Below, one piece after another: positions 1 through 64,000 of a stretch of 64,000 nucleotides of DNA (positions within the stretch are counted from its first letter, which is position 1; each line of letters begins with the position of its first letter). The position numbers and the translations under genes are program-made. A model generated the notes under the pieces. That model searched no databases and was not told the origin of the DNA. It saw only the letters and a program-made list of their open reading frames with translations. The DNA is taken from positions 12,524,001-12,588,000 of the forward strand of contig OX597825.1 in NCBI GenBank assembly GCA_951406725.2, read 5' to 3'. The DNA comes from Octopus vulgaris. Taxonomy: Eukaryota.

Positions 1-106
1 GTATGTATGTATGTATGTATGTATGTATGTATGTATGTATGTATGTGTGTATGTATGTATGTGTGTATGTATGTATGTATATATGTATGTATATATGTAT
101 GTGTGT
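1..106. repeat. (TATG)n microsatellite
   Basis: Direct tandem GTAT repeats with TG/TA interruptions. Confidence 0.95.
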
Positions 107-415
107 ATCGTAAACGGATTTAATTTAATTTAATTAAATTCGATTACGTAAAAACGTCGAAACTATGCATAGTACAAAGTTGAAGGGGATAAATGTTTTT
201 ATTTCTCCTTTAGTTCCAGAATTACTACTATTTTGCGGTTTGAGTTTAGCTGCCCTTTCAAGTGAGTTGAACGGCCTGCCAGGGTCATTCCTTAATACTA
301 TTGTTGAATATATTATATAGTCTGTGACTATTTCTACTTTCTCACTTGACCGCTGGTTGCAGAAACTTTTTCTTGAATTTTTCTTGAATTTTCTTTGCTA
401 CCCTTATATTGATTA
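107..415 (+). mobile_element. Penelope pLTR/retrozyme-like repeat fragment carrying the 3' half of a hammerhead (family H1)
   Basis: 200-412 matches 17310-17523; 107-145 is the reverse complement of 16878-16916; GAAA at 159-162, with palindrome ACTATGCATAGT (162-173), then A and CAAAGT. Confidence 0.7.
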
Positions 416-469
416 AAAAAATATATATGTATGTATATATGTATGTATGTGTGTACGTATGTATGTTTG

Positions 470-760
470 TGTGTAAGTCAGCAGGTATTAAAGCTTTTAG
501 TATGGAAGCCGAGCACTGGGTGCAGATGGAAAAAATCAGTCAGTTTGGAAACCATTTCAAATACGAGATTCGAAAACTTAATCATGAAACCTATACTTCA
601 GAAACTGGTATTCCAGACAGTTGTCTGACTGAAAACTTTGTAACATTTGCCGTAGCGTCTGTTTGTTACATGCTAGTCACATGAGATCTCATGATCGCAT
701 TTATTTATCGAAGAAAATCACATATATCTGTGAGGGTATTTCAATCACCATAAATAAAAG
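470..760 (+). mobile_element. Decayed 3' end of an RTE-like LINE with C-terminal C2H2 finger
   Basis: 639-692 translates CNICRSVCLLHASHMRSH (Cx2C...HxxxH); upstream frames are broken; flanked by (TATG)n. Confidence 0.45.
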
Positions 761-2430
761 TATGTATGTATGCATGCATGTATGTGTGTTTGCGTGCATG
801 TATGTATGTATGCATGTGTGTGTATGTATGTATGTATGTATGTATGTATGTATGTATGTATGTATGTATATGTGTGTGTTCTGTTCTGTTGTCACTTGAA
901 TTCTCTCTCTGAGTGAAGAAGCCGGTTTCTATGAAAGATACGAAGCTCTATCGTTGGAATGTACATAACGAAAACAGTGTTCCATTTTAATCTTGAGAAA
1001 TGTGTTGCATAGATTTACTGTTCCACTTCAAAATTGTATTTGTAATCTGCGAGATAATGAGTTGATGTGTTTTATTGACAATCCAAGTTCACCAATTATT
1101 ATCAGTATAAATTTAAATTTGTAAGGTGTATATTGATGCATGTATGTTTGTATGTTTGTATGTATGTAAGTGAAAATTATTTCCGGAATTGTATTTTTGT
1201 CTTCCTGCGTTCTTTACTTTTCACGTTTACATACTGAATATACATAGTCTACGGCAAATCACAAACACACATCTCCGAGTCATTCTATTGTTGCCACTCT
1301 TGTAAATTTAGAAAAACGATTTTATCTCCTTAAACAATAATGGCAGGAAACTGCATCAGCATTCTAATTCAAGTGTTCTCTCGTTAATTGCGGTCACTAT
1401 AAGAGAGGTTTCATCGAACAACTAGCATGCCTTCATTAAGCTAGAAATTGACAAGTCTCCACAAACGATAATTTACTCAAGAACCCTACAACGGCCATTA
1501 AATAGTAAAACAGTAAGGGCCTAGAAACTAATCCCATTTTATATATACATACGTCATTATAGATTGACATTTATTTCCTCTCCGATTGAGAGGTTCAGCG
1601 GGAAACTTGAAAGCCTTCTCTTTCCTCACCTCATAAAACTTATTCTACTAAATTATTTCCGAAGCCATTAAAGGCAATCTCTATGGTTCCTTTTATGACT
1701 ACTTGCACATCTATGTATACATCGGTGATAGACATAATCCATCACCCTCTTTAATATCAGCTCATGTTCCCCGCAGAACAGAGAACATCCTCTTTCACGT
1801 AGTCAAACCAGGTTTCCCCTTTTACATTAAACGATATATCTTCATTCAGAACTTCCTAATTCAACAAATCATATGTCTCGTTTTATTTTCCCCCGCAATT
1901 TCAACCCTGCAAATATCATGGCCACTAACACCCATACACTCCCTACTGTTTAAAATAATCTCAGCAATCGATTAATATCGTTTTCTTTCTCACTACTTGC
2001 ATTGCAATATCAATGAAAATAACTTTTTTAAAGAACCCCTGCATTAAATACGCTAACACAAATTTATTGATTTCTATGCAGATAGCATACAGTGACCTAT
2101 GAACACTTTTTATCCAGCTGTTTATTTTCATTTAATTACATGTGTCTTCCGTTCTTTGCAAGTATATACAAATTTAATTATATTTTCTGATAAATTTTGA
2201 CTTCAATTTAATAGAACACAACAATGTAAACCATTGGCAAAAATGCGTAGAGGCGCTTGAACTTGGCAAATTTCGTGGCTGATGTGAATATGGAAAATTC
2301 GATAATAAGAAAAAAGCTTAATATTTCGGTATTAATCATGAGGCACTAATTAACACAGAGAAGAATTGGACTAAAGAAAGACATTTACGAATCAGGAAAT
2401 GTTTTGGGAGGCACCAGTAAGATTAATAAG

Positions 2431-2850
2431 GACTACTTCCTTGAAAATCATATTGCAATAAGTGCTGAGAAAGGACAAAGATTCCGCCAAGACATCGGGA
2501 CCATGGTGGCTAGGTATCAAAACAGGTGGAACCACAAAGGTGATTGCTGACTCTTGCGATGCAAGTTTTTCAGGCAAACCAGCAAAGAGAACGTTCACGT
2601 CTTGGGAAACTGAAACTCCAGTTTGACAGATATATAATTCCTAAGATGTGGAATTTAACATTTTATGTAATATATGTATTAGCCTTTAATTTCAGTATTG
2701 CATTTTGTTACAAAGTGAATTTCTGTTTAACAGAAAACTTGACGTGATAGAAAAATATGTGAGCACATTTCTGAACTCAGTTCTATCAAATTAGTTAAGA
2801 CTAATTTTTTTAAAAAAAAGCAAGACAATTATAAATTTTGTTCGAAAATG
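2431..2850 (+). mobile_element. Chapaev3-like (Transib-related) DNA transposon 3' remnant
   Basis: 2431-2557 reads DYFLENHIAISAEKGQRFRQDIGTMVARYQNRWNHK/VIADSC (one frameshift), resembling the recalled motif DFFPENLGAVSDEHGERFHQDI..MEKRYQGRW...MLADYC; the 3' extent is approximate. Confidence 0.6.
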
Positions 2851-3090
2851 TTGCTCAGCTTTCATATTCAGAGAGTAAGCAGTAGAAAACAAAGCTTGAA
2901 CTAATGGGAGAAAATTGACTGATTTCGTTCTGACATCTGTGAATCAAACTCAACAGAAAGTTTGTTCGTAATTGTTCCTGTGTCTTAATGTAAACAATAG
3001 AATAGAATATGCAAGGATCTCGAATATATATACACGACATTATGGAATATATATTCTCATTACTTATTTGCACCTGCGACTATATAAACA

Positions 3091-3149
<59 letters not shown>

Positions 3150-3153
<4 letters not shown>

Positions 3154-3293
3154 AAGCAATTAAGATTCAAGTGAGTTCTTTGAATTCACATGAATATGGT
3201 ACTTAACTTGGATGCACCAGAAATCTATATGGTGTTAACCATAAGACACAGTGGGGTGATTACAAATAGGATATTGATCCATTCTTGTTGTTT

Positions 3294-3295
<2 letters not shown>
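3150..3295 (-). repeat. Interspersed repeat related to the foldback element at 11776-12035
   Basis: Reverse complement of 3190-3262 matches 11958-12030 (TAACACCATA...TTCTGGTGC...TTAAGTACCATATTCA). Confidence 0.6.
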
Positions 3296-3351
<56 letters not shown>

Positions 3352-3660
3352 GGTGGCCCAAAAGTAGGTTTACAGTTATCATACAGTTGTCAAGCGATGT
3401 TGGGGGGACAAATACACACACAAACACACACACATATATATATGTATATATATATAGGTTATAAGAAGCAATGGTGTCATTGAGACCCAAAGGTGTCCGG
3501 TAATGCTGAATAAGTGCTATAGATAGACCATAGTTAGGTTCCAGGTTCGGTGATTTTGCGAATAAGGGGTTCAACGTTGGTCATATATCAGCGAGTGTAT
3601 CTGAGAAATTGTTTGCGGAATGAGATAAAAAAAACTAAGGCTCTGTATATACTAGAGCAT

Positions 3661-3733
<73 letters not shown>

Positions 3734-3865
3734 TATATATAGTCGGTTAACTAAGGATCACAATTAACTTTCACGTGGATATATCAAACTTAATTCGTAA
3801 ATAAAACGTATACATCATCTGAAATAAATTTTAGTCTTTTCACGTCTTTTTACGTAATAGTAAAT

Positions 3866-4175
3866 TACGTTCTGAGTTCAAATTCCGCCGAGGTCGACTT
3901 TTCCTTTCATCCTTTCGGGGTCGATTAAATAAGTACCAGTTACACACTGGGGTCGATATAATCGACTTAATCCGTTTGTCTGTCCTTGTTGTCCTGTCTG
4001 TGTTTTGCCCCTTGTGGGTAGTAAAAAAATAGGTATTTCTTCTGGTCTTTCTCGTTCTGTGTTCATAATTTTCCTGACGTCCAGTTGATTTTCATTCATT
4101 TATGTACTATGTACTACTGGAGCATGATGTCGATGTAATCGACCATTCTCCTCACCAAAACTTTCCTGGTCTGCA
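3866..4175 (+). mobile_element. SINE family A, 5'-truncated, with decayed second unit
   Basis: B-box-like GAGTTCAAATTCC and shared core CCTTTCATCCTTTCGGGGTCGATTAAATAAGTACCAG; matches 9043-9630. Confidence 0.85.
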
Positions 4176-4917
4176 ATGTCAGAATTATATCTATGAAACA
4201 AAAAGTACAAAACGGCCATTTATTGACAGATATAGTACAACCGCAGACAAAATGCTTTGCGCTGCCTAGATTTTTACATTTCAAAACTAAATATTATCTG
4301 GTTGGATTTTTTCTTTCACTCTTCCGGTATCGATAAAATATTTAGTGAAATACCAAGATCAATGATATCAGTTCACAATCTTCCACTTAAATTGTTGCTA
4401 TTCTAAACATAAATCAATATAAATATAACTAAACTTTTGATTTGATATCATAAAAACACTATAGATTCAGAGTTATGAGCTTACTAAACTAAATAGATTT
4501 TATAGTATTTATCAAATTTATGTATTTGAGTTTAATTTTCCCACGACAGGTTTGTTGTCCTAAATTCTCACATTAATAAATTATACAAATGAACCTAAAT
4601 TCTTCTAGTATATTTATCAATTTGTTATAAATTATTGTTAAACTCTACACAGAGTACAACCTATACGGCGCTTAAATTGCTATTCCAGGGTCGATGATAT
4701 ATTAAGCGAATGTAAGTGTGTATTTGATTGTCTTATATGTTTTTCAATAATTCTATTCATTGAAAACATTATTGGCTATATTGAACAGAAATTATCTATA
4801 TTATAGTGCCAATTGTTAAAGCTAGATAAAAGCCGGTGTTATGTGGCTATGAGAACTCTATTATTGCACAACTTCAAATCCTGCTGTCTTATATTTAATA
4901 TTAACATGTCTAATATT

Positions 4918-5333
4918 TATTTCTTTATTGCCTATGGAGGGTTCAAACATGGAGGGTTCAAACAAGGACAGACAAAGGGATTAAGTCGATTATAACGACC
5001 CAAGTGCGTAACTGGTACTTATTTAATCGACTCCGAAAGGATGAAAAGCAAAGTCGACCTCGGCGGAATTTGAACTCAGAACGTAGCGGCAGACGAAATA
5101 CCTATTTTTTACTACCCACAAGGGGCTACACACAGAGGGGACAAACAGAGACAGACATACGGCTTAAGTTGATTATATCAACACCAGTGCGTAACTGGTA
5201 CTTATTTAATCGACTCCGAAAGGATGAAAGGCAAAGTCGATTCGGCGGAATTTGAACTCAGAACGTAACGGCAGATGAAATACGGTTGCGCATTTCGCCC
5301 GGCGTGCTAACATTTCTGCCAGCTCGCCGCCTT
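4918..5333 (-). mobile_element. SINE family A, tandem dimer
   Basis: Reverse complement of the 9043 element: tRNA-like head GGCGGCGAGCTGGCAGAA at 5333, two body units. Confidence 0.9.
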
Positions 5334-5347
5334 CCTTATATTTCATT

Positions 5348-5735
5348 CTAGCAGTATCGCCCGGCGTTGCTCGGGTTTGTAAGGGAAATAACTATATAAC
5401 CATTTTTAGAGAGTTATAGCCAAAAATAGCCAAAAAATGGGAAACAAATGATGGTAATTTTTTTTTAAATCGTTGACTCATCGTAGACATTTTTAGAGAG
5501 TTACTTCCCTTATATAATAGCGAAAAAATCCATTAAAATGGAAAAAAATGATGGTAATTTTGTTTTTTAATCGTAGACTCATCGTAGACGCGCGCTAATA
5601 CCCAGAAGGGCTCGATATGAATCACGACTATAAGATACCCGGTTTTGGTTAAACTGCACCGCAAAATGTGGGAGTAGTTAGGAATCTAAATCGTAGGAGA
5701 CAGACAGCACACAACCTCACTTTTATATATAAAGA
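5348..5735 (-). mobile_element. Non-autonomous Helitron
   Basis: Minus strand starts A|TCTTTATATATAAAAG and ends with GC hairpin CCCGAGC-AAC-GCCGGG about 8 nt before CTAG; no TSD; internal ~90-100 bp direct duplication (5401-5589). Confidence 0.8.
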
Positions 5736-6224
5736 TTAGCCACTCCATTCGAAATATACTTAAATTTACCTCCTAACATTTCGAGTATTAATTTAAATAT
5801 TGTCTTCTCCACGCATTTTAATATATATTTGAGTACAGTCTAGAACAAAGATGCACACGATTCAACAGAATTGCGAAATCGTTTGGAAAAATACCGTGTC
5901 ACGTGTAAGGGCAAAAGTATTAGATGACTACCTCTTTCTAAATATGTTTGATCTTGCCGCCCATTCTTCTCCATCTTCTATTATCTTACCATCGATCATA
6001 TACAATTTGTATTACAAACATGTAATTTAGTAACAGATACTGAGTCAGTGCATGGAAAATTTTATTCCGAATTCTCTGAAGTAAACTTTATTTTCATCTC
6101 TCTACGGTGAACAAGATAGGTTTCGCTCTATTATTGGCCTCATATGTAACATATATTACTTCTGCTTTAAGGAAATTGTTGCTTTATGCAGAAACACTTT
6201 ATATATGCTTTCATATCAAGTATC

Positions 6225-6532
6225 TGTTGCTTGTTCCCTCTCGAGCCACGCCTGGCTCATAAGGGCCGGTTTCCCGGCTTCCTTGGCGTATAGGATTCCC
6301 CACCTGGACGGAACGCCGGTCCATCACAGGTGAGCTGAAAGATACAGGAGGAAAGAGTGAGAGAAAGTTGTGGCGAAAGAGTCAGCAGAAAGTTCGCCAT
6401 TACCTTCTGCCGGAGCCGCGTGGAGCTTAGATTTTTCTCTCATAAACACACACAGCGCCCGGTCTGAGATTCGAACCCGCGATCCTTCGACCGCGAGTCC
6501 GCTGCTCTAACCACTAGGCCATGCGCCTCTAC
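6225..6532 (-). mobile_element. SINE family C, tail type 3
   Basis: tRNA head TGGCCTAGTGG...GGTTCGAATC; TSD CATATCAAGTA/CATATTAAGTA (6212-6222, 6532-6542). Confidence 0.9.
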
Positions 6533-6631
6533 ATATTAAGTAGAGTTTCCATTTATAAAAAAGGGAAAAAACAAAAAAACATCCGTTTTGATACTGTTCA
6601 TACAATTTCAGTAGCTACATTCCGTGAGAGA

Positions 6632-6940
6632 GGAGGCACATGGCCTAGTGATTAGAGCAGCGGAATGGCGGCCGAGGGATCACGGGTTCGAATCTCAGAC
6701 CGGCCGATGTGTATGTTTATGAGCGAAACACCTAAGCTCCACTCGGCTCCGGCAGAAGGTAATGGCGAACTTCTGCCGACTCTTTCACCACAACTTTCTC
6801 TCACTCTTTCCTCCTGCATCTTGAAGCTCACCTTCGACGGACCGGTGTCCTATCCAGGTGGGGAACCTATACGCCAAGGAAACCGGGTAACCGGCCCTTA
6901 TGAGCTAGGCGTGGCTCGAGAAGGAACAAACAACAACAAA
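6632..6940 (+). mobile_element. SINE family C, tail type 3
   Basis: A box TGGCCTAGTGA, B box GGTTCGAATC, (CAA)n tail; TSD ACATTCCGTGA (6617-6627, 6940-6950). Confidence 0.9.
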
Positions 6941-9042
6941 CATTCCGTGATTATCTGTGATGCTCACTATGTTTCTCAAATATTTCGTGTCTTACCACAC
7001 GAAAGGCACGCAATATATCATGTATATTTCTTGACTTGATCATTCATTTTTACACTGTTTGCCTATCCAGTTCACAGTATTTTTAAAGCTATCCAGCATA
7101 TATTTCGCGCTTTTTACATAACGCCTGTTTATGTAGGAATCCTATTTTGTTATATTCCTGAGAAAATGGCGAAACGATCTGTTGTCTTTTGTTTAAGCAT
7201 CAGATTATGTACAACGAAACGGAGCCTGAATGTTGTCAGATGACGTACGAGAAATAACAGCCATATTAGCTTCAGTTTCAAACTTTAGAGTCCAACAAAA
7301 ACAAAGAACACAGACAATGTAATCTGAGATAACGCAGATGACATGTTTACAGCTAGAATCCATTCTAACTAAACATCTACTCAGTTTTTAAGATAAGACT
7401 GAACAAAAACACAACATATAATAGCGTTATCTTTTCCACCACAAAATTGCCTTTATCTTCTCTTTGAAGTAGTGACTAGCTTCTCTCTAATATTTATAAG
7501 GCACAGTCTTAGCTATGTGATAAACAAGATCAATTTATGAATAAGTCTTTTCAGGTTCAAACCCACTGCAAATCCAGCAAGTGTATTTAATTATGGCTTC
7601 GAAGATTTGTGGTTAGAGTATTCAGCTCATAGGTTCAGTTCATAAAAATGTTGGAGCAGTGTTCTGGGCACTTCATTTCATAGCTCTGTGGTCCAATCGT
7701 GTATTAAATATATAATTTCTAAGAGTAAATCTATTAGGAGAGTGGATAAGGAAGTTTTGAAGTGTAGAATGGCAAAATGAACGGCGGCCACCAAAAACAT
7801 AACGACCCCCACAGTGGCATATTATTGTTAGTTGTTTTTTTTCCCCATTATCATTATTGTCGTTGTTGATCGCTCTTTACAAAGCGGAGATACTGGATCA
7901 AAATGAATAGTTACTTTATCATTGATGAAGTGCACGCAAACCCTTATTTAAAACAGGAACATGAAGAAACAAAGAATCTCATTGGATTCGACAAAGAGTT
8001 TGAATGTTTGAATTTTTGAAGACCCCTAACTTTGATATTTACAAATCCATTCAACGTGACAATCTCCAGTAAAATACCAAATAAAGCTCAATCTCAAACA
8101 AGAAACAAAATAATCCATAGGAAGCTCACTTAAAGTACTCTAAACTACATATCTGACACCACACATGCTTATATGTTTTGGCTATACCATTCAACAATAA
8201 GTAATCACAACAATAACAACATCAACAGCAACAAAGTCGTTTGTATAAAAATATAATTACAAATCGTTTCTTGAGTGTTTGTAGTTTATGATTTGTTACG
8301 TTAATTTCTGTGAATCCTAAGAGATCTTTTATATTGCTTAATGAAAATAAATGCGCATTTCTGCAAATAATTGGCCTTATCTTAAACATTTCCCGTTCCG
8401 TTATGACGACTGAAGAGGTCTTAATTTTTTTGTTGTTGATTATTTTCGTTCATTATTTTTGTGCTTTTGTTTCATATAACATGAAATCAATGCCTCGCTA
8501 TTTCTCTCCCATCACTCAATTCAAAGTTGTTTGATTAGTTTCTTGTATTTACCCTTATCAATCACTTTGTTTCATTATTTTTTTCTTAATTACATTCATT
8601 CATTTATTTTTTGTAGTGTATATTCCTTTCAAATTACATTTTTCTTTTCTATTACACAACGCTATTAATTCATTATTTTCTAATTTGATAAGCATCTCAA
8701 GAGATTCCATTATTTTATGTCGGTTTTACCGAGCTATTGTAATGGAAAGAGGGGTATCTGTAATAGCATAAGTGGAGAATATTCTGCTATGCCTTGGTTG
8801 CCGTGATATAATTGGCGATGTAGATGATGTGAAGATAGATTCGATACAAGCAGTATTACAAATGATTAAGATACAAGCCGTTGTTTTATTGTTATTGCTT
8901 TGCAAGGTCATGCATGAGTGATTAGACCTGTAATCAAAGAGGTTCTAAGTCTTGATCATCCTTTATTATTTTAAGACGATATATTGTTGAAAGGAATGGT
9001 AAGTGTTATTTGTAGCAGGTTGAGCAAGTGAGGAGGGACAAA

Positions 9043-9630
9043 AGGCGGCGAGCTGGCAGAATCGTTAGCACGCCGGGCGAAATGCTTAGCGGTATTTCGT
9101 CTGCCGTTACGTTCTGAGTTCAAATTCCGCCGAGGTCGACTTTGCCTTACATCCTTTCGGGGCTCGATTAAATAAGTACCAGTTACGCACTTAATCCGTT
9201 TGTCTCTCCTTGTTTGTCCTCTCTGTGTGTAGCCCCTTGTGGGTAGTAAAGAAATAGGTATTTCGTCTGCCGTTACGTTCTGAGTTCAAATTCCGTCAAG
9301 GTCGACTTTGCCTTACATCCTTTCGGGGGTCGATTAAATAAGTACCAGTTACGCACTGGGGTCGATGTAATCGACTTAATACCTATGTCTGTCCTTGTTT
9401 GTCCCCCCTGTGTGTAGCCCCTTGTGGGTAGTAATGAAATAGAAATAGGTATTCCGTCTGCCGCTAAGTTTTGAGTTCAAATTCCGCCGAGGTCGACTTT
9501 GACTTTCATCTTTTCGGGGTCGATAAATTAAGTATCACTTACGCACTGGGGTCGATGTAATCGACTTAATCCGTTTGTCTGTCCTTGTTTGTCCCCACTA
9601 TGTTTAGCCCCTTGTGGGCAATAAAGAAAT
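9043..9630 (+). mobile_element. SINE family A, tandem trimer
   Basis: Full head plus three ~165-190 bp body units; TSD TGAGGAGGGACAAA/TGAGAAGGGACAAA (9029-9042, 9635-9648). Confidence 0.9.
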
Positions 9631-10414
9631 GATATGAGAAGGGACAAATAGGAACACAAATTGTATGGTCATATTTTTTGGCTGTTGCCTGGGCGATGAT
9701 GTTGACGTTGGCCATAGCGATGTTTTTCCTTGCAGAAGTGGTAATGAAATCTTAGCTCGCTAACAGAGATGATGGAAGAATTATCGTTGTGGCTGGTTTT
9801 CATCCTGCCTGAGCTAGATATGCTTTATATGTTGTTGTCTTTTATTGCTATTGATGCAGTTCTTGTCGATGTCACTGATAACGAAATAATGGCAGTAATA
9901 TTGCTGGTGTTAAATGACGTACAGGAGATGTTGGTGGTGGTAGGAGCGGCGATGCAGGCGGTGGGGGTTATGATGGTTTTCGTTATGGTTTGTCTGGAAA
10001 CGACATGGAAATAAATTGTAATCATTATCTAGCATCGGTGATTCTTGCGCACATAAATCGACGTGGTTCACCAATCGCCAAACGATCTACAGCTATTTGT
10101 AATTATAAAACGGAAATACAAGTGATTCGATCATATTGTAATTCTTTCCACAAACAGAAAATAAAATTTGGAAAAATAAAAAAAAATATTTCGTAACAGT
10201 AAAAGCGTCAAAGAGTTAAATAAAGTCTAAATTTACAGAGAAAAGACATCGATGGAAACGCAGGAATTTTTACAAAGAAGAAGCGAATATGTATTACAAT
10301 GATAAACAAGGCCATCAGTGTTGAAGTATGAACGATTGTAATACGTTGCAAGGCGATGTTATTTAGTTGATATCTGATTTAATATTTTATTATGTTTAGA
10401 AAAAATAATCGCTA

Positions 10415-10800
10415 GCTAGTTTGGCAGTGTGGTAAGAAGCTTATTTCCCAAACATAAAGGATCGGTTTTCTCGCAGGTTCCTTCTATTTGCTATAAGGCT
10501 CGAATTCTCAGAAGCCGTGTCAGTGGACTCGTTACACGGAAACTGAAACAAGCCCATCCTATGTATGTATGTATGTATGTATATTATTTTACTTGTTTCA
10601 GGCATTTTACTGCCGTCACGTTGAGCACTGTCTGTAAAAAGTTTCTTAGTCGACGAAATCGACGACAGGACTTTTTATTTGTTTACTTCTAGTAGTTATT
10701 CAATCGGTCGCTTTTGCCGAACCGTGAAGTTACGTGATAGTAAACATACCAACATCGGTTGTGAAGCGATGGTGAAGGGACAGATACAAAGACACATACA
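10415..10800. mobile_element. Decayed SINE family B halves (head on +, tail on -)
   Basis: 10415-10560 resembles the B head (GGAAACTGAAA); 10587-10800 resembles the reverse-complemented B tail. Confidence 0.6.
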
Positions 10801-10847
10801 CATGAATACACGCACACACACACACACACATACACATATATATAGAT

Positions 10848-10883
<36 letters not shown>

Positions 10884-11191
10884 TAGTATAAAATACAATT
10901 ATAATTAAGGGAATAGTGGAGATCATAGCTATGAAATTGAACAATCCGAGGCTAACTATTTTATGAATATACGTGATCCTAGTCCCTCGATTTCAACACG
11001 TGTGAACTATAAATGATAATTTTAAGTGGTTGACGATTTAGCGTCTATTCTCAGCATAAGCATGGTCTCTTGTATGCCCTTACGTATAATTGTATTTTAT
11101 ACCATTATAAATTTCTGAGTACGAATTTACCTTAGTATGCCTATATTATATGCTGGCCATTGATAAAAAATAACATTAACGATTTTATCCT

Positions 11192-11192
<1 letters not shown>

Positions 11193-11269
<77 letters not shown>
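11193..11269. repeat. (TAT/TAA)n microsatellite
   Basis: Perfect trinucleotide tract. Confidence 0.95.
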
Positions 11270-11270
<1 letters not shown>

Positions 11271-11709
11271 ATATGCAGACTTCGCTTGTTTCGTTTCTCT
11301 TGCAGTGTTCAGTATATTCTTCTTTTGCAAATACTTTTACACGACTCAGAATAGAGAAAACAATTTGTGAATGATTAAAAGAGAATTTATAATAATGGAG
11401 ATATTTAATTTATTGTAGATGTCCCTTGTAAATATTCTTTGTAGTGCTTGATTTAGAGACCGTTATTAATAAATTAGTTTCTGATACATAAATAGATTGG
11501 CTTTCTGTCTCCCTATCTACTGGAGTTTAGCCACACTTGTCTATAGTAGCTAAAAATACAATGACTCGAAATAACTGGACATTCAAGTAACATTGAGGAG
11601 ATGCCAATGTAGTTATGTACATGTAAATGTCTCTGTGTGGATAAGGTCAAGGTAAATACACACACACACACACGCACACACCTATACAGAGACACTTAGG
11701 CACAGAGTC

Positions 11710-11775
<66 letters not shown>

Positions 11776-11780
<5 letters not shown>

Positions 11781-12035
11781 CAAAATAAGCAACAAGGATA
11801 TCCAGAGGTAACGCATTACGATCGTTTCATGTGACTCCATTTAACTGAACAATGCAAACATTTGTAATAATTGCATTAAATGGATTCAATTAAATGGAGT
11901 CGCATGAAACGATTGTACTGCGTTACCTCTGGATATCCTGGTTGCTTGTTTTGATTATAATCACCTTATTTACATTGTATGGATAACACCATACTAAATT
12001 CTGGTGCCTCAACTTAAGTACCATATTCAGCTGAA
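11776..12035. mobile_element. Foldback (inverted-arm) repeat, Penelope pLTR-like
   Basis: Arms 11776-11849 and 11886-11958 are near reverse complements; the extension matches 3190-3262. Confidence 0.6.
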
Positions 12036-12129
12036 TATATGTGTGTGTGTGTGTGTGTGTGTGAGTGAGTGTACTAACATACACACACACACACACGCAC
12101 ACACAAACACACACAGACACAGACACACA

Positions 12130-12188
<59 letters not shown>

Positions 12189-12752
12189 GTGCAGGCTTCC
12201 CAGCCACACAGTTCTGGGCTCACACTCTCTTTGGGAAAGTGTCCTATACTATAGATTCAAGTCTATCAATGCTTTGAACGTGGCCTTGGTGGACGGAAAC
12301 TGAAAGAAACGCGTCGTGCATATCATAAACTTAAACTTAGATAAAGTGAGATATATTTCCACCAAAGATTCGTCTACGCCATGTCTAAATTAATTGCACC
12401 ACCTGATAGTATTAAACAAATTCTTTAAAAATAAAGTTCTGTGGTATCATGGTCCATTCAAGTGGTGAGTTCTTGTTGAGTGAGTTGTGTCCAGATATAG
12501 GTGTGTGTATTTGTGTTTGTCCACACCACCGCGTGACAAGTGGTTTGGTTTGTTTTTTTGTTACTATGACGTTGCGGTTTGGCAAAACAGATCGATGGAT
12601 TTAGTACCAGGTTTTAAAATTGAGCTCCAGGGTCAAGTCATTCGCCTCTTGTAGGTCTTGCCCCAGGATAGTCGAAGCTTAAAGAAACGAGGAAAAGAAA
12701 GCATAATTAAGTAATTAAGCATATTCATGTTCACACACACATATACTTATAT

Positions 12753-13057
12753 CACGTTATCACGTGACCGACCAGTCCATCGGATGTAGTTACACATCGC
12801 TGGTCACAATGCGTTCGCATGGTTTTAGCCTTCGAATGACGCCACCCCGCTGGCTAAGCGAGCAGGCCAACAGAAGAAAGAGTGGGAGAAAGAGTGGCGA
12901 AAGAGTACAGCAGGGATCACCACCCCCTGCCGGAGCCTCGTGGAGCTTTTAGAAGTTTTCGCTCAATAAACACTCACAACGCCCGGTCTGGAAATCGAAA
13001 CCACGATCCTACGACCGCGAGCCCGCTTCCCTAACCACTGGGCCATTGTGCCTCCAC
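12753..13057 (-). mobile_element. SINE family C, tail type 1
   Basis: tRNA head at the right end, tail ending TCACGTGA; TSD ACATATACTTATAT (12739-12752, 13056-13069). Confidence 0.9.
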
Positions 13058-13845
13058 ATATACTTATATATACTTGCATATTGTGTGTGCGTGTGTGTTT
13101 GTGTGTGTGTTACATATTACTCTGTTGGCGTCACGTATTATTTAATTGTTCAATTTATACCAATATTTAACAATTTATCACACATATCAATTAATTGTTT
13201 TTCTTAGAAAGGAAACTCAAGTATCGCTCATATCAGACCATCACGGTTTACATTTTTCGCATTATTAATAAAGAATAAATTATATTCAGTTATTAAACCT
13301 GATACTCGTAATATTGAAATTATAGTTTAAAAGACGGCACTTCTCCAAATTAAAATTTCAGAAGGTTATTTTCTTTAATGATTTTGGTCTGTATTATTTT
13401 AGATTTTAAAAGATATATGTAAGAAGTCACTGACAAAATGATAGTCTCATCTCTTCTAACCATTTGCATTTAAAGATCCAATCTGTGTTAACTATAAATT
13501 AAGTAAAAGTTTCGATCGACTGGTGTAATTCCATTGGTCTCCTTTCTTACTTTTTTCTAAAACTGAAGCGACTTTGAGTGATTATTTCCATTACTAATTG
13601 CTTCTATATCTTAATTGATCAAAGTTTTCAGCTCATAATATATTATGTGTGAGCCTCCAGAGTAATGGACGATTTTGTACGATAGGTTCTTCTATATTTG
13701 GCATTTGATAATGAAATAAAATCAGAGGTATTATTCACACATGCAACATAGCAATCAGAAATAATATAAGAGTCTATAGCAAATGATTACAAGGTAGTTG
13801 ACATTACCATACCAACTATATTGACGCAAATGTTCAAAATATTTC

Positions 13846-13846
<1 letters not shown>

Positions 13847-13905
<59 letters not shown>

Positions 13906-13932
13906 ATATCTATCTATCTATCTATCTATCTA
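13847..13932. repeat. (TATC)n microsatellite
   Basis: Tetranucleotide tract. Confidence 0.95.
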
Positions 13933-14474
13933 CCTAGCTAGCCAGCTGTGCAGCCCTGTGTGGCTAATGAAGAAACATATCTAGCTAGCTAGCTGTTTGT
14001 TACAAATGAGACAGAAAATTGAAGATACGAGAAACTTTATTGGCCACAACGATTGTTTCGACCAATCCCTCCTCGATCTGTCGCGAGTGGGATATTGGAC
14101 AACTCGCGGAATTATGTACATTATTTACATTTGACGGACTTGCCAAAAAACCATTTCCCAATAGACTTACTAAAATGACTCATTATTGATGCCATGTGAT
14201 GCCCTTATATGACTTTTATACCCAGCCAAGGTTTTACACATCTTAATTTCTTACATACTGCATAGCTATGCTGGTTGGCAGGCCAAAAAGGTGTAGCGTA
14301 TGCACTCTCTTAGCATGTCTTTTCGGATTTGCAACTGAGAGGCACACCCTTCCGCATTTAACACACGTTCTGTTGTGAATTGTAATAGTCATTTGACTGT
14401 TTATCTATTCCTGTGATATGTATCTATGGATGTATAAATATATCTATACGTATACATACATACATATACATATA

Positions 14475-14551
<77 letters not shown>

Positions 14552-14555
<4 letters not shown>

Positions 14556-14838
14556 AGGCGCAGTGGCCCAGTCGGTGGATGACGGTTTCGTTTCCCAGAC
14601 CGGGCTTTGTGTGTGTTGCTTGAGCGAAAACACCTAAAGCTCCACGAAGCACCGGCAAGGCGTGGTGGTGACCCCTGTTGTACTCTTTCGCCCCATACTT
14701 TCTCTCACTCTGTTTCTTGAGTAACGCTGCGATGGACTGGCGACCCCCTTCCAGCTGGGGGGAGGGGACACATACGCCACAGAAACCGGGAAACCGAGCC
14801 CATGAGACTGGCTCGGCTTGTCAATGGCGCATAAATAA
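14552..14838 (+). mobile_element. SINE family C with type-3-like tail
   Basis: GGAGGCGCAGTGGCCCAGT head; CTGCGATGGACTGGCG...AGAAACCGGGAAACCG tail shared with 46834. Confidence 0.8.
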
Positions 14839-15248
14839 GTAATATACGTAACTTATTTTGTGTTTAGCTGACAATAGTATTTAAGTTGCGTTACAGTCTC
14901 CTGAGCTTTTGTTGGAATAATCGGAATAATTTCAACTTCTATTCAAATTATAAAAAAATATTACGCTATCTATTGCAAATATATTCTTTGCAATATAGTT
15001 GAAGTGCTTTCTTTGGCAGAAAGTCTTGACGTAAGAAAATCCAATAATGCACACTAATTAACTTTGTTAATTAACTTTTCTTTCACCTTATCTATACGAT
15101 GAAAGTTCGTCTATGCAAAAATATACTACCGAGATTTCATTGTTTGCTTTCTTCAACTGACTTATAATATCGTTCCATCTGAAGCACTACAGATTTGCTG
15201 ATAGAAATAATTTCCCCCATAAATTTCAATACATACATACATACATAT

Positions 15249-15279
<31 letters not shown>

Positions 15280-15473
15280 GATATATTGTTTCGAATTTCT
15301 GTGAATGTGTATAGAAAAATATATCAGTTGAATAAAGTTAAAACATGGTCTGGTTTTCAGGTTTTTTTTGTTATGGTATTTTAACATTAAAAATATTTTT
15401 TTCCATGCTTATGAAGTTAAATTAGCGCATTTATACATAGTGTAGTCATCCAATTTGAAATGTGATTAACTGA

Positions 15474-15559
15474 CTTATAGAACCCAAAGGATTTCTCCTC
15501 AAGCAAACGTACCCTCTCCTACTTATAGAAAATAGCATACAACGAGCAAAAGAGATACG

Positions 15560-15560
<1 letters not shown>
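15474..15560 (+). mobile_element. Penelope-like retroelement RT thumb/linker coding fragment
   Basis: Translates [29 protein letters not shown], matching the recalled PLE motif RL.ELK..L..Q.YP..LI...I.RA. Confidence 0.55.
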
Positions 15561-15610
<50 letters not shown>

Positions 15611-15619
15611 ATATATATA

Positions 15620-15705
<86 letters not shown>

Positions 15706-16877
15706 TGTATGTATATATATATATATATGTGTGTGTGTATATAGATATACATATATTGAAGATTCTTAAATTGCTCAGAGATTTAGAAGAGTGCTCTTAG
15801 TTTTTCACAATACAAATGTAATCACTATAACAACAATTAGTCTATTTTAAGAATGCCTCTCTCTCTCTCTCTGATCACGTGACCAGCTCACTGCTTTCTT
15901 TTGAAATTAAACAATTTTTAAAATTTCAGTTACGTGGCATTCTCGCAGAGCATGTTCTTTACAACGGACTGAATTTCTGAACCTCAGCGAGACACGTAAA
16001 AAGTTGTTTATAGAATTGTATATAACAAAATTTATGTAAGCCACTATATAATTTTTTTTAACTTTTAGAAGAATATTGCATTCGTTGAAAAATAGTGAGT
16101 TGGGCTTATCTCAAATAATTAAAGTTAGCCGTCCATTTTGAAATTAGTTTGTCCGTGTAATGCCGTTAGAAGGATAAAGCAAGGCGTGTAATGTTAATTT
16201 AACCAGGCTAAATTGCCCCAGAGTAATCCAGCTTACTAATATTTGATCATACAATTTTCATAGGAATAAAATAAAATATTGATTTCAAAATTTGTATCAT
16301 TATTCAATCTAATCGCTTCGATCAGCGCTTTACTACTTGAATAAAATACACAAATGAAGACATTCGCACTTCATAATTCTACATCACACGACAGAAAAAA
16401 AAACACATCCCGGTTTTACACAACCTTCGCTGAGGAGCGAAAGAAGTTAGACAGTTAGAAATAGTATTTCCATATATTTACTATTTTATTGTTTTCATTT
16501 TCAGTAAATTTTGGCTTAATAGTTGAGTATTTGAACGGGCAATATCTAGCCGAAATATTCCACCTGTTTTGTGTTGAAAATGACCGGATCTGAACAGTCG
16601 AACCTACCCTACAGTGCAATTTATAAAATAAACAATCTCATAACTAACTCCACGAAGCTGTGAGAATAAATTGTCCTTACATTTGATAGAGTTATCTGAA
16701 TGATACAGGGTCAAACATTTTACTCAACATGGGTTTTTTTTTAAACGTTTTTGAAAGATCGTGGATCTGAAGTATTTTTACTCCATCCTCTAATGCTTCA
16801 TTCTACCCCACGCATTTTGTTCTGGGTAAATAGTCGAAGTCAAATACAACTGTTGAGTTCTGATTCCTGTCTCTTTA

Positions 16878-17527
16878 AATCGAACTTAATTAAATTAAAT
16901 TAAATCCGTTTACGATTGGCTTGTTTCATCAGCAAAGTCACCAAAAGAAAAGGAGAACATATACGCACGAGGCGACACCACTGAAGCCCCGAGTGTATAT
17001 ATCCTAATTTTTCGAAATCCAACATAACCGCGCCAACTACTCAGCAGCAAATATAAACTGCTGATACAATTTCAGAATTATTCAAAAATTATTAATTTAT
17101 CAATATAGGGTAGCAAAAAAATCCAAGAAAATTCAAGAAAAATTTTCTGCAACCAGTGGTCAAGTGAGAAAATAGAAATAGTCACAGACAATATAATATA
17201 TTCAAAAGTATTAAGGAATGACCCTTACAGGTCGTTCAACTCACTTGAAAAGAGCAGCCAAAACTCAAACCGCAAAAATAGTAGTAATTCTGAAAGCTAA
17301 AGGAGTTATTATTTCTCCTTTAGCTTTCAGAATTACTACTATTTTTGCGGTTTGAGTTTTGGCTGCTCTTTTCAAGTGAGTTGAACGACCTGTAAGGGTC
17401 ATTCCTTAATACTTTTGAATATATTATATTGTCTGTGACTATTTCTATTTTCTCACTTGACCGCTGGTTGCAGAAAATGTTTCTTGAATTTTTCTTGGAT
17501 TTTTTTTGCTACCCTATATTGATAAAT
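16878..17527 (-). mobile_element. Penelope pLTR/retrozyme-like element (family H1) with a ~211-bp inverted arm
   Basis: Near-perfect palindrome 17095-17305/17315-17527; the minus strand continues to ACTTTG-CTGATGA (16938-16926) and a long stem II. Confidence 0.75.
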
Positions 17528-17655
17528 ATATATATATATATATATTAATTGAATTTAAATTATTCTAATTCGAATTAGGTTATAGGCATGAAACGATCGT
17601 TGTGGTTTAACTTTTTTATCTTATATTAAACTTTTTAATACTTTTTGATAGTTAA

Positions 17656-17741
<86 letters not shown>

Positions 17742-17914
17742 TTATAAATATAAATATAAATTAATAATTTTAAATTTTTAACTTTAAATTTAAATAATTA
17801 AAATTTTAAATTTTGTGTTCTATATATTTTGTATATTATATTAATTATTTTTATTTCTATGTTTTGGTTTATGTTTTTCACTGTTTGATTTGCCTAATAG
17901 TGGTTTTATCTCTA

Positions 17915-17985
<71 letters not shown>

Positions 17986-18714
17986 TGTGTGTGTATGCGT
18001 GCATGTGCCTGTGGATCGAGGATCAAGGGAACTACGACACGATTGTAAATGAGATTGTTGGAGATGCAAGGTTGGATCGTGTGATTGAATTCAATGGAAT
18101 TCCAAGAAGGTGTGAATAAATATTTAAAAAGATGCTGATTTAATTTTTGGTTTGAAGGCATATGGTGGAAGCTGTTTACAAATGAGATTATCAAAAAATA
18201 TTTCAAAACGATCAGATTGTCGATAAGTTTAATCTAAAAGAAATCAAAAGCTACAATAATGTTTAACAAACTTTAAAGCAGTGAGCAAAATACAAGGAAA
18301 TAACGAAAATTAATTTTAACAGCTTATTTATGAAAACACTTAACTAAAATAATAACAAAAAAACTGGAATTACATTCTAACAATGTTAAGTATTTATAAA
18401 GAGAATTAAGAAAATTCTACAAAAGGCGGATAAAAAAATAGTTATGAAGTTATAACGTAGGATTAAGTTTCTTAGTTTTTTTTTATCGATCAATATAATC
18501 AGTGGGGAATAAATGAGATTTGAGTAAGAAGTAAATACTTCCAAAATTGCTTTTTCTTAAAACTCTATGCAGTGTGAGAAGCTTGCTCCGAAATTGTGTG
18601 GTCTTGGGTTTAATTTCATCGTGCGTCAGTCTGGGCAAGTATTTTCTACTACAGCCTTGGGTCAAGCAAATTCATGTAAGTAAAATTGGTAGACGGAAAC
18701 TGAAAGAAGCCCCA

Positions 18715-18871
18715 TTTTTCTATCTTTCTCCATTTTTTGCTTTCATATATTTCTGTTGAAGAGCGTAGACTTGAAACGTCATAATTTTTCGATTTTCCCC
18801 TCAGCGTGAAATTAATACATCAGGCTTTTTGTTTCCTTATCTGTCTCTGTATTTTGTTTTCTGCACTCTTG

Positions 18872-18926
<55 letters not shown>

Positions 18927-19045
18927 CTCGAAACGTAAAAAACGTTTTCTATTCCTGAGCGTTATACCAATACATCTGTTTGTTGTGTACACCACCTGTC
19001 TTCCTGTCTTCGTCTTTTGTATTTTTCGTAAATTCTCCCTATACT
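18715..19045 (+). mobile_element. Repeat family H2 (hammerhead-like), two partial tandem copies
   Basis: CTGTTGAAGAGCGTAGACTTGAAACGTC at 18753-18780 and AGGCTCGAAACGTA at ~18924; matches 26110-26330. Confidence 0.65.
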
Positions 19046-19053
19046 TATACATT

Positions 19054-19119
<66 letters not shown>

Positions 19120-19279
19120 ACTGTATCATTCGCTTTGTATTTTTCGCCGACTACCACTTGCCAAATAGTCTAGTTGTGTTTACGTCACTAAATTCTAGCG
19201 GTTCGACATAAGAAAACTATAGATTAAGTACGGAAAATAAATGGGGCCTAAACAAAATTTGAACGCAGTCAGATACAAA

Positions 19280-20070
19280 AGGCAGGTGGTTATGGGTGAT
19301 GTGGTGTGACTTAAAGTTAGAAGCTGAAGTGCTTATTTTGGTGTCACAAGAAAAATTTTGATGGACCAACACTATGATATGCAGAACTGCTAAAACAGCT
19401 AAGAGGGACAAATTCAGATTGTGTAGTGAGAAACCTGAAACAGTGTGGCATATTCTTGGTAAATGCCTGTAATTGGTGCAGCGTGAATACAAAAGGTGAC
19501 CTCACATTGTGGCAAGAATAATCCAGTAGGAGCTTTGTGGATATAATGGCTTAGAAGGATCAAAAGCGCCAGATGACCAAATCCCAGATGGAGTTCCGGA
19601 AAATGGAAATTGCAAAATCCTGTGGGATGCAATGATTGAGTGTGGCCATCAGATTAAACATCGAAAATGCCACATTTTTGTAATGAACAGAAAATAAAAC
19701 ATGTTCGATAATTCACGTAGCCTGTCCTGGTGACTACAAGATTGAAGAGAAGGAAGAAGAAAACTGAACAACTATGATGAATTGAAGTGGGGGAAATATG
19801 CTGGTTGTGAACAATAAAAACAGTTAACCTGATATCAATAGTGGTGGTTGCACGTGGATATATCAGAACACAACTACCAACATGACTCAAAAAGATTGGA
19901 ACAAATGAAGATAGAATGCCTACAAAAAATAAAAAAAGTCTTCCTTCGAAGTCCAAGATTATCGTACAAGACACTTAAAGTATAATCATTAAACAAGTGT
20001 CACCTAAGTTCTTTGGCTGCGGGCAGCTGACACTTCCCATCATATCCGTCGTCAAAATAAAGCAGAGATT
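19280..20070 (+). mobile_element. Decayed R4/Dong-like non-LTR retrotransposon C-terminus (CCHC + restriction-like endonuclease)
   Basis: Reads DLKLEAEVLILVSQE...FRLCSEKPETVWHILGKC...REYKR*...ENGNCKILWD...IIHVACPGDYKIEEKEEE with stops and frameshifts; (TAA)n lies shortly downstream. Confidence 0.8.
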
Positions 20071-20166
20071 TTCATGATAGTCTTGTTAATAGTTATTATA
20101 GTAACCATTTCTAATATCGGCACAAGATCTGACAATTTATGGTGGGGGCTAAGCTATTTGAGTACA

Positions 20167-20180
20167 TAATAATAATAATG

Positions 20181-20255
<75 letters not shown>
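20167..20255. repeat. (TAA)n microsatellite
   Basis: Trinucleotide tract. Confidence 0.95.
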
Positions 20256-20258
<3 letters not shown>

Positions 20259-20812
20259 GCCCTGATGCAGTACCAGGCAGTGGCTCTCATGGCTTCTGAT
20301 CTTAACTGATTGGAAGTGTTATCATGTACATTGTTTTGTCTTGGTATAAAAGATAGGCTACAGCAAATATTCTGCTCAATACCACAGATTTGCTTGTCAG
20401 TTGCTTGACCTTAACCAGTTGAGCATGTCCCTTAGTGACTGACAATATGTGCATCTCTGATCACGAGCAGAAGTAGTGGGGGAGCATCATAGCCATGTGT
20501 TGAGAGGGATTCTTTGGGGTTTGAATAATTCACCTCTGGAAATATGGGTGGTTTTTTCAACATCCTTAAACAACCCTTATTCAGGGACCGTTTGAGCGGG
20601 ATGGGCTACTCAACCTGAAGAAAATTCTAACTGGGCCCCACCTGCAAGGTCATGTGCTGTTTATCTTGATATGAGATCACCATGTCGCGCACATATGGTT
20701 GTGATGCATGTGCCTGGTGTACCTTTATCAGACGGGTAGTCATGATGGGTATATTGGGCTTCGTATATTTTACCCCAGTGTCACTTTGATGGCATGAACT
20801 GCTCTCTCACTA
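20256..20812 (+). mobile_element. ~555-bp non-coding insert between two (TAA)n arrays
   Basis: Sharply bounded, relatively GC-rich, no long ORF, TAA tracts on both sides; the strand is a guess. Confidence 0.55.
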
Positions 20813-20889
<77 letters not shown>

Positions 20890-20909
20890 TAATAATAATA
20901 ATAATAATA
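20813..20909. repeat. (TAA)n microsatellite
   Basis: Trinucleotide tract. Confidence 0.95.
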
Positions 20910-20968
20910 ACTGCAACAACATCGAAAAATACCTTAGGTATATGAACCTGGGTTCGAAATTTCTCCAA

Positions 20969-21014
20969 GACACTTGATGATTGCTGGGGGATGTATCAAC
21001 CGAAACGTTGTGTT
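20969..21014 (+). ncRNA. Minimal hammerhead motif, family H3, partly decayed
   Basis: GACAC-TTGATGA-...-GAAA-CG-TT-GTGTT; stem I intact, C3 and stem II mutated relative to the 56193 copy. Confidence 0.55.
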
Positions 21015-21364
21015 AACAAATATCCATCAAATGTAAATAATATAAATCATGGAACTATTGTTCACACGTTCTGTGTATGATGCATGTAGAGCGAAGAAAA
21101 GTTTAAAGCATTTTGGAAGGACATTTTAATAACGAATACGAAGAGAAGAATATATCGAATGATCAGGTGATAGTAAAGTGATCGATGGACAAGTTTACTT
21201 CTACCATCTCGTCATTAAGTCGACACCTCTGAACGTCATGGGTTGCAGTTTCAGTTTATGTATGTTGACAAACGAATAAAATTTCACTCGTAAGGATTTG
21301 AATTCGAAGCGCACAGAGCAAAAGCAAGGTTACTTTGCCCTTATGTTTCCAGTCCTCTGCTAAT

Positions 21365-21783
21365 ACCTATTTCTATACTACCCACAAGGGGATAAACACG
21401 GAGAGGACAAACAAGGACAGACAAACGGATTAAGTCGATTATATCAACCCCAGTGCGTAACTCGTACTTATTTAATCGATCCCGAAAGGATGAAAGGCAA
21501 AGTCGACCTCGGCGGAATTTAAACTCAGAACGTAGCAGCAGATGAAATACCTATTTCTTTACTACCCACAAGGAGCTACATATTGAAGGGACAAACTAGG
21601 ACAGACAACGGATTAAGTCGATTATATAGACCCCAGTGCGTAACTGGTACTTATTTAATCGACCCCGAAAAGATGAAAGGCAAAGTCGACCTCGGCGGAA
21701 TTTGAACTCAGAACGTAGCGGCAGACGAAATACCGCAAAGCATTTCGCCCTGCGTGCTAACGTTTCTGCCAGCTCGCCGCCTT
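21365..21783 (-). mobile_element. SINE family A, tandem dimer
   Basis: Two body units plus head, same junction as the 9043 copy. Confidence 0.9.
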
Positions 21784-22722
21784 AATAACCTGTGCCTTAA
21801 TGCTTCTCTGCTAAAACCCTGTGCAGGAAAGACATTTGCGCATCCCTTACATGAGACTGAAATAACGTTACTGAGAAGTATTCAATGACGGAAATATTCA
21901 AGTTTTTCATTTTTACGTGAACGTGTTCTTTAGCTCTCATCAAAGCAATCGATAGTTGAATACCCTTTTATCGTTTTGGAATGAAAACTCAGAAGAAGAT
22001 CTTATACATTAGATTGCAGTTGTGTTGGTTGAGCCGGAAAAATTTCGCTGGCTTCTTAGATGTTACGATTGGATAGATTTTCAAAATCTCTGCAAGATCC
22101 ATAAATGTCTCCAAAATCTCAGCTCCTTACACGTACTTTACAAAGACATAGATTATCTACTCATCATTACGCAATGAATGGCAATGGATAGCAAATTCCT
22201 TCACTCATAGAAGCCACATTGAATATATGAACGTTACTAAATGCTGACATTCTCGATGTATCAGGTTACACAATGAACGATTATATACATTTTGACGTTC
22301 TGAAATGTTGCAGAAACGTTGCAGAAGTGCTCCTCAGTATAGCAACAGTATTATGAAAATCTCTTAGAAATGCTTCGTATGATGTGAATCCTTTTCAAAA
22401 TATTTATAGCTATTGTAAATATATTGATAATTAAGCTTATGTACGTATACCATCTCGGGATTGACTTCAAGCACGTTATAGGGGAGAATTGAGTAGAAGC
22501 TGAGAGAACACCGACCACAAGTATTTTAAAGATGGTAAATATGGATAGAAATTATGGTTATTTGTTAGTAATAACTTTCAAGTACTGATCCCTGGGATTA
22601 ACAAATCTAAAAGAAGGAAGAAAGGATAGGCTTTCATTCAAATATGTTGTATGACCACAAGCTCTTCATAGATAACATCAAACCATTTAGGAATAAGAAG
22701 AAAGCGATACAATATTCTCCAG

Positions 22723-22954
22723 ACTCTTTTACTCTTTTACTCTTTTACTTGTTTCAGTCATGTTACTGTGGCCATGCTGGAGCACCACCTTAAGTCGAGC
22801 GAATCGATCCTAGGACTTATTCTTTGTAAGCCTAGTACTTATTCCATCGGTCCCTTTTACCGAGCCGCTAAGCTACGGGGACGTAGACACACCAGCATCG
22901 GTTCTCAAGCGATGTTGGGAGGACAAACACAGATACACAAGCATCTACACACAC

Positions 22955-23004
<50 letters not shown>

Positions 23005-23163
23005 GACGGGCTTCTTTCAGTTTCCGTCTACCAAATCCACTCACAAGACGTTGGTCGGCCCGAGGCTATAGTAGAAGACACTATTCCCAAGGTGCCACGC
23101 AGTGGGACTGAACCCGGAACCATGTGGTTCGTAAGCAAGCTACTTACCACACAGCCACTCCTA
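22723..23163 (-). mobile_element. SINE family B, full length with internal (TA)n
   Basis: tRNA head GGAGTGGCTGTGTGG...GGTTCAGTCCC, ACCTTGGG core, (GTAAAAGA)n tail. Confidence 0.9.
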
Positions 23164-23496
23164 CTCAATAACATTCAGTGATAATATCAACATTAATTTT
23201 GCTTAGGAAAAGCTTGAAGTGTAGAATTTCTCAAGAGAAAGAGAGAGAGAGAGAGGGAGAGATTTGCGGTATTATATATGAGTTAGTGACAGTATCCAGG
23301 TCACATTTCAGTCTATTAGCATAATTCCCATCCAGTGTTTTAATATGTATGGAATAAATCTATCGGTTTAGAACCAAACATAACCCTTATGCGTACATGT
23401 TAAATCATTGGGAGTAAGCCAAAAGTTTGGAAATGATTCGCATCTGTTCTCAGTTACGGCATAAGAAAATATATGGGATAACAAGATCTAGCATAT

Positions 23497-23911
23497 ACTC
23501 TCTCTCTTTTACTCTTTTACTTGTTTCAGTCATTTGACTGCGGCCATGCTGGAGCACCGCCTTTTAGTCGAGCAAATCGACCCCGGGACTTATTATTTGT
23601 AAGCCCAGTACTTATTCTATCGGTCTCTTTTGCCGAACCGCTAAGTGACGGGGACGTAAACACACCAGCATCGGTTATCAAGCAATGCTAGGGGGACAAA
23701 CACACACACACACACACACACACATACATATATATATATACATATATACGACAGGCTTCTTTCAGTTTCCGTCTACCAAATCCACTCACAAGGCATTGGT
23801 CGGCCCGGGGCTAAAGCAGAAGACACTTGCCCAAGGTGCCATGCAGTGGGACTGAACCCGGAACCATGTGGTTGGTTAGCAAGCTACTTACCACACAGCC
23901 ACTCCTGCGCC
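23497..23911 (-). mobile_element. SINE family B, full length
   Basis: Reverse complement of 61011-61445. Confidence 0.9.
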
Positions 23912-24516
23912 TATCTGGATAAATTTTACACGTAAATGGATCGTGAATTTAATGCTTCGAACTGCCAGTCCTAACAGCTTCTAAAACTCGGTGTTCAGCT
24001 ATAAGACGAATCGAACTTGTCTACTCGATATAAATTATAAACCAAGAATATATATAAAATTCCAGCCGCACGGTTTAAATAAGAAGCCATCGTATATTGA
24101 TATAAATACCAAACTAACAAATCAAGTTCCCTAAAGAATCGTCCAAATATTAATGGCATTTGAAAAGGCTATATATTGACAATCAGCTGATCGATCGTCG
24201 TACAGAATACTCTCTAAATATAACAAAGCAATGACAAATATTTATTAGAGACGAATGTCATACATCCACATAACAAAAACGACACTTAGAAACGAAAACC
24301 GCCAATAAATCGTTCAGCTCTGAGAATATTTATTGGACGATATGCAGGCGGATGGTCGTCTCTCCGGAATAAAAATCTTCAACTATTCCTGAACTAGTAT
24401 ACAGCACACAAACACACACACGTACACACACACACAGGCACACGCACAAACACACACGCACACACACACACACACATACACATACACACTAACCCATATA
24501 CATACATAAGAATATT

Positions 24517-24556
<40 letters not shown>

Positions 24557-24563
24557 TAGATAG

Positions 24564-24594
<31 letters not shown>

Positions 24595-24989
24595 GATAGA
24601 AAGATAGATAGATAGGTAGATATTTATTTAGATATACATTGCACATACACACACACACACACAAAGAGGCCAATATAAATACTAAACTTTAAAAAAATAA
24701 ATATTGGAGTCAACTCGTTCGGTTAAGCTCCGTTGCCCCAGTATGGCCGCAGTGCAATTACTGAAACAAGTGAAAAAATGTCTGAGTGTGTTCTTGTGTG
24801 GTGTCTTGTGTGTGTGTGTGTGTGGGGGGGTGCATGTGTGTGCGGGTGTGCGTGTATTTGTGCTTATGTGCATGTATGCGTGAGGGAGTGACAGAATGTG
24901 TCGTGCGCTTTGTTTTCAATAAATACATCAAGATAAATATCTCGTATAATCAGCTTAGGTTTTAAGCGGTCCCTTACGCGCACTTATGC

Positions 24990-25005
24990 ATTATATATGT
25001 GTGTG

Positions 25006-25037
<32 letters not shown>

Positions 25038-25083
25038 CGTGTGTGTAAGTATTTGTGTGCGTTTGTGTGAGCGTGCACATATC

Positions 25084-25144
<61 letters not shown>

Positions 25145-25171
25145 ATATAAATATATATACATCTATATAAG

Positions 25172-25214
<43 letters not shown>

Positions 25215-25620
25215 ACATATGGATATATATGCATATGTACGTATATATACATATACACACATATATATATATATATACATATATACATATATATAGTTCT
25301 ATATATATATATATGTATATATATGGATGGAAATGTATATATATGTGTATGTATATATATATGTATATATGTATGCATAAATATATAAATATAAATGAAT
25401 ATAAGTATGTATATGTGTATATATATATAAATATATATTTATATAAGTATGTATATGAATATATATATATATACATGTTTGTATATGTATATATTTATAT
25501 GTATATTTGTATATGCTTATACATATATATGTGTCTGTATATGTATATGTATATGTATCTATATATACGTGTATGTGTGTGTGTGCATATGTGTGTGTTT
25601 ATGTATACATACCTGTATAT
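24990..25620. repeat. Compound (TG)n/(TA)n low-complexity tract
   Basis: Continuous alternating purine-pyrimidine repeats. Confidence 0.9.
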
Positions 25621-26211
25621 ATTACGTAATGTCGATTTTACTCCTGCTTTTGATTTCATTACGGATGTTAGTTTTCCTGTTTATCACGTGGTTTTGTTTG
25701 TTACCTGATGTTTAAGGATTTTTCTAGTTTTATTGTCGGTTTGCTTCATTATTTAACATGTTCTGTTTATAAAATGTGGCATTCCTTTGCGCGGTGTTGT
25801 TTATTTATTTATACATTGCACTTAGAAACCCCTCTGCAATACTTGACGCTTAATCGATCTTTCGCTGTTGAAGAGAATATAATTAATAGCGTTTAGTAAT
25901 TGCTACTGTAGTGTATTTGATCTTTTCATTTCAGTTGTTCTACCAGAATTTTTCTAATCAGTATTAAACAACTTGCGGTTGAAAACCATCACAGCTGTAG
26001 ATATACGGAGTGAAACACGCGATCATGGTAATACAGAAAAAAAAAGCAGTTGATTATATTTTGTAGTATACATACATACATGCATACATCCATATATATG
26101 ATCCTGGGTGACTTTCTGTCCGGCATTAGCCATGATAGTTCGGTAGCCACTACACATTTTTATATTCTCTCCTTGTTTCTTTATTTTCTCTTAGTATTTC
26201 TTTCTGTGCTC

Positions 26212-26247
26212 CTTTCTGTGGAAGAGCGTAGGCTCGAAACGTTAAAG
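26212..26247 (+). ncRNA. Minimal hammerhead-like motif with U6 core variant (family H2)
   Basis: CTTT-CTGTGGA-A-GAGC-GTAG-GCTC-GAAA-CG-TT-AAAG: stems I and II perfect; lies within repeat 26110-26330. Confidence 0.6.
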
Positions 26248-26331
26248 ATTTTTCACTTCCTTAGCGTTATATTAATACATCTGTTTGTTGTCTACACGAC
26301 CTGTCTTCGTCCTTTTTTGTGTGAAGTCTTC

Positions 26332-26410
<79 letters not shown>

Positions 26411-26537
26411 CACATACATACTCACATATAAGTATGTATATAGCAAATTAAATAGGGTGGCCTATTAGCAATAAGAACCTAAAGGCAAAATTAATAGAGG
26501 TCCCAAAAGGGAGAGATGGTACTGATTACGAACGTGT

Positions 26538-26737
26538 TTGCTAAAAATAAGAGTCAAAACAAACTCATAACCACAAAAAGTTGAAATTAGTGACACACAG
26601 AGGGAGATAAGTCCCCGGCGCCCTTAATCGGATCCCGATTTCGGATTTTGACTTACGTTGGGGAATTAATTCCCTTTCTCAGTCACTACATTCAGTGCTT
26701 ATGTGGCTTTTGAGCTGGTTTAGCTGAAATTTTTAGC

Positions 26738-26739
<2 letters not shown>
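26538..26739. repeat. Imperfect ~200-bp foldback
   Basis: Nested inverted matches TTGCTAAAAAT/ATTTTTAGCAA, TAGTGAC/GTCACTA, TCCCC/GGGGA. Confidence 0.5.
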
Positions 26740-26828
<89 letters not shown>

Positions 26829-29062
26829 TATGCTTCAATTTCTTTTGCCTAACCGCTAATTTGCAGGGACCTAAAAATTTGTGAAGCAGTGGTCGTCAAG
26901 CACAGGCACGAAAACACAAAAATACACGCCCGGGTTAAAGGGAATGATGAAATGTAAAAACGTGGTCTAGATTATGCAGATCTCAACTGCTATTAACTGA
27001 CATACCAACTTTTCTACTTTAATTACTATCCATTCTATGCCAGCATGGATCATAGTAATTAATGGAAATGTTAACAGAATGTTTTGAATTCATATATGTA
27101 TATACACTAAATACACGTAATTCAAAAACACAGAAGATAGTGAACAATCAAAATAACGGAAATTACATTTCTTAATAAGACGGGCAGACAGTAAATAAGA
27201 ATATTTTACGGAAAATAAACAATTGTACGGGTTGAAGCTAAATTACTCATTTAGTGAACCAAAGAGCTAGTATCGAAGGGCCCAGACAAAAGCCGCTAAG
27301 AGAAAAATACAGTACCGTTGCAATAGCAAATAAGAAAGTTTTAGAGAACTGAACTAAATATACGGATTTAAAGGAATTTTTTGAAGTTACTTCTGTCATT
27401 AAACCTTGAACATATTTTTATTAGTAATTCCTTAAAAAAAACCCCAAAAACACAAAATGTTGCAAAGTACATAAGAAATTTGTAGGCAAATTTAATGAAG
27501 TGAACGGATTAAAGTGAAATTTATGAAGTTTCTTCTGCCAGTAAATTACGTATGAAATTACTTTCAACAGAAATAGTGAACTTCTTTCTGTCAGTAATTT
27601 GTCGTTGTTGTTTGTAAATAGCGACTGAACAATAGCGACTGAACTTAAAGTGAAAACGAGAGTGTCTGAAAAATGAAGGTGAAAACAATAGAGAGTGGGT
27701 GAGCTAAAAGTTAGACAAATAAGATAGGTATAGATAGTTAAAATATAGACTGCTTGATACAGCGGGATAGATAAATAGATACAATGATAGATAAAGCGAT
27801 ATAGACAGAGACATATAAAGAGAATACACACACAACTCTAGTTTATATATTGTGATAGATTTTTGACGATAGATGGAAGGGTGACAATCAATTTTTGAAA
27901 GTTGATTCACAAAAAAGTTAACTCTCTTCTCCAGGTAAGCCAGGAACGGGTATTTTCTGCCGCAAAGGGGTCCGTTACTCATTATGTGAAAACTTTTAAG
28001 AGTCTAAAACCTTTTCTGGAACATAAGTCATGTATGTTCCCAGTTTGGAGAAATCAGTTGAAAAATCCGGTCGTGATAATCTTTTACACACACACACACA
28101 TACATACAGAACGGGATTTATATTACATACACACCCACACACTCACCCACCTACACACACACATATATATAGAAAGACAGAGAGATAGATAGATAAGAAT
28201 ACATGCATATAATCATACATACCTCTATGAATGCATAAATGTATGCGTAATAATGTAGGTAATTAGAAGCAGTACCTATCTTTTTGGAATTGCTTATATC
28301 TTTGTGTTTGTGTAAGCATCTCACGTACATATGTCTGTTCACTAGTTTAGAAGTCTATACTATAATTCTATTTAGCAACTTCTATAACTTCAGCGACAAA
28401 ATTCATGTACAATTCATTTACATCAGGAATTAGATTTTTTTCCCGACATTTTGTTTTTCTTAAATGTTAATTTAGATAGACACGAGCGCATCACATTTAC
28501 GATCTGCTGTTGTGATGTTCTATTATAATAGCGGCAAGTCCTGAATCGATTACGTCTCTAATAGTGCGGCTAACATATGCCAGCCGTAAGATAATGATTA
28601 GCATCTATCATATTGTCGGACACACTGACACACTTCTTGCTTTGGCGTAGCTTATCTTCCTCGTACGAACTTCTTTTGCTAAACTGCGACTTGCCAAGAG
28701 TACTGGGCAGCAATTAGCAAATCAGCAATCATTTTATAACACCACAGGCAGTAATGTCGAAATTCAAGTTCAAAATAACGATCGGATATTGCCCATTAAT
28801 ATCGCATATAATTGAATCTTATAATACAGGTTTACAGTAAAATGTGTCTGGAAATTTTAAGATGATTAATCTAAACTAAGCGATCCCATTTTCGATAAGA
28901 ATGTCTACGTTACAGTAATATTAGTTTCACTTTAATAAACTCCGTGGAAAGCTGACAGTTTGGCTGATAATTCTGTCGAGTTGTTCGTTAAACACATACA
29001 CACGCATATTAACTTACACACACACATATACACAGATACATACATATATATGTACACACAAA

Positions 29063-29099
<37 letters not shown>

Positions 29100-29228
29100 C
29101 ACACAAAAGCGTACATACATATACATATGTATGTACACAGAAATTTGTAAATACATATAACCTATTATATAAATATAATATTCATATATGTGTGTGTATG
29201 CTTGTGATTGTATGTATGTATATATGTA

Positions 29229-29275
<47 letters not shown>

Positions 29276-29803
29276 TTATATTTATATATATATATGCATA
29301 TATGTGTGTGCTTAAAATTGTATTCGTGTAATTTCAGTAATCTTAAAATGGTGGAATGAAATTATAAATTATTTTTATTTGACAGGTTTTACTCATTTTA
29401 AAAGCATCCTCCATTAAACTAGTGAGTTTTTAGCGTTATTTCTCTCTGTACAAGATATTTTCGTTACCCAGTCATTACGTGGCAAGATTAGATCTTTATT
29501 TCACTATCCGTATATCTCTGGTCTGGTATAAATAATTTAGATCAATATTTTTAATGTAATCTTCGAATATAAATTTTGACGACGCTTATTCATGAGTTTT
29601 ACAAGATATTGACAGGTTTTCTATATTTCGGTGAATTATGATCTTCCATTTTAAATATATTTTAGGTTTTATTTTAGCGTAATTACATAAAAAGCAATAA
29701 TTTAATTCAGCGACTTTGCTTTAATTAAGCTAATTCGTTTATCATGAGATCATGTATGTCTTACGTTTTGCGCTCAAATATAAGCTCCAAATGATATTTA
29801 GTT

Positions 29804-30279
29804 AATAATAGTTATCGCCATACTAATATGGCATTCTTATAAAAATAAGAAAAAAGCTGTCCGCTTATTAGCTCCATGTGGCCATCGCCTTAAGTTAGCT
29901 ATTTGATACACAAACTGTATCCATATAACCTTCGAACAAGGGAGGTCAGTCGCTCCACACTACTTGACCGGCAGGTACAGACGCGTTTCGGGGTATTGCC
30001 CCTTTTCAATGCAGCGTAGCCAGCCAGTAGGTGTCGCTTCCGACAATCTCTGTTCGATGGTTTTATTTACCTAGTTTCGGTGGAATACATTCACTTGTTT
30101 TCAATAATAGAAATATTAAAATAACTAAGTCTCTCTAAAAGAGAACAGCGGCAGCGTTCCCGGAAAATAATAGTTATCTATTTTTATAAGAATGCCATAT
30201 TAGTATGGCGATAACTATTATTTTCCGGGAACGCTGCCGCTGTTCTCTTTTAGAGAGACTTAGTTATTTTAATATTTCT
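29804..30279 (-). mobile_element. Penelope pLTR/retrozyme-like element (family H4): 362-nt monomer plus inverted arm
   Basis: AATAATAGTTATC recurs at 29804 and 30166; 30179-30279 is the reverse complement of 30109-30165 joined to 29804-29847. Confidence 0.75.
29976..30013 (-). ncRNA. Minimal type I hammerhead, U3-A8 core variant
   Basis: UGCA-UUGAAAA-GGGG-CAAUA-CCCC-GAAA-CGCG-UC-UGUA; palindromic stem III ACGCGU, GUC triplet. Confidence 0.75.
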
Positions 30280-33200
30280 GATATTTCATTTGTATCAATT
30301 CCTTGGTGTTTGCCCTTCGTTTGATTCCCTAAAGGGTCTTATAAGTAAATGTGGTACGCAAATATCTAAGTGTTTGATTCATTACATACTGAGAAAAGAA
30401 AACGTTAGAAATACTGTATTTATTTATGTATTAGCTGCTCTAATTTATACTTGAACTTAAATGAAAATTACTCGATGCCACTTATACACGGCGCATAGGT
30501 AAAACTATCAAGGGAAAAACATTGGAAATGAGTTTTAACACTAAGTTTAACAAAGTCTATATGAAGACGAAGAACAATTTCAATACAGCTTTAACGAAAT
30601 AAAGTAACAACAGACGTATTCTTTTTAAATTTTGATGAAGAAAGCTCCGCAATAAATATTCATTTGTTATTGTCACTTTTCATCAACATCTTTGATTCTG
30701 TCTCATTGCTGTTGAAGCCCAGTTTGGGGAATTACGTCGCCGTAATTATTTCATTCATTTCTTGACAGAGGAAACAGTTGTGATTCTCATTATATTTGCA
30801 AAATCTCAAACAGAGAAGATTGGCTTTTTCTGAATTTGTTCAGCATGTCTGTGTGTACGGAAATATGAAAGCAAAATATGAAAGGAATCTTTCAATTCTT
30901 AGCAATAATTCTAACTTATACGGAAGCACAAAGATTTGGAGAGATGAGGATTAGTCAATGCCATTGAGCTCATTATCTACTGGTACATATTTTATCAACT
31001 CTCAAAGTGGATCTTGTTGGAAATTGAACTCAGTTCATGAAGAGCCGTGTGAAATATGCAAGGTAGATTGTCTACCCCTGGCAGTATTAAGTTGCTAGCT
31101 CCATAAGTGTAATAACAACAACAACAGCAGTAGAAGCAACTAACGAAGACGAGGAGGTGTAGGAGGTGAAAGCAGGAGTGGAGATTGATAAGGAGACGAT
31201 GAAGAGGAAGATGAAGAGGAAAAATACTCTTCGGGCCAAATGACAAAGGCATGAATACAAACAATGTTTAAATCAAGTTAAGATCTTTGCGATTAAGATT
31301 CTCCTGTAAGAACTGTAATAATTTTGTATGTGTAAAAGAAAAATTAGTTGATCTAACAATATTATAGAAATAGAAATCGATTTCTCCCGAATGAAAATTT
31401 ATGCGGTAAAAAAAATCAAAGATTCGTTGGACAAGACGCACTATGTCAAAATAAAAGACAGCATGAACATGGTTGGAACCCATTTGAGAACAGGTCTAGA
31501 CTCGATCTGGAGTTAAAGAAAAACAATAACAGTTTGTTGGCTATGCAGATAGATGTTTATGACGAAAATAGCGTGATCACATCAGACGGAACATGTAAAG
31601 CAAGTCAAACTCGAGTCAACTTGAAATAAAAACGTATGTTATACAACACATCAAACCTGAACAGCAAAATATATAAGACATATGCTGAAGTCTGGCTTTT
31701 ATTAGACACTCTATTGAGCTGATTACTGTACGAAGCACATTTAATGCGATCACTAGAAGCGGTGTTCTCTGAAAATGTTAATTACCAACAAAAAAGGACT
31801 AGTTCTTATAGAAATAAAATGGCGATTTCAAATGAACGATGTACGAAAGAACAAGAGGAACAAGCGTTTCAAGCATACTTTACAGCAATATTATTTCTAA
31901 CACACACTAGCGTCATAAACTTAACAAACGAGATCAAAAGGAGAATAAATGGAGTTGTAAGACGAAAACTAGACAGAAATGCATTAGTAAATATACGCTG
32001 GTTCGTTGTTAAAGTAGAAATAAAAAAATATGTAGGAATCGCGAATACAACAGCTCATATAATGAAGAGTATGTTACAAAAGAATTGAACACTCGCGAAA
32101 AAAGTATATTCCCTCACAAACCAAAGCAAAGTTGCGCAAAAAGACGTGAAAATGTATGAATCCTGTGTCCCTCATAACAATGAAAAATAACGCAAGAGAA
32201 CAGACTACACAGGGAAGTGACAAGTTATTGTCACACATGTATATGAACCGGCGGGAAATGAACAAGAAATCACAAAGCGAGTGATGGTCAAACAAGGATC
32301 TATAAATTTAATAAAAATATATCGCAGCGAAATAATTAGTGATCAATAAGGAAAAGCTAAGAGAAACTAAAGAATCGTTGGAGAACTGTTCGAATTAAAA
32401 TCAATGAACTTGTACGTATAGAAACCATTCCGCAAAAGAATAATAAACGTATAGGAAATAACAGCTAAAGTAGACTTTGTTATCAAAGAAATATATCCGA
32501 GGAAAACGCACTTGAACATTAAAAGGGTAGATGAATAAGTATATACATTAGCTATAACAACTTTGAGAGAAACTCCGTTCTATAGCGTATCACATTTCAT
32601 ACGTCATGGAAAACAGAACAAAATAGCACGAAAGATTTATAACTGACCAGCGAAAAATGTTTGAGACTATTATGCAGCCGATATCAAGTAGCGCAATTAA
32701 GATAGAATTTATTCATATACTAGTGGAGGTCAAGACTTTTAGAGAATGTTAATGAAAAATAAACGTGTCTTGTAAATGATTATGGCCCGCCTATATTAAA
32801 ATCGATTATTTGAAAGTAAATCTAAGCATGTATAAAGCAGATAAAAAGAATCAAACAAACAATGTATTTAAAACAGAGGACACAATCTAGCTATACTGTG
32901 AGAGGTTATGGATCTAATATATATTTATATAAGAGAGCTACACGCTCTGTGAAAACATGAGTAGAATATTAATTAACGTAATTAATAACTAAATGGCAAT
33001 TAGCATTACAACGTAAATGTGGAGAAATTGGCAGTGTTTTCAACTGTCTCTAGTTTCAGGCTTAAGTAAGCTATTAATAAACAAAATGCTTTTCGCACGG
33101 TTTTTAATGAACTGTTACCGAAAGTAGGTACAGTTTACCTGTACAGAAAACGCAATATTAATTACCTGCACACACGTAAAAGCCCATGCGGGAAAAGTGC

Positions 33201-33519
33201 ACAACTGCTGCCAAGGAACAATTTATTTACTAACAGCATAAACAAGTTTGACTTTTGCACTTCCCTATGGATAATTTCTTTACGTAGATGACAAATGTAT
33301 CTTATCAGAAGAATAAGAACACGTGTCAGAAAATAATGGTAGATGCGAAGAATAGCTGCACAGAACGGGTGCCTGTTTGTAGGCATCAGTAAATGAAAAT
33401 TAATCTCGGTATGGCTTCAGATAAATGGTGATTAATATTTTAGGTCATAACTCAATCCGTTACTCAGTTATATCGAGGAAACTATAAATAAATGAGATCC
33501 AAGACTAGGACAGATCAGA

Positions 33520-33530
33520 ATATCTATCTT

Positions 33531-33611
<81 letters not shown>

Positions 33612-33646
33612 GTCTCTCTCTCTCTCTCTATGCATACATACATACA

Positions 33647-33740
<94 letters not shown>
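33520..33740. repeat. Compound (TATC)n(TC)n(TACA)n(TA)n tract
   Basis: Adjacent simple repeats. Confidence 0.95.
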
Positions 33741-34115
33741 GTAAGTAGCTTGCTAACCAACCACATGGTTCCGGGTTCAGTCCCACTGCGTGGCATCTTG
33801 GGCAAGTGTCTTCTGCTATAGTCCCGGGCCGACCAATGCCTTGTGATTGGATTTGGTAGACGGAAACTGAAAGAAGCCTGTCGTATATATGTATATATAT
33901 ATATGTATGTGTGTGCTTGTGTGTCTGTGTTTGTCCCCCTGGCATTGCTTGACGGCCGATGCTGGTGTGTTTACGTCCCCGTCACTTAGCAGTTCAGCAA
34001 AAGAGACCGATAGAATAAGTACTGGGCTTACAAAGAATAAGTCCCGGGGTCGATTTGCTCGACTAAAGGCGGTGCTCCAGCATGGCCGCAGTCAAATGAC
34101 TGAAACAAGTAAAAA
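33735..34115 (+). mobile_element. SINE family B
   Basis: Near-identical to 61011-61445. Confidence 0.9.
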
Positions 34116-34772
34116 AATATATATATATCACAATTGGAAATATTAATAAAATGAATGATATACGATCCAGTCTGTCTTCATATTTTCCTTACTCATTTAA
34201 GTTGCGCAAATTACTAAGACATCAATACATATGTTACAGAAAAATATATTACAAATGCAACAGTCGAGTTATGAGGTATTTGGTCTGGATTCATGTACCT
34301 GGACAATAAATTACTGTCAACGACGGGACCTTTAAATAGTGAATCGACCTTTTACAAACAGTACCCTCATCTCTCTCTCTCACAAATCAATAGCTGCCGT
34401 CTAAAATAGTCAAAGGATTATATTATGGTTTGTATTTCTGAACACATCTAAAAGAGGAGATGGTTTGAGCTGAAATGCCTCTTTGATCCCTTCGCCGTTC
34501 AGTTAGAGCTGACATGAAGCCAGATAATGGCGACAATATTTAAATATATCTCACAATAGTGGAAGGGGAGAACTAGATAGATACTTAAAGGATGAAGGAA
34601 GAAATAAAGATTTGAAGGATTTGAGCTGGAGAAGGAGAAATTATGACTTATGATAGAAAGACTCGAAGAAATATCTGAATCTATTAGCTGCTATAGTAAT
34701 AGTGACTTAATAGTATTCAGTAATGGCACGTAAAAATAAACGTAAGAATAAAATTAAAAGTTTGATGGTGGT

Positions 34773-35159
34773 GGTGGAAGCACTCCGTCGGTTACGACGA
34801 CGAGGGTCCCGGTTGATCCGAATCAACGGAACAGCCTGCTCCTGAAATTAACGTGTAATTGGCTGAGCACTCCATAGACACGTGTACCCTTAACGTAGTT
34901 CTCGGGGATATTCAGTGTGACACAGAGAGTGACAAGGCCGGCCCTTTGAAATACAGGTACAACAGAAACAGGAAGTAAGAGTGAGAGAAAGTTGTGGTGA
35001 AAGAGTACAGCAGGGATCACCACCATCCCCTGCCGGAGCCTCGTGGAGCTTTAGGTGTTTTCGCTCAATAAACACTCACAACGCCCGGCCTGGGAATCGA
35101 AACCACGATCCTATGACCGCGAGTCCTCTGCCCTAACCACTGGGCCATTGTGCCTCCAC
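34773..35159 (-). mobile_element. SINE family C, tail type 2
   Basis: Head shared with the 12753 copy, different tail (shared with 58449); TSD TGATGGTGGT (34763-34772, 35160-35169). Confidence 0.9.
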
Positions 35160-35332
35160 TGATGGTGGTATAAAGAAGAGAACTGAAAGGGGACCCTTCC
35201 AATGTGTATATTTAAGGGTACAGAGCTAATATAATACCACCTGTGGCCTAGTATGGCCGAATCAGTAAGACTTTCGCTTCGTTTTCACGAGGTACCGGGT
35301 TCAATACAATCATGTGCAATTAAAAAAAAAAA

Positions 35333-35510
35333 TTCGTCTACTGTTATGTTCTGAGTTCATATTCCGCCGAGGTCGACTTTACCTTTCATCCTTTCAGGGT
35401 CGATAAATTAAGTACCAGTTACGCACTGGGGTCGATGAAATCGAAGTAATTCCTTTGTTTGTCCTTGTTTGTATCCTCTGTGTTTAGCCCCTTGTGGGTA
35501 GTAAAGAAAA
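35333..35510 (+). mobile_element. SINE family A monomer body
   Basis: CCGAGGTCGACTTTACCTTTCATCC core and AGCCCCTTGTGGG tail. Confidence 0.85.
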
Positions 35511-36429
35511 ATATATAATACCTCATAAAGAGAGAAAACGAAACGAACTCTTAAAATAAGTTCGGAAGTAAATGAACTTGCAAGTTTAGATAGGGTGGAA
35601 CCGAAAACGAAAGTGCACGAAGTAAAACCAGTGCTTTCAATTGAAGCTGTTATTGATAGGATGTAATTACTTCGTGGAAAGAGAAAGGAATTACAATGAA
35701 TTAAAAAGGAAAACAGGAAACTGTTTACAATGAACAATGGTGAATATTGAAAGGTATTTGAAACGAGATAATGAAGTTTGATTCTGTGATTCAGGTAACA
35801 TAGATTATCTAATCAAACGTAAACGGCTTTATCTTCATGTGAATCCTGGCATGTCTCGCGCGGTTAAGAAGTTCATTTTCCAACTAAATGCTTTCCAGTT
35901 TAATCACATTGAATGGTGCCTTAGATTAGTGTCATAATGTCCTCTGACTTAATTTCCGGTCGACTTAAGATGTGCGAGTGAAATTTGGTTGACTGAATCT
36001 GATTTTAAAGTTCGCCCGCGGAATAATTACTGTTCTAGCCTGGTCATTTTAATCTGTTACACTGTGAAAAATAACCATCTGAGCTCTAGGTACATTTAGC
36101 CCAAATGCACCTGTCTGAGAGGAAAATATAAATCAACGATGTCGTAATATATTATCTGGCGCAACATATCATAACAGATTCGTCATAGCTGTTGATACTG
36201 AGTGGAGTAAGTAGGATGGGTCATACACATTTCTCTACCTAAATCCATAAAACAACTCTGCTATTCTCATTGTAAATACATGGCTACATAGATAAAGAGG
36301 TCATTATGAAACATTCAGTTACAGAGATCAAAGGCTGAGGAGAACAATGATAAATGTTTTTAAACCAACTGAACAACATATCACCGGAGTGGTGACATAC
36401 AGATATCAAATTATAAGGACCTCGAAATG

Positions 36430-36600
36430 GGCCTTACAGCTGTTTCCAGGATATTTATTATATCCCTTCATCGGAGACGGTATGAGAAAATGGTAAAGCA
36501 ATAGTTAATTTAGATACGATACGAAATAGAGAGTGAAGTGGAGGAATGAAAATAGATGTGAGATATGCAGGGATATTGCATTTGTAGATCCATTACTTAG
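36430..36600 (+). mobile_element. Possible very old LINE RT remnant
   Basis: FPGYLLYPF (QGxxLSP-like) then GMKIDVRYAG/DIAFV (YADD-like), with frameshifts. Confidence 0.25.
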
Positions 36601-36809
36601 GCAGAATGGTATACATATAACATTCCAATAACTTGTGAGTAAATTCCAATAGTATTTAAATTTGGTCATTCCAAGTATAGAGTTTGTACACAGTGCTATT
36701 GAATCGAGGGTTTTATTTAAAGTACTTTAAATATAAATAAAGCTGCGAAACGAACACTAGTTCGTGTGATATGGTATTTTTTTTATTCTTTTACTCTTTT
36801 ATTCTATTA

Positions 36810-37178
36810 TTTTTTTTTACTTGTTTCAACCATTTGACTGCGGCCAGGCTGAATCAGCGCCTTAAAGGGCGTTAATCAAACAAATCAACCCCAAGACTTA
36901 TTCTTTGTAAATCTAGTACTTATTCAATCGGATCTTTTGTCAAGCCGCTAAGTTACGGGGACATAGACACACCAGCATCGATTGTCAAGTGATGCCGGGC
37001 GGGGAGGAGGGTAGGTCAAACACAAACACAGACACCCAAACACACACATATATATTTATATACGACGGGCTTCTTCTAGCTCCCGTCTACCAAATTAAGT
37101 CACAAGGATTTGCGCAAGGTGCTACTCAACCATGTGGCTAGGAAGCAAGCTTGTCACCACACAGCTACACCTGCGCCT
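36810..37178 (-). mobile_element. SINE family B, diverged
   Basis: Tail and head motifs in reverse orientation with an internal deletion. Confidence 0.8.
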
Positions 37179-37584
37179 GTGAAAATATTTACTAATCAAT
37201 ACCATTGACCCTTAATTGGCGTCATGATTGCACAACATCAAGTGTCGAAAGAAGTTGTGAAAAGCGTTTTCGACTGAGGTTGGAGAGCGACATTTTTATT
37301 GTCATATAAAACAAATTGAGGCCGTGTCACTAAGTAAACACCTTTGATATATAACGATAAGGTTTTAGTTCCCAGTGATGGTGTATTTGACTAACACTTC
37401 ATCTCAATTCTATTTCAGTGAGAAAAATAGGAGACAAAAAAAAAATAATGAAAAAAGAAAAGAACCGCGGGCTGGCGGGGTGATTGGAGACGTCTGGTTG
37501 TTGGAAATAAAAATATTTAGAGAAAAAATATTCAAGGATACAATTTACTTTCTTCTAATTTATGTTAGAATTTGAAACTTGTTG

Positions 37585-37621
<37 letters not shown>

Positions 37622-37797
37622 AAACACACACATTTGTGTGTATACGCATGTTTGTATGTGTTGTTTGTGTTCACGTATGAATGTGTTTCCGCGTCAGTTT
37701 GTTTATTTATATGTTCGTATACATGTGAATGTGTGTATGTACATATATATGCATTCACGAACAAACATACACACAGATACACACACAAACACAGAGG

Positions 37798-37887
<90 letters not shown>

Positions 37888-38430
37888 TAAATATATATAT
37901 ACATATATATCCATGTTTAAACAAAGAGAAAGTGTTGGGGGAGTGAAAGATAGGTATACGTAATAGAGAAATAGAGAACTTGTTGCGGAAGAGTAAAAGG
38001 GAGATGGGGGAGAGAGGAGGAAGAGAAAGCGTGGGAGAAGATTAATCGGGTTGGCAATATGGTCCCTATTTTTTTTAGAAAGACGTAAGTCAGTTCCTCA
38101 TTAGATGCGGCCTGAGTGGATGAAGAAACTGGGCGCCAGCTTATCTTTACCGGTCGCAATAATTTACACTACTCGGAGTGAATATTCTCTGTTGCCATTT
38201 TGTATATCTTATTCCGTGGATATTTGTTGTAGTATATCCAAATAGATTTTGAAAGGGTCACTATGGACATCACATATAACATTTATATCTATGTATATCA
38301 TTATTCAGTTTTATGTATGTATGCATGTATGCATGTATGTATGTATGTATGCATGAATGTATGTATGTATGGATACTTGTGTGTTTGTGTGTATGTATGT
38401 TTGTGTATAAGTATCTATCTACCTACCTAC

Positions 38431-38534
<104 letters not shown>

Positions 38535-39284
38535 GTCTTTCAGTCAGTCAGCTTGTCTGTCAGTCTGTCTGTCTGTCTGTTTGTCACTGTCTGTCTGTCT
38601 CTCTCTCTCTCTCTCTTTTCTCTCTGTATCTCTCGTATATGCGATCACGGCCATCGCTTATTAGCTTTAATCTTATAAATTATTAATATTATTCTTTACA
38701 GAATTGTAAAAATCGACGCTGCTTACCAAAAACTATGTATTTGTCTGTCTGTCTGTAAATCTAGCCATACATCCATCCGTCCATCCGTCCATCCATCCAT
38801 CCATCCATCCATCCATCCATCCATCCATTCATCCACCCATCCAAAGAGCTCTTTTTATTTACATTCCATCAAATCCACTCAGAAGGCTTTGGCGGACTCA
38901 CAGCAGTAGTAGATCACACTTGCCTTAGATGTAGGGCAGAAACACTGACCCCGGAAACATCTGGTTGAGAAGTAGACTTCTTACCCCACGGCCATTTCTT
39001 CGCCTAGAAGCAGACAGTGAAAGACAGACAGATAGATGGATAGAAAGACAGATAGACAGAGATAGAGGGTGAGAGAAAGAAACAGAGAGATAATATGAGA
39101 GATAAAGACGAAGTAAGAAATAGAGCGAGAGAGTGAGAGTGTGTTTTAGAGAGACAGAGAGAGAGCGAGAGATTGAGAGAGACAGAGAGAACATGTGCTT
39201 GTCTGCGTTCAATATATTACAAAGCATGAAATGCATAATTATAAGCTGAATAAATATTTTTTTTTAATGTCGATAGTTAGCCCG

Positions 39285-39632
39285 AAGCGAAAGTGTAGCA
39301 GCAAGTGTAGTAGAAAGTGTTAGAACTTTGCTTCCCAATCCTCTAGTTCCGTGTTCAATCCCACTGCGTGGCGCATGGGGCATGTATCGTCCATCGGGCT
39401 GACCAAAGCCGTATGAGTCAATTTCATAGAAGAAAGCTGAAAGAAACCCGCCGTATATGTATATGCTTTACAACCGACGTCCGTATGTTTACGTTCCCAT
39501 AAAATAGTGGTACATCAGCAGAGACCATTTGAATAAGTACCAGGCTTTGCAATAAACGAATAAGGGAACTATTTCAAGGCGGTGCCCCAGCATGACCGCA
39601 GCCTAATGAGTGAAACAATTAAAAGATAAAAG
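39285..39632 (+). mobile_element. SINE family B, diverged
   Basis: GTTCAATCCCACTGCGTGG...AAGGCGGTGCCCCAGCATGACCGCAG. Confidence 0.7.
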
Positions 39633-40882
39633 ACATAGATTTAATCTTTAACTGAATCCGGAAAAATGAACGTGACAATGTCTTCCGTCTTTTGGAATTT
39701 TCTTCACTACCTGGGAAATAAATATTCTGATATACCTGTTGACGTAACTGGAGGAGGTGTGTGGCTTGCTGACGTCTTCGTATGAGAATATTCTTTCATC
39801 ATAAACGAAATTCAAAAGCAAAACGGGACATTCAAATACAGATGCGGGCGGAGATTTTAAGAAAAGGCCTACACAATTGTATTGATTCCTCACTTGTTGA
39901 TATCACATCGGTGGTTCTTGGCACACGTCTTCGAATTCTGGTATTTCAAAGAAATGTTGTTGCCTGATTTCAGGTTTTCGGGAAGTGAATTTATCAAGCG
40001 AGACACAAATATGCAGAACTCGTGTGTCTTTTAAGTTCCATTATTCTGCTGCAGTATGTGTGTGCACATTTAAGATCCATTGAGACTAGATGCTTTCAGA
40101 TCAAGGAATACCAGAACAGAAAGCCAAATTCACGCCTATGTTTAGCGGAAAATATGAAGAAACAATATACTAATTATGCATAAATAATTCAAACGTAATT
40201 TATACATGGATATTTATGTACAAATATATTTATATAAATGTATATGTGTTTGTATATGAGAATGCATGTATAAATAATTATCAGTATCCGTATATATGTG
40301 TGTTTATGTATGTATCTATGTGTGTGCATGCAGGTGTATGTATGCGAATGGGTGTATGTATGCATATATACGTCCGCGTGTACACGCACACATACAAACA
40401 CACACACATAGAGACACAAACACAGACAGAGGCAAACGGGCACACACGTGAACGCACATTCACACACATGCACTCACACACACACATGCACACACATAAA
40501 CACACACACACACACACATATATATGAGTCACGTGTTCTATTCCTTAGAGTTACGGAGCCATGTTTTATTTTCTGGGACGATCTTGTTGCGATAATTCTG
40601 ATTCTATTTCTATCCGAGCCTGGCTATTTTAAATCTCAGTTGATATTCTAAAATCTGTCAGCACAAACTGGATTTATTTTGCAATGATTTTTAAAGGAAA
40701 TATTCGAGCCGACTAGTCTGAAATATATTTGTGTTCCATTACAATTGAGACCTATTCTACAGACATCCTGGCACCATTTCAAGAGGAAGGATGTTACACG
40801 GAATAAATAATGAGTACAAGGAATTGTCCCAAAACGCAAGATAAGAACTTTGGCACATATTATCAGCAATCGGCTAGGTAAT

Positions 40883-40891
40883 GTCTGTCTG

Positions 40892-40970
<79 letters not shown>

Positions 40971-40975
40971 GTCTG

Positions 40976-41050
<75 letters not shown>

Positions 41051-41055
41051 GTCTG

Positions 41056-41116
<61 letters not shown>

Positions 41117-41127
41117 ATATCTATCTG

Positions 41128-41186
<59 letters not shown>

Positions 41187-41195
41187 ATCTATCTA

Positions 41196-41240
<45 letters not shown>

Positions 41241-41275
41241 GTCTGTCTGTCTATCTGTCTGTCAGTCTGTCTGTT
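40883..41275. repeat. Long (TATC)n/(TGTC)n tract
   Basis: ~390 bp of tetranucleotide repeats. Confidence 0.95.
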
Positions 41276-41314
41276 TCTCGATATATACATATATATGTAT
41301 ACATGCACACACAC

Positions 41315-41353
<39 letters not shown>

Positions 41354-41580
41354 CATGGATATGTATACATATATATATTCATATGAGAGTGTGTGTGTAT
41401 GTATATATGTTGAGAGAGAGATTTATAGAGATATACATTAGCATATATATACACGTGTTTAAGTATATACATATACATCTGCATAGAATTGCGTGATATA
41501 TGTGTGTCCGTCTGTCTGTGTGTATATAAACACACATCTAAATATATAAATATCTATGTATCTATCAATATATGTTTATG

Positions 41581-41658
<78 letters not shown>

Positions 41659-41755
41659 TTTATATATATATATATATGTATATAAGAAGTATATATATAT
41701 ATGTATATATATATATGCACATTTCTCTCTCTCTATATATATATGTATATAAGAA

Positions 41756-41792
<37 letters not shown>

Positions 41793-41845
41793 TGTATATA
41801 TATGTCTGTATTTTTGTATATACATATATTCTATACACACATATA

Positions 41846-41896
<51 letters not shown>

Positions 41897-42280
41897 AGTG
41901 AACATATAGGTATACGTGTACATATTAACGTTTGTTTCTTCGTGTGAGTGGTATTATGATTTGTGTTAATGTATCTGTGTGTATTTACACATCTAACTCC
42001 AGTAATCTCTAACTACTTTGACTATCATATGAAACATTTATAACTAACGTAATATTTTAATCAACAGAAATGTATAATTGAATAAAACGTTGTCTAGCAC
42101 TTTTCTCTAGAATTTTTATGTGTTGTATATAAGAATAAGCGATTCCTCGGTAATGTAATAATAATAGAAAGTATTTCAAATTTACCACAGGCATTGTATA
42201 CGATGAGATATTTCGAAAACCATGTAGAAGAAAAGTATCTGGATACCTACACATAAGCGGTTGTGAAAAATGAAACAGGT

Positions 42281-42745
42281 AGGCGTAGGAGTGACTGTGT
42301 GGTAAGAAACTTGCTTCCCAATCACATGGTTTGGGGTTTAGTGCCGCTGTATGGCCATTCGGGAGGTATCTTCTGATATGGTTTCGGGGCCACCAAAGCT
42401 CTCTCTATATATAAGAGAAGGTCGTTTATGTATATATATAAAACAAGGTCGTGTATGTGTATGTGTAACTGTTTCTGTGTGTGTATGCGTGTCTGTGTAT
42501 GCATGTATATACATATATATATGTGTGTGTGTGTGTGTGTGTTGCTCTGTGACTGTGTTTCTCCCCCATAATCACCACCGCTTGACAGACGATTACGTCC
42601 CCGTAACTTAGGAGTTCGACGCAACAGGCCGATATGATAAGTGCCAAGCTTCTAAAAAATAAGTACTGGACTCGATATATTCAACAAAAATTCTTCAAGC
42701 CGGTGACTCGGCATGACCGCAATCTGCGGGAAGAAGTAAAAAATA
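42281..42745 (+). mobile_element. SINE family B, diverged
   Basis: GGCGTAGGAGTGACTGTGTGG head, internal (TG)n, CGTCCCCGTAACTTAG tail. Confidence 0.75.
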
Positions 42746-42799
42746 AAATATAGAAGTAAAGATAATTATATGAAAATAAGCAGTAAAGTTGATTAGAGC

Positions 42800-43347
42800 G
42801 TCCCAGTAGGTATCTGGTACTTAATTTATCGACGCCGAAAGGATGAAAGTCAAAGTCGACCTCGGCGGAGTTGGAACTCAGAACCTAGCGGTGAACGAAA
42901 TAGCTATTTCTTTACTACCCACAAGGGGCTAAAAACGTCTTCCGCTACGTTCTGAGGTCGACTTTGTCTTTCATCCTTTTGGGGTCGATTAAATAAGTAC
43001 CAGTTACGCACTGGGGTCGATATAATCGACTTAATCCGTTTGTACGTCCTTGTTTGTTCTCTCTGTGTTTAGCTCCTTGTGGGTTGGAAAGAAATAGGTA
43101 TTTCGTCTGTCTTGTATTTTGAGTTTAAATTCCGCCGAGGTCGACTTTGTCTTTCATCCTTTCGGGGTCGATTAAATAAGTACCAGTTACGCACTGGGGT
43201 CGATATAATCGACTTAATCCGTTTGTCTCTCCTTGTTTGTCATCTCTGTGTTTAGCCCCTTGTGGGTAGGAAAGAAATAGGTATTTCGTCTGTCTTTACA
43301 TTCTGAGTTGAAATTCCGCCGAGGTCGACTTCGTTTTTCATCCTTTT
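42800..43347. mobile_element. SINE family A multimer with inverted left segment
   Basis: 42800-42935 is in minus orientation and abuts plus-oriented tandem units 42936-43347. Confidence 0.85.
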
Positions 43348-44159
43348 AGTTGTTAATTGCGATAAATCTGTTTCGTATTTTTAACGAGAAGCGTTCTTTA
43401 CGTAACATACCCCTTTAGTAAGATATGATATTGGATCCTGCTTTTATTTGACTAACTACATTCCATAACAATTACACATATACACACACACACGCCCGCA
43501 TATATCTGTGCATTAAAATTCATATTTTTCTTAATGATAGAGAACATGTAGCTATATTCAGCAAAGACAACAACAACAACAACAACAACAATAGTATTTG
43601 CAGATCTTCTTGTAACATCTGATCATTATATGTTACATACTGCGTATAATTTTTTTTTTTTTTATATTATAAATATTTCGGGGGGGAAAAAAAAACTTGA
43701 CGTGATCTATATATGTAGCTCCATGATAATGATATACCGCGTAATTGTATCAATAGCTTTAGGTCTGCCTGTAACATTTAATTAGATTCTAACATAATAA
43801 TAAACAGTATTTGTTTACGGAAGCTCATGGGTTTCCTCTATAGACATTGATATTGTGATTACATCTACAGTTATATAATATGCAATACATAGCACTGGAT
43901 CTGTACATAATAAAGTATTATAGCTTTCTCTGAGAAGCAATATAATTGTAGCTTGAAATCATAACAATGGTCGGCAGACCAATTACAGACGAATACTCAA
44001 CGCGATTGTTGTTTCAGGTAGACTTCAACTTTCTTATGCTTCCCCATGGGAATACAAACTGCAAATCGAGAAGAGGTTCAGTTGACAATGCAAAATATAC
44101 TTCTTGAATGATGCAGAAAGATTGGAATATGCACTTTACACTCGTGCGTGTACTGCTTA

Positions 44160-44440
<281 letters not shown>

Positions 44441-44451
44441 GTTTACAAACG

Positions 44452-44499
<48 letters not shown>

Positions 44500-44704
44500 T
44501 ATTTAAATATATATGTGTATATATATGTATGTTTATATACATACATATATATGTATGTATGTATGTATGCATGTATATATATGCATGTAGACGTCTTCCT
44601 CAATGGCTCATCTACCTTATAAATTCCGTTCTGTCTGATTTTTGTGCGTTTATAACACGAGTATTGTTCATCCAATCGCGCTGAAATTTTAAACATAGAT
44701 ACAT

Positions 44705-44775
<71 letters not shown>

Positions 44776-45153
44776 CGAGGCACGCCAGATAATACTTTAA
44801 TTTTGAAAGAAGTATATCCCCTATATATATATATATATATATATATACACGCTTGTTATTTTATAGTAATTACTGGTATCCTTATATATTAATATATTTT
44901 ACATCTTATATGTAAAGCATAATATGTTATATGTATGTATATTATTGTAATTATCACTTTAGTAAATAAATAAATATATAAGTTAACATAATAATAATGT
45001 CTAAAAGTTGATGAACCAACTATTGAACCCCCTCATTTTCTTATTGCTATATAATATAATATAATATAATATAATATAAAGATATTATATATGAAGTAAG
45101 GACCAAAATCCTTTAAAGGGATGTTAAATATCCAAGTCCGCCGCTTCAGTCCT

Positions 45154-45540
45154 TATTTCTTTATTGACCTCAAGGGGCTAAACATAGAGGGGACAAACAA
45201 GCACAGACAAAGGGATTAAGTCGATTACATCGACCCAGTGCGTAACTGGTACTTTATTTATCGACCACGAAAGGATGAAAGGCAAAGCCTCGGCGGAATT
45301 TGAACTCAGAGCGTAACGGCAGACGAAATACCGCTAAGCATTACGCCCGGCGTGCTAACGTTTCTGCCAGCTAATCGTTTCTGCTACGGGCACAAGGCCT
45401 GAAATATAATGGGGAAGGACAAATCGATGTAATCGAATCCAGTTCCTAAATTATCGGCGGCGAAAGGATAAAAAGTATTTCATCCTTTCGCTGGAATTTG
45501 AAATCAGATTTTAAAGACAGACGAAATGGCTTTAAGCGGA
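45154..45540 (-). mobile_element. SINE family A monomer plus an older adjacent copy
   Basis: 45154-45372 is well conserved; 45378-45540 is decayed and has the alternative tail. Confidence 0.8.
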
Positions 45541-46833
45541 ATAAGAATGCAAACGTCACGGCACGTGTAGCTCAATATGTCTGAAACAAAGATGATACGA
45601 GATTTCAAGAATTTTTCTATCGTTCAGTATGAAAGGAACTTTATATAACTCAAATACCAACAGGCACTTAAACTTTCAGTAATCGTTATTTACTGCTTTA
45701 GATAGTTCGCTAGAAACTAAAACGTTTTTTATGTCCTAGCATAAGCATAATTGATATTGTTTCAGAAATAGGCATAATCGCAATTACAGTAAGAATGAGT
45801 ATAATTAACTTCGTTATAATCCTAAATGTATATGAATAAATAAATAAATACAAAAATAGTAGAATATTATTTCAGAAAATTGCATGAAGCTTTACCAAGT
45901 TGTTTTGACATTCACGGTAAGTATGAATAAGTATCGTATAGTTTCTGAAACAATAACGTATACTTAATTCAAAAGTTATTCAATTTACAAGTTGAGTTAC
46001 TTTTGAAAAGATAACCAATTCGAGGAAAATAAACATAAAATATTTTAAAAAATGGAAATTATTTGTATGTTACTTCTTATTTAATTATAAGTTCAAAAAC
46101 TTAGACAACGCTGTGGAGTTCCAACTACTGTAGATGAAATCTCCAAGCGGTTAAAATACACAAATCTACGATACCCAAGTAATTAATAAGTGATAGCAGA
46201 AGAGTATCCAGGAGTCATAACCAGCATGCGACCCATCCCCCTTGGAGTGCAAATGACTGAAAGAAGTTAAAGAATAAAAGAATATGTCTCTCGTTAAATA
46301 TTTGCTTGTTTCAAGATGGCGGGTTGACAGAATCGTTTTCACCCGCCCCGGAAATTGCTGGTTTTGTGCTAAAATTTGAAGCCAATATTTATTAATTTCT
46401 GTCATTTGACTGTGCTTATGTATAAATGTAAATATACAAAACAAAAGAAATATACAAAAAGAAAAAGAAAATGAGCTGAGGAGCTCTTAGATAAGACAAG
46501 GCGTGTGGTATCAGGAAGGCAATGTAAAATGACAAAAAATTGGAGTGGAAGGGAGAAACGCGAAGAAAAGTTTAAACAGAAAAAGACCCCCCCCCCCCAG
46601 AAACCGAACTATAAAAAAAAAATCACCAGCCCAAACTTCAACGTCGAGAAGGTGAGTGACGAGAAGAAGCGTGACTAAACAAGTCAGCGGTCAAACGAAT
46701 CAAGAGGTCGGAGGAGGAGTAAGAAATGTGGATGCCAGAGCGGGAGAGAAAGAAGAGAGTTAGGATGGTGAGAGGGGAAAGGAGAAAGTGGAAGAGAAAA
46801 GAGAACCGAAGAAAGGGTAATGTCAGGCGATAT

Positions 46834-47095
46834 TTGGAGGCGCGTGGCTTAGTGGTTAGGGTCTCTGCATCATGATCGAAAGATTGTGGTTTCGATTCCT
46901 GGACCGGGCAACGCGTTGTGTTCTTGAACAAAACAATTCATTTCATGTTGCTCCAGTCCACTCAGCTGGCAAAAATGGGTAACGCTGCGATGGACTGGCG
47001 TCCCATCCAGATGGGGAACACATACGCCATAGAAACCGGGAAACCGGGCCCAAGAGCCTGGCTAGGATTTAAAAAGGGCGCATTTATTTATTTTT
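46834..47095 (+). mobile_element. SINE with tRNA head, CORE-like body and type-3 tail (family D)
   Basis: TGGCTTAGTGG...GTTTCGATTCC head, TGTGTTCTTGAACAAAAC body, tail shared with 14552. Confidence 0.8.
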
Positions 47096-47751
47096 TTAGA
47101 GCGACATTGCACAACAAATTTCCTAGTATAGGGGGACGAAGACAAGATAGGTATGTGGTGCTACATTAAATAATTTTGGAAGATTACAGAGAAGCATGAC
47201 AAAGAACAAATTAACATTTCACACACAAGATGAGGACGGTGTGGTGTTGATAACAATAAAATTACTTTAGAGTTCTGGACTGATATATCACTATATCTTA
47301 TCTGCTAAAACATTTTACAAGTGCTTATCTTTCAGTAAAGGGATGGTTGATATATAAATTGACTTTGATCGTTATGCGACATTAAAACTGGCCGATATGA
47401 GACCGAACTAAAGGTCGAATTTTCAAGCACATGGCATTATTTCATCTTGATGACCAAGACGACAGAAGTTGCTTCGGTTCGATTACTTATGCACTGATGA
47501 CATTTATACCTGAAAGATCAGACAATCATATTAATTCTATTCCAGACATATTCGCAGGCATGAGCGAAATCTTATACTCATGGATGCATAAATAGTTAAT
47601 TAGAAATAAAGAAATGAATGAATCGATACACAGGTAGATAAAAGTATAGACACAAACTCATCCACACACAGTCCTGGTCGTACAAAGCGTACGTGTCTTT
47701 GCATATGTAAGTACGTGTATATATAATGTTAATAAACAATCACATTCTTAT

Positions 47752-47973
47752 GTGTAGACGCAATGGCCCAGTGGTTAGGGCAGCGGACTCGTGGTCGTAG
47801 GATCGTGGTTTCGATTCCCAGCGAAAACATAAAGCTCCACGGTGCTCCGGCAGGGGTTGGTGGTGATCCCTGCTGTACTCTTTCTTCTGTTGGTCTGCTC
47901 ACTTAGCCAGCAGGGTGGCGTCATTTGAAGGCTAAAACAATGCGAAACGCATTGTGACCAGCGATGTGTAGCA
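47752..47973 (+). mobile_element. SINE family C, tail type 1, internally deleted
   Basis: Matches the reverse complement of 12753-13057. Confidence 0.85.
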
Positions 47974-48039
47974 TACACACATATATATACAATATATATG
48001 TGTGTATATATATATATATATACATACACTCCGCTGAGG

Positions 48040-48186
48040 CTCAGGAGTGGCTGTGTGGTAAGTATCTTGCTTACCAACCACATGGTTCAGTCCCACTGCG
48101 TGGCATCTTGGGCAAGTGTCCTCTACTATAGCCTCGGGCCGACCAAAGTCTTGTGAGTGAATTTGGTAGGCGGAAACTGGAAGAAG
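48040..48186 (+). mobile_element. SINE family B 5' half
   Basis: Head through GGAAACTG, then (TA)n. Confidence 0.85.
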
Positions 48187-48231
48187 TATATATATATATA
48201 TATATTACATATATATATATATACATATACA

Positions 48232-48297
<66 letters not shown>

Positions 48298-48997
48298 TGT
48301 ATAGAGATAGATAGATGGCTAGATAGATATAGGAGATACAAAATATTTTTGTGTTATTTACTCACTCTTACACATATTTCAGTTGCCAATACAAGTTAAA
48401 AAATTGTATATGCAGTTTAAAAATGCGAACATGTGGATTTTAGCCCTTCGCACATAATACTCACACACACATATATATACATAATTGTGTGTGTATGTTT
48501 GTGTGTGTGTGTGTGTGTCTGTTTAAATTTATACGTATGCGTGTTTGTATGCATGTGTGCATGCATGTAGGCGTACTGTGATTGCAGACTAGATATTCAG
48601 TTCGCAATCACGAGACATGTGTTTCGATCACACTATATGCCATTCATTATATACTCGCATCATTTCCCGCGTCCGTGGATCGAACCGTGTCCTAAGTGTG
48701 AAATTAGGTAGAGGGAAACTGTAAGGAAGTTCATCGGATGGATTGTTCCTGTAACACAACGTTGTCACTCAGAGTGAATTAAAGAATTATGTTCTGGTTA
48801 CATATCAATAGAAAGCTCAGACATTCTGAGCCTAGGTACTCCTTTATTCACCCATGTGAACATTCATCGGCTGACTTTCTTGCGGAGATCTATGATATAA
48901 ATTCGTATGGGGACAATTCACAAAAAAAAAAGACGAAGACAGGTGGTGTAGACAACAAACAGATGTATTAGTATATACGCTGGGGGAGTGAAAAAGT

Positions 48998-49033
48998 CAT
49001 TAACGTTTCGAGCCTACGCTCTTCCACAGAAAG
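48998..49033 (-). ncRNA. Minimal hammerhead-like motif, U6 variant (family H2)
   Basis: CTTT-CTGTGGA-A-GAGC-GTAG-GCTC-GAAA-CG-TT-AATG within repeat 48915-49110. Confidence 0.55.
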
Positions 49034-50211
49034 GAACACAGAAAGAAAGAAGGAGAGAAAATAAAGAATGTGTAGTGCCTAGCGATCTATCATGGTGAAT
49101 GTCGGACAATCTAGCCGATAATCTATATTTGTTAAAATTTATAACGTGTGTATATAACCATGTTTTAACATTTGAGTTAATAGTATTTCTGTATATCTAC
49201 TTGCACCAAGAGTAGCTTCGGCGAATCAGTATCTCAAATAATGATTTCTAGTATAATCAGTTATCTTAAAATTTAATGGGAGTCGATAAGATTGTACTCA
49301 ATGCATAGGCAATAGATGTAAGATTTACCTAGGCGTGAATCGAAGTTAGAACTGAAGGACGTGCTACTGAATATCACAAACCATTTGCTTTGTCACATTG
49401 CAGGCTCTGTGAAACTACTTCTCCAACGGAATGTCAAACAGCGAAAGCAAAATGTAATATTTTCTGTCACTTAAGAGTACATAAATTATTTAATTTACAG
49501 TACTTATAGTTATAACTGATTATAAGGCCTGGTCTTCGAACTTTCAGTTGCAATTCTGTGTATTTCTTATATAACGGAATGTAATTGGATGGATCTGCCT
49601 CTAGGCCGATCTAAAGTTCATCTCGACTATTTCCTAAGGCTATATGAAATAACTCTTATCAACTTCAATTTTCCTTCTAGTACTTCATACCTAACAAATG
49701 AAAATATTAATTATTGATAGCTCTTCCCTGAATGTTAGAGTTTCCGATACATACAAGTGAAATATTCCTACTAAATACACCTTTCTTTATTAAATAATAT
49801 TTCCATCTTGAATAGCAAAAGGTCTATACAGAAATATGCAGAATAAAATGCTACCTAAAATGTAAATAATGATTACACAATAGAAATATACTGATAAAAA
49901 AAAATCAACATTATTATATTTTAATAGAGAAGATGATTTTCAGCCAGAATGAAAACCGTTTTGCCTACAAATATACAAACATCCACATATACAATCACAC
50001 GGATATATGTAGTTCAAAACTGCGTCAGAGAACGCGATATTTTAAGTAAAGCTATGGTACTGAGGATGATATCTACAGTTAACACTTAACTCCATAGAAA
50101 TTATACAATTTTCGTTATTTCGGATAGTCTAAAATAGGGAGTCCGCGTGAAGTTTAAGGAAAAAAGGTACAGAAAAAAAGTAGTTGTGTTTAAAATTTTA
50201 CATACGTAAGG

Positions 50212-50630
50212 GAACGGGCTGGCAGAATCGGTAGAACGCCGGGCAACATGCTCTGCGTCATTTCATTTGTGATTATGTTCAGAGTTCAAGTTAAGGTGAG
50301 GTTGCTTTGCTTTTCATCCGTTTCGAGGACGGTAAAATAAGTGGCAGTTGAGAACTGGGGTCAATGTAATCGACTTGAACCCCTCCTCCGAAATTGCTGG
50401 CCTTGTGCCACAATTTGAAATCATTCGAGCTAGCAGAATCTTTAACGCGTCGGGCAAAATGATCATGGGCATTCGACACGTCTTTATGTTCTAGGTTCAA
50501 ATTCCGCGACGATTGACTTTACCTTTCATCTTTTCGGGGACAGCACGTATCAGTTGAGTATTTGTGTCTATATAATCGACATGACCCCCAACTCTCACGA
50601 GGTTGCTGTTCTTGTGACAAATTTGAAACC
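50212..50630 (+). mobile_element. Two decayed SINE family A-type copies, each with its own head
   Basis: GCTGGCAGAATCG head, TTTCATCC core and AATTGCTGGCCTTGTGCC tail, repeated. Confidence 0.7.
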
Positions 50631-51194
50631 TATATACACTTGTTTTATTTTTTTCCAATTAGGAAATATCAATTACAGGAGAAGAAAGCCAGAACACTAG
50701 ACACAGAGTGTAAGTGATATAAATATTAGCTCAAGTACATGTTATCTGCAGATTTCAGAACAATAGCTTCTTTTGTTACTGAATTATTTATGGCCGTATA
50801 TTGCATCACTAGATTTACGATGTCGAGAATAATATGTGATTCCCAGTTGATTTTTGTATAAAAACCATCAATTCAAAAATCAGCCAATATTTGAAAAAGA
50901 AAAAGAAAAGAAAAACTTCCCATGAGGAGCCGCTGGTCATTTTATTAAAATGTTTGACTATTATATCTTTCGATTGTTTACTATTAAGAGTTATGCGAAA
51001 ACGAAAGTTAAACTTGTTACCGAAGACAAAGCGCCAATGTGTGTGATGGAAACGAAGCTATCAATATAACCCTACAGACGTTTATTGAGATTCTACAATA
51101 ATTACACACACACACACACACTCATGCACACTTATATGCAAAATGAAAGAGACTGAAAGAACGAGAGACAGAGAGAAAACGAGAGGGAGATCCT

Positions 51195-51250
51195 CGAATA
51201 TATATCTTTATTTATGTAGATATTATAGATATATATGTATGATAAATATA

Positions 51251-51297
<47 letters not shown>

Positions 51298-51344
51298 GTA
51301 TGTATATATATATATGTAATATATATGTATGTATGATAAATATA

Positions 51345-51387
<43 letters not shown>

Positions 51388-51489
51388 GTATGTATATATA
51401 TATGTAATATATATATAATATATATATAATATATATATAATAAATATATATATATATATGTATATATATAATATATATATAATATATAC

Positions 51490-51552
<63 letters not shown>

Positions 51553-51553
51553 G

Positions 51554-51637
<84 letters not shown>

Positions 51638-51720
51638 TATAATATATATATATATATATAAACATATAATATATATATATATAATATAGACAAAAATAAT
51701 ATATATATTTATTTAATTAT
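51195..51720. repeat. Long (TA)n-rich tract
   Basis: ~500 bp, almost all TA, with a duplicated ~95-bp subunit. Confidence 0.9.
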
Positions 51721-52029
51721 TGCAGCAATTATCTATGAGAACTGGTTAATTTGTATGTTACATAATTAAGAGGACAATGCTTCAATTATGTGAACGTGTC
51801 ATTCAGAAGACATATTAATTTTATCCTTCGGGCTTTAATTTTAATATGATAAAACTTGTATTAATAAAATATAAAACTAATTACAGACATTCAGCTTTAT
51901 AATTATCGATCTATATATTCATCAACGCTATATTTACATCTCTCTCACTCTTTCTGTGTGTGCGTGTATATATGTATATATATGTATATATGTATACATA
52001 TATACATATATACATATATATATATATAC

Positions 52030-52071
<42 letters not shown>

Positions 52072-52166
52072 GACTATGTATATATATATATATATATGTA
52101 TGTATGACAATTATATTTTTGTATAAGATATATACGGATGTGTTCAAATCTATCTATTTATTCCTT

Positions 52167-52208
<42 letters not shown>

Positions 52209-52213
52209 CATAC

Positions 52214-52246
<33 letters not shown>

Positions 52247-52279
52247 AATATAAATATATATATATATACATAAACATAA

Positions 52280-52310
<31 letters not shown>

Positions 52311-53249
52311 CATATATGTACATACAGAGATAGATAGATAAACAGATAGATAGCTAGATAGTTAGACAGATAGATAATATATTTACAACTGGTTGGAAAA
52401 GCAATGGACCTTCCTGTACACGGCCTTAGCACAGGAAAAGCAATTATGGGAAAATGTTGATCATTATAACGATTATCATCTGACACAAAACGAATCTCGT
52501 GAAACAATTAGAAAATTTGAAATTTAACTACAAGTACCTCCTTCATCCATTTTGCTTTTTATCTTACTGAGCTGGGGAAATATACTGTTAATTTAATACC
52601 TCATCGATTATCTCTCATATCATACATCGTGCGATGTCAATCAATTTGGTGAACCTCTTCCCAGAGACACTGTTTCGGATTTACTACTCGTATCGGCCAA
52701 CGACTGTGTAAGTTACAGTAATAAACAACCACAATTGTAGTTTACTGCATAAACAAAAGACCAGAAATTAAGTGGACGTTTGTAATTGTTTAAATGGATC
52801 TCCCTTCATTTTCTGACGCGTGCTGTAATTTACACCACCTGCCACGGTGAAATGAAAGCTATAATTGTCCCAAGCCGGATTTGGTCTTATTTACACGATA
52901 TTCTAACAGTCCAGCCAATCCAAAAACCTTATAAAATAGTAGTATTATTAACTGTTTCTCCAATCGTTTTACAAGATCTGAAATTAAAGCCATGGAGTAG
53001 TCAATACGATTTAATCTCTTGTCCCGATTTGAAATCAGAATGTAATGATTAGTTTCGGAAACATGTGTCTCATTTAGTACAATACTGTAATGATTCTGAC
53101 ACCTCATCGCTTTAAAAGAGATAAATGATATGTACGTTTAACACGAGCTCGTAATGCAATGATATTGGACAGGAGGGAAAAGCATCTTTTTGCTCAAACA
53201 CAATAGGCAGAAGGGACTTGAAAAACGTAATGCACAACCCTGTGCCGTC

Positions 53250-53292
<43 letters not shown>

Positions 53293-53709
53293 ACACACAC
53301 ACACACATAGATACGCTCTCGTGCACACGCATAAACACTTACACATACACTCATCCATCCATCCACCCATACATACCTGCTTGGCTCGGCTTCGAATTTT
53401 GTGGACAGAAAGTAAATCCTTACTTCATTCGCTGCAAATGATTGCAATATCTGGGACTCTAAAAATCTACAAGAACCTGTTAAGATGTAAAGGATAATGG
53501 TTAAAACGAGACGCTTTCCTTCATGGCCATGCTACTACTATTTATTCTGAATTAATAATAAAAATAATGTTAATATACATACATACATACATACATACAT
53601 GCATACATACATACATACATACATACATACATACATACATACATACATACATACATACATACATACATACATACATACATACCTGCATGCATACATATAT
53701 ATGTACGTA

Positions 53710-53925
53710 CATTCACCTTGACATGCAAAAACCTATGCTCAGTCCCGCAGTTTGCACCACGCGTCACTCGTACAACAGCAAAGTCCCTAGGATCTCGTTT
53801 CCTGGTGAGGGTGTAATCTATAAGATGCCATTTCTTAAAACCAGGGTGCATGCATGTCGTTTTATACTTATTCTTTAGTCGAAACATAATATTCATGACA
53901 CACAAATCCATCTCTACACATTTTT
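53710..53925 (-). mobile_element. RTE-clade LINE APE endonuclease fragment
   Basis: DLCVMNIMFRLKNKYKTTCMHPGFKKWHLIDYTLTRKRDPRDFAVVRVTRGANCGTEHRFL matches NT.F...TW.HP.SK.WHLIDY...RGADC.TDH. Confidence 0.85.
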
Positions 53926-53931
53926 TCCGAT

Positions 53932-54003
53932 GGCCACATAACTGAAGAGATGGCGGCGTGGATTTCCGCCTCGGTATCCGAAACTCGGTGTTTTATCATG
54001 GCT
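53932..54003 (+). ncRNA. Type I hammerhead motif with extended stem II (family H5)
   Basis: GGCCACATAA-CTGAAGA-GATGGCGG...CCGCC...ATCC-GAAA-CTCGGTG-TT-TTATCATGGCT. Confidence 0.55.
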
Positions 54004-54101
54004 ACCGAATAATAGTCACATATTACATTTACAGATAAATTCCACTATTTACATAATATCAAGGTCTCTTTCATTCTTTTATTGTCTTACCATTTTTATC
54101 A

Positions 54102-54150
<49 letters not shown>

Positions 54151-54211
54151 TAATAAAGGCCCGAAACATATGTACCGCTGAATCCTTGGCATCATGTTTT
54201 TATTTTGATCA

Positions 54212-54261
<50 letters not shown>

Positions 54262-54302
54262 TAATAAAAATGACCACACCACAAATGTTCACATAAGCAC
54301 AT

Positions 54303-54752
54303 TTGATAATTTTTTACTGTTATGCCTTTTTTACGTATGCTAAGCCACTGATATTATTATAAACAATATCCTCATATAAATTTACATAATTTTTATTTAC
54401 TTCGATCACGTATTTTAGAATTTGCTGCGGGATTAAAATCAGGCATCGTACACATTAGTGAGATGAACAATCTCTTTAAACTCAAAGTTGAAAATCACGG
54501 TGATACGGGTATGTGTAGCATTTTCAATATTCGATTACTTCGTCATTGGTACGGGATTTTAGGATTTTTATTCATTTACCCGCTTTCATATCTGTGTTTA
54601 ACTGAAAATTTGTAATTTGATCATTTGAATGCTATATTTAGCAAACCGGTACTAATAGTTCGTTTCCTTAATTATTAATTGATAATTATTTTGTTTAACG
54701 TTACGGTTTTTTTATGCATGATATTATTATAAAGAATAATATCCTCATATAT
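54303..54752 (+). repeat. ~370-nt unit with terminal direct repeat
   Basis: TGATATTATTATAAA...AATATCCTCATATA at 54349 and 54719. Confidence 0.55.
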
Positions 54753-54772
54753 ATATATATATATATAAATAT

Positions 54773-54952
54773 TGTGAGGTATACTTGCCATCTCAATATG
54801 GCTGACCACTAAGTGTGGGTGTTACTGTAGCTTGTAGCCCCAGGAGAACATCGTCTCCAACTGGCTTTAGACGATGTTCTCCTGGGGCTATAAGCCACAG
54901 TAATACCCACCCTTGTTGGTCAGCCATATTGAGATGGCAAGTATACCTCACA
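54773..54952. repeat. 180-bp hairpin (84-bp arms, 12-nt loop)
   Basis: TGTGAGGTATACTTGCCATCTCAATATGGCTGACC...TCGTCT and its reverse complement, with few mismatches. Confidence 0.9.
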
Positions 54953-55004
54953 TTGTCGTGCAGTTACTGTTTATACCTCGTTCAGAGATTTATAATATAA
55001 ATAT

Positions 55005-55425
55005 TATTATTTCTAAATCTCTCTAAAGGAGACTACGGCAGCAGTACTAGGTATTAATAGTTACTGCCAAGCTAACATGGCAGTCCAGAAAAATAACACG
55101 AAAGCTGCCGTTGATTAGCTCCAAGAGGCCATCGCGCTTCGCGTCTAGCTAGCTATGTGACACACAATCATCGAAAAGGGGAGGTCAGCAGCTTCCCCAT
55201 GTTGGGTCAGACACCCGCAAACTAGTTTCAGGGTATTTACCCTTTATCAATATGGAGTAGTCGAACCCAGCAGGCGTTGCTGTTGATTGGTTTTTCGAAG
55301 GTTGTAATGGACACCGGTTTGCGTGCCACATAGCTAGCTAGAGGTGATTGCCACTTGAAGCTAATCAACGGCAGCATTCGTCCTACTTTTCTGGACTGCC
55401 ATATTAGCTTGGCGATAACTATTAA
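55005..55425 (-). mobile_element. Diverged family H4 element with inverted arm
   Basis: Colinear similarity to 30109-30178 then 29804-30030; 55320-55425 inverts 55054-55165. Confidence 0.7.
55215..55255 (-). ncRNA. Minimal type I hammerhead, U3-A8 core variant
   Basis: CCAUA-UUGAUAA-AGGGUA-AA-UACCCU-GAAA-CUAG-UU-UGCGG. Confidence 0.65.
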
Positions 55426-55493
55426 CACACGCACACACATACACACACACAAAACACACAAACACATATAAACACACACACACACACACACAT

Positions 55494-55594
<101 letters not shown>

Positions 55595-56192
55595 CGACGA
55601 ATGCAGTACTAATAACGGGAGGTAATATTTATCACCTCTTAACTTATACCGCAATATAGTTATGTAGTTTGTTCTAACGGAATATCCACGTTCAAGTGGG
55701 GAAAAATCTAGCGATGATAACAAACCTGGATGTATTTCAAGAAATGATATAATGTAAACACTGACGATAGGTATTCTTTTCTCTGGTATTAAGTTGCTTT
55801 CCTTTCAAAGTACTTTTCTTTAGGCATTACAACTTTTCAAATATTTAACCTCAGATACATATTTTTGTTTACTTTGAGTTCCTGTTTAAGTGCAGTCACT
55901 AAACGCAAGAGAATTTCTTTTCTAAGGGGAAAATATGTATATTATTATAGCAAATTCTTTATTTAATGAACTCTAGCATCTGTATGGCTGCATGGTATTT
56001 CGTCTCATAAATATCAGAGTGAATATTATCAATATGAAGATATAAGCGATTTAAAATAATATTCGCTTGGAAGGGAATGACTTTTCAGAATACGTGTAGC
56101 ATTACAGTTCTATTTTTCAGAGATGCGGAATTATATACATTATTTACAATAGTTACATTTGACGGATATTTTTCCTCATTTTGTTTGTTCTT

Positions 56193-56238
56193 AACGCAAC
56201 GTTTCGGCTGATATAACGTCCAGCCTTCATCAGGTGCC
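56193..56238 (-). ncRNA. Minimal type I hammerhead, canonical core (family H3)
   Basis: GGCAC-CUGAUGA-A-GGCUG-GACGUUAUAU-CAGCC-GAAA-CG-UU-GCGUU within repeat 56085-56357. Confidence 0.7.
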
Positions 56239-56291
56239 TTGGAGAAATTTCGAACATGGATTCTCATTTCTAAGCTATTTTTCCGATGTTG

Positions 56292-56325
<34 letters not shown>

Positions 56326-56351
56326 ATTCAGAGTTCTATTCCAGGCAGTGA

Positions 56352-56355
<4 letters not shown>

Positions 56356-56443
<88 letters not shown>

Positions 56444-56455
56444 GTGATAATAATC

Positions 56456-56490
<35 letters not shown>
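56356..56490. repeat. (TAA)n microsatellite
   Basis: Trinucleotide tract. Confidence 0.95.
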
Positions 56491-56494
56491 TATA

Positions 56495-56770
56495 TGAGAA
56501 TGATCCCTGGCTTACCATCCCTGCAAGAAGTGCAAAAGATTGTCTTAACTGGTACATCACACGTATTGCGAAGAGCATTGTCGATGTGAGAACTGTTGCT
56601 GCTCATGTATTTTAATTTAACTTTAAAAAAATAAAAAATAAATGAACGAACTATTGAGTTTGGTTTAATGGCCTAACATTGTATACTAAGAGTTTCTTTG
56701 CCCTAGGAGTCGGGAAGACGCTCGGCAAGAAATGGAAGCACATTTGAAAGAAGAAGAAAAAAAAATAATA
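56495..56770 (+). mobile_element. 3' end of an R4/Dong-like LINE inserted in (TAA)n
   Basis: MIPGLPSLQEVQKIVLTGTSHVLRRALSM* (QK..LLGT..ILR..L terminal motif), then 3'UTR and A/TAA tail. Confidence 0.75.
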
Positions 56771-56774
56771 ACAG

Positions 56775-56935
56775 CAACAACAACAACAACAACATCGGAA
56801 AAATACCTTAGGAATGAGAACCCAGGTTCGAAATTCCCCCAAGACAATTGATGATGGCTGGAAAGTACATCAGTCTATACGTTGTTAACAACAAACAAGA
56901 TGGGGACAAGCATCCGTCAAATGTAGCTAATGTAC
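56775..56935 (+). mobile_element. Decayed family H3 repeat, inverted relative to 56085-56300
   Basis: AACATCGGAAAAATACCTTAGGAATGAGAACCCAGGTTCGAAATT...TTGATGATGGCTGG. Confidence 0.75.
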
Positions 56936-57789
56936 TTGTGTAGCATTAGTATTTAAATGTGATTGACCACTTATCATAAACTAAAAATTATATCGGACGA
57001 AACGTCCGTCGTTCAAGCAATAGAAACCGCAGCCAAATATCGCGAAAATCTTATTGAAGAATATGCCAAAACATTATATTTTGTGACAGTGTAGGCATAG
57101 TAGGTCCGGATAGATAGTGGAATGACCACGGCTTGAACACGCATGGCATTAGATTTGGCTCGATCAGAGTAAACTTAGGACTAATCTACGACAACAAAAT
57201 AGCTACAGAGCGTAAAACGGATGGGGTCAGTGCAGAAGTAAGGAAGAATAGAGAAGGGGTATAGTTGAGGAGCGTGGAATAGTAGAGAGAAAGTATCGGG
57301 TAGAGGGGGAAATCAATGGGTAATGATTTGATAACCGCGCTGAAAATTGTGCAAACACATGATTATAGACCACATATATAATGCTATTGAAAAGCAAGTA
57401 ATTTTAATTCGATTTAAGGGGCGCGGAAAGAAGTCAATAAAATCGAATAATTTCATTGTGGAAGAACACAAACAAAAGGAGTATCAATTTGAATCTGAAA
57501 ATGTTAGACGATTAAAAATTATAGGCAATAATGTCAACGGAAGATACAAATGGGTAATTGAAAATCGAAAATTAAAATGGCTCGAATCAGAGAATAAATA
57601 TTAAAATATTTCAAGAAAAGAATAAGATCGTTAATTAGCTAAAGAAGTAATCAATAAAACAATATGGCTACCGTGAATGCAATCATTTTTAAAAGTACAA
57701 TGTAAAACTATAAAACCCTGCTATTAAATTTTAACACAATGATTTATGAGTGACGTTCAGTCAGCGCACACATTTCTGAGGTGTTTGCT

Positions 57790-57884
<95 letters not shown>

Positions 57885-57885
57885 C

Positions 57886-57927
<42 letters not shown>

Positions 57928-58394
57928 ATATATACACACTTACACACGCATCTATGTGCATATGCGTAAATACATACATATATGTATATGTGTGCGCATG
58001 CCTGTGGAATGTACAGAAAATAAATATTGGCATAAATAATTGTATGTGTGATTCAGTGTGTGTTTGAGAGATTATAATCAGTTTTTAGCGTACGTCAGCG
58101 TGTACGTGTTTGCAGGTTCGATCTATGGGAGAATGTACGGAGTTTGTACGAAACGTTCCGATGAAACCAATATCTTTAACGTTCTGCTTAAACGGTTGCC
58201 GATCAAAAGCTGAAGGAATCATCTATTCTCAGAAAGAATTCCAGTGGAACGACATCTAGAATTGGGGCAAAGATAATGTGAAATGATTTATGCAGTGTTT
58301 AGTGAGGTTTGAACACAGTGAGGTTGATGAGATGAAGGACGCAGTTAGTATTCATTTTAGTCTGTGTGGATGAGTGTGGTTATAATTTTCATTG

Positions 58395-58448
<54 letters not shown>

Positions 58449-58449
<1 letters not shown>

Positions 58450-58797
58450 GGAAGCGCAATGGACCAGTGATCGCGGTTTCGATTTCCAGATCAGGTGTTG
58501 TGAGTGTTTATTGAGTGCAATGCAAACACTTAAAGCTCCACGAGTCTCCAGCAGAGGAGTGGTGGCGAACCCTGCTGTACTCTTTCACCACAAATTTCTT
58601 TCAATCTTCCTGTTTCTGTTTTACCTGTATTTCGAAGGGCCAGCCTTATCACACTCTGTGTCCCACTGAATCTCCCCCAAAACTACGGTAATTGTACACG
58701 TATCCGTGGAGTGCTCAGCCACTTGCACGTTAAGTTCTCGAGCAGGCTGTTCCGTTGATCGTATCAACTGAAACCCTGGTCGTAGTAGCCGCAATAA
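58449..58797 (+). mobile_element. SINE family C, tail type 2, diverged
   Basis: Matches the reverse complement of 34773-35159. Confidence 0.8.
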
Positions 58798-58802
58798 CAT
58801 AT

Positions 58803-58950
58803 ATATGTCTGTCCATCTGGCAATTTGATGCCTTCGCTGTTGACTACTTGTCCCCTTCTCATGACTAATATTGCACACTTATCTATGCCAAACATTTTGC
58901 CTATATCTTTACCAAAGAGTCTTAAAGTCTGCATTAAGGAATATATCTCC
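58803..58950 (-). mobile_element. R4/Dong-like RT fragment
   Basis: KEIYSLMQTLRLFGKDIGKMFGIDKCAILVMRRGQVVNSEGIKLPDGQ matches the post-YMDD motif FS.DIGM.FG.DKCA...RG...GI.LPDG. Confidence 0.8.
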
Positions 58951-59048
<98 letters not shown>

Positions 59049-59206
59049 CATTATTATTATTATTATATGTTTGACTTTTGCTTTATATTTGTACAAGTTG
59101 GCTCCAAGTCTCACCCAGAGATCTCAAGAGGCAACAGGTTGGAAGTACGTATTGTTGTTATGCCTAGTGTGCCATATATTTGGTTTTGTATTTATTATTA
59201 CTATTA

Positions 59207-59303
<97 letters not shown>

Positions 59304-59316
59304 CATCATAATTATA

Positions 59317-59392
<76 letters not shown>
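58951..59392. repeat. (TAA)n array interrupted by a ~125-bp probable LINE 3'UTR (59066-59190, minus)
   Basis: Trinucleotide tracts flank a short non-repetitive insert that runs into TAA on the minus strand. Confidence 0.75.
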
Positions 59393-60314
59393 GACAAGAC
59401 GAATAGTGAGATGCGATTGCAATAGATATTTTGTTGGTTCAACGATGATATTTCTAGAGCAAGCTTGTCTTTCTCGAGTTGAAAATAGAAAAGTGCTAAA
59501 ATTCAAAATTATAAAAACTCAAATCTAAGATCCAATGGCCCAGGATTGGACTCAGTACTGGGGTCTAGCGAAACTAACAAGCTTGACAAGCCAACTGCAA
59601 GAAGGCATAAGACGCAAAGGCTCTAATTTATTGAACGGAGCCGTCGTCTACTTTTGAGTCGTATCTCAAAGGTGTCGATAAGATATTTTCATAATACTTT
59701 TAAGTTAATATCTGATCGTCTTCGTTAGAAATCATTATCATTATTTTCTGCAACTAATGATGCTCAGATATATCAATAGATAATAATTATTTCTGTAGGA
59801 GAAAGCCAAAATGCCATTCAAGAAATATAACTTTTGAATATTGAAAAGTTCGTCATCTTTTCTATTTGGTTCTATATTCAATTTCATAATTAAATTCCAA
59901 TATCTTTAAGAATTCCTTAATTAAATATTTGAATGTATTTTAAAATTCTAATGGCGTCCGTATTTCTTCGGTCAAAACCAAAAATATTATAATGTGTCAC
60001 AGTACAAAATGTTTCTACGTATAACATTATTTACACGTATAAGGAAGCTAATAACTCATGTTATTCTATAGAGTATAGAATCTAAATAAAGACAACCAAT
60101 CAAAAATATATATGAAAATTTGTGATTAAAACATTTCTCATCACTAAAAACATACAATTTTACTACATAAGGAATGCTATGTAAGGATAAGATTATAAGT
60201 AAAGGTCATCCATATTTCCAGCGGTTTATCTACTGAGATATTGCAGTGTCGTCATAGAGATTCTAACAAACCTCCCACAGTTTAAAACATAGTTAATAAT
60301 GCTTGTAAATATAT

Positions 60315-60712
60315 CTTTTCTACTTTAGGCACAAGGCCTGAAATTTTTGGGAAGAGAACCAGTCGATTAGATCGACCTCAGTACGCGACCGGTACTAAAT
60401 TTATCGACCCCAAAAGGATGAAAGGAAAGTCGACCTCGGCGGAATTTGATCTCCAGGAAGGTAAAGACAGACGAAATGCCTATTTCTTTACCACCCACAG
60501 GTGCTAAACATAGAAGGGACAAACACGGACAGACGAAGTGATTAAGTCGATTATATCGACCCCAGTGCGTAACTGGTACTTATTTAATCGACCCTGAAAG
60601 GATGAAAGGCAAAGTCGACCTCGGCGGAATTTGAACTCAGAACGTAGCGGCAGACGAAATACGGCTACGCATTTCGTCCGGCGTGCTAACGTTTTTGCCT
60701 GCTCGCCGCCTT
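60315..60712 (-). mobile_element. SINE family A dimer with alternative terminal tail
   Basis: 19-bp TSD ATAATGCTTGTAAATATAT (60296-60314, 60713-60731). Confidence 0.9.
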
Positions 60713-61010
60713 ATAATGCTTGTAAATATATATCAAGCACACGCTCTGGTGGTGTTTCTCAAAAATTACGATAATCCAAAATTATAAGATAGTGGCTACA
60801 TAAAACGGCTTATTGACATTTATAAATTTAAGGAGGGAAAAATACTTGACGTTATAAATTACGTTATATCATCCGTTCTAATTGCGACGTAGCGGGAATT
60901 TAGAAGTTATTTTTTATCGTTTACCTTCAGATATTTCAGCCCTGATACATAGCACAAGATTCGTTTCAAGGTTACTGAGATACTAAGTTCTTACATTAAA
61001 TTTTCTAACG

Positions 61011-61176
61011 GGCGCAGGAGTGGCTGTGTGGTAAATAGCTTGCTAACCAACCACATGGTTCCGGGTTCAGTCCTACTGCGTGGCATCTTGGGCAAGTGTC
61101 TTCTGCTATAGCCCCGGGCCGACCAATGCCTTGTGAGTGGATTTGGTAGACGGAAACTGAAAAGAAGCCCGGCGTA

Positions 61177-61220
<44 letters not shown>

Positions 61221-61445
61221 TGTGTGTGTTTGTGTGTCTGTGTTTGTCCCCCTAGCATTGCTTGACAACCGATGCTGGTGTGTTTACGTCCCCGTCACTT
61301 AGCGGTTCGGTAAAAGAGACCGATAGAATAAGTACTGGGCTTACAGAAGAATAAGTCCTCGGGTCGATTTGCTCGACTAAAGGGGCGGTGCTCCAGCATG
61401 GCCGCAGTCAAATGACTGAAACAAGTAAAAGAGTGAAAAGAGAGA
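61011..61445 (+). mobile_element. SINE family B, full length
   Basis: GGCGCAGGAGTGGCTGTGTGG head, internal (TA)n(TG)n, AAGTAAAAGAG tail. Confidence 0.9.
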
Positions 61446-62692
61446 GGTCTTAACCATCGTAGGTGGGGAAAATTTTAATCGTGCATCTCGATAAAATACT
61501 TCTTTTCTGAGTAACTTCAATGCTCCCATTTCATTCCCACTTAATGGCAAATACCTGTAAAAACATTTAACTCGTCGTCACCCTTGAAGTTCTCGTCACT
61601 CCAAAACATGCACCGATTGCACTGAGAACAACCTATTCCCAGCACCTGCATGTATTCAAGTATACACCAATTCAATATTATTCTATATCTTTCAAATACT
61701 AATTGAACATAAATAATACAAGTTTTCATCGTATTAGGAGACCATTGAAAATGCATCCTGCAAAAATTTTTAAAAGGAATATGCTCCTTCAGTTGTACAG
61801 AAAATACATATTTTCTTATATTATTTCAAAGTTCTAAATATGTTCGGGTATATAAATGCTTCGAGGCATCAAGACAAATTTTTGCAAATCTGATGTTACA
61901 ACTACTACTTGTAAATCTCTATCTCGGTGATAAATAAAACGGAAAAGGATGTTGATATTCAGAAAGGAAATATATTTAACATACAAGCAGTCTCCTTTGC
62001 ATTGCATCGTGTAAATAAATGTTTTATGCGTGTCCAAAAACTATAAAAATATTCAAAAATGGTTAATGCATATATATAAATTTGCAATTCAATGCAATCA
62101 TATATTTTCATTCTAAGAACATTTTAAAATTATTTACATAGTCTACATTCGTAAGAGAAGTTCAGTATTAGATGTATATATTACGATTTTTTATGACTTT
62201 TCAATGATAATTTTACCCAATGATATGGCTTCTTTTCAATATGTGTCTTTAAACTCCACTCACTGATATCTGTAACCCAGTATTACGTTCAAGAACCAGG
62301 TACGGGAAAGTACAAGTTTAATTTGCGAAAAAACAACTTGTAATAACAATTTAAGTCGTGTTGACAACTCTTCTACCATGGATTATATACACAAACGTAC
62401 ATGTTTTCGAATTTCACACTCACTCACCCTATTTGTTTGCTTGTCTGGAACTCTCTCACTCACTCACTCACTCACTCTCTCTCTTTATATATATGTATAT
62501 ATATATATTCTTGTATGTTTTTTTGTTTCAGTCATTTGACCGCGGCCATGCTGGGACACCAACGTAAGGTAAAAACATGTATGCACTCATAAATGTCGAC
62601 TGTGGCCAAGCTGGAGCACCGCCTTTTAGTCGAGCAAATCGACCCCAGAACATATTCTTTGTAAGCCTAGTAATTTTTCTATCGGTGTCTTT

Positions 62693-62762
<70 letters not shown>

Positions 62763-62807
62763 TATATATATGTAATGTATATCATTCTATGTATGTATTT
62801 ATAAATA

Positions 62808-63341
62808 TTAGGTTGAGGAATACGTTCGTGCGCCGTGTTAAAATAAAGTTGTTTTATATATTCTTGTGGTGTGTGTGTACGTGTGTTCATTCAGTTCATG
62901 TAGGGTTCAATGATGAGTCACTGCTGAAAAGTACCCAAGACTTGTTCTTCGAAAACGCGCGTTGTTTGAATGAGACAATGCAAAGCGTCTTACCGCTAGA
63001 AAGACCAGCAAGAAAATACAATAATTGGATTGTGTGGAAGTTCTGCCGCATCCAGCCTATTAATCCAGACGTTGCTCCATCAGTCTACGTTTTCTTCCGA
63101 CCAATAGAGCACTTTATGAAAGGTCGCCGATATCAGTCATTTGGTGAAGTAGTTGAAGCTTGTGAAGAATTTTTCGATTAAAAGCCAAAGGATTGGTACT
63201 TTGACTAAATCTGAAAGCTTTGCAGATCATTGGCAGAAGATCGTGGAAAATAATGGTCTTTATTTTGAAAAATAATTTTGTTTTTTAAGTCTTGCATAAA
63301 ATATCATTATTTTACGGAGCCAAAACTTTTCCTCGCTTTAA
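62808..63341 (+). mobile_element. Internally deleted mariner transposon (pseudo-transposase C-terminus)
   Basis: 62974-63275 reads DNAKRLT...EVLPHPAY*/PDVAPSVYVFFRPIEHFMKGRRYQS...WQKIVENNGLYFEK* (HDNA and YSPDLAPSD motifs); left TIR TA|TTAGGTTGAGGAA with a decayed right TIR. Confidence 0.85.
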
Positions 63342-63449
63342 CTCTCTTCCTTATTAAGTTTAGCATCAAACAATCTAAAACATTCTTAAGCCTCCTGTCT
63401 CCTTGCAGAACGCAGCATGAAACTATTCCAGTGGTGTGTGTGCGTTTGT

Positions 63450-63587
<138 letters not shown>

Positions 63588-64000
63588 ATGTACGAAGTCA
63601 TGCTTTGTTTTCGTTACAGTTAGTGCGTCACTGAACATACATGTAGCAAAAGCATGGCAAAATGTCAAGACTCTATCCAATATTTTGATCCAGAATCGGT
63701 CGCATAATTTATCCAGTAAAATCGCAAATCTGGTCTACGAAATACACCACTAAAACGTTTCGTGATCGTCTTTATCCAAGCAGTCAGAAGGTAAAGAATA
63801 GCTAAACGTTTTTCTTCGTAGAATATCTGCTTTGTTATTCCCTATAGATTAAAATTCGTAATCTACTACGCGAATATTCTTAACGTTTCAAAGCATATAT
63901 TTCAGCGTCGTATGTAGGCAATGATCTCAATAATCGAAATTTTATTACAGAACAGTCTCTATTAAATAAATCGAGCGTAATAACAACGCTGCAAATAAAG

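Follow-up and report, generated by a model that had tools for sequence, protein, structure and literature searches.

Non-LTR retrozymes are an already known class of retroelements, and the case for Penelope-like elements (PLEs) as the mobilisers of its animal members has so far rested on their joint occurrence and on homology between terminal repeats. The PLE tail is defined by two start sites of reverse transcription; both target strands are cut and extended, and a dimeric enzyme is predicted, although the Anolis element showed no difference between strands in start-site use (PMC11167929). Of nine predicted retrozyme dimers of Xenopus, only one cleaved (bioRxiv 2026.07.22.740005). Here we describe a repeat family of Octopus vulgaris that is probably a further member of this class. 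With a probability of roughly 0.8, two pieces of it derive by truncation from a ~487-nt non-LTR retrozyme that is dispersed and non-coding and was likely copied by a PLE into (TA)n.

Two truncated copies from different subfamilies

The window analysed comprises 64,000 nucleotides of an O. vulgaris contig (OX597825.1, positions 12,524,001 to 12,588,000). Copy A (107..416, plus strand, subfamily a) is 5'-truncated within stem II at m420 and runs through the cleavage site to S2 (m240), the distal of two fixed 3' ends of the family; a TA/TATG microsatellite adjoins it. It retains the 3' half of a type I hammerhead (159..181, plus strand), assigned from the sequence and the family tally: GAAA at 159-162, the palindromic stem III at 162-173, the GUA triplet at 172-174, the stem I 3' strand at 175-180, and U1.7 at 181, with predicted cleavage at 174/175. 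The proximal fixed 3'-end site, S1 (m132-145, AT-rich), is internal in this copy (306..319, plus strand).

The long arm of copy B (16878..17305, minus strand, subfamily b) spans m~30 to m458 and is without a standard 3' end, stopping in stem II where it abuts single-copy DNA (the flank 16780-16900 has one match genome-wide). It carries the hammerhead 5' half (16878..16938, minus strand), in which the 5' strand of stem I occupies 16938-16933 and is followed by CUGAUGA (16932-16926) and by part of the long stem II. A head-to-head arm on the plus strand (17309..17527) extends from m~26 to S2 (m241) and into (TA)n, forming inverted repeat I3 (191 nt, 96% complementary). This arm, at ~17309-17527, belongs to copy B and is missing from the earlier description.

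Copies A and B overlap by 39 nt with 38 identities, and their bodies match at 89-90%. Copy A is identical to subfamily a at 288/301 positions and to subfamily b at 277/300, whereas copy B matches subfamily b at 415/427 and subfamily a at 391/422. As judged from these sequences, the copies are independent truncated insertions of different subfamilies ~10% apart. The first-pass annotation had read them as one hammerhead split between two copies. Both halves were located where it put them, with the minus strand stopping at 16878 and the plus strand starting at 107, but they are two unrelated truncations from two subfamilies, and joining them literally creates an A.C mismatch at the stem II base that is absent from natural copies. 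A single element broken by inversion is ruled out, because A and B belong to different subfamilies and both end at S2. Among the 150 of 234 Rfam matches listed for the window, those found were of microRNA type and microsatellite-driven, and none reached the gathering score.

A conserved ribozyme fold in a tandem unit

A 27-nt degenerate pattern of the ribozyme 3' half had 86 exact matches genome-wide and none for the reversed-pattern control, so the match is not due to chance. Contiguity of the two halves elsewhere had been set as a test beforehand, and many chromosomes carry intact hammerheads of type I as well as naturally occurring tandem arrays. The proposed ~490-nt unit, tandem or circular and bearing a single ribozyme, agrees with the natural periods. 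These are 487, 490, 492, 481, and 474 nt for five subfamilies that lie up to ~20% apart and all keep a 474-492-nt unit. At one natural locus the cleavage sites of a tandem array are 487 nt apart, and the longest insertion holds 3.3 units. Three consecutive complete hammerhead motifs occur in L007/L148 and two each in L022, L027, L049, L149, and L241. The cleavage site is crossed by 120 of 164 arms in a sample that our searches enriched for such arms; the copies sampled are the best-scoring ones. No long master array was found among the 86 exact matches. The unit has a low GC content (33-36%) and is non-coding without LTRs, the longest ATG-initiated ORF being 21-45 codons when five monomers were read as circles on both strands. 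Presumed RNA runs gave low and patchy contig depth, with one run also covering some flank; they speak neither for nor against expression, and assembled contigs cannot show ends or circles.

Of 114 loci, 79 contain the intact ribozyme motif, with 97 matches in total. The core reads CUGANGA in 74, CCGAUGA (the U4C variant) in 20, and otherwise in 3; N17 is A in 77 and C in 20, and U1.7 is present in 97/97. Compensatory pairs were observed at I.1, I.6, II.1-II.4, III.3, and III.4 of the three helices, stem I being open-ended. The double changes mostly distinguish one sister family from another and thus represent few independent events; occurring in all stems, the compensatory changes point to selection on the RNA. 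The canonical core, long stem II, and 12-nt palindromic stem III recognised at first pass are features of natural intact copies, with all stems covarying. Stem II carries a ~60-nt extension. The stem III palindrome forms 4 bp plus a tetraloop and is predicted to favour dimer cleavage; in folding calculations the active monomer form was disfavoured by 2.5-7.9 kcal/mol, with a stem III probability of at most 0.05. An Rfam search of one intact copy at E-values up to 10 returned no hammerhead family among 11 matches, probably on account of the long stem II. Families with long-stem-II hammerheads missed by the Rfam models are therefore probably under-counted.

Fixed 3' ends and the two-site rule

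Insertions lie within (TA)n, and (TA)4 was found at most 30 nt away at 154 of 166 S1/S2 ends. Two 3' ends are fixed relative to the cleavage site, S1 at about +135-145 and S2 at about +235-245, with a spacing of ~96 nt; the outer 3' ends of 90 independent insertions (n=138) comprise 61 at S1, 66 at S2, and 11 elsewhere. The head-to-head copies include 39 mixed S1/S2 pairs, one S1/S1, no S2/S2, and eight with a non-standard end. One fixed end per arm was therefore observed in 39/40 head-to-head copies (p = 3.7e-11 for a null proportion of 0.5, 7e-7 for 0.65), a count outside which five short inverted stubs, read by eye, were kept. In the sister family, mixed ends occur in 7/7 callable head-to-head copies. 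A 6-bp hairpin directly after S1 appears in two of three monomer minimum-free-energy folds, is not above shuffles, and is absent from the Hydra context.

The 5' ends are scattered. Together with the fixed 3' ends and the head-to-head arms, this points to target-primed reverse transcription. Arms within one insertion share private alleles more often than controls do (7/4296 versus 24/518440), an excess that speaks for a single template or for gene conversion at a later time; family-polymorphic arm differences, many recurring at few positions and several being C/T or G/A, were excluded. The dispersal of short copies, their fixed 3' and scattered 5' ends, and their head-to-head arms, as well as the compensatory changes in all stems, leave very little room for a satellite or other DNA-level repeat spread by recombination and carrying a vestigial ribozyme, even though a local segmental duplication on C22 has multiplied one insertion.

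Penelope-like elements of the genome

The mixed-end pattern is also present in autonomous PLEs of this genome, in 6/7 callable Hydra-type and 4/4 callable Neptune-type copies. One hybrid insertion (L045/L272) joins a retrozyme arm ending at S1 to the long end of a Neptune arm through a 3-nt microhomology, the arms being 98.7% and 97.8-99.0% identical to their own relatives. It is a single case; elsewhere PLE fragments adjoin retrozyme insertions within one microsatellite, so the hybrid could have arisen by chance adjacency and deletion. The Neptune partner has a 37-nt tail versus ~96 nt in the retrozyme, and its end context showed no likeness to the monomer above shuffles (152-253/300). The one-template allele sharing fits such a two-template hybrid awkwardly.

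In a search for a homologous PLE terminal repeat, BLAST against 30, 20, 38, and 20 PLE loci gave short AT-rich matches only, and alignments to Hydra terminal regions stayed within shuffled scores; one pair, the sister family against L238, reached 1/200 shuffles, but the L238 sequence involved lies outside any terminal repeat. A local resemblance over 57 nt between S1 and the distal end of Hydra L236, in a window chosen by eye, was equalled by 0, 3, and 16 out of 300 shuffles in the three monomers compared; for a second Hydra subfamily the figures were 56-270/300, with 12 tests in all.

The anatomy itself, with a one-end tail, an inverted 5' copy, and an AT-rich (TA)n target, is of PLE type (PMC8557442). 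The pieces could accordingly be 5'-truncated stumps of the 3' tail (pseudo-LTR) of an autonomous PLE, with no independent non-autonomous unit, as might also be read from the similar long-stem-II hammerheads of local Hydra-type PLEs and from the sampling of only the best-scoring copies. We consider this improbable. Long copies lead into no ORF, and the sequence upstream of the ribozyme is the same unit again, up to 1,582 nt. When 25 PLE ORFs were compared with the de-duplicated loci by tblastn, pieces were detected in eight loci and none lay directly upstream of an arm and in line; no ORF with reverse transcriptase plus GIY-YIG domains was found between pseudo-LTRs, and no arm had an in-line ORF. 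The 474-492-nt unit is moreover kept across the five subfamilies. Three same-strand matches on C22, 2.9 and 5.5 kb apart, were considered as pseudo-LTRs of an autonomous element and rejected: they stem from a segmental duplication, and the intervening DNA holds no PLE ORF.

Proposed mechanism

For the retrozyme reading, we propose that multimeric transcripts would cleave themselves, probably by pairing of the palindromic stem III into a double hammerhead, whereas a lone monomer would mostly take up an inactive fold. An uncleaved multimer or a ligated circle would serve as template. A PLE protein, probably a dimer, would cut (TA)n on both strands, and the two DNA ends could then prime reverse transcription at separate internal sites, one at S1 and the other at S2, aided by short AU/TA pairing. 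Two cDNAs joined at their 3' ends would yield head-to-head arms, and one cDNA joined to the far flank a single arm. The reverse transcriptase and endonuclease would be supplied in trans by a candidate Neptune- or Hydra-type PLE of this genome.

At the template step, and there only, an alternative departs from this scheme: the template would never be circular, linear multimers transcribed from short arrays, some of them ribozyme-cleaved, would be copied, and template jumps would rebuild the arrays. Its chances fall somewhat short of even. It would account for the mild enrichment of 5' ends after the cleavage site (14 versus 5.8 expected at m1-12, P 0.003, for a post hoc window with fold-back pairs double-counted; 4 versus 1.4 at m1-3, P 0.06), and insertion by the Anolis PLE in vitro does not depend on ribozyme cleavage (PMC11167929). 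Yet the 3.3-unit insertion exists without a long master array, and 5' truncation alone would shorten arrays in each cycle. Tandem units also exceed controls in shared private alleles (3/4095 versus 24/518440), an excess confined to 2/28 insertions, and related retrozymes are shown to accumulate as circles (PMC7229834).

A bolder version of the circular scheme, which we advance tentatively and would not bet on, is that a two-headed Penelope enzyme whose two subunits, one on either side of a cut (TA)n, are obliged to use different fixed start sites reads circular ribozyme RNA. If true, such twin priming would generally explain the inverted repeats and one-sided tail of PLEs, and in the retrozyme-Neptune hybrid one would see directly the trace of a retrozyme carried by an identified PLE. 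The insertions themselves bear a PLE signature, with a two-site rule that can be counted although the template is tiny and non-coding. A 490-nt RNA whose two mapped start sites are separated by 96 nt, together with young intact Neptune and Hydra ORFs of this genome, represents a potential in vitro system that would address how PLE inverted repeats and tails form.

Comparison with known systems

The ribozymes resemble the dimer-cleaving hammerheads of newt, schistosome, and PLE repeats (PMC4209133) in their 6-bp stem I, 4-bp stem II base, and palindromic stem III/loop 3, but stem III is longer here (4 bp plus tetraloop) and a long hairpin replaces loop 2.

With the non-LTR retrozymes of animals (PMC7229834; bioRxiv 10.64898/2026.07.22.740005), the O. 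vulgaris repeat shares a non-coding, low-GC unit with one type I hammerhead and an occurrence as dimers, multimers, and dispersed copies alongside PLEs. Its unit of 474-492 nt is longer than the 170-400 nt given in the former and within the 51-972 bp of the latter; its stem II is ~60 nt longer and its stem III is a 4-bp palindrome. Two fixed 3' ends and head-to-head arms are not described in the available portions of either source. The preprint of 2026 ties the class to PLE terminal-repeat homology, whereas no overall homology was found for this repeat among the PLE loci compared, and the repeat is known from DNA alone, whereas its relatives were seen as RNA circles (PMC7229834).

With EN+ PLEs (PMC8557442, PMC11167929, PMC3846280) the family has in common partial tandems, an inverted 5'-truncated copy, a one-end tail, an AT-rich or (TA)n target, and two start sites of reverse transcription downstream of the hammerhead. 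It differs in lacking a reverse transcriptase or GIY-YIG ORF and in its tail of ~96 nt versus 30-40 nt; its ends lie in AU-rich RNA able to pair with (TA)n, whereas the Anolis element starts at a site that has no homology with its target. Hydra-clade PLEs of this genome (L232 and L236), assigned by the RWK/RWR, DKT, and CxCx5C motifs (PMC8557442), share the long-stem-II hammerhead, palindromic stem III, GUA, and (TA)n, and, as in the retrozyme, each of their arms uses a different one of two ends, here separated by ~115-120 nt. They differ in being autonomous (ORF of ~980-1090 aa), in placing their ends at ~+37 and ~+153, and in being without overall DNA homology to it.

Two insertions of one hammerhead repeat

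The window (G000:C12:12524001-12588000, in a 2.8-Gb genome rich in microsatellites) contains two copies of a non-coding retrozyme repeat, copy A (107..416, plus strand) and copy B (16878..17305, minus strand, with an inverted arm at 17309..17527, plus strand). Their common body is 89-90% identical, and the inverted arm of copy B is 96% complementary over 191 nt. The first-pass annotation had read the two copies as halves of one split hammerhead; both halves were confirmed at their positions, with a 39-nt overlap and one difference, but copy A best matches subfamily a (288/301 identical) and copy B subfamily b (415/427 identical), and they are therefore two insertions, whose literal join mismatches the basal pair of stem II (A·C). 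The blunt end of copy B is joined to single-copy DNA; second-sample support for this junction is borderline, since the contig of run X15 (15800-16907) enters the element by only 30 letters.

At 3277-3348, beside (TA)n, the window also holds 72 nt that match a Hydra-type Penelope-like element (PLE), L236, at its 3' end (90%). A compact hammerhead-like motif lies at 30009 (minus strand), with U3-A8, a 5-bp stem I, a GC-rich stem II, and a palindromic loop 3. Short tandems of ~183-190-nt units, from a dispersed family with no relation to the retrozyme, occupy 3865-4100, 4909-5333, 9042-9645, 21352-21783, 42786-43348, and 60361-60712.

Family size and unit structure

Searches of the octopus genome gave 54 and 46 matches, each from the best 40 candidates. 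Genome-wide patterns for the 3' half of the ribozyme and for the body gave 86 and 159 exact matches, respectively, and none with reversed controls, which places the copy number at least in the low hundreds. The tandem unit of ~490 nt with one ribozyme each, as proposed in the first-pass annotation, was found at locus L007, where three ribozymes are spaced 487 nt apart. A sister family (31 matches, 474-nt unit, core CCGAUGA, GUC triplet) was reached via contig ends of public runs, and a further one (~481-nt unit) via the body pattern. Retrozyme monomers have a GC content of 33-36%, a mutual likeness of about 78-96%, and no ORF of more than 45 codons; the folding of one monomer beats 100/100 shuffles (z -3.4). 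The family probably also occurs in a related species, since many contigs of run X14, labelled as another organism (code C), cover the unit. Separately, a local segmental duplication (L121/L122, G000:C22:41642000-41657000) carries three copies of one retrozyme insertion, and a further long-stem-II hammerhead-like motif lies at L050:526-640, ~1 kb from a retrozyme insertion.

Ribozyme

The hammerhead tally comprised 97 motif matches, a few of them junction artefacts, in 79/114 de-duplicated loci; an Rfam search for the motif gave no detection. Stem I shows G-C to A-U and A-U to U-A changes, the base of stem II switches pairs at 4/4 positions, and in stem III four pairing types occur at pair 3 and three at pair 4, while the 12-mer stays near-palindromic. 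U1.7, for which a Hoogsteen contact with loop 2 is proposed in PMC11875169, is present in 97/97 motif matches. Folding predictions for five natural contexts put the active structure 2.5-7.9 kcal/mol higher than the minimum, and the 12-mer self-duplex at -15 to -19 kcal/mol. These values fit the known double-hammerhead model (PMC4209133), by which cleavage occurs in multimers while monomers are spared; ribozyme activity itself is predicted.

Insertion ends and inverted arms

After manual removal of 42 duplicate loci, 90 insertions with 138 outer 3' ends remained. Counted from the predicted cleavage site (m), 61 ends fall at the proximal site S1 (m124-161, mostly 145), 66 at the distal site S2 (m228-262, mostly 241), and 11 elsewhere. 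Among 48 head-to-head insertions, 39 pair S1 with S2, one is S1/S1, none is S2/S2, and eight, copy B among them, have a non-standard end. The excess of mixed pairs was additionally tested against 0.65 because the first search had favoured S2 arms (p 7e-7). In the sister family (25 loci), 7/7 callable pairs are mixed and two are not callable. Stricter alignments combining the retrozyme and sister families showed (TA)n adjoining 154/166 standard ends, and 59 inversion junctions, of which 11 are blunt, 22 share 1-6 bases, two have longer overlaps, and 24 carry extra bases.

Neither arm is constantly nested within the other (L008 versus L003), and fold-back on a single cDNA therefore cannot yield all head-to-head copies; we infer that two priming events are required. 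Arms of one insertion diverge by 1.9%, compared with a median of 5.6% from other insertions. They have private alleles in common at 7/4296 positions, in 6/37 insertions (same-subfamily controls, 24/518440; four complex loci left out). This likeness suggests a single template or source locus, with gene conversion between neighbouring arms as a possible alternative.

The same stricter alignments of both families show the cleavage site crossed by 120/164 arms. DNA cannot separate a circular from a multimeric template, because a ligated junction is identical to a genomic tandem junction. Arrays reach 3.3 units and no long master array occurred among exact pattern matches, both of which count for a circle, and we consider it somewhat probable (about 0.6) that circles were among the templates. 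Some templates may have been cleaved linear RNA, as a mild excess of 5' ends directly after the cleavage site would indicate.

Candidate PLE partners

GIY-YIG searches showed that PLEs are abundant in the genome. Hydra-type elements, assigned by motifs in PMC8557442, carry long-stem-II hammerheads and two ends near +37 and +153, with 6/7 callable inverted copies mixed. As candidate partners they bear a local resemblance to the retrozyme, noted post hoc, but a search for overall homology found none. A CxxC-type linker was the basis for assigning two families to the Neptune type; these too show two ends in (TA)n, separated by about 40 nt. One of them has its short end ~136 nt downstream of a predicted minimal hammerhead, a position close to S1. 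This same family is the other candidate partner and supplies the young Neptune-type arm of a hybrid head-to-head insertion (L272, G000:C13:22936000-22945900, the same as L045/L046; also on small contig C57). Here a retrozyme arm ending at S1 is directly joined, through three shared bases, to a 5'-truncated Neptune-type arm of similar age that ends at its long site. Against this candidate, the hybrid is known from one case, the Neptune-type tail is shorter than the retrozyme tail, no sequence resemblance to the retrozyme monomer was found at the Neptune-type end, and PLE fragments also lie beside other retrozyme insertions.

Several further loci were recorded. At L249:176-1374 (minus strand), a sister-family piece ends at S2 and is followed, in the same direction and without a TA spacer, by a 5'-truncated GC-rich PLE ORF, possibly a template switch. 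Hydra-clade subfamilies (L232, L236, L257, L267, and related loci) have 778-1091-aa ORFs with asparagine-rich inserts and long-stem-II hammerheads, some of which have CCGAAGA as their core and a stem II enlarged by inserts of ~100 nt or longer. Another long-stem-II hammerhead repeat, head-to-head and like the L257 terminal repeat, occurs at L200:2206-2860 and L221, and a similar piece lies at the 5' end of a Hydra copy in L238. A young Neptune-type family (L181:1406-5090 and 5080-6170) shows numerous identical copies of a 781-aa ORF, together with a 359-aa ORF lying separately upstream; it may also carry a hammerhead variant in which U3-A8 replaces C3-G8.

Comparison with known elements

In literature searches we found no account of this family or of a one-site-per-arm count; it may have been annotated before. 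A PLE tail at one end with an inverted copy is described in PMC8557442 and PMC3846280, the latter proposing self-priming instead, and two reverse transcription start sites of a PLE in PMC11167929. The element has the DNA-level features of a non-LTR retrozyme as defined in PMC7229834 and bioRxiv 2026.07.22.740005; it does not fit the definition of an autonomous PLE, yet its insertion proceeds in a PLE-like manner. We conclude that this retrozyme family is real and of an ordinary class; its ribozyme has a long stem II, and its insertions bear PLE-type signatures of unusual clarity.

Follow-up and report, generated by a model that had tools for sequence, protein, structure and literature searches.

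Animal non-LTR retrozymes are repeats of 150–450 bp with a GC content below 50% and target duplications longer than 4 bp; those of mussels, about 350–390 bp long, are expressed as circles, and Penelope elements have been proposed as their movers (Cervera and de la Pena 2020, PMC7229834). The canonical type I hammerhead has a helix I of 6 bp, a helix II of 4 bp and a short palindromic helix III (PMC4209133), and ribozymes with such a helix III are described as working poorly as monomers and needing a dimer (PMC4209133, PMC7229834). Minimal hammerheads have a helix II of 7–8 bp, an extra base before helix II and little or no helix III; these motifs cleave poorly, and circular templates have been proposed (PMC4209133). 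A core with U3-A8 has been described in Penelope-like (Cercyon-related) repeats of Schistosoma, with about 1,300 matches (PMC4209133), and the C3G/G8C combination partly restores activity (PMC11167929).

Penelope-like elements are recognised by an inverted 5' copy and a tail of 30–40 bp (Craig 2021, PMC8557442). The tail corresponds to the span between two internal start sites of reverse transcription, the endonuclease prefers ATT and, for the Anolis element, cleavage is unnecessary for insertion in vitro (Frangieh 2024, PMC11167929). A recent preprint treats retrozymes as non-autonomous derivatives of the terminal repeats (pLTRs) of Penelope elements, calls loci with at least two units "active", and reports cleavage for one of nine predicted dimers (Li, Clavereau and Pollet 2026, bioRxiv 10.64898/2026.07.22.740005).

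Here we analyse a 64,000-nucleotide stretch of Octopus vulgaris DNA (assembly GCA_951406725.2, contig OX597825.1, positions 12,524,001 to 12,588,000), which we call the window and within which all coordinates are given. The repeat starting at 29804 is, with good confidence, a young dispersed non-autonomous Penelope-like mini-element of the animal non-LTR retrozyme type, made from an RNA that was either longer than one unit or circular.

Results

A single 362-nt unit with a head-to-tail junction

The window is rich in AT, microsatellites and interspersed repeats and reads as animal non-coding DNA. The unit at 29804–30165 is 362 nt long, has a GC content of 41% and is non-coding, its longest stop-free frame being 55 aa when read round; its limits follow from the sequence and from contigs of the sequencing runs X9 and X16, and its RNA sense is the minus strand. 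It is followed on the same strand, at 30166–30178, by 13 nucleotides identical to 29804–29816, which represent the end of a preceding unit in a direct head-to-tail junction. Over all periods from 340 to 379, this is the sole run of at least eight identical bases, bearing out the proposal of an earlier, sequence-only reading that the unit restarts after 362 nt. The absence of any array from the TRF output for 29300–31000, combined with the 13-nt restart, means that the locus holds about 1.04 units and is not a tandem array.

In size and composition the unit has all that is expected of a retrozyme, being a non-coding sequence within 150–450 bp that has less than 50% GC and a single type I hammerhead. 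With about 1.04 units and one ribozyme it falls outside the "active" class, which has a minimum of two successive units whose ribozymes are complete, and is a monomer derivative of a retrozyme. The complete unit is predicted to be highly paired (z = −5.9, with none of 100 shuffles equally stable).

The sequence-only reading had raised the question of whether copies are linked to an open reading frame. For the unit and for both copies in the window the answer is negative: there is no frame for a reverse transcriptase/GIY-YIG partner in the unit or near either copy, frames of at least 50 aa around the two copies having been judged by eye only. None of 66 of the 68 window frames of at least 100 aa contains a Pfam family above cut-off, the two omitted from the search being microsatellite frames. 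The 29804–30165 locus is not an autonomous element.

A canonical hammerhead frame with a U3-A8 core

Motif scans and folding place a predicted type I hammerhead on the minus strand at 29974–30018. In the RNA sense, a UAC bulge (30018–30016) is followed by the first strand of helix I (30015–30010, paired with 29979–29974), the core UUGAAAA (30009–30003), helix II, consisting of 4 bp (GGGG/CCCC) closed by a loop of 5 nt (30002–29990), and the palindromic 6-nt helix III, ACGCGU (29986–29981), which is preceded by GAAA. C17 of the GUC site is at 29980, in agreement with the cut predicted earlier between 29980 and 29979, and the core, stems and GUC site that had been described from the letters were all located. 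Both window copies conform to the type I core pattern C3/U3-UGA-N-G8/A8-A ... GAA-A ... UH, the 3-8 pair being U3-A8 in each. Hammerheads with U3-A8 cores probably keep activity, and the UAC bulge and A-rich loop 2 presumably match the tertiary contact of the Schistosoma ribozymes. The earlier statement that the U3-A8 change is known to be tolerated stands as far as natural occurrence goes, given the approximately 1,300 Schistosoma matches (PMC4209133).

All four pairs of helix II form with a probability of 0.96–0.97. The 75-nt ribozyme stretch by itself is not clearly more stable than shuffled sequence (z = −1.49; 10/200 shuffles). The geometry is not that of the minimal Penelope type, with a helix II of 4–5 bp, no extra base before it and a palindromic helix III of 6 nt. 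A strict hammerhead scan of the 64 kb returns this motif as its only match. A degenerate pattern, built from the motif and its relative described below, is circular for these two source sites, the only ones it finds in the window, and shows by its 0 hits in 100 shuffles that chance yields none. Rfam gives no family at its gathering score in the window and no hammerhead match up to an E-value of 10; matches of hairpin or miRNA type over the inverted arm were set aside as artefacts of the long hairpin formed there.

The degenerate pattern has no match in viral contigs, and none was found in the phage collection. The lone metagenome match (E = 0.054 with the two-sequence model) was dismissed as chance; it lies inside a bacterial frame of 468 aa and is devoid of helix III and the cut site. 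A helix closing across the junction is strong in the relative (z = −2.99) but of near-zero probability in the local fold of the 29804 copy, although the fold of the whole unit contains it, and we do not propose it. Scans for sigma-70 promoters are irrelevant to an animal genome.

A diverged relative in the same window

A second, diverged copy is found at 54992–55426, matching the first at 209 of 288 aligned columns (73%). Its direct arm (about 55291–55425) is 5'-truncated and shares the main end of the 29804 copy, which here falls in a (CA)n tract; its U3-A8 hammerhead (55250–55220, minus strand) is located within the inverted arm, together with the junction and the tail. The core, the UAC bulge, the A-rich loop 2 and both ends are kept, as is helix II with a two-sided change, and helix III is a different palindrome. 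Upstream of its core, the relative retains no more than about 45 nt. The inverted arm ends 55–57 nt past the junction, at about the same point as in the 29804 copy.

Retention of U3-A8 and of the helices in the relative upholds the description of the hammerhead as covariant. Between the two copies, both partners have changed in 3 of 13 pairs, and 92% of cells are paired, versus 32–58% when the alignment is slid; with two sequences the covariation fails to beat shuffles (170/500). The two-sequence model detects no third copy in the 64-kb window. A 180-bp palindrome (54773–54952, 89%), which lies some 40 bp away from the relative's tail end, is unrelated in sequence to the 362-nt unit.

Inverted arm, tail and likely target duplication

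On the plus strand, the unit and its restart are followed by an inverted arm of 101 nt (30179–30279). Its reverse complement reads 30109–30165 and then 29804–29847, identical at 101 of 101 positions; this match to the end and the start of the unit means that the arm spans the junction, as had been claimed, with 44 nt of unit end and a tail of 57 nt. Together with 30109–30178 the arm forms a perfect 70-bp hairpin, into which the corresponding 70 bp of a read-through transcript would be expected to fold.

The main 3' end is at 29804, 176 nt downstream of the predicted cut. A second fixed 3' end is located around 30104–30109, some 233–238 nt after the predicted cut; the tail, on the minus strand at 30109–30165, is the stretch of 57 nt that follows the main 3' end round the junction. 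It is there that the arm stops, and the corresponding end of the relative is at roughly this point. The two ends are thus 57–62 nt apart, longer than the published 30–40. The sequencing runs give 80 rows of loose contig ends; among the 19 listed, at least four are placed at 30104, 30105 or 30107, or at 30283, the mirror site, and there is one at 29809, the cut site having none. A hairpin immediately preceding the main 3' end (29817–29832, minus strand), with pair probabilities mostly of at least 0.9 in both window copies, is kept in the relative and may act as a start signal for reverse transcription.

The same AT-rich 8-mer, containing ATT, is present on the plus strand at 29792–29799 and 30279–30286 and is likely a target-site duplication of 7–8 bp; a comparably placed match occurs in 27 of 8,858 random 476-bp spans of the window. 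A duplication of this length exceeds the 4 bp used to recognise retrozymes. Four extra bases (29800–29803) between the left duplication and the unit are outside the junction sequence of the arm and might result from a priming slip. Both window copies have the Penelope-like signature of a partial tandem plus an inverted, 5'-truncated copy.

A large and young family in public sequencing runs

At least half of 37 sampled words are present in 20 of 24 listed runs, which belong to 11 studies and 8 organism codes; none of the 24 is on record as RNA. Four of them (X1, X9, X16 and X20) were mapped. In X9, a small run of 4.3 million letters in which 2 of 7,509 records were mapped, a 392-nt contig covers 29883–30165 and continues with 29804–29912, giving a closed 362-nt loop with an overlap of 30 nt. 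It is identical to the window copy at 359 of 362 positions, differing at 29879, 29975 and 30091. The loop supports the earlier view that the size is that of a retrozyme or a solo pLTR; a closed contig can also arise from overlapping dispersed copies or from tandem DNA.

X1 is a genome-size run, of which 830 records were used. At six variant sites the depth is 5,684–14,405 times that of a flank contig; being summed contig depth and not a true copy number, this is read as thousands of copies. The stretch from the tail to the ribozyme is as deep as the rest of the unit, the X9 loop is closed and unbranched, and the right flank is reached by an X1 contig of 3,307 nt that extends from 30250, near the arm end. 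The left flank has zero cover in all four runs, to which no weight is given, and no empty site was encountered. The junction is contained in an X16 contig at a depth of 177, and the same junction was mapped on the inverted arm in X20. That these two runs are RNA is a guess, and both also contain copies with flanks, so neither shows expression or circles. At 30144, several contigs of X1, X16 and X20 part from the unit and continue with a variant tail and junction resembling those of the relative at 55 kb, indicating more than one abundant subfamily. The 362-nt repeat family is large and young.

A probably weakened ribozyme in the 29804–30165 copy

At 29975 (minus strand) the window copy has a rare substitution that produces a C-C mismatch at the fifth pair of helix I, where most family copies are paired. 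Its letter accounts for 41.6 of a depth of 213,877 in X1, the other letter for 213,835; the contigs of X9, X16 and X20 all have the other letter and none has that of the window copy. Helix I of the window copy has five of six pairs, with probabilities of 0–0.22, compared to six of six pairs and 0.94–1.0 with the majority letter. Since there is one ribozyme, double cleavage is unable to release a monomer from the locus. The sequence-only reading had singled out this copy as the best candidate for a functional self-cleaving, possibly circularising RNA; the single ribozyme, the dimer-type helix III and the mismatch at 29975 speak against this. The mismatch, like the target duplication and the family context, had gone unnoticed in that reading. 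Most likely, this copy represents a dead end, a monomer whose ribozyme is weakened, and the locus is probably inert.

Other repeats in the window

A minimal Penelope-type hammerhead with a CUGAUGA core, an extra base before a long helix II and a 2-nt loop on helix III is present at 56198–56233 (minus strand), in a second, unrelated repeat. Copies related to this repeat are found near 20881–21019 and 56758–56934; two of them, the 20.9-kb copy and an inverted partner some 600 bp distant, seem degenerate. Between the arms of this repeat, a short frame at 56490–56589 (plus strand) resembles the C-terminus of a LINE protein.

A near-perfect palindrome of 433 bp (97%) occupies 17095–17527, with a partial copy at 195–440, and scans found no hammerhead in it. 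More inverted-repeat structures are at 6225–6935, 11775–11959, 42786–43346 and 54091–54272, some of them being opposed copies of interspersed repeats. An abundant interspersed family (4910–5333, 9042–9645, 21360–21784, 42954–43346 and 60361–60713) is built of internal tandem units of about 185 nt, 82–90% alike, and has GAAAGGAUGAAA-like motifs; scans detected no hammerhead there either. A SINE-like family with a central microsatellite, 82–95% alike between copies (22732–23162, 23500–23911, 33735–34114 and 61011–61446), is presumably an octopus SINE.

Discussion

Relation to described elements

The unit resembles the animal non-LTR retrozymes of Cervera and de la Pena (PMC7229834) in size, low GC content, lack of an open reading frame, the one type I hammerhead with a palindromic helix III, the highly paired fold, a duplication longer than 4 bp and a high copy number. 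It differs from them in its U3-A8 core and in being a single unit instead of an array, and the parts of that paper used here report no counterpart of the tail and inverted arm. With hammerhead-bearing Penelope pLTRs it shares the partial tandem, the inverted 5' copy, the tail downstream of the ribozyme, the AT-rich target with ATT and, in Schistosoma, the U3-A8 core (PMC4209133, PMC8557442, PMC11167929); unlike these, it has no reverse transcriptase/GIY-YIG frame, a tail of 57–62 instead of 30–40, and a canonical ribozyme geometry. The non-autonomous Chlamys elements, such as MRC1, are likewise non-coding, Penelope-dependent and inserted head-to-tail with pLTRs, but are found in green algae and mostly have no canonical hammerheads (PMC8557442).

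The "monomer" class of Li and co-workers, dispersed solo units with proposed Penelope-like movement, is similar to our copy; their case is built on co-occurrence and a pLTR phylogeny, mainly in vertebrates, ours on insertion signatures (bioRxiv 10.64898/2026.07.22.740005). The choice between retrozyme and pLTR posed by the sequence-only reading names a class that fits, although by the account of this preprint the two are largely one category. At the family level, the most likely identity is that of an animal non-LTR retrozyme, in other words of a Penelope-like element lacking autonomy.

Literature searches for a hammerhead with U3-A8 returned PMC4209133 only. A search with the 21-nt ribozyme motif returned no papers, and among the matches listed for octopus hammerhead ribozymes there is nothing on the 362-nt family. 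The available portions of the text and supplement of an Octopus vulgaris repeat paper do not mention ribozymes (PMC13282606). As these searches cover the literature, one of the repeat catalogues, Repbase or Dfam, may already contain the family.

Alternative explanations

The copy might be a solo pLTR, a truncated terminal repeat belonging to an ordinary Penelope-like element that is autonomous; partial tandems would then account for the 362-nt loop. Its tail, its inverted arm and the ATT in its target are traits of Penelope-like elements, the first U3-A8 report concerned Penelope-like repeats of Schistosoma and most motifs of that sort are found singly (PMC4209133), and the relative, with its roughly 45 nt upstream of the core, gives no unit length. 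Nevertheless, the tail of the window copy reaches the ribozyme after 99 nt without an open reading frame, the closure in X9 is unbranched, and the depth from tail to ribozyme in X1 is full. Helix I, of 6 bp with the majority letter, and the 4-bp helix II without an extra base are canonical and not of the minimal Penelope type, and the 66 window frames searched are free of Pfam families above cut-off; we regard a solo pLTR as improbable. More improbable still is a satellite-like tandem repeat spread at the DNA level, its ribozyme a relic with no present RNA step. A tandem array would also give a closed contig, no listed run is on record as RNA, and local amplification by unequal crossover has been proposed, with eight of nine dimers inactive (bioRxiv 10.64898/2026.07.22.740005), yet both window copies are dispersed and 5'-truncated, with inverted arms and shared 3' ends, and the 29804 copy adds the likely target duplication and the arm matching at 101 of 101 positions. 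Dispersal, truncation, inverted arms, shared ends and duplication are marks of reverse transcription.

Reverse transcription could also have been provided by a LINE, for example of the RTE or R4/Dong type, acting on a SINE-like element, with the inverted arm coming from twin priming. Truncation at the 5' end with inversion and a duplication of 7–8 bp are LINE traits as well, and a likely LINE remnant is present near 56490–56589. Twin priming, however, accounts neither for an arm that repeats 70 nt of the direct arm nor for one that ends downstream of the main 3' end; in addition, the 29804 copy has no poly(A) or simple-repeat tail and the window no tRNA gene, making this origin very unlikely.

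Proposed mechanism

For the preferred Penelope-like retrozyme, the arms constrain the template. The direct arm of 375 nt runs without interruption through the cut site and the junction, which points to an uncleaved multimer or a circle. A cleaved linear monomer is excluded, since no more than 176 nt could be copied from it when starting at the main end. The continuous arm, like the exact inverted arm across the junction, agrees with the earlier proposal that the template contained this junction. A circle and a multimer fit the window copy equally.

Head-to-tail source loci would be transcribed, and intact hammerheads of the family would cut in a dimer fold, after which monomers may be ligated into circles. 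A Penelope-like reverse transcriptase/GIY-YIG protein would nick AT-rich DNA, and cDNA synthesis could start at either of two internal sites, 176 or about 233–238 nt after the cut site. At the 29804 locus, one cDNA begun at the main end would account for a full unit and 13 further nucleotides, 375 nt in all, and another, begun at the tail end, for the 101 nt joined in inverted orientation.

Implications

U3-A8 cores, retrozymes and the link between retrozymes and Penelope elements are already published. The new points are modest: Penelope insertion marks on a unit of retrozyme size, a tail exceeding the published length, and a canonical frame that holds U3-A8. Standard scans may miss cores of this kind inside a canonical hammerhead frame, as may the descriptors of Li and co-workers. 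To the retrozyme-Penelope link the family adds evidence at the level of the insertions: tail, inverted arm, ATT-containing duplication, and cDNA longer than the unit. With a family so young and abundant, the choice between a circle and an uncleaved multimer as template becomes testable from one genome assembly.

A more specific and tentative possibility, which we would not favour at present, is that this young family, with thousands of copies in several related animal species, descends from a 362-nt hammerhead circle, the circular RNA itself being reverse-transcribed by a Penelope-like enzyme from two fixed starts. If the circle were the template, each dispersed copy would be a record of rolling-circle copying, and the ends of the family would directly test the claim that animal retrozyme circles serve as templates, with Penelope enzymes as their movers.

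What the first reader, a model, noticed from the sequence alone, without database searches (positions are those of the whole stretch)
55215..55255. Diverged H4 sibling supplies natural covariation for the ribozyme
Relative to 29976, stem II changes from GGGG/CCCC to AGGGUA/UACCCU, stem III from ACGCGU to ACUAGU (still palindromic) and the free position 7 from A to U, while U3, G5, A6, A8, A9 and GAAA are kept. Structure preserved through sequence change is the strongest in-window evidence of selection on the fold.
Basis: seen in the sequence. Interest (0 to 1): 0.7.

Follow-up and report, generated by a model that had tools for sequence, protein, structure and literature searches.

The report
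Decayed hammerhead ribozyme in retrozyme-like repeat
Two related copies of a high-copy, non-coding animal repeat each carry a hammerhead (self-cutting RNA) motif whose stems differ by matched changes, so the fold was likely kept by selection; it is a known kind of element, and this copy is probably a worn-out one.

Summary
The motif is real and lies on the minus strand. It is a type I hammerhead with a U3-A8 core and a palindromic stem III, homologous to the copy at 29960-30030. My descriptor finds 2 hits in the window and 1 in 300 shuffles.

Compensation is real. Of 13 pairs whose register is fixed by the core, 4 changed on both sides and stayed paired, and 2 are broken (simulated P of 4 or more such changes: 0.004-0.018). 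Two sequences give no R-scape-grade covariation.

Contigs from four DNA runs mostly carry C at 55239, which gives a 4-bp stem II with the Schistosoma-type CAAAUA loop. They also carry C17, where the window has U17. This copy is therefore probably decayed.

Both copies sit in a roughly 360-nt non-coding repeat with inverted 5' arms; at 30 kb the unit is circularly permuted. That is the anatomy of animal non-LTR retrozymes and Penelope terminal repeats. U3-A8 cores, palindromic stems III and cleavage as dimers are all published. No RNA, cleavage or tandem array was shown here. Verdict: a new member of a known kind.

The parts
55200..55272 (-). Type I hammerhead motif, copy c55, with its extended helix I
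55244..55250 (-). Core box UUGAUAA (U3...A8 variant pair, U7)
55230..55243 (-). Helix II, 4 bp (A10.1-U11.1 plus three G-C), with a 6-nt loop 2 reading UAAAUA here. Most laid contig depth has C at 55239, giving CAAAUA
55221..55229 (-). GAA box and palindromic helix III ACUAGU: 1 bp plus a tetraloop as a monomer, 6 bp if paired in trans
55219..55220 (-). Predicted cleavage site after position 17. U here; C in 91-100% of laid depth and in c30
55213..55259 (-). Proximal helix I (55251-55256 with 55219-55214; one A.C mismatch) and internal loop 1 (UAC at 55259-55257, U at 55213). The loop is identical in c30
54992..55290 (-). Sense part of the repeat unit: short linker, hammerhead, segment S2 (to about 55051) and segment S3 (to about 54992)
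   Evidence: loose ends at 54993-54994
55291..55428 (+). Inverted (fold-back) copy of S2. 95 of 110 identical to the sense S2 over 55319-55428; followed by (CA)n(TA)n
29960..30030 (-). Sister hammerhead c30: core UUGAAAA, GGGG-CAAUA-CCCC, ACGCGU, C17; one C.C mismatch in helix I
29804..30178 (-). c30 unit, circularly permuted relative to c55 (S3, linker, hammerhead, S2). 363 nt between two copies of the same short word
30179..30285 (+). Inverted 5' arm of c30 (end of S2 plus S3); arms 97-100% complementary

Best explanation
The stretch is a minus-strand type I hammerhead motif (U3-A8 core, Schistosoma-type loops, palindromic stem III) inside one likely decayed copy of a high-copy, roughly 360-nt non-coding repeat that likely moves as a non-autonomous Penelope-dependent retroelement (non-LTR retrozyme type). 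Shown: the anatomy, the homology of the two copies (64-68% identity), the matched stem changes, the permuted order at 30 kb, the inverted arms and the multicopy status. Inferred from published families: master copies are transcribed as multimers; two hammerheads pair through the palindromic stem III, or loop 1-loop 2 docking props up a monomer; cleavage after GUC frees unit-length RNA that may be circularised; a Penelope reverse transcriptase/endonuclease copies it to new sites, leaving permuted, truncated copies with fold-back arms. The matched changes would have been selected in the master lineages of two subfamilies. This dispersed copy would be drifting neutrally and likely cuts poorly or not at all.
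For: Motif far above chance. 4 of 13 core-fixed pairs compensated, plus 3 of 8 distal pairs. All 11 conserved core letters and all 4 loop-1 letters are identical, against 64-68% identity in the hammerhead and downstream segment and 57% upstream. Loop 1 (U with UAC) and loop 2 (CAAAUA in most laid depth) match the Schistosoma U1...U6A7C8 and CAAAUA contact residues (PMC2632901 passages). 1846-4204 contigs laid per run in 4 of 4 runs from 4 coded organisms. 6 of the 7 listed differences inside 55200-55272 move toward a better hammerhead than the window copy. Permuted 363-nt unit, 42% GC, with inverted arms. No Pfam family above its cut-off in 245 reading frames. Published parallels: 170-400-nt retrozymes, and axolotl HHR_Amex1 with 1 bp plus a palindromic tetraloop working as a dimer (PMC7229834); inverted 5'-truncated copies and microsatellite bias in Penelope-like elements (PMC8557442); retrozymes as Penelope derivatives with many solo monomers (preprint 10.64898/2026.07.22.740005).
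Against: No tandem array and only two copies in the window. No target-site duplication in the flanks tested. No transcript or cleavage data, and no partner ORF seen. Only 40 of 119 variant rows were shown, depth is not copy number, and linkage between variants is unknown. At 55217 the window's mismatch letter is the majority in 3 of 4 runs; at 55206 the listed letter would break a pair unless its partner also differs. The column-shuffle control is not significant. Predicted monomer folds do not form the active core (proximal helix I pair probability 0.0 in c55, about 0.2 in c30). The 2026 preprint saw cleavage in only 1 of 9 retrozyme dimers tested.
Confidence: 0.6

Rival explanations
1. Both copies are 5'-truncated 3' ends (pseudo-LTRs) of two autonomous Penelope-like families. 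The permuted order at 30 kb is a partial tandem of truncated copies, not a free retrozyme unit. The ribozyme works the same way but processes the autonomous element's RNA.
For: Laid depth is higher over the 3' segments than over the hammerhead and upstream linker, and many contigs stop near 54993-54994 (depth is a weak measure). Most hammerheads of Penelope-like elements occur as solo truncated motifs, some as opposite-strand pairs, and a U3-A8 variant is described in Schistosoma Cercyon elements (PMC4209133). Partial tandems and inverted copies are typical.
Against: The ribozyme has canonical sizes (helix I 6 bp, helix II 4 bp, no extra base after A9) and tertiary loops, unlike the minimal Penelope type. 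The minimal type occurs in this window as a separate family at 56233. No RT or GIY-YIG match in the window.
Confidence: 0.25
2. The matched changes are partly a DNA-level by-product. Template switching within short inverted repeats and palindromes copies one arm onto the other, so compensation need not reflect selection on an RNA fold.
For: Both insertions show fold-back copying. At 55176 and 55293 the window has a U-A pair where the laid contigs have G and C, next to the fold-back junction. The centre of a 6-nt palindrome is a plausible substrate (inference).
Against: Unpaired core and loop letters are conserved far more than the flanks, which arm-copying does not explain. G-U pairs are used, and compensation occurs in four separate helices.
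Confidence: 0.1
3. The copy at 55.2 kb is itself an active ribozyme used by the host, for example inside an intron or long RNA.
For: The core is intact and U17 is an allowed H base (own knowledge). The fold z-score is -3.6.
Against: It differs from most laid depth at the cleavage base, at the first base of loop 2 (closing the C:A opposition that the Schistosoma structure uses) and in helix I. It has no tandem partner. Its inverted arms have diverged (95 of 110 identical), which suggests an old, drifting insertion.
Confidence: 0.05

Closest known systems
Metazoan non-LTR retrozymes (Cervera and de la Pena 2020, PMC7229834; read parts 1-4 of 6, abstract to discussion; supplement not readable)
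   Same: Non-coding unit of 170-400 nt, GC below 45-50%, canonical type I hammerhead. Axolotl HHR_Amex1 has the same 1-bp helix III with a palindromic tetraloop and tertiary loops, and needs dimers.
   Different: Those are defined by tandem arrays and circular RNAs; neither was seen here. The main text mentions no U3-A8 core or inverted arms.
Hammerheads of Penelope-like elements (Cervera and de la Pena 2014, PMC4209133; read parts 1-2 of 4 and part 1 of supplement 2). Lunse, Weinberg and Breaker 2016/17 seen only as a reference and through a review passage (PMC6765202)
   Same: Palindromic short helix III, dimer cleavage, U3-A8 variant (about 1,300 hits in Schistosoma mansoni), dispersed solo copies, high variability with compensations.
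   Different: The minimal type has a long helix II, a short helix I, an extra base after A9 and a conserved G10.1-C11.1. Here the sizes are canonical, and c55 has A10.1-U11.1.
Schistosoma mansoni Sm-alpha full-length hammerhead (PMC2632901 and PMC6155905, passages)
   Same: Internal loop 1 with a first U and ...UAC, docking on a CAAAUA loop 2.
   Different: Core pair U3-A8 here. Loop 1 is predicted as 1x3 rather than 4x4. c30 has a 5-nt loop 2.
Natural U3-A8 core variants (Perreault et al. 2011, PMC3088659; passages)
   Same: C3-G8 covaries to U3-A8 in several natural hammerheads and is reported active in vitro; palindromic stems III allow dimers.
   Different: No difference in mechanism. This family's sequence was not found there (text passages only).

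Membership tests
Type I hammerhead ribozyme | Conserved core with a 3-8 pair, GAA and A15.1-U16.1, H17 | tested here: met
   U3-A8 is a published variant
Type I hammerhead ribozyme | Helices I, II and III around the core, open end in helix I | tested here: met
   one mismatch in helix I of each copy; helix III is 1 bp as a monomer
Type I hammerhead ribozyme | Loop 1-loop 2 contact residues | tested here: inconclusive
   Loop 1 kept in both copies. Loop 2 is CAAUA in c30 and CAAAUA in most laid depth, but UAAAUA in the window copy
Type I hammerhead ribozyme | Match to an Rfam hammerhead model | tested here: not met
   No hammerhead match at E up to 10 in 55140-55340 or 29900-30100; none among the 150 of 234 rows shown. 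This lowers membership in a curated Rfam family, not the claim that it works like a hammerhead
Type I hammerhead ribozyme | Site-specific self-cleavage | not testable with these tools
   needs an assay
Non-LTR retrozyme | Non-coding unit of 150-450 nt, low GC, one type I hammerhead | tested here: met
   363 nt, 42% GC; no Pfam family above cut-off
Non-LTR retrozyme | Head-to-tail tandem copies, each with a hammerhead | tested here: inconclusive
   None in the window; the permuted order at c30 implies a tandem or circular source; no genome held
Non-LTR retrozyme | High copy number in the genome | tested here: met
   1846-4204 contigs laid per run in 4 of 4 runs. These counts include the neighbouring repeat; listed variant rows in the hammerhead rest on up to 61 contigs
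Non-LTR retrozyme | Linear and circular unit-length RNA | not testable with these tools
   only DNA or unlabelled runs were laid
Penelope-like element pLTR | Adjacent RT plus GIY-YIG ORF | tested here: not met
   No match in 245 frames of 60 codons or more in the window; truncated copies would also lack it
Penelope-like element pLTR | Inverted 5'-truncated copy or partial tandem at the insertion; microsatellite context | tested here: met
   Inverted arms at both copies; microsatellite context for c55 only; compare
Penelope-like element pLTR | Minimal hammerhead (extra base after A9, long helix II, short helix I) | tested here: not met

The most novel reading that the evidence does not exclude
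The palindromic stem III is a self-recognition barcode. Subfamilies of this retrozyme (ACUAGU versus ACGCGU) can only complete their hammerheads with their own kind, so sister families sharing one genome and one Penelope helper are isolated at the RNA-processing step. The family would also be a high-copy lineage that has fixed a U3-A8 core in a fully tertiary-stabilised type I hammerhead.
Probability: 0.12. Interest if true: 0.55.

Novelty: new member of a known kind. Interest (0 to 1): 0.25.

Why it matters
Modest. It adds a retrozyme-like family, with at least two subfamilies, to an animal lineage; from a recalled SINE resemblance the host may be a cephalopod, which was not tested. It combines canonical tertiary loops, a U3-A8 core and a dimer-type stem III. 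I found no description of this family in ten library searches, but the Lunse paper and key supplements were not readable and may cover it. The natural pair of palindromes is a ready-made homodimer versus heterodimer test of pairing in trans. It is also a caution: two genomic copies mix selected subfamily changes with private decay.

Tried and rejected
- Rfam: no hammerhead match.
- No whole genome is held, so no family alignment or R-scape test was possible.
- Pattern scans for relatives found 0 in viral contigs, 0 in genome contigs and 0 in the first metagenome scan. The second gave 4 loci, rejected as chance because only 21-32 bases match.
- A covariance model from the two copies found no third copy in the window (next best E = 1).
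- Sequencing runs: no RNA holder listed. This is no evidence either way.
- Pfam on 245 frames: three weak matches below cut-off, none related to retroelements.
- No target-site duplication in the flanks tested.
- A plus-strand reading was rejected: the core exists only on the minus strand.
- A 6-bp stem II was rejected.
- A MITE with terminal inverted repeats was rejected: the inverted arm covers different segments in the two copies.
- The Lunse paper is not held. The supplement of PMC7229834 was unreadable, one supplement file of PMC4209133 was not searched, and bioRxiv supplements are closed. Any of these may list this family.
- Look-ups of earlier findings by place and by sequence were empty.

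Full report
**Observation.** The window is AT-rich, microsatellite-rich animal-type DNA with no recognisable protein family. A motif scan finds type I hammerhead geometry at two places, both on the minus strand: core start 55250 (c55) and 30009 (c30). A descriptor that needs the core, a 4-bp stem II, a palindromic stem III and at least 5 of 6 stem I pairs hits these two sites, and only once in 300 shuffled windows; it was written after seeing the motif. Rfam reports no hammerhead at either site.

**Anatomy.** Both copies parse as helix I of 6 bp, an internal loop (UAC opposite U), a distal helix of 8 bp or more, helix II of 4 bp, and helix III of one pair closed by a palindromic tetraloop. That matches the 'canonical' metazoan type I sizes, not the minimal Penelope type (PMC4209133). 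In the Schistosoma structure the first U and last C of internal loop 1 dock on a CAAAUA loop 2, and the C:A opposition at the base of loop 2 is proposed to help free the last A (PMC2632901 passages). Both copies keep the loop 1 letters. The U3-A8 pair is a published natural variant (PMC3088659; PMC4209133).

**Covariation.** Among 13 pairs whose register the core fixes, 6 are unchanged, 4 change on both sides and still pair, 1 changes on one side and still pairs, and 2 are broken, one in each copy. Among 8 distal pairs, aligned by me from the loop outward across a 2-nt indel, 3 are doubles, 1 is single and 1 is broken. Placing the 12 observed substitutions at random gives 4 or more doubles with P 0.004-0.018, depending on transition bias and starting copy. 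Sliding the partners drops pairing from 92% to 28-47%. The column-shuffle control is not significant (47-65 of 500), as expected with two sequences, and the structure was drawn from these same sequences. So compensation is likely real, but this is not a formal covariation result.

**What the rest of the family says.** I laid contigs from 4 of the 24 listed runs (four coded organisms, four studies) on 54700-55440; 1846-4204 contigs fit per run. Only 40 of 119 variant rows were shown, and 7 fall in 55200-55272 (letters on the minus strand):
- 55220, U17 to C: share 0.91-1.00.
- 55239, U to C: 0.81-0.97; reopens the loop to CAAAUA.
- 55252, U-G to C-G: 0.68-0.89.
- 55202, A.C to G-C: 0.89-1.00.
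- 55214, G-U to A-U: 0.33-0.96.
- 55217, C.A to U-A: 1.00 in one run, 0.10 in three.
- 55206: 0.39-1.00; would break a pair unless its partner, not shown, also differs.

Six of the seven move toward a better hammerhead. No row is shown for positions 3, 7, 8, 10.1, 11.1 or stem III. That fits these being subfamily traits, but hidden rows leave it unproven. One bridging contig piece shows the ACUAGU stem III together with C11.1 and C17 (table 5c), so ACUAGU is not private to this copy.

**The element.** Homology between the copies runs well beyond the ribozyme (182 of 248 identical). In c55 the order is linker, hammerhead, S2, S3. In c30 it is S3, linker, hammerhead, S2, with 363 nt between two copies of the same short word. 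Each insertion has an inverted arm at its 5' side, made of different segments: S2 in c55 (95 of 110 identical) and the end of S2 plus S3 in c30 (97-100%). c55 and an adjoining repeat lie between (TA)n and (CA)n(TA)n tracts. Partial tandems, inverted 5'-truncated copies and microsatellite targets are marks of Penelope-like insertion (PMC8557442 passages). Units of 170-400 nt with canonical type I hammerheads are the non-LTR retrozymes (PMC7229834). A 2026 preprint derives them from Penelope terminal repeats and finds many solo monomers (10.64898/2026.07.22.740005, parts 1-3 of 5 read). No tandem array, target-site duplication, partner ORF or third copy was found in the window.

**Mechanism.** As monomers, forming the one-pair helix III costs about 6 kcal/mol in both copies, and the predicted ensembles do not form the core junction. 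The 6-nt palindromes pair in trans at -4.8 (c55) and -7.5 (c30) kcal/mol; the mixed duplex is +1.6. This fits cleavage as tandem homodimers, as published for newt and axolotl motifs and for Penelope hammerheads. Transcription, cleavage, circularisation and mobilisation are all inferred from those families; none was shown here.

**Verdict.** The fold was likely selected in the master lineages; the copy at 55.2 kb is likely a decayed solo insertion. Every component is published, though I did not find this family or this exact combination in ten searches, and some key sources were unreadable. New member of a known kind; interest 0.25.

Noticed in passing
window 56195-56245 (-), with sisters near 56849 (+) and 20970 (+): A separate family with a minimal Penelope-type hammerhead (CUGAUGA, extra A, G10.1-C11.1, palindromic ACGU). 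The two sisters look decayed. All lie beside (AAT)n or (AAC)n tracts.
   Followed up: partly
window 54773-54993: A second, very high-depth repeat with an 84-nt fold-back (93% complementary) directly abuts the c55 unit. It has a 20 of 25 match to the S2 hairpin and may be a distant relative.
   Followed up: partly
window 56500-56589 (+): A 29-residue frame ending in a stop resembles, from memory, the C-terminus of an R4/Dong-type non-LTR element; it follows an (AAT)n tract.
   Followed up: no
window 4910-5333, 9042-9645, 21352-21783, 42786-43346, 45154-45372, 60361-60713: A SINE-like family whose 3' part of about 185 nt is tandemly repeated; no hammerhead core in it. It resembles octopus SINEs from memory; not tested.
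   Followed up: no
window 55176 and 55293: The window has a U-A pair where the laid contigs have G and C, in a long-range extension of helix I next to the fold-back junction. The intrinsic hairpin may have primed the inversion.
   Followed up: partly
window 195-365, 17144-17476, 6225-6935: Other inverted-repeat insertions typical of fold-back or MITE-like elements.
   Followed up: no
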